Of a stretch of DNA of 64,000 bases, positions 1-64,000 are shown piece by piece. The translations under genes and the position numbers were made by a program. Within the stretch, counting starts at the first letter, position 1, and the number at the start of each line of letters is the position of its first letter. Under the pieces are notes generated by a model that saw only the letters and a list, made by a program, of their open reading frames with translations, had not been told where the DNA came from and did not search any database. The stretch is from a virus, in the IMG/VR virus record IMGVR_UViG_3300043256_000348, positions 28,948-92,947 of that record; one strand, written 5' to 3'.

Positions 1-2
1 TG

Positions 3-254
3 AGCACCAACGTAGGGATAGTGACAGCGTGGAAGCAGGCCCACGACCTGGAGCTGATCGCCAAGCCGTGCTGGAACGACAAGATGGCGAAGATCACACT
101 AGACGAGCTGGAGGCCAGAATCGTGTGGCTGCGGGACGACCCGGTGCGGCGGGAGAAGGTGAGCAACTGCCTACGAAACTCGGTGATCGAGAAGTACAAC
201 TGGGAGCGTCTTGCAGCCAAGTGGATCGGAGCGATGGTAGGGACGGCTAAATGA
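3..254 (+). CDS. Glycosyltransferase C-terminus (5'-truncated)
   Basis: Frame is open from the window edge (STNVGIV...) and ends 'EKYNWERLAAKW', typical of GT-B C-termini. Confidence 0.6.
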   Translation, partial: STNVGIVTAWKQAHDLELIAKPCWNDKMAKITLDELEARIVWLRDDPVRREKVSNCLRNSVIEKYNWERLAAKWIGAMVGTAK

Positions 255-778
255 ACCCGATAACCCAAAAAGCGTGGGATGTATTTCGAGCATCATTTCA
301 GGATGGCGAGAGCGTTGTGGCCGAAGACGATGTGGGCCGGTTCTTCTACGGTAAGTTGCAAGCCGAAGAGGAGGGTATAACGTTGGTACGGCCCAGCAAA
401 TCGACGTTTCTTGAGTGGGATGAAATCGAGTTTATCGCTCACGATGGATTTCCTGTACAGCCAATTATGGGTATGAGTGCTGAAGAGGCAGAACTCCGAG
501 CCAGCATGGAACCCACGGACATTGTAAGGGCAATGCTGGAGCAATCGATTGACAGGCCACGCGAACGGAAAGTAAAGACGAAGGCAGTGCATTTCGGCGG
601 CGGCTGCCCGTGGTTTGCCGGGCCGGTACGACTGTTAGCTATACATAACCGGCGAAACAGTGGCCCGAAGTTCTGGTGTTGGCCTTATGATTCATTAGGT
701 GAGGTGATGGTATTCGGCTCTGGTGATGGCGCGGTGATGCATAGTTACGACTCAGAACACCTTTTCCTGGAAGTATAA
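251..778 (+). CDS. Hypothetical protein
   Basis: 175 aa ORF abutting neighbouring genes. Confidence 0.6.
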   Translation: MNPITQKAWDVFRASFQDGESVVAEDDVGRFFYGKLQAEEEGITLVRPSKSTFLEWDEIEFIAHDGFPVQPIMGMSAEEAELRASMEPTDIVRAMLEQSIDRPRERKVKTKAVHFGGGCPWFAGPVRLLAIHNRRNSGPKFWCWPYDSLGEVMVFGSGDGAVMHSYDSEHLFLEV

Positions 779-781
779 CCA

Positions 782-1405
782 ATGAGTCTCGTAATCCCCG
801 ACGAATGCCGAGATTTGATGGCTCGGCAAGTTACACAGTACCCGGACGACCTGGACTCGCCGGAAAAACTGGCGCAGGCCGAGCGGGACCTGTACTATTG
901 CTGGCTGCCGGGGATGCCGAAGGCGGTACTCGACCTAGCGGGCGGACTCGGCCGGACGACGGTGTCGCTGCACAACTGGTACTGTTCGCCGCGAATCCAC
1001 TACCACTTGGTTGACGGCGACAAGGTGTGCGAGAATCTTGTCGGGGGCTGGGAGCCGGAGCAGCAAGAGTGGTGCAACGACTTCGGCCTGACATGGAAGT
1101 TCCTGCGGGCGAACGGCCTGAAGGCCGGGCAAGTGTTCACGCACGACCTGACCGGGCCGCACGACTGCTTTGCAGAGATCCCGCCGGTAGACCTAGTGAT
1201 TAGCACGCTTGCTGTCGGCTTCCACTGGCCGATCGAGCCGTGGCTGGAGCGGCTGCGGCCGGTGTGCCACGAAAACACGCGGCTGATCTTCGGCGTCCGC
1301 CACGGCAAGTACGGGCCTGAGAGCAGGTTCGATGGCTTTGAGTTCATGGGCTTCGCCGAGTCCGGATGGAAACAGGACTTCCTGGCGTTGAAGCTACGGC
1401 AATGA
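782..1405 (+). CDS. Class I SAM-dependent methyltransferase
   Basis: VLDLAGGLGR motif I; VDLVISTLAVGFHWP post-motif. Confidence 0.8.
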   Translation: MSLVIPDECRDLMARQVTQYPDDLDSPEKLAQAERDLYYCWLPGMPKAVLDLAGGLGRTTVSLHNWYCSPRIHYHLVDGDKVCENLVGGWEPEQQEWCNDFGLTWKFLRANGLKAGQVFTHDLTGPHDCFAEIPPVDLVISTLAVGFHWPIEPWLERLRPVCHENTRLIFGVRHGKYGPESRFDGFEFMGFAESGWKQDFLALKLRQ

Positions 1406-1758
1406 TTGCGATCCCAACGCAATTCGACGTGAAGAAAGACGACTGGTACGGGGAAAAACTCTTGCTACCGGATGGATCGCTCGTACTTTTACGTTTCCGC
1501 GGCTGGACTGTCGCAACTTCCTTTCCCGGCTGCCATTCATGCCTCGCATTGCAGTTGACCGGCCGGACCAACGCCTATCGCTACTGCGACGCAGGTGCCG
1601 AACACCTCCTATGTGTCAACGTGGCCCCCGGCGTCTGGCCCGCCCTGAAAATTAAATTCATAGAACGCAGCATGGGCTGGAATGCGTTCTGGACCTACGA
1701 TGGTTCGCCGTTTCGCGCTGAAGTATACGAGCGGATTGACTTCGGCCGCCTGCTATGA
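1402..1758 (+). CDS. Hypothetical protein
   Basis: ATGA coupling on both sides. Confidence 0.55.
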   Translation: MIAIPTQFDVKKDDWYGEKLLLPDGSLVLLRFRGWTVATSFPGCHSCLALQLTGRTNAYRYCDAGAEHLLCVNVAPGVWPALKIKFIERSMGWNAFWTYDGSPFRAEVYERIDFGRLL

Positions 1759-3002
1759 TATTTTTGTTTCATCCAAAGCCCTATCTGATCCAGCCCAACG
1801 CACAGGTGGGCCTCGGGCTGCTCTGCTTGGCGACCTACGCGAGGGAGCTTGGGGCCGAGGTCCGGGTGGTCAACGCGCAGGCGTGGACGATTGACCGGGC
1901 AGTGGAAGCGGTGCCGTCGGACGTGACTGTGTGCATGGGCGGCTGCCTGGTCGACCGGCCAATCATCGACGATCTCTCAGCGAAGCTGCGGGCGAAGGGA
2001 TGCTACGTCGTGGCCGGCGGGCCGGTGGCAGACGGCGAGGCCCTGGGGCCGAGGTGCGCGAGCCTGATCGTGCGGGGCGCAGGGGAGCCGTTCGTCCACC
2101 GGTACGTGCAGGAGGGCTGGCGGCCGAAGGGGCGGGTCAACTCACCCTACATCGTCGACTACGGGGCGTACCCGATCCCCGATCGTCGGCTGCTCGGCGG
2201 GCAGTTCGGCGGGAACATCTATCACCCGCGGTCGGGCAGGCAGACGCCGGTATCGACCACGCTCCTGACGGCGAGGGGCTGCCGGTACTCGTGCGCCTTC
2301 TGCCGGTCGGGCTCCCGCCGCGAGTTCTACGAGTACCCCCGGTCGCGGATTAGGGCCGAGCTGGAACAGATCGTGGAGCTTGGTATCCGCGACGTGCGGC
2401 TGGCGGACGACAACCTGGCATCCGGCCAGTCGAGATTCGCACGCCTGTGTGAGTTGCTGGGACAGCATGGCATCCACTGGCGGGCGAGCCTACGTACCTA
2501 TCCTAACGATGTGTCTCTGTACCGGACGATGGCCGAGAGCGGCTGCATAGAGGTGAGCCTCGGCGTCGAGAGCGCTGACCCCGCCGTGCTGAGGACGCTC
2601 CGGAAGGGCAGCCGCGTGGAATCGAACGAGCGGGCCGTGGCGAATGCTGTGGCCAGCGGAATCCCGCACGTCCGGGCCCTGATGATGATGAGCACGCCAG
2701 GGGAGACGGCCGAGACCCTCGACCTGAACAAGCGGTGGGCGGAAGCCCATCCCGAGGTGACGATCTGCCTAAGCGCCTTCGTGCCGTTCCCAGGCACGGC
2801 GATATTCCAATCGCCGGAGCGGTTCGGCTGCCGACTGGAAATGGACCTGGACAACCTGAACTTCTTCGCATTCCAGGGCGACGGGGCTTTGCCAGGGGCT
2901 CATGTGGGTATAATAAATGGTATGAGCCGTGATGAGCTGACGCGGCAGTTGCGGGCTTTCCGGGGATTTCTCGAAGAGCGGGGACAGATCAATGAAGGAT
3001 AA
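1755..3002 (+). CDS. Cobalamin-binding radical SAM protein
   Basis: GLGLLCLA...VVAGGP B12-binding N-domain; RGCRYSCAFC (CxxxCxxC); DDNL, GVES, PFPGT motifs. Confidence 0.9.
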   Translation: MIFLFHPKPYLIQPNAQVGLGLLCLATYARELGAEVRVVNAQAWTIDRAVEAVPSDVTVCMGGCLVDRPIIDDLSAKLRAKGCYVVAGGPVADGEALGPRCASLIVRGAGEPFVHRYVQEGWRPKGRVNSPYIVDYGAYPIPDRRLLGGQFGGNIYHPRSGRQTPVSTTLLTARGCRYSCAFCRSGSRREFYEYPRSRIRAELEQIVELGIRDVRLADDNLASGQSRFARLCELLGQHGIHWRASLRTYPNDVSLYRTMAESGCIEVSLGVESADPAVLRTLRKGSRVESNERAVANAVASGIPHVRALMMMSTPGETAETLDLNKRWAEAHPEVTICLSAFVPFPGTAIFQSPERFGCRLEMDLDNLNFFAFQGDGALPGAHVGIINGMSRDELTRQLRAFRGFLEERGQINEG

Positions 3003-3246
3003 CAGCGAGCAGCCGCCAGATCCTCTTGTGGACCGATTGGCTTGTGCCCTGAAACGTGAATTGAATGTGTGGACTGAAACCGACAGCCGTATCCTTGAGG
3101 TGACCAAGGGAACGTGGCTACGGGCTCGCGTCGAATGCCGATTGGCATTGGAAGACTTGCGGACGGCAATTCGCAACGAATATCAACGCACTGCTATCGT
3201 CCTGGGTAAATGGCTTCTGGCTTTGTGGCGACGAAAGAAACCGTGA
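2992..3246 (+). CDS. Hypothetical protein, paralog of 28604..28822
   Basis: Shared ALKREL.VW...TKGT..RARVE.RLA..DL...RNE.Q...GKW. Confidence 0.7.
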   Translation: MKDNSEQPPDPLVDRLACALKRELNVWTETDSRILEVTKGTWLRARVECRLALEDLRTAIRNEYQRTAIVLGKWLLALWRRKKP

Positions 3247-3280
3247 ATCCAGGCGTTCCTTGAAGAGAGAGGACAGATCA

Positions 3281-4012
3281 ATGTCGGATAGGGAGCCGAA
3301 GTTTCAGGTTGGGGACCTTGTGCGTCACCGGGCGAGCGGTACGCCGGTCGTGATCAGTCAGGTGCATACCGGATGCAAACTACATGGCTCCGGTACCGCC
3401 TCTTGTAGCGTAAACTGCGGGTCAGGCGCGTTCATTGGCTCCTATACGCTCCATAGGGAATTCGGTGATTCATTTTCGTGTGACGAACTGCTCTTAGAAT
3501 TAGCAGAGATAGACTCGCCGGAACCGTCCCCTAAACCAGAACCACCCAAGATAGAGGTTCTCAGGGAAGACCAGACGAGAGTGGAGGAGGCGGGCCCGCG
3601 TCAACACCTTCTTTCTGCGGACGATTGCCAGAGAATCCTAAATGAAGTCACCTGCACTATCGTGAGGCACGCCATTTCGGTAGAGCAGTTATTGCCATGG
3701 ATAAGACTGGCAGGAAACATGCAGGACAGAGGCATACACGCCCGTACTGCCAGCGGACTGTTAAACAACGTGATTTCCGGAAGCCCACGCCATCGGGCCA
3801 GGGAGATTAAGAGCGAGTATCCTAAACCGGAGCCGCCGGAGAATGATGTTCTCAGAGAGGACCAAACAAAGGTGGCGAAACCGGAACCCCCTCCCAACCG
3901 CGACACGACACAAGGTAAGGTGCCGGAGCCTCCGCCGAACCGCGAAACACGCGAGGGCGATGTGCCGCCACCGGCAGATTTCGACCCTTACAGAATCCCG
4001 AAAGGGAAATGA
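3281..4012 (+). CDS. Hypothetical protein with PEPP repeats
   Basis: N-terminal KFQVGDLV motif; repeated PEPP..(V)LREDQT-like units. Confidence 0.6.
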   Translation: MSDREPKFQVGDLVRHRASGTPVVISQVHTGCKLHGSGTASCSVNCGSGAFIGSYTLHREFGDSFSCDELLLELAEIDSPEPSPKPEPPKIEVLREDQTRVEEAGPRQHLLSADDCQRILNEVTCTIVRHAISVEQLLPWIRLAGNMQDRGIHARTASGLLNNVISGSPRHRAREIKSEYPKPEPPENDVLREDQTKVAKPEPPPNRDTTQGKVPEPPPNRETREGDVPPPADFDPYRIPKGK

Positions 4013-4036
4013 TGCACGAGACATAAGGAATCCAAG

Positions 4037-4300
4037 ATGACTCCCAAGCAAGTACACAACGAACTTGAGCTTATGCGCGGCGTTCGCAGTGAAGCCATCA
4101 CAATCTGCGGCGTTGACGCTACCTTATTGCCCAAAGAAACTTTAATCCTGGCCTTGCAGGTCCAGGAAGACTCGCACAGGCAGCGACTTGATATGATGAA
4201 GAAATCGGCCGGGGTAGGCGGCATGTTGCACGCCGCCGCCCAGTTCGCTAAAGACGGGAGGTTGCTTGATGCACGAGAACTGCAAGCTGATCTTCCTTGA
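4037..4300 (+). CDS. Hypothetical protein
   Basis: AAGGA SD, 87 aa ORF. Confidence 0.55.
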   Translation: MTPKQVHNELELMRGVRSEAITICGVDATLLPKETLILALQVQEDSHRQRLDMMKKSAGVGGMLHAAAQFAKDGRLLDARELQADLP

Positions 4301-4405
4301 CCGCTGCCTCGGCTGTTTCCTGCCGGGGATGTTTATGCTTGCCCCCGGCGACTGGCGGGGACCGGACACGGTGCATGTTGACTCCCTGCTGATTGCGAGG
4401 AAGCC

Positions 4406-4879
4406 ATGAGATTCGTCTTCGGTTGGTTGTCATGCCTGCTCGGTCTGCACCGGAAGGTCTACTGGTCGCCGGAAGACTGTGAACGTGAGCGAGCCATGGG
4501 CGGCATGTGTACGCCCTGGTCATGTTCACGTTGCGGCCACCAATCACAGATATTCCGTTATCCTCTGTGCCCGCCTCGGCCTGGACGGGAAGCCATGAGT
4601 GATTCAGTCGGTGACCGGATCGTTGAGGGGCTGCAAGACTTCACCGAAACTCTGAAGTGCTACAGAGGAGAATCGCTGGAGAAATTGTATTCCATTATCG
4701 CCATCCACCCATTGGCCGTCGGCATTCATACATATCCGCATGCCGACAAGAACAACCAACGTATCCACGCAGGTTGCGAAGAGCTTGAGCGGCAGGGCAG
4801 GATCTACCGCAAGACTGACGAGCCGAATCACTGCTTCTGGCTGCCGACAAAACAAGAGGACACTACCGATGGCGACTGA
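4406..4879 (+). CDS. Hypothetical protein (Cys-rich N-terminus)
   Basis: ORF with CLLGLH...CSRCG; overlaps the next gene start. Confidence 0.5.
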   Translation: MRFVFGWLSCLLGLHRKVYWSPEDCERERAMGGMCTPWSCSRCGHQSQIFRYPLCPPRPGREAMSDSVGDRIVEGLQDFTETLKCYRGESLEKLYSIIAIHPLAVGIHTYPHADKNNQRIHAGCEELERQGRIYRKTDEPNHCFWLPTKQEDTTDGD

Positions 4880-5831
4880 CATCCGACTCGCCTTCGTGTT
4901 CAACCCCGACAACCCGTACCTCTGCGGCAAGCGATACCAGGTGAACTTCCGCAAGTGGTTCCTGGAGGCGCTGCCACGTGCCGAGGGTCTGCGGGTGGAC
5001 TTCATCACCAACGCCCAGCGGCTGGACTTGCAGCCCGTGTCCAAGCTGTACGACGCCTGGCTCTTCTTCGACGCGATGGAGTGGGGCCTGCCGCCTGTGC
5101 TCACCGGGGTCGATAAGATCAAGGCCGTGAAGGTCTGCCACATCGGGGACGCGCACGGCGTCAACAAGCTATCGAAGGCGTTCGGCGGCACGAAGCTGGA
5201 CTGCTGCCAGCGGTTCGGCTTCGACTACTACTTCTTCCAGCACTCGCCGAGCTACTTTTACCGGCACTACCCGGCCGACTTCCGCTACTGGTGGATTCCG
5301 ATGGGGGTGGACGCGGAGCTGTACCGCGAGGTCAAGCCGTGGAGCGAGCGGCGGTTCGATAAGGTGCTGCTGACCGGCTGCCTTGGGTCGGAGTATTATC
5401 CACTGCGAACGCGGCTCGCCGATCACCCAATGGTCCGCTATGAGAAGCCCGGATCGTACAGCGGGTGGGACAGCTACGCACCGGGCAAGTGGGACGAGGA
5501 TCGGTACAAGCTGCTGCTGGAAGAGTGGGGGGCATCGATCGCGTCCGGCTATTCCGTGGTGAATAAGTATTTCGAGATACCGGCTGCGGGGTGTTTGACG
5601 TTCGCGCACATCGACGGGGACAACGGATGCGGCGTGATAGAATTCGATCCGGACGAAGTGGTGCTGGTCAACAACGCGACGGCCGACGCGAAGATTGCTG
5701 AGTTCTTGGAGAGGCCGGCTGATCCGAAGTGGAACGTCCGGGCCGCCCTCGGCCGAAACTACGTGATGGAAAACTTTTGCCACGACAAGACCGTGCAGAT
5801 GCTTGTCGAGAAACTGAGGGAGGCGTTATGA
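4869..5831 (+). CDS. Glycosyltransferase (CgeB / Glyco_trans_1_2-like)
   Basis: WIPMGVD..LY, LLTG...YPLR, KYFEIPAAG, GRNYVMENFCHD. Confidence 0.8.
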   Translation: MATDIRLAFVFNPDNPYLCGKRYQVNFRKWFLEALPRAEGLRVDFITNAQRLDLQPVSKLYDAWLFFDAMEWGLPPVLTGVDKIKAVKVCHIGDAHGVNKLSKAFGGTKLDCCQRFGFDYYFFQHSPSYFYRHYPADFRYWWIPMGVDAELYREVKPWSERRFDKVLLTGCLGSEYYPLRTRLADHPMVRYEKPGSYSGWDSYAPGKWDEDRYKLLLEEWGASIASGYSVVNKYFEIPAAGCLTFAHIDGDNGCGVIEFDPDEVVLVNNATADAKIAEFLERPADPKWNVRAALGRNYVMENFCHDKTVQMLVEKLREAL

Positions 5832-6844
5832 GAATCCTAGTCTTGTGCCCACAACCGCTTTGGGGCAGCCGATTATCCGCCAGTCGCCGGCACGACGTGA
5901 AGGCCCTGGAGCGACGGCCCGACGTGACGCTGAAGATGTCCGGCTACGGCTGGCCGGACTGGCAACAAAACGACACTGCCCTGGCGAACGTGCGGCGGAT
6001 CATGCGCGACGCGGACTGCGTGTACACCTATAAAATCGGAGGCAACCCCCGCAAGGGAGTGCCGGCGGCGAACGATCCCGGCAGTATAGCGGACGGCTAC
6101 CTCGTTGTCCAGAAATGGCAGGAAATGTGGTGGACCGGCACGGGGCCGAACGATCCGGAGCCGGCGTGGAAGCAGGCTGTCGCCGAGCGTGTCGGCTTGG
6201 CGATTCTATCCCACGCGAACGACGTGCCCCGGATGATGGAGGCTGCCAAGCGGGGCGTGCAGGTCGCGGTGATCCCCCACGCCGCCGAGCCCCAGGTGTT
6301 CGCCCAAGCAGCACAGGAATGGCCCGGCCGCAAGATCGACGTGCTGTTGACGGGGAGCATCGGCGAGAACCACTACCCCCTGCGGGGCCGCTGGCAGAAG
6401 CTCATGCAGGACGGCAGGCTGCCGGGGGCGTGCTACCAGCATCCGCACCCGGGCTACTGGTTCAACGGCGAGCAGCAGGCCGAGGCCCGGGTCCGCGACT
6501 ACGCACAGAACCTCGGCAAGTCGAAGATCGTGCTGGGCTGCACGAGCCGCCACAGGTATGAACTGGCCCGCTTCCCGGAGGCCGCGATGGCGGGGGCCAT
6601 CCACGTCTCGGACATGCCGGAGATTCCGCTGAAGGGATACGAGGATTTCATCGTGCCGGTCGAGGCTGACTGGTCGGACGAGCGACTGATCCAGACGGTG
6701 GCCGACCTTCTGGCGGACAAGCAAAAACTGAGCGTGATGAGCGAGCGGGCGCAGGCCACTGCCCGGCAGTCGTTCACTTGGGAAAAGTGGGCTGATCGAT
6801 TCGTGGACGCGGTGAAGCGAACACTAGGAGGACCCAATGGCTAA
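5828..6844 (+). CDS. Glycosyltransferase (CgeB / Glyco_trans_1_2-like)
   Basis: IPHAAEP..F, IDVLLTG...YPLR, SKIVL, RFPEAAMAG, FTWEKWADRF. Confidence 0.8.
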   Translation: MRILVLCPQPLWGSRLSASRRHDVKALERRPDVTLKMSGYGWPDWQQNDTALANVRRIMRDADCVYTYKIGGNPRKGVPAANDPGSIADGYLVVQKWQEMWWTGTGPNDPEPAWKQAVAERVGLAILSHANDVPRMMEAAKRGVQVAVIPHAAEPQVFAQAAQEWPGRKIDVLLTGSIGENHYPLRGRWQKLMQDGRLPGACYQHPHPGYWFNGEQQAEARVRDYAQNLGKSKIVLGCTSRHRYELARFPEAAMAGAIHVSDMPEIPLKGYEDFIVPVEADWSDERLIQTVADLLADKQKLSVMSERAQATARQSFTWEKWADRFVDAVKRTLGGPNG

Positions 6845-7196
6845 CCAGCTTAAAGACTGGAAAGACGACTACGATTGGAAGAATGCGTTTTCCATGGCCG
6901 TCGATGGGATAGAGTGCCCTTATGACGTTCGTGGTCCGATCGAAAACGTCCGGCGGGTTATTGCCTGTGATGAGGGGGAAAACGACGGCGCTGAGTGGAT
7001 TGCTGTTGTAGAATGGAGCGATGGCAAATTCGCCGTGATGGCCGCTGGCTGCGACTACACGGGATGGGACTGCCAGGCCGGGGGAACTATCGAGTTCTAC
7101 GATAGCGAGGAAGTCGCGTTGGTCGAACTAACGCCCGAACAAGCTGCTCGCTTAGGCGTGCCCCACGATGCCAATAAAGGAGGACCCGATGCCTGA
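6837..7196 (+). CDS. Hypothetical phage protein
   Basis: GGAGG SD; GENDG..W...AGCDYTGWDCQAGG motif. Confidence 0.65.
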   Translation: MANQLKDWKDDYDWKNAFSMAVDGIECPYDVRGPIENVRRVIACDEGENDGAEWIAVVEWSDGKFAVMAAGCDYTGWDCQAGGTIEFYDSEEVALVELTPEQAARLGVPHDANKGGPDA

Positions 7197-7596
7197 CCAA
7201 CTGCAAGCCGGCTCGGAGCTTGTGGCGCGCGTCGCGGTAGAGGTCATGGGCTATGAGTGGTGCCCACCTTACACGCCTCGCATCGGCGGGCAGAATCCGC
7301 CGTATCATCCTGGCGGTGCATGGAAGCTACCAGACGGGTCATATCGAATCAGCTTTCGGCCGGACCTGTACTGGTCGGCTGCGGGGGAAGTGCTGGAGAA
7401 ATTACGAGAGATGTGGACCGAGGCGACCAACGGCGCGAGTGGTTTTGATGACGACTTTCCAAAACCCTTCGATGATGGTGCGTTCTTCAATTCGCTGCAT
7501 CGGCACGCGGATCGGCGATGGCCGTGGGCGTTCTTGTACGCGACGCCCCTGGCAATCTGCCGGGCGGCCCTGGCTGCCGTGGAGGCAAAGCAATGA
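7189..7596 (+). CDS. Hypothetical (phage ABA-sandwich-like)
   Basis: VAVEVMG...AAGEVLEKL...TPLAICRAAL. Confidence 0.6.
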   Translation: MPDQLQAGSELVARVAVEVMGYEWCPPYTPRIGGQNPPYHPGGAWKLPDGSYRISFRPDLYWSAAGEVLEKLREMWTEATNGASGFDDDFPKPFDDGAFFNSLHRHADRRWPWAFLYATPLAICRAALAAVEAKQ

Positions 7597-8543
7597 GAAT
7601 CCTCTACCTCAGCAGCCAGCGATGGTATGAGCAGAAGATGGACCGCACTCGCGTTCTGAATGTCGAGGCCGTACGCAGGCAGCCGAGCGTCAACCTGCAC
7701 ATCTGGGGCAACGGCTGGCCAGATTACGTCGAGGGCGAACTACTGGAGCAAAACATCCGCCGCAGGGGCATTGAGTATCCCGACCTTGTGTGGTGCTTCA
7801 AGGCGAACGAGCACAAAGGCGTGGCTGAGTTCCCACGGCCGAAAGCCATCGAGCTAAACGACTGCTACGACGCCAAGATTGCTGACGAGGTACGGGCTGC
7901 CGCCCCGTCGCTTGTCGTCTACCACCACGAGAACGACTGGCAATCGGAGAACATGAGGGACGGAGCCCGACCGGGGTGTGATTTCATCCACGTTCCGCAC
8001 TGCGCAGACAAGGCCGTTTTCTACCGCGAGGGCGACTGGGACCGGCCGATCGACTGCCTCTTCGCCGGCGCGCTTCACGAGACGATCTACCCGCTCCGCT
8101 CGCGGTACGTGCAGCTCATCAAGGGCGGCGCGATTCCAGGCGAGGTCCGCCGCTTCCCAGGACACCGGACGCGAACTGCCGGTGAGGGGGAGGCCCAGCA
8201 CCACAGTTTCTCGAACCACCTGCGGCGGTCGAAGGTGGCCCTCTGCTGCTCCTCGACTTACAAGTACGCCCTAAGCAAGTACGTCGAGGCCATCGCGGCT
8301 GGATGCGTGGTGGTGGGCGATATGCCAGACGACCAGTTGTTCCGGGACACGCTAGGGCGGGCACTCGTTGAGGTGAACAACAGCATGGCAGACGACCAGA
8401 TCATGCGAATCGTGAAGGAAACACTGGCCGATCCGGCCGAGCTAGAACGGCGACGGGAGTTCGGATACGCCGAGTACCTAGCCGCCTACACTACGGAGCA
8501 CTGGGCTCGCCGGTTTCTGGAGGCTGCCAGTCGAGTCGTTTGA
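7593..8543 (+). CDS. Glycosyltransferase (CgeB / Glyco_trans_1_2-like)
   Basis: VPHCADKAVF, IDCLFAG...YPLR, SKVAL, KYVEAIAAG. Confidence 0.8.
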   Translation: MRILYLSSQRWYEQKMDRTRVLNVEAVRRQPSVNLHIWGNGWPDYVEGELLEQNIRRRGIEYPDLVWCFKANEHKGVAEFPRPKAIELNDCYDAKIADEVRAAAPSLVVYHHENDWQSENMRDGARPGCDFIHVPHCADKAVFYREGDWDRPIDCLFAGALHETIYPLRSRYVQLIKGGAIPGEVRRFPGHRTRTAGEGEAQHHSFSNHLRRSKVALCCSSTYKYALSKYVEAIAAGCVVVGDMPDDQLFRDTLGRALVEVNNSMADDQIMRIVKETLADPAELERRREFGYAEYLAAYTTEHWARRFLEAASRVV

Positions 8544-8766
8544 TGTGCTCGACCATCTTCGGCTCCCGCTTTACTATCGCGAGAACCTCCGGCCGGCTGA
8601 AGTGCCGCCCCATGATCCATAGCGGCTCGTCAACCAGCTCCTGCAATTCAGAGTCAGGCATTTCTGTCTTGAGAGTGCCGCACCGGGGGCACCAGAATAC
8701 GCGGCGTGCGTCCCCGGTCGGCACGCCGACGTTCTGTAAAGTATGGTCGCAAATCGAACAGGCCAT
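8491..8766 (-). CDS. Small zinc-ribbon protein
   Basis: CSIC...WCPRCG; AAGGAG SD. Confidence 0.55.
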   Translation of the reverse strand: MACSICDHTLQNVGVPTGDARRVFWCPRCGTLKTEMPDSELQELVDEPLWIMGRHFSRPEVLAIVKREPKMVEHIKRLDWQPPETGEPSAP

Positions 8767-9008
8767 GTCATTTCTCCTTCGCCTTGGTGGCTTGCTGATC
8801 TTTCCACGCGGCGGTCCGCTCAACACACTCGTCGCAGTAGTATCGCTGGAAGCATCCCCGGCTCTGGAGCCAGTGCGCAACGGCGGTCTTGCACCGGCTG
8901 CACATCGCAGTGCGGTGCTCGTAGCCGCGTCCGTAGCCCCCCCTGCTGAATGTCCGCACCAAAGGCCGGGCGAAGCGCTTCACAGGATTTGTTACTACGA
9001 GGGCCACG

Positions 9009-9476
9009 TCACTCCTCCGCCTTGACTGTTTCACTAGCTCGCCAGTCGCCGGGAGGGCGGTAGTCACGGACTTCGTCTGCGGTTAGTCCGCCATCCCTGG
9101 ACAATGCCGCGTCCAGTAGCTTCCACTCGTCATTGCCCATTTCTCCCTTCCATGAGTCCCACCAGCGAAACCACTTCCAGTAGTCCGGGCTCGCTCCACC
9201 CTTGTCGTCAATCGGTTCTTCCACCCCGAACCGCACGCATTGACGTACGGCTTGGTGCTGTTGCTCACGGGCCGTAACGATGGAGCTGTCTATGCCCGCG
9301 TGGTGCTCGGCGGGGATACGACCGTCCCCCATGTCGTGGTTCATTCGCCAGATGAATCCACCGATATAGTCAATCATCATGTAGAGTTCAATCTCCGGTC
9401 CGTTCATGATCTTCTCAGTAAAGTCGGGTTCCTTGAACATCGCAACCGCCTTTCTGTTTAGTTCAGGCCACTTCAC
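9009..9476 (-). CDS. Hypothetical protein
   Basis: Coupled 155 aa ORF in the minus-strand operon. Confidence 0.6.
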   Translation of the reverse strand: MKWPELNRKAVAMFKEPDFTEKIMNGPEIELYMMIDYIGGFIWRMNHDMGDGRIPAEHHAGIDSSIVTAREQQHQAVRQCVRFGVEEPIDDKGGASPDYWKWFRWWDSWKGEMGNDEWKLLDAALSRDGGLTADEVRDYRPPGDWRASETVKAEE

Positions 9477-9976
9477 TCTTCACTCAGCATGATCGCCCGG
9501 GTGGCCTTCTCGACGGCGCCGGACACCTGCGCCCCTAGTTGCTCCGTTGACACCACGCCTACGCGGAGCATGCCCTTGATCGCCCCCTTGCGGGGCACCG
9601 GCTTGGCGGGGCTTACCGCTGCGATCGCCATCTCGGCCTGGGCGTTGTACTTCTGGTCGACCTCCGGGACCGTGCCCGACGCCGTGTCCGCGCACGCCCG
9701 CAATTTGGCGAGTACCTGGGGCTTCTTCACTTCGTCGATCAGGTCCAGGGACAGCAGCCATGCGAGCAGGGCCTTGGCGGTCGGCGTCTGCCGCCGCGCG
9801 CTCTGGCCGTCTTCGCCGACGTCCACGGTGCCCTGCACCCGCAGCAGCAGGTCCACCGGCTGGCTGCTGCCCGGCTCCAGCCCGTCGCGTGCTAGGTCCG
9901 CGTGCCGCCCCAGCACCTTGACCGCCTGCCACTCGACGGGCGTGAGCTTACACTTGTTCTCTTCAATCACTGGCAT
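9473..9976 (-). CDS. Hypothetical protein
   Basis: GGAGG SD, coupled to recT. Confidence 0.6.
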   Translation of the reverse strand: MPVIEENKCKLTPVEWQAVKVLGRHADLARDGLEPGSSQPVDLLLRVQGTVDVGEDGQSARRQTPTAKALLAWLLSLDLIDEVKKPQVLAKLRACADTASGTVPEVDQKYNAQAEMAIAAVSPAKPVPRKGAIKGMLRVGVVSTEQLGAQVSGAVEKATRAIMLSEE

Positions 9977-10778
9977 CGGTACCACCCTCCGCTTCTTCGT
10001 CCATCGCCCCCAGGTTGATCGTCTTGTCGCCGGACGGCGGCGGCAACAGGTTCGCCCCCAAGTCCTGCGGCTCGCCAAGTTCCCCCTGCTCGTCTAGCCG
10101 GAGGGCCATGGAAAGCTCGGATGTGAGCCGCCAGTAGTTCGCCGCCGCCCGGACCGGCGTTTTGCGGACCATCGCGGGGTAGAACTCGCCCTTCCAGAGC
10201 GGGCCGCCCCGCTCTTCGATCTGGTTGATCTCCTGCCTCGACTGATACCGGTGGGCCACGCCACCGCTCACCGTCTCGTACAGGCAGTATGCCCCCACGA
10301 GCCGGTCCCTGACGGCCTTCGCCGACAGCACGCGGTCCGGCGGCACCTTGTGCTCGACCACCGGCCGCGACTCCCGTACGCCGACGAAGAACTCCTCGCC
10401 CTGCAACACTAGGTCCGCGTAGACCCACTTCAGGTACTCGTTGCGGGTAGCCAAGTTGATGTAGCCCTGGTACGAAATCTCCAGGTTGCACCGCGCCTTC
10501 GGGTCGGACCGTCGGAGCTTGCGGGGCACGAAGTAGGCCAGCTTCATCATCCGGCCGGGCACGATCCCGACCATCGCCGCGTGGGCGGCCGACACCAGCA
10601 CCGACTCCGGCGTGCACGAGCCTTCCTTCAGCTCGTTGCAGGCGACGATCACGGCGGCCGCGAACTGCTGCCGGTCGAGCGAACCCGTGTTGAGCAGAGG
10701 CACGATCCTGTGGATGTTCCCCGAGACGTACTTCGCCAGCTCGTTTTTCGCGGCCGGCAGTATCAGGTCGGTTCCCAT
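9963..10778 (-). CDS. recT: RecT-family single-strand annealing protein
   Basis: CTPESVL...AYFVP...ISYQGYINLA...AMVRKT; adjacent to the exonuclease. Confidence 0.88.
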   Translation of the reverse strand: MGTDLILPAAKNELAKYVSGNIHRIVPLLNTGSLDRQQFAAAVIVACNELKEGSCTPESVLVSAAHAAMVGIVPGRMMKLAYFVPRKLRRSDPKARCNLEISYQGYINLATRNEYLKWVYADLVLQGEEFFVGVRESRPVVEHKVPPDRVLSAKAVRDRLVGAYCLYETVSGGVAHRYQSRQEINQIEERGGPLWKGEFYPAMVRKTPVRAAANYWRLTSELSMALRLDEQGELGEPQDLGANLLPPPSGDKTINLGAMDEEAEGGTDASD

Positions 10779-10779
10779 A

Positions 10780-11751
10780 TCACGTCCCTTCATGTTCGGC
10801 TTGTTGCTTTGCCCACCAACTCAGCCCCCCGCGATGAATCGTTGGGTACCCTCCAGGCCAGAGGCCCGTGTCCAACGACGCCGCGTAGAGCGACAGCAGC
10901 TTCTGGTATTTCTTCCGGCCCGCCTCGATCGTCTCCACGTCCGCCTGCACGCAGTTCACGTCGAACGGCGGCCCGTCTTCCAGCACGACCCACACGAACT
11001 GCCGGTCGATCCCGTCAACGGTTTTCAGCCCGTCGACGTACAACGCGGCCTGCGTGTCGTAGTGCCACCTCTCGATCGACCGGGCGAACGCCGTGTCGGT
11101 GTGCTGGCCACGCTGCACCTTCTTTAGGTCTACCGCGCAGGGCGGGATCGTCTGCGGGTGCGATATGTCCTTGTCCGTCCGGCCCTTCATGCGGATGACC
11201 GCGTGCCGCTCCTGCCCCTGCACGAAGTACGTCACCGGCTGGTCCCAGACGAACGAGACCTCGACCCCGCCCTGCGCCTTGAGGAGCTTGACCGCCGGGT
11301 GTTGCTGGACCTCGACGACCAGCTCCTCGATCAGGGCGGCCTCCAGCGATGTGATCGTGCCGTCCGGCCGCTCGGCGCCGTCCGGTGCGTGGACGCCGCA
11401 GTACCACTGGCCGTCCCACTTCTCGGAGCCATTGTAGACGCAGACCTGCCCCTTGTTCTCGCCGCTGCTGAGCACCGCCTGGCACTGCCCGGCTACCGGG
11501 TGCCGCTCAGCGTACTTGTCCGGCTCCAGGAGCCGCGTGTGGATCGCCCTGCCGTAGTCCTTATCCTTCGAGGACGTGACCTCGATCTTGCCGTCGAGAA
11601 ACGCCTTGAGGTGTTTCATGCTCACCGTGCCGTCGTCAAGCAACGCCCGTCCGAGCAGGGAGTTGTCGACGTGCGGCCATGCCAGGTACTCGGGCATCGG
11701 CACGCCCGGGTAAATGCCCGGCTGCGGTTCGGCTGTCGGCGGATCAATCAT
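10780..11751 (-). CDS. RecE/ExoVIII-like PD-(D/E)XK exonuclease
   Basis: GRAIH..LLEP, EVSFVW, KGRTD, DLKK, YDTQAALY. Confidence 0.85.
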   Translation of the reverse strand: MIDPPTAEPQPGIYPGVPMPEYLAWPHVDNSLLGRALLDDGTVSMKHLKAFLDGKIEVTSSKDKDYGRAIHTRLLEPDKYAERHPVAGQCQAVLSSGENKGQVCVYNGSEKWDGQWYCGVHAPDGAERPDGTITSLEAALIEELVVEVQQHPAVKLLKAQGGVEVSFVWDQPVTYFVQGQERHAVIRMKGRTDKDISHPQTIPPCAVDLKKVQRGQHTDTAFARSIERWHYDTQAALYVDGLKTVDGIDRQFVWVVLEDGPPFDVNCVQADVETIEAGRKKYQKLLSLYAASLDTGLWPGGYPTIHRGGLSWWAKQQAEHEGT

Positions 11752-11832
11752 CGCGTCCCCTTATTCGCCCCCGCCGCGAGCCCCGGAGGGCAGTTCGGGG
11801 CCCTTGTCGTACGGCGGAGGCTTCAGCTTTCT

Positions 11833-11838
11833 ATTATA
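11833..11838 (-). promoter_or_regulatory. Putative -10 element (GGTATAAT) for the recE/recT operon
   Basis: Minus-strand gggTATAAT in the intergenic gap; the same octamer recurs at other operon heads. Confidence 0.45.
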
Positions 11839-11849
11839 CCCGAATGCCG

Positions 11850-12425
11850 CTAAAGCAGCCTCTCCCATCGCTGCTTCCGGGACTTGGTCTGTGGCGGGGC
11901 AGTTGCTCGTGTCTTGCGATTTACGTTACTAAACCGCTGGGGCCTTGCGTTGACGATCTCCCCACCGGGTTTCCATCCGGCGGCCTTGTATATCGTGCCT
12001 GAATGTACGTCAACAGCCAAGTAGCTTACCGCCCGATTAAGGAACGGCCATTTCCGCTTAACGAGTTTCGCCATCACGGCAAGCATCCGGGAAGCCGTGT
12101 TCTTCGGGGCATCATCGCAAATCGCCAACCGTCGCAACTCGATAGTCTTCCCATCGCACATCGCCCGGATAATCGGCTGGGACCATATCGCCACCGCGTA
12201 ATAGTTCCCGCCGTGCTCGGCTGCGTACGCCACGCTCGTGTGGCCACAAAGCAGATTGCCAAGATCGGTCTTCGGGAGCATGCTGTGCCACTTCATGTTC
12301 AGCTCGCGTGCCCGGCGCATACCGATTTCGACAATGTCAAACTGAAGCGGCGAGGTCGGAATCGAACCGCCCGTTTCCGCTTGGAAGAGCGGAAGTGCTG
12401 CCTCTACACTATCGCCGCGTACCAT
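11850..12425 (-). CDS. mom: Mom-like adenine-modification (GNAT-fold) protein
   Basis: IELRRLA..DDAPKNTASRML...VSY.....HSGTIYKAAGW. Confidence 0.78.
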   Translation of the reverse strand: MVRGDSVEAALPLFQAETGGSIPTSPLQFDIVEIGMRRARELNMKWHSMLPKTDLGNLLCGHTSVAYAAEHGGNYYAVAIWSQPIIRAMCDGKTIELRRLAICDDAPKNTASRMLAVMAKLVKRKWPFLNRAVSYLAVDVHSGTIYKAAGWKPGGEIVNARPQRFSNVNRKTRATAPPQTKSRKQRWERLL

Positions 12426-12436
12426 CGTAGCTCCAA

Positions 12437-13114
12437 TTATCCAATTAAGGACAATGCTTCCTCTACGATCTTCTCAAAGTCAGCCGTAACTTGCCACTCA
12501 ATACGGAAAGCAGCGAACATGACATGTGTTGGATAAAACCATTCCCGTTCGGTGCCATGAACTTTATATCTCGCCCACCTCGCATGTTCCGCCTTTTCTT
12601 CGGTACGTCCACCGCATCGTGTGCCGAATAGAAATGGTTGGTGCGCAATCTCTTTCGATTTAAGATATGTCCGTAAATCCTGTGTAGTATACCCGATCTT
12701 CACCAAACATCTGTGCCGCCGGGCATTGTGTCCCCAATAGGCGTACACCGTAGCCACAGGATTAGTTTCTTCGATGTCTGCGGTTTCTGGGAACAATGAT
12801 AACGTATCGTTGCTGTGCCGAATAGCCTCTCCATCCCGCAACGTCTCAAAGTTTTTTTTGCGAGCCTGTGAATACAAATCAAGAATGACCTCCATGCTAA
12901 GTGAACAGACCTCGCCATATCGCTCCATATATCTACGGGAGAGAAGCATGTGTAATTCATTCCTGCCCTCAGAATGGATCAGCATACGTTCTGAGCCATA
13001 GGTCCATCCGGCAACTGTCGTACGGGACAAGCTAAGATAAGACAACATGTCTTCGCAAACGCGACCCATTTGCCTAACATCAGCCTTACAGCGACTCATT
13101 GATTCGAGCACCAT
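12437..13114 (-). CDS. T5orf172 / GIY-YIG-like domain protein
   Basis: VYAY...VKIGYT...E...H...REWF; lower GC than flanks. Confidence 0.65.
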   Translation of the reverse strand: MVLESMSRCKADVRQMGRVCEDMLSYLSLSRTTVAGWTYGSERMLIHSEGRNELHMLLSRRYMERYGEVCSLSMEVILDLYSQARKKNFETLRDGEAIRHSNDTLSLFPETADIEETNPVATVYAYWGHNARRHRCLVKIGYTTQDLRTYLKSKEIAHQPFLFGTRCGGRTEEKAEHARWARYKVHGTEREWFYPTHVMFAAFRIEWQVTADFEKIVEEALSLIG

Positions 13115-13496
13115 ATGAATACATTCCTTCCCGGTACATCAACTGAAACCCGCCCGACCAGTGCCAGGAAACCCCCGGCGTGAACATGAGGATCGCTCGT
13201 TGCTTCTCCCAGTTCAGGTGAGTGTTGACCGGCCGGGCGGGCGTGTTCGCGTCAGCCCCCCTCTGTCTCCAGCACATCCAGTAGCCGCCTCAACTTGTCG
13301 CGATGCTGCCGGTACGGCTTGCCGAGCTTGTCCAGCATCGCCTTTCGCTGAGCATTGTAGCCTTCCTCCAGCTTGAATAGCTCGGCCTTGACCTGGTCGG
13401 CCGTCACGCCAGTTCGCTCTGTCAACGTCATAGCTCTCTCCTTTCGTTTGCCGCCGCGTCCGGCGCTAACGCCAAAACGCGAACTTAGTACCGCTT

Positions 13497-13757
13497 TCAT
13501 AGAGGCCGCAAGAGTGCCTCTTTTTCAGCATCGGTTAGCTTCGCCAGGGCGGATTCCCTTAGTACGTGTGGGGAAGTCCACTCACTGGCCTTCTCACACA
13601 TTTCGATCTCTTCAAGAGTAACAAGTACGGGGTAAGGTCTGTGGTTACATGCCAGCTTTGCTTCACTGGCTGCTGCCTCAGTCGTGAACCTAGCTGCCAA
13701 ATGGATACTCCCGTCGTTCGTTACCACCTCCAGCCTCCAGCAGTTAATCGTCTGCAT
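13497..13757 (-). CDS. Hypothetical protein
   Basis: Ends with the LRESALAKLTDAEKEALL motif common in phage small proteins. Confidence 0.5.
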   Translation of the reverse strand: MQTINCWRLEVVTNDGSIHLAARFTTEAAASEAKLACNHRPYPVLVTLEEIEMCEKASEWTSPHVLRESALAKLTDAEKEALLRPL

Positions 13758-13809
13758 TTGATTACCCTTTCCGGTAAGCCAGTAATGTGAATTGACACCG
13801 CGTCTGGCC

Positions 13810-15699
13810 CTAACGCCAAGCCAATACTTTGACCGCGTACATCTTACATTGTACCGCGAGATCATATCCGCCTCGCCTGAAAATCGCGCCTTCGTCCGTC
13901 CGCTCGGCCACCTCGTGGAACTTCGACTCGTGCGCCGTCTCATAGGGCAGCCAGTCCTGGCCCTCCCGGCGGATGCGGCATTCGACGCCCTTCGCTACCG
14001 TGTACTCCAGCTCCAGGTCGCCGAACCGGAACAGCCTGCCCCGCCGCTTCGCCATCGCCCGCCGCCTGCCATCCTCCGACTGGAAATTCCAGCCGCCCGG
14101 CCGCGTGGCGATGTGCGTCATCACGTCGGAAGCCTCGGCCAAGGTCATGCTCGGATCGAAGCCTCGCGCCTTCAGCATCCGAGCCTGCTTGTACGTTGAC
14201 AGCTTCCCGCGAGACCGCCTCGCAGCCTCGCCGATCAACTGCCGGGCCTGGTTGTACGTGAGCCCCTTGTCCGGAATGCCGATCTGCTTCAGCCTAGCCT
14301 TCTGCTCGTCGTCGGGCGGCAGGTTCTTCCACCAGCCGGGCGACTCCGACTCGCTGAGCCCCACGGCGTCGCCGAACACGCAGAACGGATCGACGGTCTT
14401 CCGCGTGGCCTTCGCCTCGGCTATGATCCTGGCCCGGTCGGCCGCCCGTATCTCGTCCGCCCTCGCCTGGCAGGCCAGTACCTCCTCCAGCACGTCGGCC
14501 GGCTTGTCCCCGGCGGCCTCGAATACGCGGGCCCGGCACTCGTCTCTCACTACAGAGTCGAGCTTGCCCCCGAGCAGGTCAGCCGTTGATTGCAGCTTGT
14601 GCTTCATCGACGATCCAACGAGGTCGATCACTAGGCAGTCGCTCTTGCCCTCCACCGGGGCGAGCGGCCCGCCGCGGAGGCCGCGACCGATCATCTGGGC
14701 GTGGAGCATCCGGCTGAGCGTCGGCCTCGCGATGACGATGCACGACACGGCCGGGAAGTCGGTGCCCTCAAGGTAGACGCCACAATTCACGGCCACCTGA
14801 AATTCTCGCCGCCGAAACGCCTCCGCGATTGCCCGCCGCTCGTCCTCCGGTGTTTTCGCCGAGACGCACTGCGCGCCGCCCTTGCAGTAGCGGGCCATGA
14901 CCTCGGCCACCATTTCGGCCACGCGAACGGATGGCGTGAAGATCAACGTCTGCCGGTCGCCGATCATCGGCGCGATAGGCGACACGATCTTGTGTATCGC
15001 CTCTTCCTGCCCGATCACCGCGTCCAGGTCCTCGGCCGACAGGTCGCCGCTCCCCGTCTTGCGAACGCTCGACCAGTCGAGATCGTCCACCCTGACGAAC
15101 TGCTGCTTGATGGGGGCAAGCCAGCCGTCCTGAATCGCGTCGATCAACTCGTAGTGGTAGGCCACGTCGTCGAAGAATTTCCCTAGCGGCACCTCGTCCG
15201 CCCTATCCGTGGTGGCGGTGGCGCCTAGAATTTTCGCCGGCTGGAAATAGTCGAGTACGGTCTGCCAGCTCTCGCAGATAACGTGATGCGCCTCGTCGAC
15301 GAAGATCATGCCGAAATCATCCGGTGAAAAGAACTCCCTTCGGTTCGGCCGCAGCATCGTCTGGATCGACGAGACCACTACGGAGCTGCCCATCAGCTTC
15401 GGGGACTTGACGATCGACCGCTCGCCCTTCTCCACCGCCACCGGCTCGCCCATCCAGTCCTCGCACGCCTCGGCGGCCTGGTCGATAAGCTCGTCCCGGT
15501 GTGCCAGCCAGAGCACGCGGGCCGGCAGCTTGTAGTTCGATGCGAGGTCGTGGTTGCACCAGGCGTCGGCAAGGTAGGCCCCGACGGCCGTCTTGCCCGA
15601 GCCGCAGGGCATAGAAATAAGTACGCGCGCGTGGCGGTGCCACTTCTGGCACACCTCGTACACCGCGTCGTTCTGGTACGGCCGGAGTTCAAGCGTCAT
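13810..15699 (-). CDS. SF2 DEAD/DEAH helicase
   Basis: LRPYQ, CGSGKT, DEAHH, TAT, EGTDFP, QMIGRGLR. Confidence 0.93.
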   Translation of the reverse strand: MTLELRPYQNDAVYEVCQKWHRHARVLISMPCGSGKTAVGAYLADAWCNHDLASNYKLPARVLWLAHRDELIDQAAEACEDWMGEPVAVEKGERSIVKSPKLMGSSVVVSSIQTMLRPNRREFFSPDDFGMIFVDEAHHVICESWQTVLDYFQPAKILGATATTDRADEVPLGKFFDDVAYHYELIDAIQDGWLAPIKQQFVRVDDLDWSSVRKTGSGDLSAEDLDAVIGQEEAIHKIVSPIAPMIGDRQTLIFTPSVRVAEMVAEVMARYCKGGAQCVSAKTPEDERRAIAEAFRRREFQVAVNCGVYLEGTDFPAVSCIVIARPTLSRMLHAQMIGRGLRGGPLAPVEGKSDCLVIDLVGSSMKHKLQSTADLLGGKLDSVVRDECRARVFEAAGDKPADVLEEVLACQARADEIRAADRARIIAEAKATRKTVDPFCVFGDAVGLSESESPGWWKNLPPDDEQKARLKQIGIPDKGLTYNQARQLIGEAARRSRGKLSTYKQARMLKARGFDPSMTLAEASDVMTHIATRPGGWNFQSEDGRRRAMAKRRGRLFRFGDLELEYTVAKGVECRIRREGQDWLPYETAHESKFHEVAERTDEGAIFRRGGYDLAVQCKMYAVKVLAWR

Positions 15700-15708
15700 C
15701 GGAACAGT

Positions 15709-16599
15709 TCATGCCAGGTAGTTCTTTTCATACTGAGGTTTCGTCAGCCAGCCCCCGCCCTTGCAACGGCTGCACGACGGCCGCAGCTTGCCCGCGTCTT
15801 TGCACTCCGGGCAGACGCAGTGAGGCATCTCGTCGCGGACGTGCTTGCGGATCTCGTTCAGCCAGCCGGCAATGGCCTTCGGCTCGATCCGCTTGCCGCC
15901 CTTCAGCTTCGCCAGTCGCTCGGCCGGGGCGATCACGTTAGCCGACAGTCCATTCCAGTAGTTGGCGATTTCCACCCGGTCGACGAACACTTCGCGGCAC
16001 CAGTCCGGCACCTCGTCATTCATGGCGTCAAAGACCGGGGCCCCGGGGGCCGCCTTCTTTTTCTTCTTCGGCCCTTTCTTTTTCTTGCGGCCGCCGCCCA
16101 CCGTGACGACCTTGCCTGATTTCGTGACACGCTCCGTCGGCGCGGGCTCGCCCGTCTCGCCCGCCAGCTTCGCCCGCGTGGTGACCACCAGCGTCGATCC
16201 CACCCCGCACTGCTCGGCGATGGTCGCGTCCACGTTCTTCGCGACCTCCGGATCGGCAAGGCAGTTGAGCACGGCCTGTTTTTTCTCCGCGTTGGTCAGG
16301 CGGACGCCGTGCTCCCGGTTGGCACCGCTGGCGTAGAACACCGCCTCGCTGCGGCTGCCCTTGCGGACATCGCAGACCGGCGAGTCCACGCCGATCCGCC
16401 TGAACGCGGCCAGCCGCCGACAGCCGTCTGCAAGCCAGTTCGCTTTGCTGTCGAAGAATACGACCGGCGGCTCCATGGCCTTCGGGTCCAACCGCAGGAT
16501 CGCCTCGTAGTCGTCAACCACCGAATCATCCTGCTTCACGCGAGGCAGCACGGCAGGGTCGATCTTGATCGACTTGATCGGTAGCGGCAGCTTTGGCAT
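15709..16599 (-). CDS. ParB-like N-domain protein with C-terminal Zn finger
   Basis: PPVVF....WLADG.RRL.A; N..HG.RLTNAEK; CPEC...CSRCKGGG. Confidence 0.75.
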   Translation of the reverse strand: MPKLPLPIKSIKIDPAVLPRVKQDDSVVDDYEAILRLDPKAMEPPVVFFDSKANWLADGCRRLAAFRRIGVDSPVCDVRKGSRSEAVFYASGANREHGVRLTNAEKKQAVLNCLADPEVAKNVDATIAEQCGVGSTLVVTTRAKLAGETGEPAPTERVTKSGKVVTVGGGRKKKKGPKKKKKAAPGAPVFDAMNDEVPDWCREVFVDRVEIANYWNGLSANVIAPAERLAKLKGGKRIEPKAIAGWLNEIRKHVRDEMPHCVCPECKDAGKLRPSCSRCKGGGWLTKPQYEKNYLA

Positions 16600-16626
16600 G
16601 GCTCACCTCCATGTTGAGTTTCCCTA

Positions 16627-16632
16627 ATTATA
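16627..16632 (-). promoter_or_regulatory. Putative -10 element (GGTATAAT) of the leftward operon
   Basis: Minus-strand gggTATAAT upstream of a GGAGG SD in the divergent intergenic region. Confidence 0.5.
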
Positions 16633-16651
16633 CCCGGCCGCGGGCCCAATC

Positions 16652-16725
16652 TAATAGGCGGATTTTTGCGCCGTAACCCTTTGCGGTGCAAACAGTTAAG
16701 TAGGGGGTATTTTAGAAATACCCCC
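16652..16725 (+). repeat. ~75 bp long-range inverted repeat, copy 1, with GGGGGTATTT-TAG-AAATACCCCC palindrome
   Basis: Aligns to the reverse complement of 44955..45031. Confidence 0.85.
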
Positions 16726-16783
16726 GGCCGATCCGGGTTTCCGGCGGTGTTTGCCCATTCGGGAGCTGTGGTAGAATACTGGT

Positions 16784-17374
16784 ATGGGCCGCGTGGAATT
16801 TACACTGCCGTACCCGCCGTCCGCGAATCGCCAGTGGCGAATGCGCGGGGGCGGCATCAAGTCGTCCACGGCCGTCAAGGTGTACCGGGAGAACGTCTAC
16901 GCGGCCGTGGTAGACCAGGGAATCAAGCCGATCCCCGGGCCCGTGTCAGTATATCTATTGGCGCACCCGCCGGACCAGCGACGGCGGGATCTGGACAACT
17001 GCCTCAAGGTTACGCTTGACTCGCTGCAATCGTCTGGTGTAGTGGAAGACGACTCGCAGGTGGTCGAGATTCACTCGGCTTGGGGTAGGCTCGACAGGCC
17101 CCACGGCCGCCTGACGCTTGCCCTGACGCGATTGGATGAGCAGCACGACAAAGCGTACGCGATGGAGGACCGCCGCCCCCTGGCCCTCCTGCTGCACGCT
17201 GCGGCCCGGCTGCAAGAGTCAGACAACGAACTGGGCCGCCGAACGTGCCCAGCCGAGCGGCGGGCCGAGATCCTGGAGGCCATGGCGACGCACCTGCACG
17301 ACCTGCGGTTCCAGGTCGGGGACCTCGCGGCGGAGGTGGCGACCGGATACCCCGAGCCGCTGGCCGATCCATAA
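16784..17374 (+). CDS. rusA: RusA Holliday junction resolvase with C-terminal extension
   Basis: LPYPPSAN, PPDQRRRDLDNCLK...DSL...DDSQV. Confidence 0.92.
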   Translation: MGRVEFTLPYPPSANRQWRMRGGGIKSSTAVKVYRENVYAAVVDQGIKPIPGPVSVYLLAHPPDQRRRDLDNCLKVTLDSLQSSGVVEDDSQVVEIHSAWGRLDRPHGRLTLALTRLDEQHDKAYAMEDRRPLALLLHAAARLQESDNELGRRTCPAERRAEILEAMATHLHDLRFQVGDLAAEVATGYPEPLADP

Positions 17375-17402
17375 TAGTATTGTGGACCGGACGGAATTGC
17401 GG

Positions 17403-17408
17403 TATAAT
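17403..17408 (+). promoter_or_regulatory. Putative -10 element (GGTATAAT)
   Basis: Intergenic, upstream of the exported-protein operon. Confidence 0.5.
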
Positions 17409-17464
17409 AAAATGACAAGTGCCTTTTCGCAGAAGGCTTTCAGTTTCCCTAAACGGAGGACGTG

Positions 17465-17914
17465 ATGAGCGAACTGTACGAAACGGTCAAGGCGGAGTTC
17501 CAGCAGATTACCGCTGCCCTAAAGTGGCGGCTGGACGACGGGTTCCAATTGAGCGACGTGCTGCCCACGATCCGGGATTTTGTCGGCGCGGCCACGGTGA
17601 TCGCCGAGACGCTGGACGTACCGGGCCCCGAGAAGAAGGCGTTGGTCGTCGAGGCGGCCGTTGCCTGGTGGCAGAAGGGCATGCGGCCGTGGCTGGAGCG
17701 AGTGGACGCAGAAGGGAAGCCAGTATTCAATCTGCCTGGCCCAGACTGGATGTACTGGAACATGGTGGGCATGATCCTGCCCACGCTGGTCGGCTTCATG
17801 GTGGACTGGATCGTCAAGGACCGCAACGGCGTGATCGGCGGCTGGCCGAGCGTCGGAGAGGCCCTGTCCCGTTTGGCTCCGCCAGAGCCCACACCTGGCT
17901 CGGAGACGGCCTAA
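17465..17914 (+). CDS. Hypothetical, possible membrane/holin-like protein
   Basis: GGAGG SD; G.EKK motif; hydrophobic C-terminal helix. Confidence 0.5.
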   Translation: MSELYETVKAEFQQITAALKWRLDDGFQLSDVLPTIRDFVGAATVIAETLDVPGPEKKALVVEAAVAWWQKGMRPWLERVDAEGKPVFNLPGPDWMYWNMVGMILPTLVGFMVDWIVKDRNGVIGGWPSVGEALSRLAPPEPTPGSETA

Positions 17915-17977
17915 GCAGAACCGAGCGGCGTCGTGCGATTTCAGTATTGTGCAACCCCATTTCACAGGAGACGTGTT

Positions 17978-18409
17978 ATGAAATTGCTTACTGCGAGACC
18001 TCTTGCCGTATGCCTGGTGTTTACGGTTCTGGTCGGATTGTTGACCAATGCCTTAACGGCCCCCAGTGCCGAACCGGAAAAGACGGCCGGCTGGCTGAGC
18101 CCCGCTGCCGTTGCGGTGTCTGCGCCCGCGGCAGAAGAGGAGAGAGTCGAACGCAGGCTCGGGTACCGCGAGCGCAGGGCCTTGGGCTTGACCTTCCGGA
18201 ACGTCCGCCGCGTATTGGATGAGATGGACCAGGATGGCGAACTGGAAGGCAAGAGCTCGTCGATGCTCGCCGTCGAAGTGTTCGACCATCTGGTGGATGA
18301 AAACCCACAGGAATTCAGCGCGGTGGCAGAGGTGGACTGGGATGCGATCCTGGATTTCCTGACGAAGCTGATCGAATTGATCCTCAAGTTGCTCATTCTA
18401 TTCAGCTAG
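17978..18409 (+). CDS. Predicted exported/membrane protein
   Basis: Signal-like N-terminus; amphipathic C-terminal DWDAILDFLTKLIELILKLLILF. Confidence 0.6.
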   Translation: MKLLTARPLAVCLVFTVLVGLLTNALTAPSAEPEKTAGWLSPAAVAVSAPAAEEERVERRLGYRERRALGLTFRNVRRVLDEMDQDGELEGKSSSMLAVEVFDHLVDENPQEFSAVAEVDWDAILDFLTKLIELILKLLILFS

Positions 18410-18442
18410 CCAACCCAACCCCAACCTTCGCGGAGGCGTGAC

Positions 18443-19117
18443 ATGTACAGATTGCTTTTTGCGGCTGTGGCCTGGTTGAGCCTGTCGGGGACGGGCGCGG
18501 TCGCAGGACTGGAGATCAGCCAACCGCCGGACGAGGTGGCACCAGGTGACGATGTTGAACTAATCGTCAGCGGGATCAACTACCAGCAGTTGCCCCAAGC
18601 TACGCTCCGCTACTTTCCACGCAATCAGGTACGAGTACGCGGGACTCTTTCATGGGGCCTTGAACCACGTATCGACTTCCGGGCACGGTTGCCAGGCGAA
18701 TATCTGGTGTTCGTATCGGCCACGATCGACGGCAAGAACGAGTATTCTGAAGTCATTATCGTTGTTGGCGACAAGCCCCCAGATCCACCCCCGCCTCCGC
18801 CTCCTCCGCCACCGTCAGACCTTTCAGCGTTCGTGGCAGACCTCATCGAAGAGCTTGACATCGAGACCGGGACCAGCGAAGTCGCGGGATTCTTTCAAGA
18901 CGCCGTGCCGAAAGTTGACAGTGACGAGCTGCGCGGCTCGAAGGCGATCGTCGAGGCGGTCACGAAACGCATTGCCGCGATGAACTCGACCAAGTGGAAA
19001 GCGTTCTCCAGCCTGCTCTACGGCCATCTGCTCAACGAGCTGCAACTCGTCAGCCAGAGTCAGTGGTCAGACGCCTACAAGGAAGTCGTGCTGGGACTGG
19101 GAGGAGTGAAGCCATGA
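18443..19117 (+). CDS. Predicted exported two-domain protein with poly-Pro linker
   Basis: Signal peptide, Ig-like beta-rich domain, poly-Pro linker. Confidence 0.65.
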   Translation: MYRLLFAAVAWLSLSGTGAVAGLEISQPPDEVAPGDDVELIVSGINYQQLPQATLRYFPRNQVRVRGTLSWGLEPRIDFRARLPGEYLVFVSATIDGKNEYSEVIIVVGDKPPDPPPPPPPPPPSDLSAFVADLIEELDIETGTSEVAGFFQDAVPKVDSDELRGSKAIVEAVTKRIAAMNSTKWKAFSSLLYGHLLNELQLVSQSQWSDAYKEVVLGLGGVKP

Positions 19118-19296
19118 CGAACCAACGTGACAAACCGACAATTGGGCGGCCCAATCCGTGGCCGGACGAAGACGTGATAACTCACGTTGACGGCGATGTG
19201 GGAGCGCCACTCCCGCCAGATTGCAAGCGGGAGTGGCCCGAGGCGTGCAAAACCGACACCCCGGAGCGAGTGGTAGTAGAGGGGGTAAAGCCATGA
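19114..19296 (+). CDS. Small hypothetical protein
   Basis: ATGA-coupled at both ends. Confidence 0.45.
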   Translation: MTNQRDKPTIGRPNPWPDEDVITHVDGDVGAPLPPDCKREWPEACKTDTPERVVVEGVKP

Positions 19297-20207
19297 AGAC
19301 AGATCGAGAAATTATCGAACTGCTTGAGTGGACGGGACACCTACAATACCCGTTTGGGAAATACGTAGGTACCATTACGGCAGATGACATTGGATTGCTT
19401 TCGTTAACCGATCCGGTCGTCAAGGAAGCAATTCGCAGCTACCAGGATCTCCTAGTTGTCAGTCTCGAACCACTCGCACTGCGTCATCACGGGCGGTCCG
19501 TGTGTTGCGACGGCGACTGCGGGATCGCGACCCGGGAGTTGTTTGAGCAACCCCGGTGTGGCTGTCCTGATTACGGCCCGCAGGTACAGCCGGCCGTCGG
19601 GACCGGCAGTTGGAAACGGTGCCACAGCATCGGCGACTTCCACGCGGCGACCGTGTACGTTCACGAATCCGGTATGGCGTCGTGGCTGAAGCCGAAGTTC
19701 GATGAGGTATGGAAGCTCACCGTGGCGGCCTACGAGGCGTTGGGCCTGCGGTGGATTCGGACCGACAACCGGAATGCCAACATCGACTTCTCGTTCGTGA
19801 CCGGATCGCGAGGCTGGATCGGCCTGGCCATCGTCGGCTCCGGGCAATCCTGCGGTAGCCAAATTTGGTGCAAGTACCTGGCGAGCTGGCGGCCGTCAAA
19901 CGTTGTGCGAGAATGGGCCATCCTGGTGATGCACGAGCTGGGCCACAATGCAGGCCTCTACCATACGCGCGGCGGGGTAATGAACGCAGGGATAATCTAC
20001 GGCTTACCCGCTAGTTGGGCGGGGGATCCGGCCGAAAGCATTCTCAAGAGATATTACGGCGGTCAACCGATCGAGCCGGAGCCGCCGGTACCTCCGCCTC
20101 CGCCTCCCCCGCCACCTGGCCCAGAAGACGAAGAGTACGGGAGCCTGAAGATGTTCAGGGAGGGTAAGTGGAAAGATTTTGATGTACTTGAACGGGCGAA
20201 AGTTTGA
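19293..20207 (+). CDS. Matrixin (M10/MMP-like) zinc metalloprotease with cysteine-switch prodomain
   Basis: PRCGCPD switch, HELGHNAGLYH zinc motif, VMN Met-turn. Confidence 0.88.
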   Translation: MKTDREIIELLEWTGHLQYPFGKYVGTITADDIGLLSLTDPVVKEAIRSYQDLLVVSLEPLALRHHGRSVCCDGDCGIATRELFEQPRCGCPDYGPQVQPAVGTGSWKRCHSIGDFHAATVYVHESGMASWLKPKFDEVWKLTVAAYEALGLRWIRTDNRNANIDFSFVTGSRGWIGLAIVGSGQSCGSQIWCKYLASWRPSNVVREWAILVMHELGHNAGLYHTRGGVMNAGIIYGLPASWAGDPAESILKRYYGGQPIEPEPPVPPPPPPPPPGPEDEEYGSLKMFREGKWKDFDVLERAKV

Positions 20208-20443
20208 AAGGTGGATGAATGAGCGAAGGTATATCGATGTCCGAAGGCCGCGATGATACTAACTTGCATTCTCTTGTCTGTCCACACTGCAAACAGACGA
20301 CTTCGATTCCGGAAGTGCAAGCATTTGAGAAACAGCAGCTAGTTTACGTGCGCTGCGGGCATTGTAATGCAGGTATCACCAAAGAGCAAATCGCCAATAC
20401 CTACCGGGAGTACAAGTAACCTTTTTCCAAAAGGAGAGTCATT

Positions 20444-21019
20444 ATGTGGAGTCTAATTCTCACCGCGTTGTTGACGGCGACCCCAGCCCCCGTCGCCGAC
20501 AGTCCAACCGTCTGGACCATCGCGGCGGACGGCTCGATGGTGGAGTTGTGGCCAGGGCCTGTAGAAGTCGTACCGGAAGAGGAAGAGGCGGACAAGAAGG
20601 TGAAGGAATCACCTCAGCAGCAGGACATCCGGGTAGTGGCCTTCACGGCGACATGGTGTGCCGCCTGCTCCGAAGTGAAGTCGATCGTGCGGGAGATGCA
20701 GGAGCGCAGCTACCCTATCGAACTGGCCGACGCGGACGAGCCGAAGAACAGGGCAACGTTGCGGAAGTACCGGATCGAACAGCTACCGGCGTACATCATC
20801 TATTACAGGGACAAGCCGGTGGAGTATTGCGAGGGACCGCGGTCGCGGGCGGCCCTGGTCGATTGGATCAGTGACGAGCAGATCAAGCGGGCCAAGAGTG
20901 GGCCGTTGACCAACCCTGAAGACGCGCGGTTCTTCCGCGAGAAACATTGGGTGTTGTCGCGGGGGACGTGCGGCATGTTGGGTTGTTCGATTCACGGCGG
21001 AGGCTGGGTGCTGCGGTGA
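20444..21019 (+). CDS. Exported thioredoxin-like protein
   Basis: Signal peptide; FTATWCAAC; cis-Pro region IEQLP. Confidence 0.8.
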   Translation: MWSLILTALLTATPAPVADSPTVWTIAADGSMVELWPGPVEVVPEEEEADKKVKESPQQQDIRVVAFTATWCAACSEVKSIVREMQERSYPIELADADEPKNRATLRKYRIEQLPAYIIYYRDKPVEYCEGPRSRAALVDWISDEQIKRAKSGPLTNPEDARFFREKHWVLSRGTCGMLGCSIHGGGWVLR

Positions 21020-21279
21020 CACCGAAGCAGGCTGCACATATCGCCGCGGCGATGCTGGAGTGCCAACCCAAGGAGTTGTCCGAGGGACTGATTGCCCACC
21101 TTGAAACGCTCGACCGCTTGATGCGGAAGAGTTGCAGGCCAAACGGTCTAGAAAGCGTGGATCTCATCGCCGAAGCGGTGATCCAGGATCAACTGGGCCT
21201 GGCTGCGGTCGTGACGGACATCAACGACCGGCTAATGGAATTGGAAACACAGATCAGAGATTTACGGGAGAAGGGATGA
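21016..21279 (+). CDS. Hypothetical coiled-coil protein
   Basis: GTGA/ATGA coupling. Confidence 0.45.
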   Translation: MTPKQAAHIAAAMLECQPKELSEGLIAHLETLDRLMRKSCRPNGLESVDLIAEAVIQDQLGLAAVVTDINDRLMELETQIRDLREKG

Positions 21280-21896
21280 TTTGGCTCTACGGAATCCTGA
21301 TCGTATTGGCAGTCCTGTATGTCGTCGGTGCCGTGATCCTTTTCGCGGTGATGGTCCGCCAGCATTGGCACGGCACCGGACGGGAAGCGGTGTTCATCTC
21401 GTTGAGGATGGCCTTGCGGTGGCCAGCCTATATGTGGTTTGCATTAAACCTTATGGGCATCCTGAAGGATTCGTACTTCGTGTTGCTGCTACCGTTCGCA
21501 GCGATGACCGCCGTACTGGCAGCAATGGGCCGGCCGTGGTGGTGCGGCTGTGGAGGCTGGGAGCTGTACATCGTTAGCTCGCCCCACTATAGTCAGCACC
21601 TCTTCGATTCCTGGTCGTTCAGTCACTTCGCCCAGGGCGGAGCCTATTACGCGGCTGTCCGCGGTTTTACGCTACAGCGTTCCCGCCTCTTCGCCTTGGT
21701 GGGTTCGCTAGTGCCGGGCATCGTCTGGGAATTTGCCGAGAACAGCCGTTGGATCATTGGGGCATACCGCGACAGTGGTGCCCGCTGGTACGACGGCGAC
21801 ACGATCGCAAACGCCAACGGCGATCTGCTGTCCTGCCTCCTCGGCGCGCTGGTGATGTGCCTGATCCTGAAGACTGCAAAGGGGAGCCGGGCATGA
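21276..21896 (+). CDS. DUF2585 (UPF0314)-like membrane protein
   Basis: MGRPWWC.CG, SQHLFD.WSFSH, WEFAENS.WII..YR, Y.GDTI.N..GD. Confidence 0.75.
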   Translation: MIWLYGILIVLAVLYVVGAVILFAVMVRQHWHGTGREAVFISLRMALRWPAYMWFALNLMGILKDSYFVLLLPFAAMTAVLAAMGRPWWCGCGGWELYIVSSPHYSQHLFDSWSFSHFAQGGAYYAAVRGFTLQRSRLFALVGSLVPGIVWEFAENSRWIIGAYRDSGARWYDGDTIANANGDLLSCLLGALVMCLILKTAKGSRA

Positions 21897-22162
21897 AGAA
21901 ACTCGGCCGATACGTGGTCAACGTCCTAATCAGCTTAGATCAGTTAGCCAATTCCATACTGCTCGGGGACCCCGACGAAACGATCTCCTCTCGCCTCGGC
22001 AGGATCAAGGTCAAGTGGGGTGGCGAGATTCCCTGGACCCGTCCAGTATCACGAGTTACAGACCGGCTGCTTGATTGGATTGACCCTAATCACAGCAGGG
22101 ATAGTATTGAGCATAACGAAGGAAATAACGGCCTGGTCGATAGGCCGCATAAACCATTCTAG
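21893..22162 (+). CDS. Conserved phage protein
   Basis: NVLISLDQLAN..L.GDPDETISSRLG...WIDPNH. Confidence 0.7.
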   Translation: MKKLGRYVVNVLISLDQLANSILLGDPDETISSRLGRIKVKWGGEIPWTRPVSRVTDRLLDWIDPNHSRDSIEHNEGNNGLVDRPHKPF

Positions 22163-22173
22163 AGGAAAACGAC

Positions 22174-22578
22174 GTGAACGACATTCCGAAAATGCATGCC
22201 GTTCCAAACACCACCATCGGCGTCGGCGGTCCGGCCACGAACAGCCGGCCCATCCTGGTCGGTTGCGTGCGACAGGAGCATCACGGAGAGAGGCATTGCG
22301 AAAAGGGCCTGCTATCGACCTACTCCGTACTGTATGCCGATGGCCTGTTTTTGACGCACCCGATGTTGACGGCGGGGTGGAAGACCAAACACGAGGCGGC
22401 GAGGGGCCAAACGAACGACATTGGTCGCGGTGCGGTCGAGGTCGATGATGAATCGGTCTTGCTCGCGTTGGCGAAGATATACCAGTCAACGCTGAAGCGA
22501 GTTGAAGATGGTTGTTTTGAGGGTGCTGTACATGGGCACCTGGATCTTCATAGTCACGAGACACTTAACAAGGAGTAA
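22174..22578 (+). CDS. Hypothetical protein
   Basis: 134 aa ORF with GAGG SD. Confidence 0.45.
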   Translation: MNDIPKMHAVPNTTIGVGGPATNSRPILVGCVRQEHHGERHCEKGLLSTYSVLYADGLFLTHPMLTAGWKTKHEAARGQTNDIGRGAVEVDDESVLLALAKIYQSTLKRVEDGCFEGAVHGHLDLHSHETLNKE

Positions 22579-22581
22579 ACC

Positions 22582-22848
22582 ATGAACGCTTTACTATTCG
22601 CCGTCCTGCTGGGCGGCATCCCCGGATGTGAGAGCTGCACCACGTCCGTCAGCGAGACCGAGGCCCTGGAGGCCCGCGTGTCGTGCCAGGTTACGGTAGG
22701 CCATTCGCACAGTACGGTCGTGGCCCACGCGCCTGCGCTGGTCTATCGTCCGCTGTTCCGGCGTCCGCTGTATCATTTCCAACATCGTCGGTTCGCCCCG
22801 CTGCGAAGGCTGTGGCTGGCTCGGCCGGGGCTGGTTTTCAGGCGATGA
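22582..22848 (+). CDS. Small exported protein with Arg-rich tail
   Basis: AAGGAG SD; signal-like N-terminus; RPLFRRPL..RRFAPLRR. Confidence 0.55.
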   Translation: MNALLFAVLLGGIPGCESCTTSVSETEALEARVSCQVTVGHSHSTVVAHAPALVYRPLFRRPLYHFQHRRFAPLRRLWLARPGLVFRR

Positions 22849-23010
22849 TGACGAATGAAATACCTATGTGCTTTTGCCCTTAGCTTGCTTTCCATTGGGT
22901 ATATCGGATTCTTGGCTGGCCAGTTGGTTGCTGACCATCAGGCCGATCAGCGAGCTAAGGAATTTTGGCAAAGGCCCGCCACAGAGGTCGCGGAAGAATA
23001 GCCGACCGAT

Positions 23011-23214
23011 ATGACTGAAAAAATCTACAGCCCGATTGAAGTTGCCGAACTGCTCGACGTCGGGGAGGTCACGGTTTGGCGATGGTGCCGTCGCCGTGGG
23101 CTCGGCCGGAAGGTACGCGGCCGCTGGGAGATCACGGCCGGCGAGCTGCGGATATTCCGGAAGAACCTGCCGAAACCGGGGAGGCCACCGGGGAAAACCG
23201 GAGGAAATCCCTAG
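23011..23214 (+). CDS. HTH DNA-binding protein (excisionase/MerR-like)
   Basis: YSPIEVAELLDVGEVTVWRWC...GRKV.GRWEI...GRPP. Confidence 0.8.
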   Translation: MTEKIYSPIEVAELLDVGEVTVWRWCRRRGLGRKVRGRWEITAGELRIFRKNLPKPGRPPGKTGGNP

Positions 23215-23996
23215 TGGACTGAGGCGAAATGTCATAACTGTAGGCCATGTAAACACTTAGGTACAGGAGGAAATTTCCGGAAATCCGCCCGATTGCTATT
23301 GTAAATCTGTCCGCTCCAGTGTACACTATAGGCTGAATCCTGGAGCGGGACGATGCGACCCACAAACCCAACCCGAACTCGACGAAGCCCCGGCGGCCGG
23401 TCCCGCTCCAGCAGGATACCGGTTGTCGGGGTTTTCGTTGGCTGAAGGGAAAAGGAAATGACAAGCCAAACCCAAATGCGAAAAACGGAGAATGGAAAGA
23501 TGAAAGCTGTAATCGAATCACGCTTGATGGATTTCTACGGGCAATTGCCAGCTACAAAACGCCAACCCTACGGCCGCATCATTAACGCCTACCGTGCTGG
23601 TCGTGTGGCCGAGGCCGTAGATGCCGCCCGATGTTGGTGGGACGAAGTTCGGCAGCAGTTCAAAGTTAAGGGAAACGATTTCTGGGCATCGGACTTCGGA
23701 GCTGCTGGATGCTTGTTGAATATCCTAACTGGAATTTCAATCAATTGAATCAAGAGAAATCCATGAGTGATCAAAATACAGAAAGACGCGGTCATTTGAT
23801 TGCAACATCTATATGGAATTTTCTGGAAAGGCAGAAGTCGGTCAAGCTGGTCCCTTGGGTAGCCGAGTTAACGTCTCCACGGTATGACCCTGAGAAAGTT
23901 GCTCATATGGCTGGATACAAGCAAGCCCTCGAAGACATCAGGCAGATTGTAATCGAGGAAACCGAACGACTGAAAACCTAATTGGAGAAGGATACC

Positions 23997-24281
23997 ATGG
24001 CGGACGCGACCCACCGCCGAAACACTGAGGCCCCGGACGCCGCGCCCATCGGGTCGCACTGCGGGCAGGCGTTCGGGGTCGTTTTTGCGGAGGGCGTGAT
24101 GGATCCAACGACACTGGCACGGCTGCTCGATCGGTACGGGCAGCAACTCAGCGGAATCCTGACGGTGCAGGCCGGCTTCGTCGACCTGCTTGACGAGCAG
24201 CGGGCCGAACTGGAGCGGCTCCGCGAGCGAGTCCGCAAGCTAGAAAGGTGGGTAGCCGATGGCGCTAGCAGTAATGACTAG
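23997..24281 (+). CDS. Hypothetical coiled-coil protein
   Basis: SD + ATG; ELERLRERV. Confidence 0.5.
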   Translation: MADATHRRNTEAPDAAPIGSHCGQAFGVVFAEGVMDPTTLARLLDRYGQQLSGILTVQAGFVDLLDEQRAELERLRERVRKLERWVADGASSND

Positions 24282-24753
24282 CCGACAGGTCCGCAACGGG
24301 CAGTTGCGGGCGATGGGCATCCCGGCCGACGCAAGCTACCACCGGCACGTTGGTCCGGGCGACGAGGTCGCGGTGTCCCAGGTACAGGAGCAGCCGTTCC
24401 GGGCCGAGCGGTTCCTGGCCCGGGTCACGAGCGTGGCCGAGCACGGCCACTACACGGTCGTCAGATACGATCGGTGCGAGGGCGACGGCACGGGCGTGGC
24501 CCGGCTGTTCGATTCTGGCCCGCCGGACTGGGGCGTGATCGAGTTCCGCGTGGTACGCAAGGTTCACCGCCCGCCCTCGTCCCGGCAGGAGCGTGGCGGC
24601 GGGATGCTGGCGTCGCCGGAGAACCCCTTGGTGCGGCTGCGCCGGCCGGAGCTGTGCCCGGCGTGCGGTGGGCTCTGCGGCTGGCGGCCGAAGCTCGGCT
24701 GGCCGTGCCTTGCCTGCCGGACGGACAACTCAGACGCCGAAGATGTTGAGTGA
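24259..24753 (+). CDS. Hypothetical protein with C-terminal Zn ribbon
   Basis: CPACG...CLAC. Confidence 0.5.
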   Translation: MALAVMTSRQVRNGQLRAMGIPADASYHRHVGPGDEVAVSQVQEQPFRAERFLARVTSVAEHGHYTVVRYDRCEGDGTGVARLFDSGPPDWGVIEFRVVRKVHRPPSSRQERGGGMLASPENPLVRLRRPELCPACGGLCGWRPKLGWPCLACRTDNSDAEDVE

Positions 24754-25492
24754 GTGAGGGGCAAACCAGCCTGGGCGACCGGGCGTAGGAAAAGGGGGAA
24801 AGCGATGCACATTCATTTTGATCATTTCGACTGTCGGTCTTCCGTTACCACGATTCCTGTAGATCAAGAGATCCGCCTGAATGTAGAGGGCGACAGCATT
24901 ATTGGTATTTCAATGAGCGTTGAGGAGGCACAGGAATTAACGGTTGCTTTACAAGGGGCAATCGAAGAAGGTGTAAAGTGGAAAACGACTTGAATCGCCG
25001 GCGACGGCGGGGAGGTGAGAGGATGAGCCTGCAAGGCATTAAACAATTTGCCAACCTACTACGTACCATGCAGACCGTGCGTAATGAATTGCTACGAATG
25101 GGATGCGCCGAGAAACGAACGGACAAGCAGGATATTCGGCTTGCCCGCCTGGTGTCCGACGCTGACGAATGCGTCAAGGGGCGATTTACAGCCGAAACGC
25201 TCAAAATCGAACACGACTAACCCCAGCCAGCCCAACGGGCAGGAGGATAAGGTGAGTGAGCATATGAGCGCGTACGTCGCAGCTACGCACTGCGAGACAC
25301 ACGCCCAGGCAGCCCGAGAGGGTCGCTATCTACAGAATGGCTGTATCATCTGCGAGGCAGCCAAACTGGAGCAGAGCCATGCCGACCTGCTGGCCGCGTG
25401 CGAGGCAACCCTCGCCTGCGTGGGGCCACGCTTCGACACTTACCGACAACTCACTGCCGCCATCGCCAAAGCCAAGAAACCGGAGGGCAAAG

Positions 25493-27052
25493 ATGCTGAT
25501 TGAGCAACTCAAACACGCACGCCGGGTGAGCGTGCCGCTCGTGGCGGTGCAGACGCCAGACCCGGCCGCGACGATGCGAGTGATCGCGTCGGGACTGAAC
25601 GGCAAGCCAGCACCTGTGGTGGCCTGGGACATCGTCCGGGGCTGCTGGCCGGTCAACGAGGCAGGCCAAGAGGTCGCGGCCCTCACAGGAAGCGGCGATG
25701 ACGACCAGACCATCAGGCAGCCGGTGGCTTACCTGGAGTACGCGGTCAAGTTCCCGCCACGCACGATAGCATTCGCGTGCAACGCGCAAGAGTATATGGA
25801 CGACCCCGCGTTCCGGCAAGGGATTTGGAACCTCCGGGACGAGTTCAAGCGGGACCGGCGGATGCTGATCCTGCTGGCCCCGTCGATCGACCTGCCCGCG
25901 TCACTGAAGGACGACGTGGTGATGCTCGACGAATCCCTGCCGGACGGCGAGGTGCTACAGAAGATCGTCTGCGAGCAAGACGCGGCTGCCAATGCCTGCC
26001 AGGCGTGTGGCGGGGGCGGCACCGATGCCGGACTGGAGTGCGAGGACTGCCACGGGAGCGGCCAGAGCAATCGGAAGTCCGCCGACGAAGAGACTGTCGA
26101 CCAGGCGGTGGCAGCGACGCAGGGGCTCTCGGCCTTCGCCGCCGAGCAGGCCGTGGCGATGTCGCTGCGTCCCGAGGGGATCGACCTGGACCACCTCTGG
26201 GAGTCGAAGCGGCGGCAGATCGAGCAGACGCCGGGGCTGTCGGTCTGGCGGGGCGGTGAGACATTCGCCAGTGTCGGCGGGTTGGCTCATATCAAGGAAT
26301 TCATCGGGCGGGTGCTGACCGGCAAGCGGAAGCCTACTGCTATCGTGATCGTCGATGAGTTGGAAAAAATGATTGCCGGAGCCGAAGGGCAAATGAGCGA
26401 TTCGTCCGGCGTATCGCAAGGTATCTTGCAGGCGTTACTGACGCACATGCAAGATCACGAATCCCGCGGGCTGATTTTAGTAGGCCCCCCAGGTACAGGG
26501 AAGAGTCTTGTCGCAAAGGCCACCGGCGGAGAAGCGGGCATACCGACGATTTCCTGGGATAGCAACGCGATGAAAGGATCGCTAGTCGGAGAATCGGAGG
26601 GGAATGTTCGGACAGGTCTGAAGGTTATCTCTGCGGTCAGTGGCGACCATACGTTATGGGTTGCAACGTGCAACTCAGTTCGCGGAATCCCAACGGCACT
26701 GCGTCGCAGGTTTTCATATGGGACTTACTACGTCGATCTTCCGGATAGCACAGAGAAGACTGCTATCTGGAAATACTACCTTGCCGACTACGGAATCAAG
26801 TCACGCAAGTGTCCCGATGATGCGGGCTGGACGGGTGCGGAAATCAAAACGTGCTGTGAACTTTCGGATGATCTAGGCTGTACATTAAAAGAGGCGGCTG
26901 GCTACTTCGTCCCCGTGGCGAAGGCCATGCCGGACGAGATCGAGAAGCTACAGGCAGAGGCGGACGGCAAGTACATGTCGGCCAGCCACCCGTCGGTGTA
27001 TCGCCGCGACGTTCGCGACGACGGTGGGCGGGGCCGGAAAATCCAGGTATAA
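25493..27052 (+). CDS. Ycf46-like AAA+ ATPase with permuted motif order and Zn-finger insertion
   Basis: Ycf46-type N-domain, VGGL..IK, IVIVDELEK, GPPGTGKS, LVGESE, VATCN, GWTGAEI. Confidence 0.85.
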   Translation: MLIEQLKHARRVSVPLVAVQTPDPAATMRVIASGLNGKPAPVVAWDIVRGCWPVNEAGQEVAALTGSGDDDQTIRQPVAYLEYAVKFPPRTIAFACNAQEYMDDPAFRQGIWNLRDEFKRDRRMLILLAPSIDLPASLKDDVVMLDESLPDGEVLQKIVCEQDAAANACQACGGGGTDAGLECEDCHGSGQSNRKSADEETVDQAVAATQGLSAFAAEQAVAMSLRPEGIDLDHLWESKRRQIEQTPGLSVWRGGETFASVGGLAHIKEFIGRVLTGKRKPTAIVIVDELEKMIAGAEGQMSDSSGVSQGILQALLTHMQDHESRGLILVGPPGTGKSLVAKATGGEAGIPTISWDSNAMKGSLVGESEGNVRTGLKVISAVSGDHTLWVATCNSVRGIPTALRRRFSYGTYYVDLPDSTEKTAIWKYYLADYGIKSRKCPDDAGWTGAEIKTCCELSDDLGCTLKEAAGYFVPVAKAMPDEIEKLQAEADGKYMSASHPSVYRRDVRDDGGRGRKIQV

Positions 27053-27067
27053 TGAAAGGGATCATCA

Positions 27068-27349
27068 ATGGTCGTCTGGAAGTTTGTAATTCCCATGCGC
27101 GATGTATTGTCTATTCCGATGCCAATCGGTGCGGTAATCCTGCACGTAGACTGCCAGGGAGTGAAGCCGCTGCTTTGGGCACTTGTTGATCCAGAGTCGC
27201 CTGATGAACGTCGCGACTTTTGTTTCGTGAGAACGGGGCATCCTATCGAACCTCCCTCGCCGGGGCGGCAACTGGTGCATAGGGGCAGCATGCTGATGAG
27301 TCAAGGAGCATTGGTTTGCCACTTGTTTGAATATGCGAAAAGAGACTGA
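27068..27349 (+). CDS. Conserved phage hypothetical protein
   Basis: VWKF...MP.GA.IL.V..Q...LWALVDP...TGH. Confidence 0.65.
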   Translation: MVVWKFVIPMRDVLSIPMPIGAVILHVDCQGVKPLLWALVDPESPDERRDFCFVRTGHPIEPPSPGRQLVHRGSMLMSQGALVCHLFEYAKRD

Positions 27350-27710
27350 ACCGACAAGGCATGCGGATGCCGTTTAACACTTCCTGAAACCGCGTTATAA
27401 TGGAGGGTGCTATGCGACTCACACTAGACATCCTCGTGCTGGCGACGGCGACGCTCGTAGCGACGCTGACGTTGCTGGCCGGACTGCACTAACCAGGGGC
27501 CGCTGTGGCCCCGCAAACCGGAGGGCAAAGGATGAGCGCGTATACTGCAATTTTCTGTTTAATTGGTGCCACCTTATCTGTGGGGTATGGCGTTGCCGGA
27601 ATTCTCGCATTAGCCAGGGCAAAATACGACAAGGCCGCTGCTTTCCTCGCCGCGGCTTGCTTATTCGAGATCATAGTAAGTCGATGGCTTTGAAAGGAGG
27701 GCAATCGACG

Positions 27711-28604
27711 ATGGCTGACCAAGCACAAGCACTCCAAAACGGAACGCTTATCCTGGAGGTGATCTTCCACAAGCCGGGGATCACGCGTCGCGGCGACCTT
27801 GGCAAGGTCGAGACCGCCGCCGATAAGAAGCAGCTCGGCCTGTCGAAGAAGATCATCGACTCGCCCCAGTACAGGGCGGTGCTGCACGTCGCGAACGCCT
27901 GCCGCGAGTACCTCAAAAGCCTGGAGTTGGAGGCCCCGTTCAAGACCGGGCGGCACCTGCTGCCGCTGAAGCTGCTGGAGCGTGCGTACACCCGCGTGGA
28001 GGAAGCCGAGGTCGCGTACCACGAGGCGGCGGACGCATTCATTGCCGCGTACCCGGCGCAGGTCCAGGCCGCCAGGCAGTCGCTAGCCGACCAGTTCGAC
28101 GACGGCGACTACCCCGGCCTGGAGACTCTGCGAGAGCAATTCTGGGTCGAGCGCCGGGTCACGAGCTGGGACACGCCCGGCGAGGCGAAGATCGGCGAGT
28201 ACCTGTACGAGAAGGAAAAGAGCCGCGTGGCCGAGGAGCTGTCAAGCGTGGCCGAGGACGCGAAGTTGGCCCTCCGCGAGGGACTGCGAATCCTCACCGG
28301 CAAGCTGGCCGAAAGTTTGGGGCCGAAGCCGGACGGCAAGCGGCGGCGGCTGAGCGAGTCCACCGTAAAGAAGGTCACCGACTGGCTGGCATCATTCGAC
28401 GCCCGCAACGTGCTGGGCGACGCGGACCTGGGGGCCGTGGTGACCGACCTCAAGAGCGTGCTGAACAATCGCGGCGTGAAGGAACTCCGGACGAACGAAG
28501 GGATGCGAGCCGCCGTCAAGACCGAGCTGGAGCAGACAGGCAAGGCGCTGGAGGCCCTGCTTGTGGACGTGCCCGCACGGGCGATCAGCTTGGGGGACGA
28601 GTGA
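27711..28604 (+). CDS. DUF3150-like helical protein
   Basis: LSKKIID, F..G..LLP, F...DYP....LR..F; AAGGAGG SD; module context. Confidence 0.7.
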   Translation: MADQAQALQNGTLILEVIFHKPGITRRGDLGKVETAADKKQLGLSKKIIDSPQYRAVLHVANACREYLKSLELEAPFKTGRHLLPLKLLERAYTRVEEAEVAYHEAADAFIAAYPAQVQAARQSLADQFDDGDYPGLETLREQFWVERRVTSWDTPGEAKIGEYLYEKEKSRVAEELSSVAEDAKLALREGLRILTGKLAESLGPKPDGKRRRLSESTVKKVTDWLASFDARNVLGDADLGAVVTDLKSVLNNRGVKELRTNEGMRAAVKTELEQTGKALEALLVDVPARAISLGDE

Positions 28605-28822
28605 TGGAGCAGGATGAGATCAACAAAGCCCGGCTGGTACTGGCCCTTAAACGCGAGCTTGACGTGTGGGAGTGTGATGACGAACAGGTGCTCGCAGCTA
28701 CAAAGGGGACGTTTTTTAGGGCGCGAGTAGAGGTGCGGCTAGCTGTAGGCGATCTGTGCCGCGTACTCCGAAACGAGCTTCAGAACATCCTCATTGCAAT
28801 CGGTAAATGGTTTCGGCAATGA
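28604..28822 (+). CDS. Hypothetical protein, paralog of 2992..3246
   Basis: Direct sequence similarity. Confidence 0.65.
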   Translation: MEQDEINKARLVLALKRELDVWECDDEQVLAATKGTFFRARVEVRLAVGDLCRVLRNELQNILIAIGKWFRQ

Positions 28823-29003
28823 CCAGATTCCTATTCAGCCCGATAACCGTAGGCGTCGGCCGTCCTCAGCGGCAATGTCGGGTGGGGCGAGTTGCCCCTG
28901 ACATCGCCGATCAGCCGATGGGTAACGGCCGTGAAATCGACCGTCGGCTCCTTACTTCAACGACACGAGGCTGGGCGACCGGCCGCAACCGGAGGGCGTA
29001 ACC

Positions 29004-29456
29004 ATCTCGCACGTAGCTCTACTCGACCTGACTATTGACTCGCTCGACACGCTCGCTAAGGCGTGCGAGGCGATGGGCTTCACGTTCGATCGTGAAGGGA
29101 CCAACTGGAAATGGTACGGGCGCTGGGTTGGAGATTACAACGTCAAAGACGCCGCGTACAATCAGGGCATCGCGGTAGAGCGGTACGGCACGTCCGACGC
29201 GGGCGTGATCCGTGTCCCTGGTGCCGCGTATGAAGTCGGCGTCTACAAGTCGCCGAACGAGCCGGGCAAGTACCGGCTGGTCTACGATAACTTCTCGGCG
29301 GGCAAGGGACTGCACGACAGGTGCGGCCCCGGGCTCGGCCTGCTGAAGCAGCGCTATGCCGCCGAGCGAAGCAAGAAAGAAATGAAAAAGGCTGGCTGGC
29401 GTGTCCGCGAACAGAAACAAGACGACGGGCAACTGCGGCTCGTCTGCACAAGGTAA
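29004..29456 (+). CDS. DUF1257 (Ycf35-like) protein, apparent ATC start
   Basis: (M)SHV...I.SLD.L..AC..MG; YEVGV; YRLVYD.F; L.QRYA; DGQLRLV. Confidence 0.75.
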   Translation: MSHVALLDLTIDSLDTLAKACEAMGFTFDREGTNWKWYGRWVGDYNVKDAAYNQGIAVERYGTSDAGVIRVPGAAYEVGVYKSPNEPGKYRLVYDNFSAGKGLHDRCGPGLGLLKQRYAAERSKKEMKKAGWRVREQKQDDGQLRLVCTR

Positions 29457-29460
29457 AATC

Positions 29461-29766
29461 ATGGACCGCAACACCTTACGCAGAGCACTGGCCCGCGTGC
29501 CATACTATATGCGGCAAGGCGTGCTGGACTACCTGTATCAGGGCTGCCCGCCCGGCGACTTCCTGCGGGCCGTGTTAGAAAACGATCTTCACTTGGCCGG
29601 CTTGCAGGCGGACAACGAAAACCAAAGGGCTCTCATTGATTGGGTTGCCGTACTGGACGCATTGCCATTGACGATCTGGGGCAGCCGAAAGAAGGTCGAC
29701 GCCCATCTGGCCAGCCACATCCTTCGTAAACAACGAGAGGAGCAAGAAGCGTCATGCAAAAGGTAA
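29461..29766 (+). CDS. Conserved phage hypothetical protein
   Basis: G.PPGDFLRAVLENDL....AD.EN...WGS. Confidence 0.7.
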   Translation: MDRNTLRRALARVPYYMRQGVLDYLYQGCPPGDFLRAVLENDLHLAGLQADNENQRALIDWVAVLDALPLTIWGSRKKVDAHLASHILRKQREEQEASCKR

Positions 29767-29933
29767 CCATCACCATCGACACGTCAGGCAGCCCCAAGAT
29801 CGAGGTCGAGGGCGTCGCCGGGCCGGAGTGCAATACCGCGACCGAGGCCCTGGAGAAGGCCCTTGGCGAGGTCCGCTCGGACAAGTTGACGGCCGACTTC
29901 CATCGACGGGAGCGTGCCCGTGTCAAGCATTGA
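29754..29933 (+). CDS. DUF2997-family small protein (below the ORF-track cutoff)
   Basis: MQKVTITIDTSGSPKIEVEGVAGPECNTATEALEKALGEVRSDKLTADFH. Confidence 0.85.
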   Translation: MQKVTITIDTSGSPKIEVEGVAGPECNTATEALEKALGEVRSDKLTADFHRRERARVKH

Positions 29934-30168
29934 GCTGACGATCGACACGGACGGTCTGGTGTCGGCGATATGGGACGATGCCCTGGCCGATCTGGTACAA
30001 TTAGGCGAGTGCCGCGTCGAGCGGGCTTCATTGGTCGAGTGGGACGGCACGGGCTGGTCAGCAGACCTTTCGCCGGTAGACGGGCCCGTACTTGAAAGTG
30101 TTCCCCGCCGCGAGGATGCTCTGGCGGCCGAGAAGGATTGGCTCAAACGAAACTGGAGGGCGCAATGA
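29914..30168 (+). CDS. Small protein of the AAA-DUF1257-DUF2997 module
   Basis: LTIDTDG.V..IWDD...LG...V.RAS.VE...W.ADLSPV.GPVL...R.DAL.AE..WL. Confidence 0.75.
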   Translation: MPVSSIELTIDTDGLVSAIWDDALADLVQLGECRVERASLVEWDGTGWSADLSPVDGPVLESVPRREDALAAEKDWLKRNWRAQ

Positions 30169-30620
30169 ACCTGATTCAACAGGCTCGCGAGATAGTCGCG
30201 GGCAAGTCGCTGTACCTGGCAGAGGTCGGTCACCTCCGGGCCCTGCTGGACGAGATCGACAGGCTTTCGAGGCCGGGCGACAAGCGGCTCGTGCGTTGCC
30301 AGGAGTGCGGCAATGAGATCCTCCTGGACAAAGGCGACTCGGAATGCTACTACTGCCACAAGCCGCTGCCAAAGCCGTGCCCCTTGTCGGAGCCGGACCG
30401 CACAAGGTTCGCCGCTTTCGCTGGGGCGGCGGCAGTGAGCATCCAACTGCACCTCGATAGAGGGGTGTCGCCGAACCGAGCCACAATGGAATCACTCGGT
30501 GAAGCGATCTTGCGGATGGCGGAGCTTGTAGGAATTTCAACTTCCGAGGCTGCGGGCTACGGCCGGCAGTTCCACGCATCCCACGACCCAAAGCGATGGC
30601 TGGAAGAAATGACAAACTGA
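30165..30620 (+). CDS. Hypothetical Zn-ribbon protein
   Basis: CQECG...CYYC; coupled start. Confidence 0.55.
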   Translation: MNLIQQAREIVAGKSLYLAEVGHLRALLDEIDRLSRPGDKRLVRCQECGNEILLDKGDSECYYCHKPLPKPCPLSEPDRTRFAAFAGAAAVSIQLHLDRGVSPNRATMESLGEAILRMAELVGISTSEAAGYGRQFHASHDPKRWLEEMTN

Positions 30621-31015
30621 CGGACGGCCGAGGCGTTCGCTTCTGCGATTACGGGTTGTCGTTGCCTACGCGAACCGCCGACTGGCCGCCGGCCGGGATT
30701 GTGCGGAGCCCGCGAACCGTACAGTCTTGCCGTTTCAACTGGCTCAAGTGTCAGATATGCGGCAGGTCGCTGCCGTTGACAGAAGATGGGCAGGTGCATC
30801 ACATCATCGGAGGCGCTGGCAGGAGCGATGAGGAGACAAATCTGTTGCGCCTCGGGGGACCCTTTGAGTGCGGCTGCCACGACGAGAGCTGGAGCGTGAT
30901 GCTACCGCTGTCGCTGTGGGCGAAGTGGAAGACGGACCGTGAGAACCTTGACTGGGCCCGGCTGGCCGTGCTGCTTGGGCACCACCTGCCGGAGCCGAAA
31001 CCGCCGGGGAGGTGA
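30596..31015 (+). CDS. HNH-like protein (start uncertain)
   Basis: CQICG...VHHIIGG...NLLRL...CGCH. Confidence 0.55.
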   Translation: MAGRNDKLTDGRGVRFCDYGLSLPTRTADWPPAGIVRSPRTVQSCRFNWLKCQICGRSLPLTEDGQVHHIIGGAGRSDEETNLLRLGGPFECGCHDESWSVMLPLSLWAKWKTDRENLDWARLAVLLGHHLPEPKPPGR

Positions 31016-31018
31016 GCT

Positions 31019-31444
31019 ATGTCGTTGACTAAGATCGCACTCAAGGCAGAACTTGCGTCTTTCAAGGAAGCCTTGCAACGATCTAAGGGCAACGCCGAGC
31101 GGCTGGCACGCGAGGTGGATCGGTTGCAAGGAATGGTGGACGAGGTTCAAAACGAAGCCAGCGCTTGCCGTTCCGAGGCAGTGGACAACAAGCTCAAGCT
31201 ACTTGAACTACAAGCCATCGTGGACAAGCTACCGAAGACGGCGGACGGCGTGCCGGTTGTTCCGGGAATGTCCCTTTACGTTGATGGCCCATGGGAAGTG
31301 CAAACCGCCTTAATGCTGAAGGGCGGAAGTCAACCAAGTCGTGGAGACACATGGTTGCGATTGTCTACGGGAAATTACTACAGCACTCGCGAAGCCGCCG
31401 AAGCAGCAGCCAAGGAACGCGAAGGAAATGCTTTACAATCCTGA
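31019..31444 (+). CDS. Hypothetical coiled-coil protein
   Basis: GGAGG SD; LPKTADGVPVVPG...YSTREAAEAA. Confidence 0.65.
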   Translation: MSLTKIALKAELASFKEALQRSKGNAERLAREVDRLQGMVDEVQNEASACRSEAVDNKLKLLELQAIVDKLPKTADGVPVVPGMSLYVDGPWEVQTALMLKGGSQPSRGDTWLRLSTGNYYSTREAAEAAAKEREGNALQS

Positions 31445-31909
31445 CGATTTACCCGACCAGCGAATCGACCCGCCGCGGGAGGAAGAGCTAACCGATGAGG
31501 AGCGGCAGGACGAACGGGAGACTGCCGGAGACGCGGACTACCATTTCTGGAGGGAGCAATGATTGGCGTGATAATCTTGACGATGCTGGTGGCTGTAAGC
31601 ATCGAACTAGGCATGCGGCTGGAGGCGATGCGGTGGAGCTGAGCCTGACGCCGAAGATCGCCCTGGACTTGGCAACCGGCAAGCCCGCCGGCAACTTCGG
31701 CCCGTTCGCATACTGGGGGACGGCCAGCGCGGCGATCCGCAACGCTGGGGCCCCTCACGACGTGGTCGACCTGGTCGACGGCCGGTACTTTGCTTGGTGG
31801 CGGGGCCGGCTGGTGGCCATGTACGATTCGGCGACGAGCGGGCTGCGGGTGGACTTCCCGGCGGTGGCGTCCAGGGCAGAAGAGCTGTTAGTTCACCATG
31901 AGGTCAAGA

Positions 31910-32221
31910 ATGACGTACAACGATTTCAGTGAGCGGATCTGCAATGCCGGGCTCCGGGCCCGCCGGTGCAGTGAATTCCACTGGCAGATTTCCGGGGGCG
32001 ACCGGATCGTCAACTGCTGGCCGAACTCAAAGCGGGGCTTCGTGTTCCAGTCGGATCTGGGGGGCAAGGCCAAGCTCGGCAGCCTAGACGAGGCCATACA
32101 GGCTTCCGGTGGGCCCGGGCTGTCGCGAGATGCCCCGTTCGACGCCGACCCTAAGAAACTACCCTCGCCGGAAAGCCGGCCACCGGGCGTAATCAGGCGG
32201 TTCTGGCGGTGGTTCTGGTGA
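31910..32221 (+). CDS. Hypothetical protein
   Basis: HWQI.GG..VNCWP motif. Confidence 0.55.
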   Translation: MTYNDFSERICNAGLRARRCSEFHWQISGGDRIVNCWPNSKRGFVFQSDLGGKAKLGSLDEAIQASGGPGLSRDAPFDADPKKLPSPESRPPGVIRRFWRWFW

Positions 32222-32246
32222 ACATGAGCTGGCCGAGAATCTGCTA

Positions 32247-32275
32247 TTTACGGCTCCCGGGAAAGACGGTATAAT
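32247..32275 (+). promoter_or_regulatory. Sigma70-like promoter TTTACG-17-TATAAT
   Basis: Near-consensus boxes with a 17 bp spacer at the head of a long non-coding region. Confidence 0.6.
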
Positions 32276-32715
32276 CGGCAGCATGACATCCACATGAGAC
32301 AAAAAGACGGGCCCGACCTGACGGCCGAGCCCTGAGTGGCCGGCGGCGGAACGAACGCCGGGCGGCCAGCCACGAAAGCAGGATGGGTGCAACCGTGACT
32401 CTAACAGTCAGTATACCAGAAATCCCCTTGGCAGCAAGGCCCATTCGGGCGGGTACTTTTCAGACGACTCCCCCGATCTTCGGACCGGGTTGGGCCGGCC
32501 TATATGACCGGCTCTTTTTTTACTCCACGGATACAGTCGTTCCCGCTGGGCCGTCCCCGATCTATTCGGCGGTGGCCCTTTTCTATGCGCCCGGGGCCGG
32601 AACAGCGTACACGGGGGGTCGCGTCCCCGCCGGCCCTCTCGGCGGTTGGCAACAGCGGCAAGAGACCCGCCCGCGACGGACGCGGCCAGCCGCCCTGACC
32701 TTCCTGTTGTGGATG

Positions 32716-32857
32716 TGCGGCGGCGGCGTGGCAGCGCCGGGTAAGGGGTTGTCTTTAGTGACAGCCTGTGGAGGGAAGATTGAAAGCGATACGCCTACTG
32801 CCAAAGTCACTAAGAGTATCGCACCATGGAGCCGGGTGGGGAATCCGGCCCGCCGTG
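32716..32857 (+). repeat. tRNA-like structured repeat, copy 1
   Basis: tgcggcgg/ccgccgtg closing stem; GCCGG-loop-CCGGC arm. Confidence 0.65.
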
Positions 32858-33294
32858 CACTTTTCACCCCGCCAGCGTACAGCAGGACTCGCGACCTGCC
32901 GGGGTGCTTGCCGGCTCTGCGTGGAGAACCCACGATCGTTGCCGAAGACATAGCCCCGAATACATGGGCAAGGGAATGGTATCCCGACGCGGCTCACGAC
33001 TCAGTGGCCCGGAAGCATCTTAGGTAGGCGTAAGCCAGACGGATGCAATACTGAGACAGTTCGCAGTTTGGCGGCTTCGATCAGGTCGCATCCGCTGCGG
33101 AGGTCGAACGGCAGGCCGCAACGCTGGGACAGCGCAGCGAATCGCCTGGGTCGGCACACTGGAGGTGACCTTGGCATGGAGATTTTCTGCTTTGCCCTGC
33201 CGGAAGACGGAGTAAAATGGATGGCCGGGCGGCACGTCGAAAGGCTAGCGATGGTGCGACGTAAAATCCAGTCCGGCATCGGGGATTCTGTGCG

Positions 33295-33329
33295 TGCTAC
33301 CGCGTCGCCCGTAGGGTGACGCGGTAGCA
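33295..33329. other. 16-bp hairpin tgctaccgcgtcgccc-gta-gggtgacgcggtagca
   Basis: Near-perfect inverted repeat (one G-T pair). Confidence 0.8.
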
Positions 33330-33373
33330 GGTACAGAATACAACAGTTCTTCAGTTGTCAGGACGAACGAACC

Positions 33374-33568
33374 ATGAGCGTATCGAAACGGCGATACTAC
33401 GAGTCTACGATCCGCAGCACGGGATTCGTGACTGAGCGGCTGGTGGAAGAGACCGGGATGGCTCCCGAAGCACTTGACGAGGTAATCAGCGGCTACTTCG
33501 CTGAGGTAACTGCCGGGGCGGAGCGTGAACCTGGACTGCCGCCGGCCGCCTTCGGGTCGGACGTGTAG
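33374..33568 (+). CDS. Hypothetical protein
   Basis: AGGA SD + ATG. Confidence 0.5.
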   Translation: MSVSKRRYYESTIRSTGFVTERLVEETGMAPEALDEVISGYFAEVTAGAEREPGLPPAAFGSDV

Positions 33569-33592
33569 CTTGACCTATTCCAAGAGGGCAGC

Positions 33593-33821
33593 GATGGACG
33601 ATGACCAGCCGGGTGCGCAGGCGACCTTAGAGGAAAAACTGTGCTGGATCGACCGGCACCGGCCACCGCCGTACAAGCCGCCGCACTCCGGATCGTGCGA
33701 CTTGCAGGACGTGGTGATGTCGAGCCGGGAGAAGGGCGGCAAGCCGGACCCGAACGGGAAGTGGATTCGCCGGAGCTGCCGGCTGTGCGGGCGGTTCCAC
33801 AGCTACCGGAGGCGGGCATGA
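33593..33821 (+). CDS. Small Zn-binding protein
   Basis: H..C...CRLCGRF; coupled to the primase. Confidence 0.5.
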
Positions 33822-34732
33822 CGAACACCGCGTGGGTACGGGTATCGAAGGCCGAGCCTTGCGTCATTTGTGAGCGACCAGATTGGTGTCGCGTCTCAGC
33901 TTGTGGAGGGACGGCCCATTGTATGAGGCGGGAAAGTGACAGGAAGTGGCCAGGCCCGGCTGGCGGTTTTCTTCACCGGCTGAATGGTGAGCAGGTAAGG
34001 GCTGTGCAGAGAACGCCAGCGAAGGCGACAAAACCGAAAAAGCCCGTCGCCTACTGGACCGCGGTAGCGAAGCGGTGCTACGAGCACCCTGAGGCGACCG
34101 GCATGCGCGAGTACGTCGCGGAGGTTCTCGGGTTGTCGGTCGACGTGGTGAAGCGGTTCCGTGTCGGCTGGGGCGACGACAGGTACCGCGGCCTGGACTA
34201 CTCGACGTGGCCGTCGCGGGACGCCGCGGGGAGGATCGTCGGGATCACGCGGCGGTACAGGGACGGGGCGAAGCTGACGGCCGAGGGCGGGACACCAGGA
34301 CTGTTCTACTGTTATGGCTGGCACAGGCTGTCCGGGACGATCCTACTGCCGGAGGGGGCTTCTGACACGGCAACCCTGGTACAATTAGGATTGTCGGCGG
34401 TCGGTCGGCCGAGCAACGTGTCGGCGCCGTGGCTACCTGAGTTGCTGGGGCCGTACCGGGAACGGGAGATTATTGTGCTAGGCGAGCACGACAGAAAAGA
34501 ACCGGGCGTGCGACCGGGGTGCCGTGTGGACTGCCGGGGCTGCTCGGCGTGCTGGCCAGGTCGTTTCGGGGCGGAGGCGGTCGCCCGGCTGTTGGCGGAA
34601 CAGTTGAAACGCTCTGTCACTTGGTGGATCCTGTCGGTGAAAGATGTGCGCGTGTGGCTCGCCGAGAACGACGGAGCAGTGGACGTGAGGCTGGAGGACT
34701 TCGAGCCGGCGATGGTCGGTACAGTTCGGTAG
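33818..34732 (+). CDS. Primase-like protein (Zn-binding + TOPRIM)
   Basis: PCVICERPDWC...CMR; RDAAGRIVGI.RR; LPEGASD; AVGRPS; GEHD; KDVR. Confidence 0.8.
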   Translation: MTNTAWVRVSKAEPCVICERPDWCRVSACGGTAHCMRRESDRKWPGPAGGFLHRLNGEQVRAVQRTPAKATKPKKPVAYWTAVAKRCYEHPEATGMREYVAEVLGLSVDVVKRFRVGWGDDRYRGLDYSTWPSRDAAGRIVGITRRYRDGAKLTAEGGTPGLFYCYGWHRLSGTILLPEGASDTATLVQLGLSAVGRPSNVSAPWLPELLGPYREREIIVLGEHDRKEPGVRPGCRVDCRGCSACWPGRFGAEAVARLLAEQLKRSVTWWILSVKDVRVWLAENDGAVDVRLEDFEPAMVGTVR

Positions 34733-34737
34733 ACAAG

Positions 34738-34813
34738 CACGGCGGCGGCCTGGCGAACCAGGACGTTAAATGGCCCCGCGCCATAGAAGCCGGGGGAGAA
34801 CCGGCCCGCCGTG
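34738..34813 (+). ncRNA. 76-nt cloverleaf tRNA-like element (repeat copy 2)
   Basis: CACGGCGG/CCGCCGTG stem; CCTGG/CCAGG, ATGGC/GCCAT and GCCGG/CCGGC arms. Confidence 0.6.
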
Positions 34814-34837
34814 TTTTTCAGAAAGGAAAACGAGAAG

Positions 34838-34954
34838 GTGTCAAACAGCAAAGGCAGTAAGGAAAGGTGCTCAGTCTGTGGGTTACGCAAGCGCGGGTCG
34901 AATCATAATAACGGGCAACATCACAAAAAGGCCCTAATGAAACAGAAAGGATAG
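34838..34954 (+). CDS. 38-aa C2H2-like micro-protein
   Basis: GTG start; CSVC.....H....HH; lies exactly between repeat copies 2 and 3. Confidence 0.5.
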   Translation: MSNSKGSKERCSVCGLRKRGSNHNNGQHHKKALMKQKG

Positions 34955-34958
34955 ACAG

Positions 34959-35074
34959 CACGGCGGCGGCGTGGCAGCGTCGGGCGACTGGTCACACGTA
35001 TCCGAGAACTGGCTGACCAACAGCGGAGAAGGTGACTTTTAGTGGAGCCGGTGTGGGGAATCCGGCCCGCCGTG
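34959..35074 (+). repeat. tRNA-like structured repeat, copy 3
   Basis: cacggcggcggcgtggcagcg...tggagccggtgtggggaatccggcccgccgtg. Confidence 0.7.
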
Positions 35075-35094
35075 TTTTTACAGAAGGAGAGAAC

Positions 35095-35292
35095 ATGCGT
35101 TGCGAGCAACCAGACAAAGATGTGCCCGAGATCGTTTGCGGACATCCATTGCCGTGTCCTTGGCATACAGTGAAGATCGACACCACCTGTTCGCCACCGG
35201 TCATTCATATACCAGTAACAAACCCCCGGGCACTGCGACCGAAGATTCTCGGACCACTCAAAGAAATCGCGGCTTGCATTGAGGAACTATAG
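35095..35292 (+). CDS. Small Cys/His protein
   Basis: AAGGAG SD; C...CGHPLPCPWH. Confidence 0.55.
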   Translation: MRCEQPDKDVPEIVCGHPLPCPWHTVKIDTTCSPPVIHIPVTNPRALRPKILGPLKEIAACIEEL

Positions 35293-35295
35293 CAG

Positions 35296-35338
35296 CACGG
35301 TAGCGGCGTGGTACTGCCCCGCGAGCACGCCCGCCGTG
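35296..35338 (+). repeat. Truncated repeat, copy 4
   Basis: cacggtagcggcgtgg...cacgcccgccgtg followed by ttttcagaaaggga. Confidence 0.6.
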
Positions 35339-35357
35339 TTTTCAGAAAGGGAAAGTC

Positions 35358-35459
35358 ATGCCTGACAATGTGTACAAGTACGACGAGGACGATGAAGCTG
35401 CCGACGACTGGGATGATGAAGAAGACGACGGCTGGCCGGACGATGGCGATGATGAATAA
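35358..35459 (+). CDS. 33-aa highly acidic peptide
   Basis: MPDNVYKYDEDDEAADDWDDEEDDGWPDDGDDE after the repeat-borne SD. Confidence 0.45.
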   Translation: MPDNVYKYDEDDEAADDWDDEEDDGWPDDGDDE

Positions 35460-35490
35460 CTAACTGCCCACGGGGCAAGGGAGGTGAGTG

Positions 35491-36153
35491 ATGAACTTAG
35501 TGAAACCTTCATTTGTGATTTTACAGTGCTCGTCAGCTCCATTGACGTTGATAGAGAGGGCGGGCAGAACGTGCTACAAGTCGGAGGAAAAGATGACTCC
35601 GGCTTCTTCGGAAAAGTTCGTGGAAAGGATAATCGAACGAGGGCACTTGTCAGTCATCGAACACGCATCTGCAACGGTCAAGTTTGTGGTTGATCGTGGA
35701 GTGAGTCACGAGTTAGTCAGGCACAGGCTTTGTTCTTTCAGCCAGGAGTCGACTCGCTATTGTGATTACAGCGGAAGCGTTACGTTCGTGATTCCGCCTT
35801 GGTGCACTTCGCTAACAGAGGGTGAAATAGAAACCAGCAATGTTCTACCTATACGGAGCGCCTTTCTGCATGGTGGAGCGGCCGATCATTGGCTGTTGGC
35901 TATGGCTAAAGCGGAACTATCTTACAGAGAATTGAGGAATCATCAGAACTGGTCGCCACAACAGGCTAGGTCTGTTCTGCCGAACTCCCTCAAGACGGAA
36001 ATAGTTGTGACAGCCAATTTTCGCGAGTGGCTGCATATCTTTCAATTAAGAACCGCCCCTGCTGCCCACCCACAAATGAGAGAGATCATGATTCCCGTTT
36101 GTGAAGAATTCCAGAGGCGCTTTCCCATTGTATTTGACAGGAAAGAAGAGTAA
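35491..36153 (+). CDS. thyX: FAD-dependent thymidylate synthase
   Basis: GHLSVIEH, HELVRHRLCSFSQESTRY, ARSVLPN, N.REW.H...LR...AHPQMR. Confidence 0.96.
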   Translation: MNLVKPSFVILQCSSAPLTLIERAGRTCYKSEEKMTPASSEKFVERIIERGHLSVIEHASATVKFVVDRGVSHELVRHRLCSFSQESTRYCDYSGSVTFVIPPWCTSLTEGEIETSNVLPIRSAFLHGGAADHWLLAMAKAELSYRELRNHQNWSPQQARSVLPNSLKTEIVVTANFREWLHIFQLRTAPAAHPQMREIMIPVCEEFQRRFPIVFDRKEE

Positions 36154-36201
36154 CCCCGCCCCGTCGAGTGCCGGCGGGGGTGAAAGCGAGCGAGGTGAGT
36201 A

Positions 36202-38541
36202 ATGGGTACTGAGAAGGTGGAAGAGAGCAAGAACCGTCCCTTGAGTTGTCCGTGGTGTGGCAGCACAAATACTGAACCTCTCTCTGGTGAGGTAGGTGAA
36301 TGCTACCGTCGCTGCGCCCAATGTAGAAACTTTGTGCCGGTAGATACCCAGAAGCGATTGGAGGCCGAGATCGAGCGGCTACGGAGCAAACTCGCTGCAA
36401 TCGAGGCTGCTAGGATTCGCACAGATAAAGAAGATGCGTTGGAACGATAGCCGCCAAGCCGGGAGGTGAGTGATGGCCGAAACTAATGTTCTCAAACCTG
36501 CCCTGTCGTGCCACTACTGCGGACACGTCATCACTGATCCTGATGAGCAGGCCGATCCGTACCGCAACCCTGATACCGATGAGGCGATGTGCAGCGAGTG
36601 CTACCGTGAGCACTTCGAGTTTAGTTGTTGTTGGTGTAAAGAGAGCGACAACGTGGACGTACAGCACAAGATGCTGGTGATTGAGGACGCATACGACGAG
36701 ATGCCGGAGTGGCGGAAGGGCGTGTACCAGATTGGGCGCCGACCGTACTATGCCGATGGCATGATTGAAATGCACTTAATACAATCGGCCCTCACATGGA
36801 TTGGCAGCGTGCCGGAAACACTGCATATCGAGTATTACCCGTGCGGCCACTTATGCAGCGAGTGCCAAAACAAGATCACAGAAACCGCCAAGGCGGGAGG
36901 TGATGATGACTGAAATACCTGAAGATTTACGGACCATAGCGACGTGTGCAGTTACGGATGGGTGCCCAACTGAGGCCGCCATGCTCGAAAGGGCGGCACA
37001 CGAGATCGAGCGGCTGCGGGAAGCTGCCCTGGCTGGCTTGGCTATCGCAACGATTCACGTTCGTGACGAAGACACGTCCGTAGAGCAAATGCAAGCGGCC
37101 TTGGCGTTACTGAACCGGAATTCTTGGTTAGGCCGGGATGAATCTAAGCCACTCCGTTTTATCCTGGACCGCGTTTGGCCTGATTGGTTGAGACAGCAGA
37201 CACAAGCCTCTGACGCCAAGGCGGGAGGGGATGATGAATGTTGACGAAGCGAAAGCGATAGTCCAGGCGGATATGCCTGATCGTGCTGTAGCTTACAGCG
37301 ATGTTGTTCGGCCTGTAGAAGCTGGTCGTGTACTGATGGCCGAGGTCGAGCGGCTGCGACGGGAACGCGACGTGGCAATTCACGAGGGTGGCCATACGCC
37401 ATCACGAATTGCTTATGGTTATGATGCCGACCGAGACGAAAAGGGATATTTCGTTGATAACGTCTGGGCAGGCAAAGAGTACCTAGACGCGGTTAAGATG
37501 ATTGCCGCCTGTGCGGCGATAGACGCGAAGCCAAGGAAATGGCGACGATGGCCCGCAAAATGAAGGCGCGAGGTTATCACAAGACTGCCCAAGAGGCGGG
37601 AGGTGAGTGATGGCAAATAGAAACTTTAATTTCAACCGGAACCAAGATCAAACCCGCCACCAGATCACGCCACTAGGTGCAGCTATCGTGGAGGCCCTAC
37701 CTAACCGGAAGAAAGTTGCGCAGCTCAAACGAGACTTCAAGCGAAGAGGGGTATGTCCAAGTTCGGCCCTTTTTACTGCGGAAGTCGCAGCTACATGGGC
37801 CGCAAAGGCGGGAGGTGAGTGATTATGTCACAAAAAGAGTTGGAAATAGTCCTTACGGCTACGGGTCCCTTGTTGGCTAAAGGTCCTGTGGAGTGCAGGG
37901 GCTGGGGAGACGGCGGTCAAGATTTGTGTGTCTCAGGCCCCATTGCCAATATCCTGGTTTCACGCAATGGGCAGTCTGAATTCAGCTTGCGTATTCTGGG
38001 CGATGGTCGGTTGATTTTCACGAACTATCGGGGTTTGTACGAGACTACTGTTACACCGAACTTGATGCTGAGGCCAGATCGGCCTTGGGAAACCGCCAAC
38101 GCAGAGGTAAGTGATGTTACGCCGACAGGAGCGTGATGAAATCGTGCGGCGATCACCAGGCCAATGTGCTGGCGGACGTGGCTGTACGTGCTGTCAGCCT
38201 GATTGTGACTGCGGCTGCCGTGACGATTGCCAAGTCTTTCGGCTACAGACTCTACGCCGGCCGGAATGGGTCCGCAAGGCTACAGAGGCAAGAGGTGAAT
38301 GATGAAATGGCAAGAATCGTTGTCGCTCGGTTGTGCTGATTCTACGGAGCAACGGGAGGCATGGGCTGAGATCGAGCAGCTGCAAGGCATCGTGAACGAA
38401 CTGCGAGGCGGCATTGCTGATCTACAGCGACACGTCAAAGCTCGCTCCGAGGATGAGCCCCCGATGTTCATCCCAGCGTCGATGTGTGCCGTCATCGGTG
38501 CCATGCACAAGGTCACTGAAGCCGCCCAGAAAGCTCACTGA
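36202..38541 (+). other. Array of eight small ORFs (starts ~36202, 36473, 36906, 37234, 37610, 37825, 38114, 38302) joined by a conserved SD/start junction
   Basis: Repeated gccaaggcGGGAGGTGAGTGATG junction; shared EIERLR segment. Confidence 0.75.
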
Positions 38542-38554
38542 ACGGACGCGAGGG

Positions 38555-38915
38555 ATGCGAAAGCTCACAGTCGGCAGCCTGTTCGCTGGCATCGGTGGAA
38601 TTAGATCAGGGGAAGACAATGAGTAAATATGATGCATCCCGGATGCGGGATTACGAGGCAGAGTCGTTGTTCGCGGACTGCGACATTATGGGGAGGCCGA
38701 CGCAGCTTCGCCGTAAGATCACTTGCCCGTTTTGCGGCACGAAGGTCGTTGCCTACGTTTGGTCGTTGTCGGGCAGCGGGAAAAAGTGCCCCGGTTGCCT
38801 CGCGCTACATTGCAGTTTCACCACAATACCGCTTTGTAAAGATGCCTCGGGAACGCCGTAGTGCCTGCCGGTGGCCCAGTGGACAGGACAGCGGATTTTG
38901 GAAGCTGAAAAGTGA
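38555..38915 (+). pseudogene. C5-methyltransferase shell (only 5' and 3' ends remain) enclosing ORF 38619..38861
   Basis: [16 protein letters not shown] at 38555 and [23 protein letters not shown] at 38840-38915. Confidence 0.8.
38619..38861 (+). CDS. Zn-ribbon protein
   Basis: CPFCG...SL.GSGKKCPGC. Confidence 0.6.
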   Translation: MSKYDASRMRDYEAESLFADCDIMGRPTQLRRKITCPFCGTKVVAYVWSLSGSGKKCPGCLALHCSFTTIPLCKDASGTP

Positions 38916-38936
38916 ACAGACGCGAGGGACGAAGTG

Positions 38937-39278
38937 ATGGACATCAAGCCAATTAAGACTGACGCCGACTATCGTGCTGCGCTGGGCCGGATACGAGCAC
39001 TGATGGCACTCGACGAGGAACTCGAAGTGCTCTCCGTCTTGGTGCAGGATTACGAGGCCCGACACTGTGCGATTTCCGCTCCTGACCCGATCGCGGCCAT
39101 CAAGTTCCGTATGGAACAGCAAGGGCTCAAGCAGGCGGATTTGGTGCCATATTTTGGCAGTCGCAGCAAGGTTTCAGAAGTGCTCTCCGGCAAGCGGCGA
39201 CTCACACTTTCGGTGATCCGACGCCTCGTTGCTGGCCTGGGAATACCGGCAGCGAGTTTGCTCGGCAAGGAATCTTGA
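38937..39278 (+). CDS. higA: HigA-type antitoxin / XRE HTH regulator (orphan)
   Basis: IKPIKT.ADY..AL.RI; PDPI.AIKFRMEQ.GL.Q.DL....GS.S.VSEVL.GKR.LTL. Confidence 0.88.
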   Translation: MDIKPIKTDADYRAALGRIRALMALDEELEVLSVLVQDYEARHCAISAPDPIAAIKFRMEQQGLKQADLVPYFGSRSKVSEVLSGKRRLTLSVIRRLVAGLGIPAASLLGKES

Positions 39279-39295
39279 TTGAACGGACGCGAGGC

Positions 39296-40348
39296 ATGCG
39301 AAAGCTCACAGTCGGCAGTTTGTTCGCCGGGATAGGCGGAATCGAGCTCGGCTTGGAAATGACCGGCGGCTTCGAGACCGTCTGGCAGGTGGAGAATGAT
39401 AGCTACGCGACGAGAGTTCTTGAAAAGCATTGGCCTGCTGTCAGGCGGTGGGGAGACGTTGCCACGTTTCCTCCCGACGCCGACAAGCAAACAGAATCAG
39501 CACTGCCCGAGCATGATGAGTCGAGGATCGGGATGTCGCCACTATCGCAAGGTACTTCTGCATGGCGCGCCGATCTCATCTGCGGTGGCTTCCCCTGCCA
39601 GCCTGTCTCTTCTGCCGGAAAACGACGGGGCGAAGATGATGAGCGTTGGCTGTGGGACGAAATGCGTCGAGTTTGCGCGATACTCCGACCAACATGGGTG
39701 CTGGCTGAAAACGTCCCAGGGCTACTCTCAGCAAGAGATGTTCGCGGGGCCAGAGGAGCCCTCTTCGGAAGAGTGGTGCGAGACTTGGCCTCGCTCGGGT
39801 ATCGTGTCCGATGGGATTGCATACCGGCTGCCGCCCTTGGTGCCCCGCATATCAGGGACAGGGTGTTCATTGTGGCCAACGCCAGTTCACAAGCCGGGAG
39901 GGGGGTCAGTGATGGATGGTGGGAGCAACAGCAGAAAGGCGGCAAAGGCACGCGGGATGTTTCCGACCCCCTACGGTCTGAGTGCGAATCAGGGGCAGGG
40001 GGACGGGGAGTTCGGCAAGGCGATTCGGAGGTGGCCGACGCCCTGCAAGAGCGATGCGATGGGAGGGGCGGCGTATACCAAGCCACCAGGGCGTCAAGGT
40101 GCTTTTCTGCTAAAGGAAGTCATTCGTGGGGCACTCAATGCAGACTGGGTATCCATCCTCATGGGCTTTCCAGCGGATTGGACGGATGTGGAGGATGGGA
40201 GTGTGGAATCCCAAGAACAGTGAAGGGGCAGAAGAATCGGGTGGACAGACTTAGATGCTTAGGTAATGCGGTGGTTCCTTTCGTAGCACAATACATCGGA
40301 GAAAGGATACTGAAATGGCACTTAGCCCACACACACGGACACGATTGA
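39296..40348 (+). CDS. DNA (cytosine-5) methyltransferase, large chain
   Basis: [30 protein letters not shown]. Confidence 0.92.
39396..40223 (+). CDS. Overlapping +1-frame polypeptide carrying MTase motif IX (small-subunit-like; true start probably internal)
   Basis: WPRSG, repeated (W/F)[20 protein letters not shown]. Confidence 0.65.
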   Translation: MIATRREFLKSIGLLSGGGETLPRFLPTPTSKQNQHCPSMMSRGSGCRHYRKVLLHGAPISSAVASPASLSLLPENDGAKMMSVGCGTKCVEFARYSDQHGCWLKTSQGYSQQEMFAGPEEPSSEEWCETWPRSGIVSDGIAYRLPPLVPRISGTGCSLWPTPVHKPGGGSVMDGGSNSRKAAKARGMFPTPYGLSANQGQGDGEFGKAIRRWPTPCKSDAMGGAAYTKPPGRQGAFLLKEVIRGALNADWVSILMGFPADWTDVEDGSVESQEQ

Positions 40349-40665
40349 TACATCGGAACGGGAAAAAGGTGCGTGCCCATCGGTGGATTATGGAGCAACA
40401 TCTCGGCCGCTTGCTCAGATCAGACGAGCATGTTCACCACAAGAACGGAGACCCGCTCGACAATCGTCTGGAGAATCTTGAGGTATTGACATGCAATCGC
40501 CACATGCGGCTGCACAAGCAGGTGTACCCAGATGTCAAGGCATGTGCGAATTGCGGACGGGTATTCACTGTCAACCCGCGAAAGCGCAAGCGACACAAAT
40601 GCTGCTCGCCTAAATGTGCGCTGGCGATGCGAATTGCTGGCCGCCAGCGACAGGCCGCAGCGTAG
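40315..40665 (+). CDS. HNH homing endonuclease
   Basis: AHRWIME..LGR.L...[16 protein letters not shown]; C-terminal CANC...CCS..C. Confidence 0.88.
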
Positions 40666-40718
40666 TGCCCCAAGTGGCACAGTGGATCGGGCAACGGATA
40701 CTGGAAGCTGAAAAGTGA
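40662..40718 (+). pseudogene. Displaced original MTase 3' end
   Basis: Translates [18 protein letters not shown]. Confidence 0.75.
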
Positions 40719-40838
40719 ACGGACGCGAGGGACGAATGTATTGCAGCCACCGGTCACTTCGGCTATACTGGACGCGGGAGGACTGAGCCGTGATACCGCG
40801 GCCGAGGGGGCATCTGGAACACGCATAGGGAATCGGAA

Positions 40839-41483
40839 ATGGCCGACGAGTGGAAGCATAAGCGATCGGTAGCGAGTGCCCAGCGGCAGAAGGACATTGC
40901 CGAGGTGGCGGAGTTGCATCGGCAGGGCCTGACCTTCCGAGAGATAGCTGCCCGACGCGGCCGGGCCGTGCAGTGGGCGTGGCGTCGATACCACGAGGCA
41001 CTCGCGCAGTGGCGGGAGGACTCGACGCAGGCGGTCGCCGACCTGACGGCAGAGATCAACTCGCAGCTCAAGCTGGTGCAGAGGGAAGCGTACGCGGCAT
41101 GGGAGCGGTCGAAGGTGGACCAGGAGCGGAGGCGGGCGAAGAAGCGGGCGGGCCCGCCGACGATCGGCGAGGACGGCAACCCGATCAAGGGCAAGTTGAT
41201 CGACACCGTGGAGGAGACTGAGGTCCGGAAGCGGGACGGCGACCCCCGACACCTTGACGTGGCGCTGAGGGCCGTCGAGAAGCGGATGCGGCTGTTCGGG
41301 CTGGATAAGCAGACGCACGAGGTCGGCGGGAAGGACGGCCAGCCGATCAACCTATTCCAACTGTTGCTGCAAGCCCCATCCGAGCCCGCGACGGTGGTCG
41401 GCGAGGACGGCGAGGAGCACGTGATCGAGGTCAAGTCACTGCCGGCCCCGGGTGGGAACGGCGACGGTTTCGAGGACCTGTAG
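40839..41483 (+). CDS. terS: Terminase small subunit (HTH)
   Basis: HTH GLTFREIA; GDPR.L...R..LFGLD; EVGGKDGQPI; upstream of TerL. Confidence 0.72.
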   Translation: MADEWKHKRSVASAQRQKDIAEVAELHRQGLTFREIAARRGRAVQWAWRRYHEALAQWREDSTQAVADLTAEINSQLKLVQREAYAAWERSKVDQERRRAKKRAGPPTIGEDGNPIKGKLIDTVEETEVRKRDGDPRHLDVALRAVEKRMRLFGLDKQTHEVGGKDGQPINLFQLLLQAPSEPATVVGEDGEEHVIEVKSLPAPGGNGDGFEDL

Positions 41484-41497
41484 AAAGGGGACGCGAG

Positions 41498-41884
41498 ATG
41501 AACAGACTCTATTTATTACTGGCGGTCGTGTGGGTGGTTGCCATTGCGGGCATCTTCGGGACAGGCTTTGCTGTTGGCAGGGCAACAACGACGCGGCCGT
41601 TCGTCTGGCAGTGGGACTCGCATGGGCCGGGGATCGAGCTGGTGCCGTATTCCGCGGTTGAGCAAGATGAGCGAGGCTGGTCGGCGCAGCCTCCCATCGC
41701 GACCAAGGACATCGAGGACGTGGAACTCATGCTGGTCACTGCTCGCCGCTGGGACATTCGCTGGCGGGACACGGACGAGGGCGAGGGCTTCATGCTGTGG
41801 GATGGCACCACCTTACAGTACGACGGCGATCCCCACGACCTGTGGTTTAGGCTTGTCGAGTACCATCCACCGGAGGTTAAGTGA
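41498..41884 (+). CDS. Membrane-anchored hypothetical protein
   Basis: N-terminal TM helix. Confidence 0.55.
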   Translation: MNRLYLLLAVVWVVAIAGIFGTGFAVGRATTTRPFVWQWDSHGPGIELVPYSAVEQDERGWSAQPPIATKDIEDVELMLVTARRWDIRWRDTDEGEGFMLWDGTTLQYDGDPHDLWFRLVEYHPPEVK

Positions 41885-42261
41885 TGGGTCGCAACGGATG
41901 GGAATGGTATCTGAGACCTGCACTGGGGGCACCTCAGGTTTATACGGCAGAAGTGCCGGCGAGGTTTCAGCCCCCGAAAACATCGCCCCCGCCAGCCCCT
42001 CCGCCACCACCGCCCCCGCCGCCAAAAATGTCTAAGGTCGGTGCAGCGATGGGGAAATTCGCCGGTGCCATGGGGAAGTGCGGCGTTTCCACAGCGGAAG
42101 CGGCGGCACTGTTTCAGCAGATCGCGGCGGCCGCTCCATCATTGGAGTCCATGATGGCCGAACCAGTTGACGAGACACCCGAAGTAGAGCAACCCCAGCC
42201 GGAGAAGCACGCCGACTTCCTGAACACCAAGCGCAGCATCCGGGTGGACGATGGCGACTGA
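41884..42261 (+). CDS. Pro-rich hypothetical protein
   Basis: Poly-Pro run; overlaps the TerL start. Confidence 0.5.
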   Translation: MGRNGWEWYLRPALGAPQVYTAEVPARFQPPKTSPPPAPPPPPPPPPKMSKVGAAMGKFAGAMGKCGVSTAEAAALFQQIAAAAPSLESMMAEPVDETPEVEQPQPEKHADFLNTKRSIRVDDGD

Positions 42262-44062
42262 AGGCGTGCAGCAGCTCGCGGCGGCTCTCTCTTCATTCCG
42301 CGACAAGCCCGTCGAGTTCATGCGGCGGCTCTGGCCCGGGGTCAAGCTCTGGAAGAAGCAGCAGGAGATAGCCGAGTCGGTCGCCGGGAACTACGGGACG
42401 ATCGTGCATTCGGCGATCGAGACGGGCAAGGGCTTCATCGCGGCGCGGCTGATCCTGTGGTTCTACGCCACGCGGTTCCCCTGCAAGGTCGTGGCCACGT
42501 CGATCACGGCCCCGCAGCTACGGGACTCATTGTGGGGTGAGATCGACTCGGCACTTCGGCAACAGGCGGCCGGAGCGGACGGGGAGAAGATCACGCGGCC
42601 GGACGGCGAGCCCGTCACGGTCAAGGAACTGTTGGGCATCGACGTAATTCACATGGAGCTTCGGCGGCTCGACGAGAAGGGGCAGCCCCACGGCAACGAC
42701 TGGGTACGGCTTCGCGTAGCGAAAGACGTAGAGGGGATGCACGGGATACACCTTCCGCCCCTACCGGACGGCGGGCCGACAGTGTTTATCCTACTGGACG
42801 AGTGCTCCGGTATTTCCGACAAGTTCATCGACGCCCTGAAGGGGCAGGCCCACGTGATACTGGTACTCGGCAACCCGTTGAACTTGGCCGGGCAGTTCGC
42901 CCGGATGATCCGGGCGGGCAGTCAGTGCGACCCCTTGCATCCCGGTCGGTGGCGGTGGTACGTGATCCACATCGATGGCATCCGAACGCCGAACGTGGCC
43001 ACAGGGATGAAGTGGGATCGGCTGGGACGGAAGGGCCCGCTGCCGTCGCCGCCGATACCGGGGATCATGTCCTATCCGTCCTGGCTGGCATACAACGACG
43101 AGTGGGACGACTACAACATCACGACGCGGCTGCGGGGGCGGCTGCCGGAGGGTGACGAGACGCGGGTGGTGGTGCCGCGGGTCTGGCTTGACCGGTCGTT
43201 CCTGGCGTGGGACGAGATCGACCCGAAGTGGCGGCGGGAGAACTTGGCCCGGTGGATGGGCGTCGACGCCTCGCACGGCCGCGGCGATCTAGCCGTGTGG
43301 TGGGTGATCGACGCCCTGGGGACGGTGGACGTGCGGGCGATGGACCCGGAGGCTGCCAAGGACAAGGAATACGGCCAGCCGGATACGGTGAAGATGCTGG
43401 AACTGACGCAGGATTTAATGCAGGAGCACGGCATTTCGCCCGGCCGGGTGGCGGTGGACGCGGGCGGGGGCGGGCAGGACGCGATCGGCGACCCGCTGAG
43501 GCGGGAGGGCAAGGTCGTGCAGCTTGTGGACTTCGGGGCGGCCCCGTCGAAGAGCAGGAGGCGGCAGTACACCAAACGCCGATCGGAGCTGTACGGGCTG
43601 CTGGCCGAGGCGTGCAACCCGACGAAGTGGCGGCGGCTTGAAGGCGACGACGGGAAGCCCGGCCGCTGGGAGGTGTGCTTCGCCATGCCGGCGACGGGGC
43701 CGGTGGGGGAGCAGTGCCAGGCTCTGGCCGACGAGCTGCCGATGATCCCCAAGCTGTACGACCGCGAGGGGAAGATGTACCTGCCGCCGAAGTCCAAGCG
43801 GGCGCCGGAGTCGAAGGAGCAGACTTTGCGGGAGATCCTGGGGCACTCGCCGGACCGGTCGGACGCGGCCGCCCTGGCAGTCTGGGCGATGCGCGGCGGT
43901 ACTGGGACGCCCACCGTATCGCGGTCGCTGGTTCTAACAGAGGAGGAGCCCGGCGGCGATGAGCCGGAGCGGTCGGACCTTGTCGAGCGGATATTCGGAC
44001 CGGCGACGGAACCAGGCAGGGGCGACCGGCCGTGGACGCAGGACGACTTCTGGGGCGAGTGA
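42251..44062 (+). CDS. terL: Terminase large subunit
   Basis: Q..I; SAIETGK Walker A; LLDE; LGNP; MGVD; VDAGGGG; SPDRSDA. Confidence 0.9.
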   Translation: MATEGVQQLAAALSSFRDKPVEFMRRLWPGVKLWKKQQEIAESVAGNYGTIVHSAIETGKGFIAARLILWFYATRFPCKVVATSITAPQLRDSLWGEIDSALRQQAAGADGEKITRPDGEPVTVKELLGIDVIHMELRRLDEKGQPHGNDWVRLRVAKDVEGMHGIHLPPLPDGGPTVFILLDECSGISDKFIDALKGQAHVILVLGNPLNLAGQFARMIRAGSQCDPLHPGRWRWYVIHIDGIRTPNVATGMKWDRLGRKGPLPSPPIPGIMSYPSWLAYNDEWDDYNITTRLRGRLPEGDETRVVVPRVWLDRSFLAWDEIDPKWRRENLARWMGVDASHGRGDLAVWWVIDALGTVDVRAMDPEAAKDKEYGQPDTVKMLELTQDLMQEHGISPGRVAVDAGGGGQDAIGDPLRREGKVVQLVDFGAAPSKSRRRQYTKRRSELYGLLAEACNPTKWRRLEGDDGKPGRWEVCFAMPATGPVGEQCQALADELPMIPKLYDREGKMYLPPKSKRAPESKEQTLREILGHSPDRSDAAALAVWAMRGGTGTPTVSRSLVLTEEEPGGDEPERSDLVERIFGPATEPGRGDRPWTQDDFWGE

Positions 44063-44153
44063 GCACTTAATGAATTATTACGTTGTGTCGGAAGTTATTG
44101 CTGCGGCGGTACTTGCGGCATGGTTTCCCGGGGTGCACGAAAGGAGATTACGA

Positions 44154-44942
44154 ATGTATGAGCGATTTACTGATGAAGCGAGGGCTGTCATGCAGTCAGC
44201 TAAGAAGGAAGCACAGCGGTTCAATCATGAGTTCATCGGGACTGAGCACATCCTGCTGGGACTGATTACGGATAGCGACGGTCAGGCGGGCCAGGTGCTG
44301 AAAACCCTTGGGGTCGATCTACGAACAATCCGGCTGGAGACGGAGAAGCTGATACCGGCAGGCCCCTCTGTGATCCGCCTGCCAGAGCATGTACCGCTCA
44401 CGCCGCGGGCGAAGTCTGTCATCGCTATAGCAGGGGCAGCCTGTGACCATAATCGCCATCGCGTGAAAGCAGGGCATCTCTTAATAGGGCTGCTCGCCGA
44501 AACGGAGGGCGTGGCCGCCCAAGTGCTGATGAACCTGGGGCTGAAGCTCGAAGAGGTCCGCGAGGAAGTTTGGGCGATGGCTGACGTGCACGAAGGTACG
44601 GAGACAAATACATGGAACAAAGCTGAGGCATTAGTCGTTAGCAATTGCCAAGCAGCACGCCAGCGAGCCGAGCTAGGGGTTGTTCTCCACGATCGATGGC
44701 AGACAAGGGCAGGCTGGCCGTATGCGAACGCGGAGTCGAACTGTCTAGGGGCCATCGAACCAGGCGGGGTGGACGGTTTGGACCACTCTGGTTTCGTCGT
44801 GCTCGGCGCACTTCGGGCCCTGACGGTGAGCGAGGGCGGGGCCACGCTGGGTGAGTTGGCCGAGGTATTGGGGTACTTGCCCTTAGCGGTAAGGGGTGAA
44901 CTCCACTGCCTGGAACATCGCGGCTGGGTTGAACGAGCCTGA
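44154..44942 (+). CDS. Clp N-terminal repeat domain protein fused to a wHTH-like tail
   Basis: MYERFTD.AR.VM..A..EAQRFNHEFIGTEHILLGL...TPRAK...HLLIGLL.E.EGVAAQVL.NLG; no ATPase domain. Confidence 0.85.
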   Translation: MYERFTDEARAVMQSAKKEAQRFNHEFIGTEHILLGLITDSDGQAGQVLKTLGVDLRTIRLETEKLIPAGPSVIRLPEHVPLTPRAKSVIAIAGAACDHNRHRVKAGHLLIGLLAETEGVAAQVLMNLGLKLEEVREEVWAMADVHEGTETNTWNKAEALVVSNCQAARQRAELGVVLHDRWQTRAGWPYANAESNCLGAIEPGGVDGLDHSGFVVLGALRALTVSEGGATLGELAEVLGYLPLAVRGELHCLEHRGWVERA

Positions 44943-44954
44943 CTGCGACGCGGA

Positions 44955-45031
44955 GGGGGGGTATTTCTAAAATACCCCCCAGTCAAGTCGTTGCACCGCA
45001 TGGGGTTGCGTCGCTAAATTCCCTCTAATTA
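44955..45031 (-). repeat. ~75 bp long-range inverted repeat, copy 2
   Basis: Reverse complement aligns to 16652..16725. Confidence 0.85.
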
Positions 45032-45112
45032 AACCCACCTGTTTCGGCCCTCACTGGCCCGCCCGCCCAGTTCGTCTTGCCTCAGCTTGGACGCGGGGCT
45101 ACATTATATCTT

Positions 45113-45406
45113 ATGTGGCGGGTACTGGAACCGATGCTGCGGTGGCTGAACCGGTACCGGGCCTCGTCCGGGGAGCGGCGTCTGGCCCGGCAGGTTGCCC
45201 GGCTGGAGTCTGCCCTGGACGAGGCGCGGGCCGAGGCGGAGGCACGGGCGAGGGCCGCCGAAGGGAGGGCCACGCTGGCGGAGCAGGCGGCGGACGCCAA
45301 GCAGGAGGAGCTGAAGGTGCTGACGGCCTCGAACGAGCGAATCCGCGCCCTGTACGAAGCAGACACCGCGGAGGCGGCTAGGCGGATCGCCGGGAAAGGG
45401 GACTAA
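45113..45406 (+). CDS. Coiled-coil hypothetical protein
   Basis: Ala/Glu/Arg-rich heptads. Confidence 0.55.
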   Translation: MWRVLEPMLRWLNRYRASSGERRLARQVARLESALDEARAEAEARARAAEGRATLAEQAADAKQEELKVLTASNERIRALYEADTAEAARRIAGKGD

Positions 45407-45430
45407 CAACGTACATAGGAGGACGAGGTG

Positions 45431-45625
45431 ATGCTCGAAGAAGTGGTTCCTGAACTGGGGAAGGTTTTGGACAGACTGGCAAACACAGATGAGGGTCTGG
45501 CACTAACAGACGACTTGGCGACCTTGCTCGCGAGACTTTATCAGTCGCTCGTAGGGAAAGGCATTCTTGCCGAACACGCTGCCATGATGGTGTCGGGCTT
45601 CGCACGTAGTACCAGTGGGAAGTGA
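45431..45625 (+). CDS. Small hypothetical protein
   Basis: GGAGG/GAGG SD. Confidence 0.5.
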   Translation: MLEEVVPELGKVLDRLANTDEGLALTDDLATLLARLYQSLVGKGILAEHAAMMVSGFARSTSGK

Positions 45626-45629
45626 GCCC

Positions 45630-47903
45630 GTGAGTGCAATAGCCGAGATGGCGATGGCGAGTCGGGAGCGGACCGAGGCGCTGGTCTCCCGGTACCGGGC
45701 GGCCGACCCGTCAAGGCAGTCGATGCTGGCCGGCGGCGGCGTGGTGCTCGGCGAGTCCCAGCTCTCGACTGGGCTGTTCGGCGAGGGGGCTGCCGATCGG
45801 GAGATGTACTCTCACTACCGCGGCTGGACCTACGCGGCGATCCGCCCGATAGCCCAGACGATCGCCGGGCAACCGGTGAGGGTTGGGCGGGAACTGGGCC
45901 CGGCGGAGAAGCCGCGGTCGGGCAGGCTGGCCACGAAGGGGTTGCTGCCGAGCTGGCTGAAGCAGACCGAGGTCGAGCAGTACGAGACGCACCCGCTGCT
46001 TGACGCGATTGCGCGCCCGAACCCGGTGATGACCTCGTGGCACCTGCTGTACATCCTGGCCGCGTCGCTGGAGATTGCCGGCGAGCACTTGTGGTGGGTA
46101 GTGGCCGGAAAAGAGGGTCCGGTGATCTGGCCGGTGCCGTCGCCGTGGTTCGAGCCTATTCACAGGGACGGCCAGCCGTTCGCGGCGTGGTCGATCACTC
46201 CCGGCGGGCAGGGCGAGCCGGAAGAGATTCCGAACAACGAAGTCGTCTACTTCCACTATCCTGACCTTGCGGACCCGCTCGGGTGCACCTCGCCGGCCAT
46301 GACGCAGTCGAGGGCGATGTCGGCGGATGAGGCGATGCAGGACGCGCAGGCCAACACGTTCCGCAACGCGCCGTTCCCGAAGCATGCCCTGGTCGTCGGC
46401 GACGTGACGGAGGACGGCGAGAACATGGGCCGCCCTATGCTGGAGCATTGGCAGCGGCAGCAGCTCTACACCGAATTCAAGAAGATGTATTCCCAGACGG
46501 CCCAGCACGGGCTGCCGCTCATCCTCGACAGGCTGATCCAGAACGTCATCCCGCTGTCGAACAAGCCGAACGAGATGGACTTCACCGGGAGCGGCAAGGT
46601 CACGAAGGCGCGCATCTTCCAGGGGCACGGCACGAACCCGGTGATCGCGGGCGAGGTCGAGGGGGTGAACCGGGCATCGAGCTACGTGGCCCGAAGGCAC
46701 TTCGCGGACCAAACGGTAAATCCGAAGATCGAGCTGATCAGCGAGGTGCTGACCCGGGGACTGGCCCCGATCGTGGCCGGCGAGGGCGAGCGGCTAAAGG
46801 TGTGGATCGAGTCGTACCAGCCTGACGACCGGGACGAGCGGAGGAGGGACCTCGACCTGGCGGCGAAGTACGGCTCGGTGACGAAGGATGAGGTCCGCTC
46901 GACCCTGACACATCTGGGGCTCGATCCGATGAACGGCGGGGATGAGGTGGCTGCCCCGCCTACTCTGATTCCGATGCTGTCGACGGGCCCGGCGGCCAAA
47001 CGGATCGAGGGGCTCCCGGACATCGCCGAAGTTCTCGACCGCGACGAGCGGGTGAAGGCGTGGCTAAAGGCGCACGGCCGGCACGAGGACCGGCTGCTGG
47101 ACGCGGTACATGCACTGTTCTTAGAGCAGCGGGACGCGGTGACGGCGAAGCTATACGAGGTGCTCGGCGAATTGGATAAGGCAGTACGGTCGCCGGAGGG
47201 GCTGAGCGAGCTGATCTTCAACCCGGACGAGTGGGAGGAGAAGTTGATCGACGCGAGCCGGCCGTACCTACAGCGGTCCGCTTACTTCGCCGCCGTGAGA
47301 ACGCTAAACGAGATCAAGAGCCGCAAGCAGGGGCCGGAGGAACTGATAGCACAGTTGACGCCGGCGGTTCGCGGGGCGATCGACGCCGAGTTGAACACGC
47401 TGCTGTCACGGCCCTACTGGCCCGACGTGCAGCAGACGACGCGGGCGGCGTTGTCTTCCACGCTATCGGAGGGCATGGCGAACGGCGAGTCGCTGCACCA
47501 CTTGGCGGCAAGGATAGGCGACGCCCCGACAGTGCCGGTGGTCGACCTGGGGGTGTTCCCGCCGGGCACGAAGTTCGGCAGCAACGCGGTGCTGGGGAGC
47601 GACGCGAGCCGGGCGAGGGCGCTGCTGATCGCAAGAACAGAAACAACTGGTGCCTTCGGGGCGGGTACGCAGGCTCAGTTGGAGGAGTTGCGGGCCGATG
47701 GGGTGGTAGGGGAGAAGGAACTGCTGGTGATAAACGACCAGTACCTCCGCGACACCCACCGAGCCGTGGCAGACGTGGGGCCGATCCCGATCAACGAGGA
47801 TTACGACTTCGGCGGCTACAAGGCACCCTACCCGGGGCACCACTCGCTGCCGGCGAAGGAAAGAGCCCACTGCCGGTGCGATTCGGTCGCCGTAGTGGAG
47901 TAA
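45630..47903 (+). CDS. HK97-type portal fused to a Mu gpF-like minor head domain
   Basis: YAAIRPIAQTIA, HPLL....PNP, SP, FRN..P, EMDF, T.DEVR; C-terminal RALLIARTET...R.TH...HCRC. Confidence 0.9.
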   Translation: MSAIAEMAMASRERTEALVSRYRAADPSRQSMLAGGGVVLGESQLSTGLFGEGAADREMYSHYRGWTYAAIRPIAQTIAGQPVRVGRELGPAEKPRSGRLATKGLLPSWLKQTEVEQYETHPLLDAIARPNPVMTSWHLLYILAASLEIAGEHLWWVVAGKEGPVIWPVPSPWFEPIHRDGQPFAAWSITPGGQGEPEEIPNNEVVYFHYPDLADPLGCTSPAMTQSRAMSADEAMQDAQANTFRNAPFPKHALVVGDVTEDGENMGRPMLEHWQRQQLYTEFKKMYSQTAQHGLPLILDRLIQNVIPLSNKPNEMDFTGSGKVTKARIFQGHGTNPVIAGEVEGVNRASSYVARRHFADQTVNPKIELISEVLTRGLAPIVAGEGERLKVWIESYQPDDRDERRRDLDLAAKYGSVTKDEVRSTLTHLGLDPMNGGDEVAAPPTLIPMLSTGPAAKRIEGLPDIAEVLDRDERVKAWLKAHGRHEDRLLDAVHALFLEQRDAVTAKLYEVLGELDKAVRSPEGLSELIFNPDEWEEKLIDASRPYLQRSAYFAAVRTLNEIKSRKQGPEELIAQLTPAVRGAIDAELNTLLSRPYWPDVQQTTRAALSSTLSEGMANGESLHHLAARIGDAPTVPVVDLGVFPPGTKFGSNAVLGSDASRARALLIARTETTGAFGAGTQAQLEELRADGVVGEKELLVINDQYLRDTHRAVADVGPIPINEDYDFGGYKAPYPGHHSLPAKERAHCRCDSVAVVE

Positions 47904-47905
47904 TT

Positions 47906-48181
47906 ATGGCCAACTGGATGAGAGCGGTGGACGGATCGATCGTGAATCTCGATCAAGCGTCATGGATCGAGGCCACTGGGGAAGCATACAACCGTGAGAC
48001 GGACGAGCCTCAGCCGGGCGTGGTGGCAAAATACATGGGCGGCAACGCCTATTCGTGCACAATGTACCTGTGCGACACGATTGAGGAGGCCCAGCAGATA
48101 CGTGACAAGCACTTCGGGCACTTAGTTGACGAGTCGCGCTGGCCGAAAGTCGCTGTTGACAGCCCCCGCCCGGGGGTGTAG
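47906..48181 (+). CDS. Hypothetical protein
   Basis: GGAG SD; DGSIVNLD. Confidence 0.55.
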   Translation: MANWMRAVDGSIVNLDQASWIEATGEAYNRETDEPQPGVVAKYMGGNAYSCTMYLCDTIEEAQQIRDKHFGHLVDESRWPKVAVDSPRPGV

Positions 48182-48185
48182 ACTA

Positions 48186-48383
48186 ATGATCGACCTGGGG
48201 CCGCCGAAGAACAGGCTGCTTGACGAGACGGAGTTCCGGGCAGGCCGGGCGGTGGCGAACCTGAGGGACCAGATACAGCGGATCGCTGGGCGGGACTTCT
48301 TCGGCCGGTCGGTGGTCGAGGTGCTCTGGGAGGCTGGGCAGATCACACTGGTGAGGGAGAAGGTGGAGAGGACGGAAAGATGA
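48186..48383 (+). CDS. Small hypothetical protein
   Basis: Coupled ORF in the head cluster. Confidence 0.5.
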   Translation: MIDLGPPKNRLLDETEFRAGRAVANLRDQIQRIAGRDFFGRSVVEVLWEAGQITLVREKVERTER

Positions 48384-48646
48384 AGCGACGGGGCTTTCTC
48401 CGAACTATGGTCGGCTTGGCGGCTGTGGTATTCTCGCCGTTGCCGCTCGGAATCGCTAGCGGCGGAGGTGCCGGTGGGTACGTGGTGCCCGTCGCGCTTG
48501 ACGAGTTGGTCAACGCACCCATCCTGCACGGCGAGCTGATACCGCTAGTCCGTTTTGTCGGCATGCACTACGGCTGGACACCACAGCAAGTCAGCGAGAT
48601 GACGGTGCAACAACTCCAATTATTAGGAGCACGGGAGCTAAGCTGA
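48380..48646 (+). CDS. Small protein with twin-arginine-like signal
   Basis: MKRRGFLRTMVGLAAV. Confidence 0.5.
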   Translation: MKRRGFLRTMVGLAAVVFSPLPLGIASGGGAGGYVVPVALDELVNAPILHGELIPLVRFVGMHYGWTPQQVSEMTVQQLQLLGARELS

Positions 48647-48719
48647 AGCCGGCGGGAAGGCGTAGTCGCCTCCTCAGTTTCATACGCTGGGAATTCAGGT
48701 GCAATTCCTGAGCCGGCCA
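48647..48719 (+). tRNA. Degenerate tRNA, anticodon CAT (Met-like)
   Basis: Acceptor gccggc/gccggc with 1:72 mismatch; anticodon loop TTCATAC; T-arm tcagg-TGCAATT-cctga; no CCA. Confidence 0.55.
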
Positions 48720-48750
48720 CTTGAATCACAATCGGGTATCGGAACAACCG

Positions 48751-48787
48751 GGCCCGCGACCTTTCGAGGTTGCGGGCCTTTTTCTTT
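48751..48787 (+). terminator. Intrinsic terminator / attenuator upstream of the protease gene
   Basis: ggcccgcgacct-ttcg-aggttgcgggcc followed by TTTTTCTTT. Confidence 0.75.
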
Positions 48788-48801
48788 GCCGGGAGCGAGA
48801 C

Positions 48802-51800
48802 ATGGCGACAGTCGAAACGGTGGACGCGGCTGCCCCGATCCTGGACAGCCTACGGAGCCGGAGGCCGGACGGGCGGTGGGGTATCGGCACGGCGAAGAGC
48901 TACCTTGATGCGACGCCACCGAACCTGTTCGACGTTTCACTCGATGAGTGGCAGGCGGTCATGGAGAAGGCCGCCGACACCCTCACTTACTGCGAGCGGG
49001 AAGCGACTATCGAGGCGCTGTCGTGGAGTGTGCTAGGGGAGGAGGGCCGCGACCGGCTCGGCCGGAATATGCCGTTGCTGCCGGTCAAGCGTGCGAAGAA
49101 GCCGGCGAACATCGAGGGGTTCGTCCTCGCGTTCGACTACACGCTGACGACGATTGACGAGGACCGGGACTTCGACGTGCTGGAGCCGAAGGGGGCGACG
49201 GTCGATATGCTCGGGCCGTTGCTGTTCAACCACGTCACGTTGCAGCCGATCGGCAAGCCGCTGAAGATCCTCAAGCAGAACAGCAAGCGGCTCGCAGAGC
49301 AGTCGGCCATTATGGACTTCCCCTTCGGCCGGGACGTGGCCCAGATGATCGAGTTCCAGGTGCTCCGGCGAATGTCGCACGGCTTCCTGCCGACGAAGTA
49401 CGAAGAGCGCACGCCGAAGAAGGCCGACGACGAAGACGAGGCCGTGGGCTGGCACATCATGGAGTACGAGATCATGGAGCGGTCCGTGGTGTCGGTGGCC
49501 AGCAACCGCGGTGCGATCATCGAGGCGTGGAACCTGCTGGGGGAGAAGGGCTTCCACGACGACAGAGTGAAGGGCTGGCTGAAGAGCGTCTATGAGGCGA
49601 GGCCCGTGATCGGCAGAGGCTTCGCACCCGACCGTTGCCTGATCTGTCACAACACTTCGGCCAGGCAGGCTCCGCACCATCAATGCAACTGCTGCGACTC
49701 TCCCGCCCCCGACCCGTCCGATTGCGACCAGACGCCGCCCGCGTTTCGGTGGCCAGCAACCGCGGTGCGATCATCTGATGTGGTTGACCCGGCGAAAGAA
49801 GCAGAGCCTCAGTCACTTCAGTATCCGGCAGGCAAGTCAAGTAAGAGGCTGACTGAAGACGGCGTGGAGACGTGCGAACTGTGCGATGCCCCGGCAGTGA
49901 CAACCACAAACATGCGTCACCAGTGGTGCGAAGACCATACGCCGGAAGTATGCAAAAGAAAAACCGCATTGATCCCCTTCAATAAATCAGCCGGCTCGAC
50001 GTTTGACGTTTGGCGGGAGCACCTGGAGCCGGCCAAGCTGGAGTACGACTGGGCGAGCCGCTACATCGGCTGCCAGGTCAAGCACCTGTTCTGGGTGCAC
50101 ACCAAGGTTCCGAAGGCGCGGATCGGCTCGTGGCTGACGGGGCTGCGTGAGGTGCTGGCCGACTACAGCGTCGAGGACACCCGCCACATTTCAAGCGGCG
50201 GCGAGGAGCTGCCGCCGAAGTATGAGATCATCCAGCTCACCCCAGACAAGGCCGATGACTTCCTGGTTCAAGGCTTGCAGTTCCGCTGCGGGCCGGACCG
50301 CAAGTTCGTACTCGGCTTCGAGCCGTACTACGGCATGCTGGAGGTGATATTCTACACGTCCGACAACGAGGCGGCCAAGCAGTTCGCACGCGAGGTGATC
50401 GGCAAGACGTGGGAGTGGTCGCGGGTGAACAACTTTCTCAAGGGGCAGGCGTTCAGCTTGACAGGTGGCTTCCTACCGAAGACCGGCGAGCGATGGGACG
50501 GGCTGTTCCTTCCCGATCGTAACAAGCGGCCGGTCATGCGCGCCGTGGAGGCGGTCAACGAGAAGCGGGCGGCCGCGTCCAACCGCGGCATGATCCTGAT
50601 GGGCCCGCCGGGAACCGGCAAGACGCTGTCGGCTCGCATCGTCCGGAACCTCGCCGACGCGACGTTCATCTGGGTGGCGGCGAGGGACTTCTGGAACGTT
50701 GGGGCGTTCGGAGCCTTCACTCACTCGTTCGATCTGGCCCGGGAGCTGGCCCCCTCGGTCATCTGCTTCGAGGATGTGGACAACTGGATCAATGGGGGCG
50801 GGACGGAGGAGTTGCTGAAGAGCGAGATGGACGGCATGAACCGGTCATCGGGCGTGCTCACGCTGCTAACGACGAACTACCCGGAGCTGATCCCGGACGC
50901 GCTGATCGACCGCCCCGGGCGGTTCCACGACGTGTTGCTGTTCGACCTGCCGGACGGGAAAGTCAGGGGCGAGATGCTCGCCGCGTGGCTGCCGGAAGCG
51001 CCGGGGAAGGATCGGAAGAGGGCGGTTGGGAAGACGGACGGCTACAGCGGGGCCCACATCTTCGAGCTGGCCGAGTACGCCAAGACGCTGCGAGACGAGG
51101 ACTCGCTTTCGATCGGCGAGGCGTTGCTGAAAGCCATCGACAAGATCGAAGAGCAACGGGAGCTAATCACGGGCGTGCAGCTTGAGGGCAGCCGCTACAA
51201 GCCGAACCGCTCAGGTTTCCCGGGGCAATTCGGCGCGTTGATACCGGCCAAGGTGTTCGCTTTCGGAAACAAGACAGAGAAGACGGTCCCCGGCAACCCG
51301 TCCGGCGGATCGGGCGACGGCACCGAGGGCACGTGGAGCAAGCTGAAGCTGAGCGACTTCACCGACAAAGACTGGGGCGACCTGTCGGCGGCCGAGAAGG
51401 GCAATATTAAGAAATACTTTGCCTGGCACCCGGGCACCGTCGAGACGTTCGCCGACCTGAAGCTGGGGCACCACTTTGCGTCCGGTGACGACGCGGGCAA
51501 GGCGAGCCTGAACGGGGTGCGGAACGCGCTGGCCAGGGCGAACCAGGTGGACGGGATCGGCGACGAACTGGAACGGGTGATGACGCATCTACGGGCACAC
51601 CTGCCGGAGCGGTCGGTCGTTATTGCTCATCTAGCTGTCGGTCTCGACGACGATGCGAAGCGGTGGCTCGCTGCAATAGAAAAGCTCGAAGAGGCGTGGG
51701 CTCAAGCGACGGGTAAGCGAAGCGGGGACGAAAAGGAAACACTATGCAAGCAAACGCTCGCATGGCTGGCGGCTGCGGCGACGGAGGAGGAGTTGAGGCA

Positions 51801-51876
51801 GGCCAAGGCAGTGATCGACGCGAGGTTGCGGGAGAAACGCAACCGGAAGCTGAGGAAGCTGTTTCGCCTGAGATGA
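48802..51876 (+). CDS. HK97-type prohead protease fused to an AAA+ ATPase and an extra C-terminal domain
   Basis: DRDFDVL.PKG, LLFNH...PIGK, MSHGF, ERSVVSVASN..A; then GPPGTGKT, ICFEDVD, TTN.PE...ALIDRPGRF, GYSGA. Confidence 0.85.
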   Translation: MATVETVDAAAPILDSLRSRRPDGRWGIGTAKSYLDATPPNLFDVSLDEWQAVMEKAADTLTYCEREATIEALSWSVLGEEGRDRLGRNMPLLPVKRAKKPANIEGFVLAFDYTLTTIDEDRDFDVLEPKGATVDMLGPLLFNHVTLQPIGKPLKILKQNSKRLAEQSAIMDFPFGRDVAQMIEFQVLRRMSHGFLPTKYEERTPKKADDEDEAVGWHIMEYEIMERSVVSVASNRGAIIEAWNLLGEKGFHDDRVKGWLKSVYEARPVIGRGFAPDRCLICHNTSARQAPHHQCNCCDSPAPDPSDCDQTPPAFRWPATAVRSSDVVDPAKEAEPQSLQYPAGKSSKRLTEDGVETCELCDAPAVTTTNMRHQWCEDHTPEVCKRKTALIPFNKSAGSTFDVWREHLEPAKLEYDWASRYIGCQVKHLFWVHTKVPKARIGSWLTGLREVLADYSVEDTRHISSGGEELPPKYEIIQLTPDKADDFLVQGLQFRCGPDRKFVLGFEPYYGMLEVIFYTSDNEAAKQFAREVIGKTWEWSRVNNFLKGQAFSLTGGFLPKTGERWDGLFLPDRNKRPVMRAVEAVNEKRAAASNRGMILMGPPGTGKTLSARIVRNLADATFIWVAARDFWNVGAFGAFTHSFDLARELAPSVICFEDVDNWINGGGTEELLKSEMDGMNRSSGVLTLLTTNYPELIPDALIDRPGRFHDVLLFDLPDGKVRGEMLAAWLPEAPGKDRKRAVGKTDGYSGAHIFELAEYAKTLRDEDSLSIGEALLKAIDKIEEQRELITGVQLEGSRYKPNRSGFPGQFGALIPAKVFAFGNKTEKTVPGNPSGGSGDGTEGTWSKLKLSDFTDKDWGDLSAAEKGNIKKYFAWHPGTVETFADLKLGHHFASGDDAGKASLNGVRNALARANQVDGIGDELERVMTHLRAHLPERSVVIAHLAVGLDDDAKRWLAAIEKLEEAWAQATGKRSGDEKETLCKQTLAWLAAAATEEELRQAKAVIDARLREKRNRKLRKLFRLR

Positions 51877-51924
51877 GTCGGAGGCGACTCCGGCAGTGAT
51901 ACTTTTTCACAAAGGAGTTCCGAA

Positions 51925-53640
51925 ATGGAACTGACAGATGCGTTAAAGAAGTGGGCCGTCGAGAACCTCGACATGGCCGCCGACGCCTCCGATGACGAGT
52001 ACAAGGCGGCCATCACTGGGGCGATCTCCGCCGGCACGCTGACGGCCAGGAAGTACGCCGAGCTGATGGCGGAGGACCCGGACGTGAAAGAGGAGCTGGG
52101 CAAGCTGTTGGCTCAGGCCAATGCCCCGGTGATCGCGGGGCTGGGCAAGGTGGCCGACGCGGTCGGCAGCCTGGCTGAGAAGATCCAGGCAGGACCGCCG
52201 AAGACGACCCTGGAATCGACCGTCGAGACGAGTATGGCGAGCGCCGGCGAAGGTGCCGACGACATCGACGGCAAGATCGAGCGGCAAGTCGAGAAGATGC
52301 TTGCCGAGAAAAACCAGAACGGCAACGGCGAGCGGGCCGACTTCGCGGCCGCGTTCATGGCCAAGGCCGCGATGGGCGGAAGCAACCCGCGGGTGAAGGC
52401 CGAGGTCGATAAGTACTCGACCCAGCGCAAGTCGCTGGTCTGCCCGGAGTTCATCGGTGCGGGCAAAAGGCACCCGCTGGCGGGCGAGCCGGCCGTGCGG
52501 TTCAACCACGCGATGGAGGCCCCGAGCGAGGCGGACTTCGCGATCTGCGGGGCGTTCGCCAAGTTCCAGTTGCTGCGCGGCACCGTCGGCCCCACGGCCT
52601 GCGAGGCCCTGCTGACGGAGCACGAGCGGAAGCTGGTCCTCCACGCGCTGCACGAGATGAGGTGGACCGGCGTGGTCGGGGTGATGGGCGGGCAGGAGGC
52701 CCGGATCGACCTGAGCGGTACGGAGGTCGACGACCGGAAGCTGACTCCGCCGGAACGCAAGGCGATCCTCGACGACACGACCAGCGGCGGCACCTACGCG
52801 GTGCCCCGCGTGTTCGACGAGGCGATCTCGGCCGCCCCGATCCTCTTCGGCGAGCTGGCCCCGCTGGTCGACATGCAGAACCTCGTGAGGGGTGCCGTGG
52901 TCGACGGCAGCACGTGGACCGACCCGAGCTTCATCTCCCAGACCGAGGGCTCGGCGTTCAGCCTGGTCAGCACGGCCAGCCTGATCGGAAACCTCGACAC
53001 GTCGATCTTCAACACCGTGGCCGGGATCGAGCTGGGCCTGGACTGGGAGAGCGACACGCCGATCAACTTCGGCACGTACATCGTGCAGAGGCTCGGCATG
53101 AAGCTGAAGGAGTGGCTGGACGAGCAGATCGCCATCGGCGACGGCACGACGGAGCCGACCGGGATCTTCACGGCTTCCGGCGTCAACACGTCCAACTCCA
53201 GCAACAGCACCGGCGGCCCGTTTACGCTCGGCGACTTCGAGAAGCTGGCGTTCGGCCTGACAAAGGCGATGCGTGCCAGCAACCCGAGGTCGAACGTCTA
53301 CGTGACGTCGGACTACATGTACAGGCAGGCCCGAGGCGTGCCTGTACATACGACCGACGCCCGGCGGCTGCTTGGCATGGACCACTCGGCGTACACGATC
53401 CTGGAGCACCCGTGCAAGATCCAGGACTCGATCGCCAATGGGTCCATCGCGTTCGCGAACCTGGCCTACTACCGGATGTACCGCCGGCTGGGCATCCAGA
53501 TCCGCAACGTGATCGAGGGCCAGACCCTCGCGCTGAAAAACACGCGGCTAATCATCGTCCGCGCGCGGTACGGTGGCCAGCCGACGCTGGGAGTCTCGAT
53601 CAACAAAATGACCGACGGCCCGACCAGCTACGGGAATTAG
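51925..53640 (+). CDS. Major capsid protein (HK97 fold) with N-terminal scaffold region
   Basis: SGGTYAVP...I; EG; LDEQIAIGDGTTEPTGI; strong codon bias; AAGGAG SD. Confidence 0.92.
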   Translation: MELTDALKKWAVENLDMAADASDDEYKAAITGAISAGTLTARKYAELMAEDPDVKEELGKLLAQANAPVIAGLGKVADAVGSLAEKIQAGPPKTTLESTVETSMASAGEGADDIDGKIERQVEKMLAEKNQNGNGERADFAAAFMAKAAMGGSNPRVKAEVDKYSTQRKSLVCPEFIGAGKRHPLAGEPAVRFNHAMEAPSEADFAICGAFAKFQLLRGTVGPTACEALLTEHERKLVLHALHEMRWTGVVGVMGGQEARIDLSGTEVDDRKLTPPERKAILDDTTSGGTYAVPRVFDEAISAAPILFGELAPLVDMQNLVRGAVVDGSTWTDPSFISQTEGSAFSLVSTASLIGNLDTSIFNTVAGIELGLDWESDTPINFGTYIVQRLGMKLKEWLDEQIAIGDGTTEPTGIFTASGVNTSNSSNSTGGPFTLGDFEKLAFGLTKAMRASNPRSNVYVTSDYMYRQARGVPVHTTDARRLLGMDHSAYTILEHPCKIQDSIANGSIAFANLAYYRMYRRLGIQIRNVIEGQTLALKNTRLIIVRARYGGQPTLGVSINKMTDGPTSYGN

Positions 53641-53648
53641 CGTCCCCC

Positions 53649-53699
53649 GGCGGTCCGGGTGCCCACACGCTGGGCGCCCGGCCGCCACTTTTCCTTTTC
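53649..53699 (+). terminator. Intrinsic terminator after the capsid gene
   Basis: GC-rich hairpin ggcggtccgggtgccca...tgggcgcccggccgcc + T tracts. Confidence 0.65.
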
Positions 53700-53740
53700 C
53701 ACTTTAGGTGCTGCGGCAAGCACGAACGGAGGTAGGAGTC

Positions 53741-54301
53741 ATGTCGAAATCCAAACCGATGTCCGGCGAGATCGTGATCGAGCTGGACGACGGGCACAAC
53801 AGCCGACTGGAGTTCCCGCCGCTGATGGACTGGTTCCGCGGCCGGTGGACGCCGGCCGGCCTGGTGGCGCAGAGCGCCTCGCGCGGGAGCGCGGTCTGCC
53901 AACTGGAGATGCCGGGCCAGTGCATCGCGCTGGACGTGGCGAGGAGGCGTGGCCGCGTGTTCGACCCGCTGGAGGAGCCGGAGAACAAACCGGCCCTGGA
54001 GCAGTTCGACTCGATACTGAGGACCAAGGACGCTCTGCACCGCGGGAGCCGGGCCTGCCCCGAGCAGGTGCACGAAGACTTGTCCGAAGAGCAGGTGGCG
54101 AGCTGGTGGCACTGGATGCGCGAGCTGGCGGAGATACGGAAGACGGCCAAGCTGGTCGCCGGCCAGTTCAGCAAGCAGCCCGAGGGCGACCCGCGGATCG
54201 ACTACTACAGCATGGACCCGCACGTCCCGAGGACGTTGTCTGAGATGAACAGGTGGCGGGCCGGCAAGTGGCGGCCGGGCGCCGAGGAAGACGCCGCGTG
54301 A
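53741..54301 (+). CDS. Hypothetical head-associated protein
   Basis: AGGAG SD; follows MCP; high GC3. Confidence 0.6.
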   Translation: MSKSKPMSGEIVIELDDGHNSRLEFPPLMDWFRGRWTPAGLVAQSASRGSAVCQLEMPGQCIALDVARRRGRVFDPLEEPENKPALEQFDSILRTKDALHRGSRACPEQVHEDLSEEQVASWWHWMRELAEIRKTAKLVAGQFSKQPEGDPRIDYYSMDPHVPRTLSEMNRWRAGKWRPGAEEDAA

Positions 54302-54313
54302 CGGAGGCTCACC

Positions 54314-55324
54314 GTGCGAATAGCGATCGCCTACCCGCCGCGACCGGCGTGGCCGAAGATGGAGTGGGTTTCCAAGGCATTTTCAGCCATCGGGCACGAT
54401 GTCTGCCAGGCCCACAGCATTAACGAGCTGGCCGAGGCAGACGAGGACTGCGATCTGGTTGTCTTCGAGCAGCGGTGCGCTGGGCTGAACTACGCCGACG
54501 TTGCCGAGGTGGCGTCAGGCAGGCGTACGACCTGGGTGCAGTGGGTATTTGATTTGATGGCCACCGAGCCCGGCTTGCAGCTTGGCGAGCAGCCGAACCT
54601 CGGCCACCGGACCACCTCGGCCACCTGGGAGGCGACCGACACGCTCCGGATGATGCGGCTGATGGACCTGGTGTTCGTCAAGGAGCGGGGGCTGCTGGCC
54701 GAGTACGCCAATCTCGGAGTAGAGGCTCGGTGGCTCGATCAGGCTTGTCCCTCGTGGATGGGCGAGTGCCGGCACAGCTCATCGCCCGAGTTCGACGTGT
54801 GCCTCTTCGCCAACTTCACGACAGCGGCCAGGCAGAGGCGGGTGGACGTGCAGAGTCTTCTCCGATGCCGCCGCAGCATCGTGTGGGCCGGGCACCCGGG
54901 CGGCGACGCGCCGCCTGGGGTCCGGGCCATTGGGTTCGTGCCCGTGGAGCGACTGCCGGAGCTGGCGTCCCGGGCGGCGGTGACGCTCTGCGTCGACCAG
55001 CGCCATGATCTCGATGGATATGTGAGCGACCGACTCTGGCTCGCCCTCGGCATGGGGGCGTGCGTGGTTCGCCGGGCGTCGCCCGGGCTGCCGGGTTCCC
55101 CTGGCGAGTATTACGGCGTCTACGATGACGGCGATTGCCTGAGTGACGTAGTCGGTGCCCTCTTGGCCTGTGTAGACCACCGGCAATTGGTTGGGCGAGG
55201 TGCCCGCCAGTACGTTATGGCCAATCACACCTACGAGCACCGCTGCCAAGAGCTACTACGGGAGGTTGAGAAATGCAGACACCAGACAAGCGGAAGTGCC
55301 GCCGCTGCCACGGCAGGGGCATGA
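54314..55324 (+). CDS. Glycosyltransferase (CgeB-like) in the structural cluster
   Basis: WLDQAC, FDVCLF, YVSDRLWLALGMG, ARQYVMANHTYEHRCQELL. Confidence 0.82.
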   Translation: MRIAIAYPPRPAWPKMEWVSKAFSAIGHDVCQAHSINELAEADEDCDLVVFEQRCAGLNYADVAEVASGRRTTWVQWVFDLMATEPGLQLGEQPNLGHRTTSATWEATDTLRMMRLMDLVFVKERGLLAEYANLGVEARWLDQACPSWMGECRHSSSPEFDVCLFANFTTAARQRRVDVQSLLRCRRSIVWAGHPGGDAPPGVRAIGFVPVERLPELASRAAVTLCVDQRHDLDGYVSDRLWLALGMGACVVRRASPGLPGSPGEYYGVYDDGDCLSDVVGALLACVDHRQLVGRGARQYVMANHTYEHRCQELLREVEKCRHQTSGSAAAATAGA

Positions 55325-55407
55325 TCAACGTCAAGCGTCGCGGGGGCTTCGTGAAGCGGCCCTGCCCCGCCTGCAATGGAAACGGTTCGGGTTACGCCAC
55401 GAAATAA
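55273..55407 (+). CDS. 44-aa DnaJ-type Zn-finger micro-protein
   Basis: GGAGG SD; CRRCHGRG...CPACNGNG. Confidence 0.6.
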   Translation: MQTPDKRKCRRCHGRGMINVKRRGGFVKRPCPACNGNGSGYATK

Positions 55408-55419
55408 AAGGAGACTGCC

Positions 55420-55866
55420 GTGGCGGATGCAGATCAAGGACACGAGAATCCGGACCGAGAGCGCCGGCTATACCACTCCATCGCCAAGATCGAGAGCGAT
55501 GTCGCCGAGATTAAGAGTAACTGCAAACCGTGCCGCGAAGAGGTCGGTAACCACGGCCTGATCCTTTCCGGCCGGCCGGGAAACTCCAGTAGTGTCGGCA
55601 TGGTCACACGGGTGTCCCTGCTAGAGAGCAACCAGAAAGTCTTCTCTGAGATGAGGGAAGAGGCCCGGAAAGACAGTGAGCAAGCCCGGAAGGACAGGGA
55701 GCGAAACATTAAGTGGTTCCGCGTCCAGCTCGCCTCGGTGATAGGGGCATTGGTCCTCATGCTCGGCGTACAGGGATACGACGTCTGCACTCATAAAGAC
55801 TCCAATCCGGGACACAATCCGGGTCACTCGGAGCGGCCCTTGGATGGAGACGGGAAACAGAAGTAA
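55420..55866 (+). CDS. Coiled-coil + TM protein (hemolysin/holin-like architecture)
   Basis: G...GMVTRVSLLE then C-terminal TM helix. Confidence 0.6.
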   Translation: MADADQGHENPDRERRLYHSIAKIESDVAEIKSNCKPCREEVGNHGLILSGRPGNSSSVGMVTRVSLLESNQKVFSEMREEARKDSEQARKDRERNIKWFRVQLASVIGALVLMLGVQGYDVCTHKDSNPGHNPGHSERPLDGDGKQK

Positions 55867-55891
55867 CCACCGAAGTATAGGAGATGATACG

Positions 55892-56278
55892 ATGAAGCGA
55901 TCACTATGGTCGATGGCCGCCGGTGTCTTGTTCGGGATCGTGCTTGCGGAGATGTTTTCCGCCAGCATTGAACTGCACGGTGCGGCCGACTCGACGAACC
56001 AGCCAGCCCCCCCGTTCCCTCGCGGCTACCAGCAAATCACGTCCCTCTCGGCGGCGACGAGCCTGACGATTCCGGCTAACAGCCACGCGGCGCTAATCCA
56101 GGCGGAGGACCAGAACCTCCGGCTGAGCGACGATCCGGACGGGACGGCCCCGACTGCTACGACCGGCCTTGTGATCGCGGCGGGCGACACGCTGATGTAT
56201 GACGGTGACCTCCGGAAGGTGCAGTTAATCCAGGAGACTGCGACCGCGAAGGCGAATATCCTTTACTACGGCTACTGA
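55892..56278 (+). CDS. Beta-sandwich phage protein with signal-like N-terminus
   Basis: YQQITSLSAATSLTIP...IQAE.QNLR..DD.GTAPTATTG. Confidence 0.65.
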   Translation: MKRSLWSMAAGVLFGIVLAEMFSASIELHGAADSTNQPAPPFPRGYQQITSLSAATSLTIPANSHAALIQAEDQNLRLSDDPDGTAPTATTGLVIAAGDTLMYDGDLRKVQLIQETATAKANILYYGY

Positions 56279-56359
56279 GCGACGGTATCGCACGAACCCG
56301 CTTGGCCGCTGCCTGCCAGCTCACCGCAACTGGTGGCGAAAACATCACAATAGGGAGGG

Positions 56360-56641
56360 ATGGATCGCATGACGCCCGAATAATCGAAACAGCTCAAGGA
56401 AACCCATGAGGCCGTAATAGAAATGCAGGCTCAGTGGGCACCTCTTCAAGCCGAGGTCCACCGGCACCGCTTGCTGCTAAACGGGTCTGATGACGGTAAG
56501 GGCAAAGGCTTGAGGTCCCGAGTCGAGGTACTTGAAAGCACAACGCCGGGCAATGTATGGATGCGCCGGCAGATGGGCGTGATGATTACGGCATTATTGG
56601 CCTTTCTATCCATGGCCGGGGCATACTTTTTTGCGTCTTGA
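56360..56641 (+). pseudogene. Paralog of 55420..55866 with an in-frame TAA near the 5' end
   Basis: GGAGG-ATG...MTPE*SKQLKETHEAVIEMQ...GLRSRVEVLE + TM. Confidence 0.5.
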
Positions 56642-56655
56642 ACAAGGAGTGACCG

Positions 56656-57933
56656 ATGAAACGTCTAGTTCAAGTCTTGTCCACCATTTTACTGCTGTGC
56701 ACCTGCATGGCACCGGGGCCAATATACGTCTGCCCAGGTGATGACCTCCAGGCTGCGGTTGATGAGGCCGAGTCGCATGGATACTACGCCCCGGAGGTTG
56801 TAGTAAGGACGGGACGGCACAGGATCAGCTCTCCGCTTTTGATTGGCTGGGAAAACGGCAAGCCGCAGGGGAATAATGGCTGCATGATAAGGGGCGAGGG
56901 ACGGGCTGTTATCAGTTGGTCGGGGCCAGCACCAGCCAAACAGGAGTATCTGATACGGCACGAAGTAAATTCGAATGGGTTAATAATGGGAATCGAGAAC
57001 CTGGAGCTGATGGGCATGGGGAAAGTCGGTGGGCTGCTGATTGACTCTCAACGAGGTATTAACGTGCGTGATCTGCTGATTTGGGAAGCTTCGGGAGTCG
57101 GCCTTGATTCTATTGATTGTTATTTTGGGAGATTTAAACGGGTCATGATTCAGGCTGGCACAGGCACGGCAATCCGGGCAATTCGGACTAACGCGGCCTC
57201 GTTTCGCGACATTGCTATTAGTTGGTACAGTAGCGACGGCGGAACTCTTGTCGACATTAACGGTTCAGTCACGCGCATTGAGCAATGGAATATCGAGGAC
57301 AACGCCGGCTATGATGATTTGGTGCGATTGAGTGGCGGGAACATCGTCGCCACTCAATTGAGGTTCGAGGCCAAGAAGAAGTCGTCTGCTCACCGCAAGC
57401 AAGCTAAGACGTATATCAACGTGGATGGCTGCAATGGCGCGGTAATTGAAAACGTGCAGGCCTCTTCAGTGCCTTACCCATGCCGAATGAAATGGTGTAA
57501 GGCAGAAGGGCGAATCGTCACGTTGAGGGCGGAGTTCGAGGACAGACTATTGGTGGGCGATGTGGTCCGAGTCAAAGGCCCTGGCGACTATCTGGGTGGT
57601 GAATATCGCATCGTACAGATTGACGACGACGTGAATCAGATCGAGTTAGACCGGCAACCTGATCCTGGCGTAGGGCTTTGGGTGGAGGCTCCTGATTTGG
57701 CTGATCGGGACGCGCCAACAACGTGCATCCGATTGCGGAACAGCAAAAACGTAACGGTCAGAAACATAGCAACCCTGGGATTCCGCGAGGCGGTGGTCGA
57801 TGTTGGACCGGGGTGCAGTGGATTTCGGCATGAGAATGTCAGGGACACTTCGACGGACGAGGATCTAGACGACAAAGACTGGTTCTGGGTGCCTCATCCG
57901 GAGTTGATTCGGTACTCTACGGAGACAAACTAA
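56656..57933 (+). CDS. Right-handed beta-helix (pectin-lyase-like) protein with signal-like N-terminus
   Basis: GDDLQAAVD, IRGEG, IENLEL.G, parallel beta repeats. Confidence 0.65.
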   Translation: MKRLVQVLSTILLLCTCMAPGPIYVCPGDDLQAAVDEAESHGYYAPEVVVRTGRHRISSPLLIGWENGKPQGNNGCMIRGEGRAVISWSGPAPAKQEYLIRHEVNSNGLIMGIENLELMGMGKVGGLLIDSQRGINVRDLLIWEASGVGLDSIDCYFGRFKRVMIQAGTGTAIRAIRTNAASFRDIAISWYSSDGGTLVDINGSVTRIEQWNIEDNAGYDDLVRLSGGNIVATQLRFEAKKKSSAHRKQAKTYINVDGCNGAVIENVQASSVPYPCRMKWCKAEGRIVTLRAEFEDRLLVGDVVRVKGPGDYLGGEYRIVQIDDDVNQIELDRQPDPGVGLWVEAPDLADRDAPTTCIRLRNSKNVTVRNIATLGFREAVVDVGPGCSGFRHENVRDTSTDEDLDDKDWFWVPHPELIRYSTETN

Positions 57934-59522
57934 TGCGACGTATTATGCTGACCGTGCTGCTCTCTTTGTGGTGCTTCGTCTGCATGGCAGCGAACATCAC
58001 CTGGGAGGGCGATGATTCCGCAGACTGGAACACCGGTACCAACTGGGCTGGCGATGCCAAACCCGGCGGCAGTGATGTTGCAGTGTTCGATGGTGCGACG
58101 GCGAGCACCAACTGCCTGCTGGACAGCGACGAGAGTATCGCGGGCATAAGCGTCGAGGCTGACTATGAAGGTACGATTGATCTCGGCGATACCACGCAGA
58201 CGCTTACGATAGGTTCTAGTGGGGCAGTGATTGCCGGTCATGCAAACAGCACATTCGACTTGGGCGACTCCACGGTTGCGGTCGCGGGCGGTCAATGGAC
58301 TACAGTAAACCATGCTGGGACGTGGACCCGTGACACTTCGACCGTGACGTTCAGCGGCACTAGCACAATCGACACGGGGGTCACCAATAACTTTCAGCAC
58401 CTTTCGGTCACCGGCGGGACGGCGACTTCAACGAACAGTACCGAGACGAATGGCACAGTGACGCTCGACGGCACGCTGCTTGTTGATAGCGACAAGCTGT
58501 TCTTCGTAAGTGGGGTAAGCACTTTGATAATTAACGCTGCCGGCCGGCTGGGCGGCGATGGTATGCTTATTCTCCCTTTCCTCGCAAGCGGCGAAGGCAT
58601 AACGACGTTCCACGGTGATGGCACATTCGACATCGCAATGTGCAGGATACAGAACCCAAGTCCCGGTGCCGTTTTGGCGCCCGGCGATTATCAGTCTGCC
58701 GTTAAGATCGATTCAACCGGGGCAAGCGCTAGGGTCCTGGAACTCTCTTCTGCCGGTGTGTATCAGTTTGCTTCGCTGGAGCTTGAGACGACAGGCGCCG
58801 GTACGCTCACCTTAGCTAACGATGTCAACGGCCCTACCAGCATCACCGTCAACGGGAACTTGGTTTTCGACAAGGACTCGACGGGAGAGATCATAGTCGA
58901 TGGTTCCGGCAAGGGAACGAACTGGGTCATCACCGGCGACGTGGTGGATGAGGGAGCGGCTACTTGGACGAAAGGTACAGGCACGATCACCGCTTCTGGC
59001 GGCGGCGCGCAGAACTGGGACTGGGGTAACGTCACGGGTACGCTGGAGGGCATTGTTGTCAACTCGTCCGGCGGCACCCTCACGCTGGCCGACGACTTTA
59101 CGTGCGAGTCTTGGACTCATTCGGATGGCACGGTCGACTACAACAGCAAGACCCTGACCACCACGGGTGCGTTCACACTCTCTGCTGGCGCCGATGGGCT
59201 GGCTGCCAATCTGCCGAATGCCGAATTTCTAGTCGGCGGTGCGTTTTCTGCCACGGGGACGGATGCCGGAAACAAGCTTGACATGGCTGCGGCGAGTGGC
59301 TGGACGTTGACGGTGACTGGCACCGGCAGCGCGAGCTTCGTGGACGCGGCGTATTCGGATGCGTCTGCCGGATCGGCGATCTGGGCAATAGACTCGACCG
59401 ACTCCGGGAACAATCAGAAGTGGAACTTCCCTGCCGGCAACAACCCGAACGCGGTCAAGGTGGACATGCGACGCAAGAGGCCCGGACCCCGATTCGTGAG
59501 CCCCCTTGGAATGGGCCTCTGA
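57933..59522 (+). CDS. Gly/Thr-rich beta-solenoid protein (adhesin/passenger-like) with signal peptide
   Basis: TWEG....WNT.TNW....PG..D.AVFDG; DSGNN..WNF. Confidence 0.7.
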   Translation: MRRIMLTVLLSLWCFVCMAANITWEGDDSADWNTGTNWAGDAKPGGSDVAVFDGATASTNCLLDSDESIAGISVEADYEGTIDLGDTTQTLTIGSSGAVIAGHANSTFDLGDSTVAVAGGQWTTVNHAGTWTRDTSTVTFSGTSTIDTGVTNNFQHLSVTGGTATSTNSTETNGTVTLDGTLLVDSDKLFFVSGVSTLIINAAGRLGGDGMLILPFLASGEGITTFHGDGTFDIAMCRIQNPSPGAVLAPGDYQSAVKIDSTGASARVLELSSAGVYQFASLELETTGAGTLTLANDVNGPTSITVNGNLVFDKDSTGEIIVDGSGKGTNWVITGDVVDEGAATWTKGTGTITASGGGAQNWDWGNVTGTLEGIVVNSSGGTLTLADDFTCESWTHSDGTVDYNSKTLTTTGAFTLSAGADGLAANLPNAEFLVGGAFSATGTDAGNKLDMAAASGWTLTVTGTGSASFVDAAYSDASAGSAIWAIDSTDSGNNQKWNFPAGNNPNAVKVDMRRKRPGPRFVSPLGMGL

Positions 59523-59624
59523 GGAAACCCCATGGCGATTATGGCCCGGGTGAATACTGGTTGCAGTTGACAGCCGCTCGAAAGCAAGTGGCTGAGGGGC
59601 TGGAGAAATTGCAGGAGCAGCTTG

Positions 59625-61100
59625 ATGCCAATAGCAACGTCCTACCAACCGTTTATTGAGCCCCAAAAGTCGGCCTTCGGTGAAGCCGAGGTTGCCGAGC
59701 CTACGCCGGTTGTACAGCTTCAGTTCCCGTACAACATCAACACCAGGCTGGTCAACACCAACGCCAACGGGGGCTCCGTGACGTTCTCCGCCAACAAGGC
59801 GAGGATCTCGACAGGCTCCGGGACGAACCAGTCGGCGCAGCTCCTGTCGCGGCGGGAGGTCAAGTACAATCCCGGGCAGGGAGCCCTCATCCGCTTCACG
59901 GCTGTCTTCACTGCCGGGGCCGCGAATTCCACGCAGTACGCGGGCATCGGGGACGCGGCGGACGGGTTATTCTTCGGATATAACGGGACCGCCTTCGGGG
60001 TGATGAGACGGCAGGGCGGGTCGGTCGAGATCCAGACGCTCACCATCACCACGGCGTCTTCGACTTCCGAGGACATAACGATCACACTGAACGGAAACGC
60101 CAAGGCCGATGTGACTGTGACGGACAGCGGAGTGAAGGAGACGACGGCCAGGGAGATAGCAGTCGAGGATTATTCGGCCGTAGGTGGCGGATGGAATGCT
60201 GAGGCCGTGGGGGATACGGTCATATTCATCTCATTTGGTTCTGGGGACAAGGCGGGTGCCTTTACCCTGTCAGCGCCGGGCACGGCTGTCGGAGCCTTCG
60301 CGGAAACCGTTGCCGGGGTCTCCCCAACGGAGACTGTGGTCGCTCAGACGAGTTGGAGCGAGGACAAGGCGGCCGGGGCGGAGACGCTGCCGAGCCTGAC
60401 GTTCACCAACGGCAACGTATTTCAGATCCGCTACCAGTGGCTGGGATTCGGGGCCATAGAGTTCTCCATCGAGAACCCCTCGACGGGGAGGTTCGTCCTG
60501 GTCCACAGGATAGAATACGCCAACTCCGCTACTATACCGTCCATTGACAATCCTACGCTTCCCCTGTGCGTTTTCGCGGGGAACACGTCCAACGCGAGCG
60601 ACATCGTGGTGGAGACCTCCTCCATGGCAGGATTCGTGGAGGGCAAGGACGTGGACCTGGGATTCCTCAATTCCGCGGAGGGTGGCATCACGAACCTGGG
60701 GAACACCGAGCTTCCGATATTGAGCATACGCAACAAGCGGGTGTTCCAGGGAAAACTCAACAGGGCGAGGATCGCACCTCTCTTCGTTGCCTTGGCCACG
60801 CTGTCAACGAAGCCTGTTATTTTCAGAGTCCGAGTAGACACCGCATTGACGGGCTCCCCGTCGTTCTCGGACGTGGCCGCGAGTACGTCCATGGTGGCCA
60901 CCGACACCTCTGCGTCAGGCGTGTCGGGCGGGAATGTGATACTCACCACGGTCCTGGGCAAGGAGAACGCAGAGATCGTCGATCTCACCTCCTTGCGGGC
61001 GAGGCTTCTCCCTGGGGAACTTTTCACCGTGACGGGCCAGGCCGCCAGCGGCACGAACCAGGAAGTCAACGTTTCGCTTACGTGGGACGAGTTGTTATAA
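59625..61100 (+). CDS. Virion structural protein (beta-rich)
   Basis: AFGE..VAE.TP..Q..F; Y.PGQG..RFT; IRYQWLG.G; PILSIR. Confidence 0.65.
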   Translation: MPIATSYQPFIEPQKSAFGEAEVAEPTPVVQLQFPYNINTRLVNTNANGGSVTFSANKARISTGSGTNQSAQLLSRREVKYNPGQGALIRFTAVFTAGAANSTQYAGIGDAADGLFFGYNGTAFGVMRRQGGSVEIQTLTITTASSTSEDITITLNGNAKADVTVTDSGVKETTAREIAVEDYSAVGGGWNAEAVGDTVIFISFGSGDKAGAFTLSAPGTAVGAFAETVAGVSPTETVVAQTSWSEDKAAGAETLPSLTFTNGNVFQIRYQWLGFGAIEFSIENPSTGRFVLVHRIEYANSATIPSIDNPTLPLCVFAGNTSNASDIVVETSSMAGFVEGKDVDLGFLNSAEGGITNLGNTELPILSIRNKRVFQGKLNRARIAPLFVALATLSTKPVIFRVRVDTALTGSPSFSDVAASTSMVATDTSASGVSGGNVILTTVLGKENAEIVDLTSLRARLLPGELFTVTGQAASGTNQEVNVSLTWDELL

Positions 61101-61140
61101 GAGACGACGAATTGCTGGACTAGAGAACTGAACCGGACTA

Positions 61141-63690
61141 ATGGCGAACGAACTCACCTACCACAGCGCAGCGAACAGCGGCGATACGCTCTACGCCCAG
61201 CTTGAAAACACCGTGGGCCAATTGTGGAACGGCTCGGCGTTCGAGGCTCCCGTGTCTGGCAGTTGGACCAACTACGACATCGCCATGACCGAGCAGGCCA
61301 CCTCCACGGGCATCTTCCGGGCCAGTATGCCAGCGGCTGCGGCTGGAGGATACACGTTCGTGGTCCGCAAGCAGGCAGGGGGCAGCCCGGCGGTGGGTGA
61401 CATCGTATTGGGGAGTAGCCAGTTGTTTTATTGGGATGGGTCGGCGGTGGTGAACTTGGACAGCCGGCTGCCCGCCGCTGGAGCCGTGACAAACCTTAAC
61501 ACGCTCTACGACGGCGTGGAGGGATTCGCCCCGGCCTACGCGGGCCCGCGGGGTCCTGGCGTCTATTACAACGACGCAGCGGGGAATACGAACACGGTAG
61601 ACGGCACAGACGGCACCTTGAACAATCCCGTCAGCACCATTGCCGCTGTGAAGACGATTGCGGACAGCTTCAGTTTCGACCGCGTCTACCTAGTCAACAA
61701 TTCGTCTGCGACCCTGGGCGCTGCGATGCCGGACTATGAGTTCGTCGGCATCGGGGAGATGATGGCGAATACAATTGACCTTGGTACGCAAGACGTAGAC
61801 AACAGCCATTTTTACAATGTGTTGATTACGGGTGCCCAAGGCGGTACGGGTAGGTTCCAAGCCGAAGGCTGTGTTCTCTCCGCAATCACCGGAATGGAGA
61901 TAACTGCTTGCAGGTGTCTCCTTGCCGCTGGTACTTTGACACTGCGCAATGATTGTGCATTTGATAACTGGTGGTCTGCGGTTGCCGGCAGCGGCACACC
62001 CATTGTGGACATCAACAGTGTTGCAGACGTAAACTTGTACATGCGGCACGGTTCGGGGGGCATCCAGATCAACAACGCCGTTGCTACGACCGTTATGTCC
62101 CTTGAGACGAATGGCCAGCTCGTCGTGGATGCGTCCTGCACGGGCCTGACCGTAGTTCCGCGGGGGAATCTGTCGTGGACTGATAACGGGACAAGCACGG
62201 ATATTAAACCGGACGCAGCGATCAACCTTGCGAGCATCGCCCAGATTCAGCATGGAACAAAGGGCACAGTATGGTTCGTGGCTACAGATGGCCTTGCGGC
62301 TAACGATGGCCTCTCGCCTAGGGCGGCTAAGCTCTCGCCCAAGACGGTTATCGAGGCGGCCGGCGCAAACGACGTGGTGATCTTGGGACCAGGGACGTTT
62401 GCGTTGGGCGACAATGAGATAGCTGTGCCAGCAGGCGTGATAGTGATTGGTGCTGGGATTGATGTAACTGTAATCACTTCGACAGCTACATCTGGGGGCG
62501 GCAAGGGCGCAATCGTTGCTCCTGGCAGCAACTCATTGGTTGAGGACCTTACGATTAAAGGGATCGCTGCCGCTGGCGAATATCAATTTCCGTACGGCGC
62601 ACACGAAGGGAACGGTGATGCTGCCTTTACGGACGCAGTATTGCGACGGGTTAAGCTGAAGGCCGAAACAGATGGATACTATATTAAGCACGCGAGTGCT
62701 TGTACGGGAATTGCTGAGGACGTCATCATAGAAACCGAGTTTGATTCGGTAGTACTGCAAACAGGTGATCATGTTGTGTGGTTGATTCGACCAAAGCTGT
62801 TGGGCTTGGGGCCGAGTGCCGCTGATGCCCGGTTTGTCAATGGTATAAAGGTGCTTCAAGGTACGGTCTATGCCGTTGAACCGACGATTCATGTTTCTGG
62901 GGCCACTCTTAAGCAACAGGGAATTTACGCTTCTGGTGCCAGTTCGACCTGTATCGCGTGGAATCCATGTATCTATGTAGGAACTGAAGGGACTAATAAC
63001 TATGCACTCGCTCAAGGATCGGGTGGGACAGTGATTGTTTCTGGCGGTGAATACGACCGCAGCAAGACCAGCGGGATAATGACCGAAGTGTCGGGCCTTG
63101 ATTCAGCAATGGCCGCCAGTCCCACAGCCAACAGCCTGATGCAGCGGATCCAGGCCATCGACGTGCTGACCGAAGCAAGCGGCGGCGGGGATCTGGCGGC
63201 GAACCTGACGAACACGAATCGCCTAACGGCCGTGCGGGCAGCAGTGCTCACCGATTGGATTGATGCTGGGCGTCTTGATGCGATCCTGGATACGATCAAC
63301 ACGAACGCAGCCCGGCTTACTGCCGTTCGTGCGGCCATACTGACGGACTGGATTGACGGCGGGCGGTTGGATGCACTGCTGGACGCCGTAAAGGCCAAAA
63401 CGGATAACCTGCCATCTGCCGTAGCGAAGAACGTGGCCCTGGCGAACTTCTCATTATTGATGGTGGACAGCGACGATCACTTTTCGCCGATTACGGGATT
63501 GACCGTAACGGCCCAAATCTCCAAGGATGGCGGGGCGTTTGCGGGTGCTACCAACAGCGTGTCGGAGATAGCCAACGGCGTCTACAAGATTAGCTTCACA
63601 CAGGCGGAGATGAACGCCGACGTGTTGGTTTGGACGTTCACCGCGACGGGAGCTGACCAAAGGACAATAACAGTTCTGACGGATACTTAA
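61141..63690 (+). CDS. Large mosaic virion protein (fibre/spike-like) with beta-helix segments
   Basis: Two 'N..DG..P..T' beta-helix starts; helical repeats; C-terminal TGLTVT..ISKDGGAF......EI.NGVYK domain. Confidence 0.7.
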   Translation: MANELTYHSAANSGDTLYAQLENTVGQLWNGSAFEAPVSGSWTNYDIAMTEQATSTGIFRASMPAAAAGGYTFVVRKQAGGSPAVGDIVLGSSQLFYWDGSAVVNLDSRLPAAGAVTNLNTLYDGVEGFAPAYAGPRGPGVYYNDAAGNTNTVDGTDGTLNNPVSTIAAVKTIADSFSFDRVYLVNNSSATLGAAMPDYEFVGIGEMMANTIDLGTQDVDNSHFYNVLITGAQGGTGRFQAEGCVLSAITGMEITACRCLLAAGTLTLRNDCAFDNWWSAVAGSGTPIVDINSVADVNLYMRHGSGGIQINNAVATTVMSLETNGQLVVDASCTGLTVVPRGNLSWTDNGTSTDIKPDAAINLASIAQIQHGTKGTVWFVATDGLAANDGLSPRAAKLSPKTVIEAAGANDVVILGPGTFALGDNEIAVPAGVIVIGAGIDVTVITSTATSGGGKGAIVAPGSNSLVEDLTIKGIAAAGEYQFPYGAHEGNGDAAFTDAVLRRVKLKAETDGYYIKHASACTGIAEDVIIETEFDSVVLQTGDHVVWLIRPKLLGLGPSAADARFVNGIKVLQGTVYAVEPTIHVSGATLKQQGIYASGASSTCIAWNPCIYVGTEGTNNYALAQGSGGTVIVSGGEYDRSKTSGIMTEVSGLDSAMAASPTANSLMQRIQAIDVLTEASGGGDLAANLTNTNRLTAVRAAVLTDWIDAGRLDAILDTINTNAARLTAVRAAILTDWIDGGRLDALLDAVKAKTDNLPSAVAKNVALANFSLLMVDSDDHFSPITGLTVTAQISKDGGAFAGATNSVSEIANGVYKISFTQAEMNADVLVWTFTATGADQRTITVLTDT

Positions 63691-63693
63691 TCG

Positions 63694-63990
63694 ATGCTCT
63701 TCGACTGGACGACAAACGTATTCGATGTGATCGGGGCCGACGTGATAGTCGGGCTATCTGGCGAGGCGCCGACAACGGCCGTGCCGAAGTTCCCCGGCGA
63801 CACAGACTGGAGTCAGGCGGGGATCGGTAAGGCAGAAGTAGCTGCGAAGTTGGACGAGCCGGGCGGTAGCAACTGGAGTCAGGCGGGGGTCGGCAACGTG
63901 GCGGTAGCCGCGAAGTCAGGCGAGCCGGGCGAGAGCGAGTGGAGCCAAGCGGGCGTGGGGGCGGTGAGCGTGGCAGCGAGGGAATCTTGA
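63694..63990 (+). CDS. Small protein with three 22-aa repeats
   Basis: PG...WSQAG(I/V)G...VAA(K/R) x3. Confidence 0.6.
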   Translation: MLFDWTTNVFDVIGADVIVGLSGEAPTTAVPKFPGDTDWSQAGIGKAEVAAKLDEPGGSNWSQAGVGNVAVAAKSGEPGESEWSQAGVGAVSVAARES

Positions 63991-64000
63991 AATGAGTTTC

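Follow-up and report, generated by a model that had tools for sequence, protein, structure and literature searches.

Genomic context and organization of the polyprotein gene

The window, a stretch of 64,000 nucleotides analyzed here as a whole, belongs to a virus record in IMG/VR that is 92,947 bp long, has direct terminal repeats and is estimated to be 100% complete. It contains a head module in which the gene for a portal protein, a prohead protease polyprotein and the major capsid protein (MCP) lie in this order (Table 1). The polyprotein is read from a single open frame that runs from an ATG at 48802 to a stop codon at 51874-51876 and is preceded by a ribosome-binding site (GGGAGCGAG), and the MCP gene starts at 51925, in agreement with the original prediction that all parts of the protein lie in one ORF of about 1024 codons directly before the MCP. 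No convincing internal translation start with a ribosome-binding site was found before the middle or C-terminal domain.

Using genomic contexts of relatives taken from IMG/VR scans, we found the gene in the same place, between portal and HK97-fold MCP, in the window and about 45 related loci, and the order portal-MuF, polyprotein, MCP was kept around family members in all loci viewed. The identical 1024-residue protein is recorded on three contigs of the collection. Scanning 185,579 species genomes for the codon pattern of DRPGRFHD returned, among the matches listed, a single genuine relative, the rest being chance; this relative (L185) is a contig of 4 kb from the bin of a Saccharibacteria MAG and gives no host assignment.

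Table 1. Features of the head module and domains of the polyprotein (positions in the window).
Feature	Position	Strand	Details
Portal protein fused to MuF-like domain	45615..47903	+	upstream member of conserved head module
Terminator-like hairpin	48750..48779	+	13-bp stem, 9 G-C pairs, T-run; ends 22 nt 5' of start codon
Prohead protease polyprotein with inserted ATPase (entire ORF)	48802..51876	+	1024 aa plus stop
N-terminal domain, residues 1-95	48802..49086	+	own HMM; collinear with L218
S78/HK97-type prohead serine protease domain, residues ~96-275	49087..49626	+	PF04586, PHROG 80
Cys/His-rich linker, hypervariable, residues 288-392	49663..49977	+	CxxC pairs
Accessory cassette, residues ~343-827 (~485 aa)	49828..51282	+	distal linker, middle and AAA domains; absent from L218
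Middle domain, residues 393-588: N-terminal domain of YjoB/Bcs1-type ATPase (predicted)	49978..50565	+	AF2 pLDDT 88
Classical-clade AAA domain, residues 589-805	50566..51216	+	Walker A K607, Walker B E657-D658, sensor-1 N692, R704, R707
C-terminal 'KLGHH' domain, conserved, residues 840-945	51319..51636	+	four invariant histidines
Helical C-terminal tail with basic end, residues 946-1024	51637..51873	+	common to nearest relatives
Major capsid protein, 571 aa	51925..53640	+	conserved ~288-aa N-terminal extension, then HK97 fold

The gene encodes a head-maturation protease

Judged from its sequence, the gene is the phage's head-maturation protease of the S78/HK97 type. Pfam detected Peptidase_S78 (PF04586) at residues 103-241 with 29.1 bits against a cut-off of 21, which bears out the HK97-type protease predicted at about 49100-49560, and the ORF matched PHROG 80, 'head maturation protease', with an E-value of 1.3e-9. 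Among family sequences, H144 is kept in 230, S192 in 232 and E226 in 234 of 235, the remainder being gaps; from family motifs, we take these residues to be the catalytic residues of HK97 gp4. With gp4-type proteases (MEROPS S78, PF04586, TIGR01543) the phage protein thus shares the PF04586 match of its N-terminal third and the His, Ser and Glu positions, as well as a location between portal and MCP and an MCP with its own N-terminal scaffolding extension. By contrast, its ORF is four times as long, its TIGR01543 score (26 bits) falls under the equivalog cut-off of 59, and it has an extra N-terminal domain, a zinc-ribbon linker, an inserted ATPase and a histidine-rich C-terminal domain. A PDB sequence search with the protease part found no solved homologue.

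The Cys/His-rich linker, the middle domain and the 'KLGHH' C-terminal domain that had been predicted are all present, and both the middle and the 'KLGHH' domain are also conserved in relatives. Relatives that lack the ATPase also have the 'KLGHH' domain and the N-terminal domain that lies 5' of the protease; some family members carry the 'KLGHH' domain ahead of the ATPase. The CxxC pairs of the linker probably form zinc ribbons, and zinc-ribbon Pfam matches occur at this position in relatives. Relative to L218, a closely related locus described below, the linker has two small insertions, and it contains a 33-nt direct repeat. Pfam searches with separate segments (N-terminus, linker, middle domain, C-terminus and the MCP N-terminal extension) returned nothing credible, and the C-terminal part matched only low-scoring small viral clusters in the ESM Atlas.

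The middle and AAA domains resemble YjoB and Bcs1

An AAA domain was detected by Pfam (PF00004, residues 597-715, 62.7 bits) and groups by sequence with the classical clade, alongside FtsH, PAN and Cdc48. The prediction of an intact AAA domain holds: GPPGTGKT begins at residue 601 (nucleotide 50602), and FEDVD, TTN and DRPGRF are all there. K607 and D658 are invariant in the family (253 of 253), and E657, N692 and both arginines of the second region of homology, R704 and R707, are each kept in 251 of 253; in the pore-loop-1 region, F630 (214/253) is followed by Y, W or H at 631, and G634 is kept in 230 of 253. The 'ED' that replaces 'DE' in Walker B is exceptional and common to YjoB and Bcs1, both of which are active ATPases (PMC9565160).

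An AF2 model of residues 385-815 (pLDDT 89) retrieved Bacillus subtilis YjoB (7w42) as the top Foldseek match (E 2e-18, 425 columns over both domains), followed by six Bcs1 entries aligned over about 390 columns, while Rpt, p97 and FtsH ranked lower and matched the AAA domain only. VIA-align also placed YjoB first, with 336 residues aligned over model residues 29-400 and a Z of 19.6 that lies within 1 of AAA-only matches. The middle domain, modeled as an antiparallel beta-sheet packed with helices, gave weak matches by itself (Bcs1 8t14, E 4e-3; mBcs1, Z 5.1); Foldseek returned nothing below E 1e-3 for this domain, and YjoB was not among the matches listed. The best VIA-align Z for the domain alone was 7.0, to unrelated KA1-, AMPK- and Aha1-like folds, and these searches were uninformative by themselves. 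Pfam BCS1_N (PF08740) did not match residues 385-590 even at E 5, and a PDB sequence search with the middle domain gave no match at E 10; the N-terminal domain of YjoB itself has no significant sequence similarity to that of Bcs1 (PMC9565160). By protein language model, the domain fell close to BCS1_N clusters, which is no more than a lead; 264 matches to the domain were found among 1.84 billion cluster representatives. Profile ranking of the core against the PDB was unusable for weighing Bcs1 or YjoB because double-ring Cdc48/p97 proteins dominate it by adding up two domains. On the structural models, the middle and AAA domains together probably form a YjoB/Bcs1-type ATPase module.

With YjoB (PDB 7W42/7W46), which is an active ATPase, a hexamer with an internal chamber and a substrate-specific chaperone (PMC9565160), the phage module has in common the 'ED' motif of Walker B, a classical AAA fold and a predicted N-terminal alpha/beta domain of much the same size, but sequence identity is only about 18% and the likeness of the N-domain is weak by itself. 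YjoB is moreover a stand-alone cytoplasmic protein of Bacillales, whereas the phage ATPase sits within a protease. Mitochondrial Bcs1 (PDB 6UKS, 6UKP, 8T14) provided the second-best two-domain structural matches and has the same 'ED'; it is a heptameric translocase that moves one folded substrate across a membrane, whereas the phage protein lacks an N-terminal membrane anchor and has in front of its ATPase a soluble protease and a hydrophilic linker rich in Cys, His, Pro and Asp. Iyer et al. (2021; PMC7824862) assigned stand-alone AAA proteins of jumbo phages to BCS1 and suggested that they bring folded proteins into the head; these orthologues, which we compared by description only, are separate genes. 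A distant relative is also encoded by the cultured Stenotrophomonas phage ANB28, whose 481-aa stand-alone protein carries FCEDID (hhalign probability 98.8), is not fused to a protease and is encoded among replication genes, outside the head module.

The fusion recurs in a family of uncultured phages

A domain-architecture search revealed that the fusion recurs family-wide. The family counts 260 or more sequence clusters from uncultured phages, and protease and ATPase are found in one chain in 235 of 258 sequences (91%), contrary to the possibility, raised with the original prediction, that homologs always encode the AAA domain separately. The protease precedes the ATPase in most members and follows it in 10; the orders ATPase-protease and, rarely, ATPase-protease-MCP both occur, and a few members of 440-480 aa seem to stand alone. 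Identity across the family is about 45-60% for the AAA domain and 33-40% for the MCP, and the sequence comparisons place both enzymes under purifying selection. The nearly constant membership in a polyprotein suggests that co-assembly with the head matters. We found no record of a protease-ATPase fusion among 50,697 deposited phage genomes and no published description of one.

That the fusion is a misassembly or a missed stop had likewise been raised. The sequence comes from a metagenome assembly and its linker contains a direct repeat, which would suit an assembly chimera, an overlooked stop or frameshift, or a pseudogene in decay. However, no stop codon interrupts the frame of 3,072 nt (genome G+C about 62%), the catalytic motifs are intact, and the same architecture is seen in hundreds of independent sequences, besides the identical protein on the three contigs, which makes an artefact scarcely credible.

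The ATPase module is an accessory cassette

The protease gene of L218, a locus whose MCP C-domain is 86% identical to that of the window, is collinear with residues 1-342 and 828-1009 of the polyprotein and lacks residues 343-827. The missing part falls in the variable region that separates the protease's catalytic domain from its conserved C-terminal domain. A second, independent pair of loci (L249 and L236) displays the same with/without pattern, and the ATPase module is present in only 6 of 51 related head loci. In six relatives that are 98-100% complete, no copy of the module was found anywhere in the genome, while three positive controls were detected. On the MCP tree, at least 8 gains or losses are needed for 10 carriers among 61 rows (mean with shuffled labels, 9.4), and head-gene recombination could account for part of this scattered distribution. 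The module is therefore accessory to the head-assembly machinery rather than part of its core, being missing both from close relatives and from complete genomes of related phages. Our findings go beyond the first reading of this gene in that the module is an accessory cassette and YjoB/Bcs1-like. The idea that the site is a polymorphic enzyme slot was discarded, as relatives without the ATPase hold only zinc ribbons, a TUDOR-like domain or a coil-like domain there.

We also searched for partners of the module. Every MCP of the lineage has a partly conserved N-terminal extension of 243-359 aa, which is of similar length in carriers and non-carriers, and no separate scaffold gene was seen between protease and MCP. 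The MCP carries a conserved K-A-(I/L/V)-L-D-D...T-S-G-G junction just before the HK97 fold, and no motif matching this junction was found at the cassette borders. With the ORFs of the window genome as queries, no gene co-varied with the module between three carrier genomes and six complete non-carriers. A 132-aa candidate (G000:3131-3526) was dismissed because it occurs in non-carriers too, with slightly weaker E-values, and a neighboring Clp_N protein was rejected as a conserved partner because it is absent from the records of five relatives. Such a lack of co-variation inside the phage is expected if the target of the module lies outside the phage's own head proteins.

Possible roles of the ATPase

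Three ideas accompanied the original prediction: ATP-assisted scaffold removal, capsid chaperoning, and an ATPase packaged in the head and freed by autoproteolysis for injection. The last fits the new evidence best. In the mechanism that we propose, a cassette of about 485 residues, consisting of a zinc-ribbon segment and a complete YjoB/Bcs1-type ATPase with a putative ring-forming N-terminal domain of its own and a classical AAA domain, has been inserted into the variable region of the protease. Prohead proteases of the S78/HK97 kind enter the procapsid and cleave themselves and their neighbors, and we infer from this entry and self-cleavage that the ATPase would ride in as a passenger and be freed there. 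By analogy with YjoB and Bcs1, the freed ATPase may form a hexameric or heptameric ring around an internal chamber, which would bind and release folded or partly folded proteins under the control of ATP. The ATPase would remain in the head, leave it with the DNA and act on proteins of the next host cell.

We consider it probable that the ATPase is encapsidated at all, and put rather less than even odds on ejected cargo being its main role. To the complete reading, in which a widespread group of uncultured phages has virions equipped with an ATP-driven chamber chaperone of YjoB/Bcs1 type that is loaded as part of the protease, cut free and delivered with the DNA to the next host, whose proteins it would remodel or neutralize, we assign a probability of roughly 0.35. 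The T4 internal proteins and Alt, which bear a capsid-targeting sequence, are processed by the protease, packaged in the head and ejected. Precedents for proteins that are processed, packaged and ejected exist in T4 and SPN3US (PMC10052503, PMC5694885). The logic proposed here is that of the T4 and SPN3US proteins and of MuF-toxin fusions, a passenger borne by a head protein and trimmed by the prohead protease; the putative carrier would differ in being the protease itself, and no targeting signal or cleavage motif was identifiable. Several points speak against cargo. The module is well conserved, whereas counter-defence cargo typically evolves fast; to exit via the tail, a ring enzyme would need to be unfolded or monomeric and then reassemble at low copy number; and the rare ATPase-protease-MCP polyproteins, which would put an ATPase on every capsid subunit, are hard to reconcile with the stoichiometry of a cargo.

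Nearly as likely as cargo, though on the unlikely side taken by itself, is a facultative maturation helper in the procapsid. In this case the ring would use ATP to hold, loosen or present the MCP N-terminal scaffolding domain of about 290 aa or other internal proteins, the protease would then clear the head faster or more reliably, and the ring itself would be degraded afterwards. Such a role would agree with the constant presence of the module in a head polyprotein, adjoining or fused to the protease and sometimes to the MCP, with the long MCP extension throughout the lineage, where no separate scaffold gene was seen between protease and MCP, and with selection on both active sites. YjoB, moreover, acts as a holding chaperone for specific substrates, and the clients of Bcs1 are folded proteins (PMC9565160), and a head-assembly role has been proposed for the stand-alone phage BCS1 orthologues (Iyer et al.; PMC7824862). 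Against it, relatives with the 86%-identical MCP and the same protease, and six complete related genomes, manage without the module, the MCP extension is equally long with or without it, and no partner gene co-varies. As far as is known, phage-encoded assembly chaperones are also patchily distributed, so that the patchiness of the module is compatible with an assembly role. Capsid chaperoning survives as a facultative function only, not as a required one, since the module is dispensable in relatives.

Two further roles appear improbable. The ATPase could act in the cytoplasm of the producing cell, before or outside capsid assembly, with the fusion serving only co-expression and dosage; it would then time protease activity by oligomerizing the protease, or act late in infection by remodeling a host protein. 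The ANB28 relative with its 'ED' among replication genes and the few stand-alone members would suit such a role, and a ring would gather six or seven protease domains. Co-expression, however, leaves unexplained why 91% of the family embed the ATPase in a polyprotein and why the C-terminal domain of the protease is invariably spared, and clustering of proteases before assembly risks premature cleavage. More improbable still is an ATP-dependent protease akin to Lon or FtsH, in which the AAA ring would pull substrates through its pore, unfold them and hand them on to the protease domains of the same chain. Like those two enzymes, the phage protein combines ATPase and peptidase in one polypeptide, its AAA domain is of the classical clade, and aromatic residues are kept in the pore-loop-1 region. 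Yet in structure the module comes closest to YjoB and Bcs1, which are of the chamber type, rather than to unfoldases that thread; the peptidase has another fold, that of an assemblin-like S78 enzyme and not of a chambered peptidase; and the ATPase is a dispensable insert. A fixed, stacked arrangement of the two is also hard to square with the variable domain order and the long, hypervariable linker. Of the three original ideas, scaffold removal by an unfoldase fits least, the module being of the YjoB/Bcs1 chamber type rather than a Lon/FtsH/Clp threader and absent from complete relative genomes.

Implications for phage head maturation

The fusion is common in metagenomic phages, yet close relatives do without it, and the ATPase is thus an optional passenger of the head-assembly machinery. 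To our knowledge, procapsid assembly and proteolytic maturation in tailed phages have been described as ATP-free, with DNA packaging as the only step that draws on ATP. In at least 260 clusters of uncultured phages, the head-maturation protease contains a complete ATPase whose type is rare and poorly understood. Because the module is accessory, the earlier idea that capsid assembly involves an energy-using step has to be narrowed. An ATPase at work in the procapsid would make such a step an optional part of capsid maturation. If the ATPase is cargo instead, these phages would inject a protein-remodeling machine, a new class of injected phage enzyme, and the prohead protease would have a new use as a carrier. 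The natural pairs of alleles with and without the module, such as those of the window phage and L218, make its role directly testable. In either case a second biological setting would be added for YjoB/Bcs1-type ATPases, about whose substrates little is known outside mitochondria.

The protease and the ATPase share one reading frame within a head gene module

The record that holds the window is a 92,947-bp IMG/VR virus, bearing direct terminal repeats and estimated to be 100% complete, and the window is its final 64 kb. On the + strand, a frame open from 48721 to 51876 encodes the polyprotein, which likely starts at the ATG at 48802, preceded by a GGGAGCGAG ribosome-binding site, giving a product of 1024 aa. 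The original prediction had described this ORF as an HK97-type protease joined, through a Cys/His-rich linker and a middle domain, to an intact AAA ATPase and a C-terminal 'KLGHH' domain. All of its motifs were found where it had placed them, and the PHROGs and NCBIfam annotations are consistent with the Pfam matches.

Features of the polyprotein gene and its surroundings (nucleotide positions are those of the window; residues are those of the polyprotein unless stated otherwise; conservation is given as family sequences with the residue, those not counted being mostly alignment gaps)
Feature	Position	Details
Stand-alone Clp_N protein, upstream of portal gene	43959-44942	Double Clp_N repeat, PF02861, E 7e-28; HTH-like tail
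Portal and MuF-like domain, single ORF	45615-47903	762 aa; PF04860 and PF04233
Strong terminator-like hairpin	48750-48779	13-bp stem then T-run; ends 22 nt before polyprotein start codon
Peptidase_S78 (PF04586)	Residues 103-241	Pfam
AAA (PF00004)	Residues 597-715	Pfam
33-nt direct repeat	49489-49521 and 49743-49775	32/33 bases identical; 254 nt apart; different reading frames
'KLGHH' domain	51319-51636	Residues 840-945
MCP	51925-53640	571 aa; HK97 fold confined to MCP residues 289-562
MCP N-terminal extension	51925-52788	~290 aa; MCP residues 1-288
Glycosyltransferase-like gene, two genes past MCP	54314-55324	PF13524
Protease H144		230/235
Protease S192		232/235
Protease E226		234/235
Walker A K607		253/253
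Walker B E657, D658		251/253, 253/253
Sensor-1 N692		251/253
Arginines R704, R707		251/253

Several neighboring features deserve mention. The portal-MuF fusion, or adjacency of the two, recurs in related loci, and several related head modules have the glycosyltransferase-like gene at the same position (loci L002, L056, L064, and L079, 37-71% identical). The hairpin sits within the expected late head operon and might act as an attenuator or separate the transcript of the portal-MuF gene from that of the protease-MCP genes. The Clp_N protein was not found in the records of five ATPase-carrying relatives and is thus not a conserved partner of the ATPase. The delta domain of HK97 is ~100 aa, and the N-terminal extension of the window MCP is almost three times that length, with blocks conserved in at least 200 IMG/VR relatives. 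Maturation cleavage may occur at a conserved K-A-(I/L/V)-L-D-D..T-S-G-G junction that immediately precedes the HK97 fold.

The fusion recurs across a large family

At least 360 relatives of the polyprotein came up in a word-indexed search across 5.8 billion proteins, and many of them carry PF04586 and PF00004 together. With the middle domain alone as query, an exhaustive HMMER search of 1.84 billion cluster representatives matched 264 proteins, nearly all 650-1500 aa long with the middle domain beginning 200-500 residues in. Family-derived HMMs, one per segment, were run on 258 family sequences, of which 216 were database proteins and 42 were IMG/VR ORFs, and placed protease and ATPase in the same chain in 235. 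The prospect that homologues might always encode the ATPase separately, raised with the original prediction, is thus not borne out, and the same recurrence makes an artefactual fusion very unlikely. The commonest domain order is N-domain, protease, middle domain, and AAA; the ATPase precedes the protease in 10 sequences, and a few chains run on into the capsid protein (e.g., P0116, with AAA at 229-346, S78 at 506-611, and Phage_capsid at 813-1106). Gene order in the IMG/VR loci of the family is always portal, MuF, polyprotein, and MCP. Two family proteins, P0077 and P0103, have an intein (PF14890) within the AAA domain near the P-loop, where ~300-390 residues split the AAA match.

None of 50,697 deposited phage genome records contained the fusion, the only matches there being at the level of the AAA domain (~30% identity), and full-text literature searches found no description of a prohead or maturation protease fused to AAA, Bcs1, or YjoB. 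Judged by the conservation of their key residues, both the protease and the ATPase look active.

The ATPase resembles YjoB and Bcs1

The sequence of the AAA domain places it in the classical clade (top PDB and NCBIfam matches: Cdc48 D2, PAN, and FtsH), and that of the middle domain matched nothing in Pfam or PDB. Modelled alone, the middle domain was predicted with a pLDDT of 88 as an antiparallel sheet packed with helices, and its fold matches were weak and generic (Bcs1 at a Foldseek E of 4e-3 and a VIA-align Z of 5.1). A model of both domains together (residues 385-815; pLDDT 89, pTM 0.83) gave Bacillus subtilis YjoB (7w42/7w46) as the top Foldseek match, with E of 2e-18 to 3e-17 over ~425 columns, the whole chain, followed by six Bcs1 structures (E about 3e-14 to 2.5e-13, ~390 columns). 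Lower-ranked matches, to proteasomal Rpt subunits, p97, and FtsH, were mostly confined to the AAA domain. VIA-align also placed YjoB first, with a Z of 19.6 that is within 1 of AAA-only matches, over 336 residues (model residues 29-400).

The Walker B motif of the family is E-D instead of the canonical D-E. YjoB and Bcs1, both active ATPases, have E-D as an exceptional trait (PMC9565160), so that the invariant E-D of the phage family looks like a derived character shared with them. YjoB forms a hexamer and Bcs1 a heptamer, each ring enclosing an internal chamber; YjoB is a substrate-specific holding chaperone, whereas Bcs1 is a folded-protein translocase (PMC9565160). Unlike Bcs1, the phage module lacks a membrane anchor and does not match the BCS1_N profile. 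On its modelled fold and sequence, the module is best filed as YjoB/Bcs1-type and as an orthologue of neither. Stand-alone BCS1 orthologues occur in jumbo phages, where they have been proposed to move folded proteins into the head (Iyer et al., PMC7824862). A distant relative of the module, a 481-aa 'hypothetical protein' of Stenotrophomonas phage ANB28 (PQ434692.1; L214:2548-3990; hhalign probability 98.8), has the same E-D Walker B, but in contrast to the fusion it stands alone, adjoining a helicase gene outside the head module.

The ATPase module is an accessory cassette

Using nine aligned family MCPs as query, we collected 204 IMG/VR relatives of the capsid protein; every one of them shares its long N-terminal extension. 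Among the best 80 of the 204, 51 head loci extended 4.2 kb or more upstream of the HK97 domain; a related protease gene was present in 51/51, the middle and AAA domains in only six. The closest non-carrier, L218, has an MCP C-domain 86% identical to that of the window, and its protease ORF, 497 aa in length, aligns collinearly with polyprotein residues 1-342 (72% identity) and 828-1009 (64%), lacking residues 343-827, i.e., the distal linker, middle domain, and AAA domain. An unrelated pair shows the same pattern: carrier L249 (978 aa) and non-carrier L236 (422 aa) share the protease domain (58% identity) and the C-terminal segment, with ~535 versus ~70 residues between them.

The 10 carriers among 61 MCP C-domains, placed on a maximum-likelihood tree, require at least eight gains or losses, at least six of them forced by well-supported branches, compared with a mean of 9.4 for shuffled carrier labels; four carrier rows were added deliberately, which inflates the carrier share but not the scatter. 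No module homologue was found anywhere in six related genomes (98-100% complete, 85-100 kb, four with terminal repeats), while the same query matched three carrier records as positive controls. The module is nearly always within the head polyprotein, and the C-terminal domain of the protease is always kept. The gene is thus a protease with an inserted, intact, and selectively maintained YjoB/Bcs1-type ATPase, and the module is an accessory cassette, dispensable for the lineage. The cassette boundary, the paired alleles, the scatter, and the absence from complete relatives shift the weight away from an energy-using step of capsid assembly and toward a module that the protease carries as an optional passenger.

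The linker and the 'KLGHH' domain belong to the protease lineage

ATPase-less proteases have 130-450 residues beyond the catalytic domain, including zinc ribbons and small domains; no other enzyme was found in this region. Since zinc ribbons occur there, as they do in the linkers of family members P0004 and P0034, the Cys/His linker is an old, hypervariable feature that comes with the protease lineage, separate from the ATPase. In alignment with L218, the second copy of the 33-nt repeat lies in a 42-nt (14-codon) linker insertion, indicating that protease coding sequence served as template for it and is read there in another frame. Just upstream, a second insertion (~70-80 nt) contributes a CxxC...CxCC cluster.

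The 'KLGHH' domain, which has no Pfam match, contains four invariant histidines in an HH...H..LH pattern (based on 10 sequences). Proteases contain the domain whether or not they carry the ATPase; it precedes the ATPase in several family sequences and is duplicated in locus L227. It might bind metal or serve in capsid targeting.

A possible packaged enzyme

HK97-type and herpesvirus-type maturation proteases co-assemble within the procapsid, then cleave the capsid protein and themselves. Lying between the catalytic domain and the C-terminus, the ATPase would enter the procapsid together with the protease and, once there, could be released by cleavage. By analogy with these proteases, the ATPase is probably encapsidated.

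Its function is a more tentative matter. A facultative role in maturation would suit a chaperone such as YjoB and an MCP with a large N-terminal scaffolding domain, but capsid proteins are near-identical between carriers and non-carriers, the MCP extension has the same length with or without the module, and no phage gene co-varying with it was found when the ORFs of the window genome were compared across three carrier and six complete non-carrier genomes. We rank such a helper second, somewhat less likely than the reading preferred below. Far less probable still is an ATPase that threads substrates in the manner of Lon or FtsH, which is hard to square with its YjoB/Bcs1 kinship, a domain order that varies, and a hypervariable linker.

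Our preferred reading, to which we assign a probability of roughly 40%, is that the ATPase is packaged and ejected to work in the next host. The high conservation of the module, the need for the ring to re-form after ejection, and the existence, though rare, of ATPase-protease-MCP polyproteins all weigh against ejection; the accessory, scattered distribution, the lack of co-variation inside the phage, and precedents among T4 and SPN3US head proteins argue for it. The ANB28 protein, coming from a cultured phage, may offer a culturable entry point for the biochemistry.
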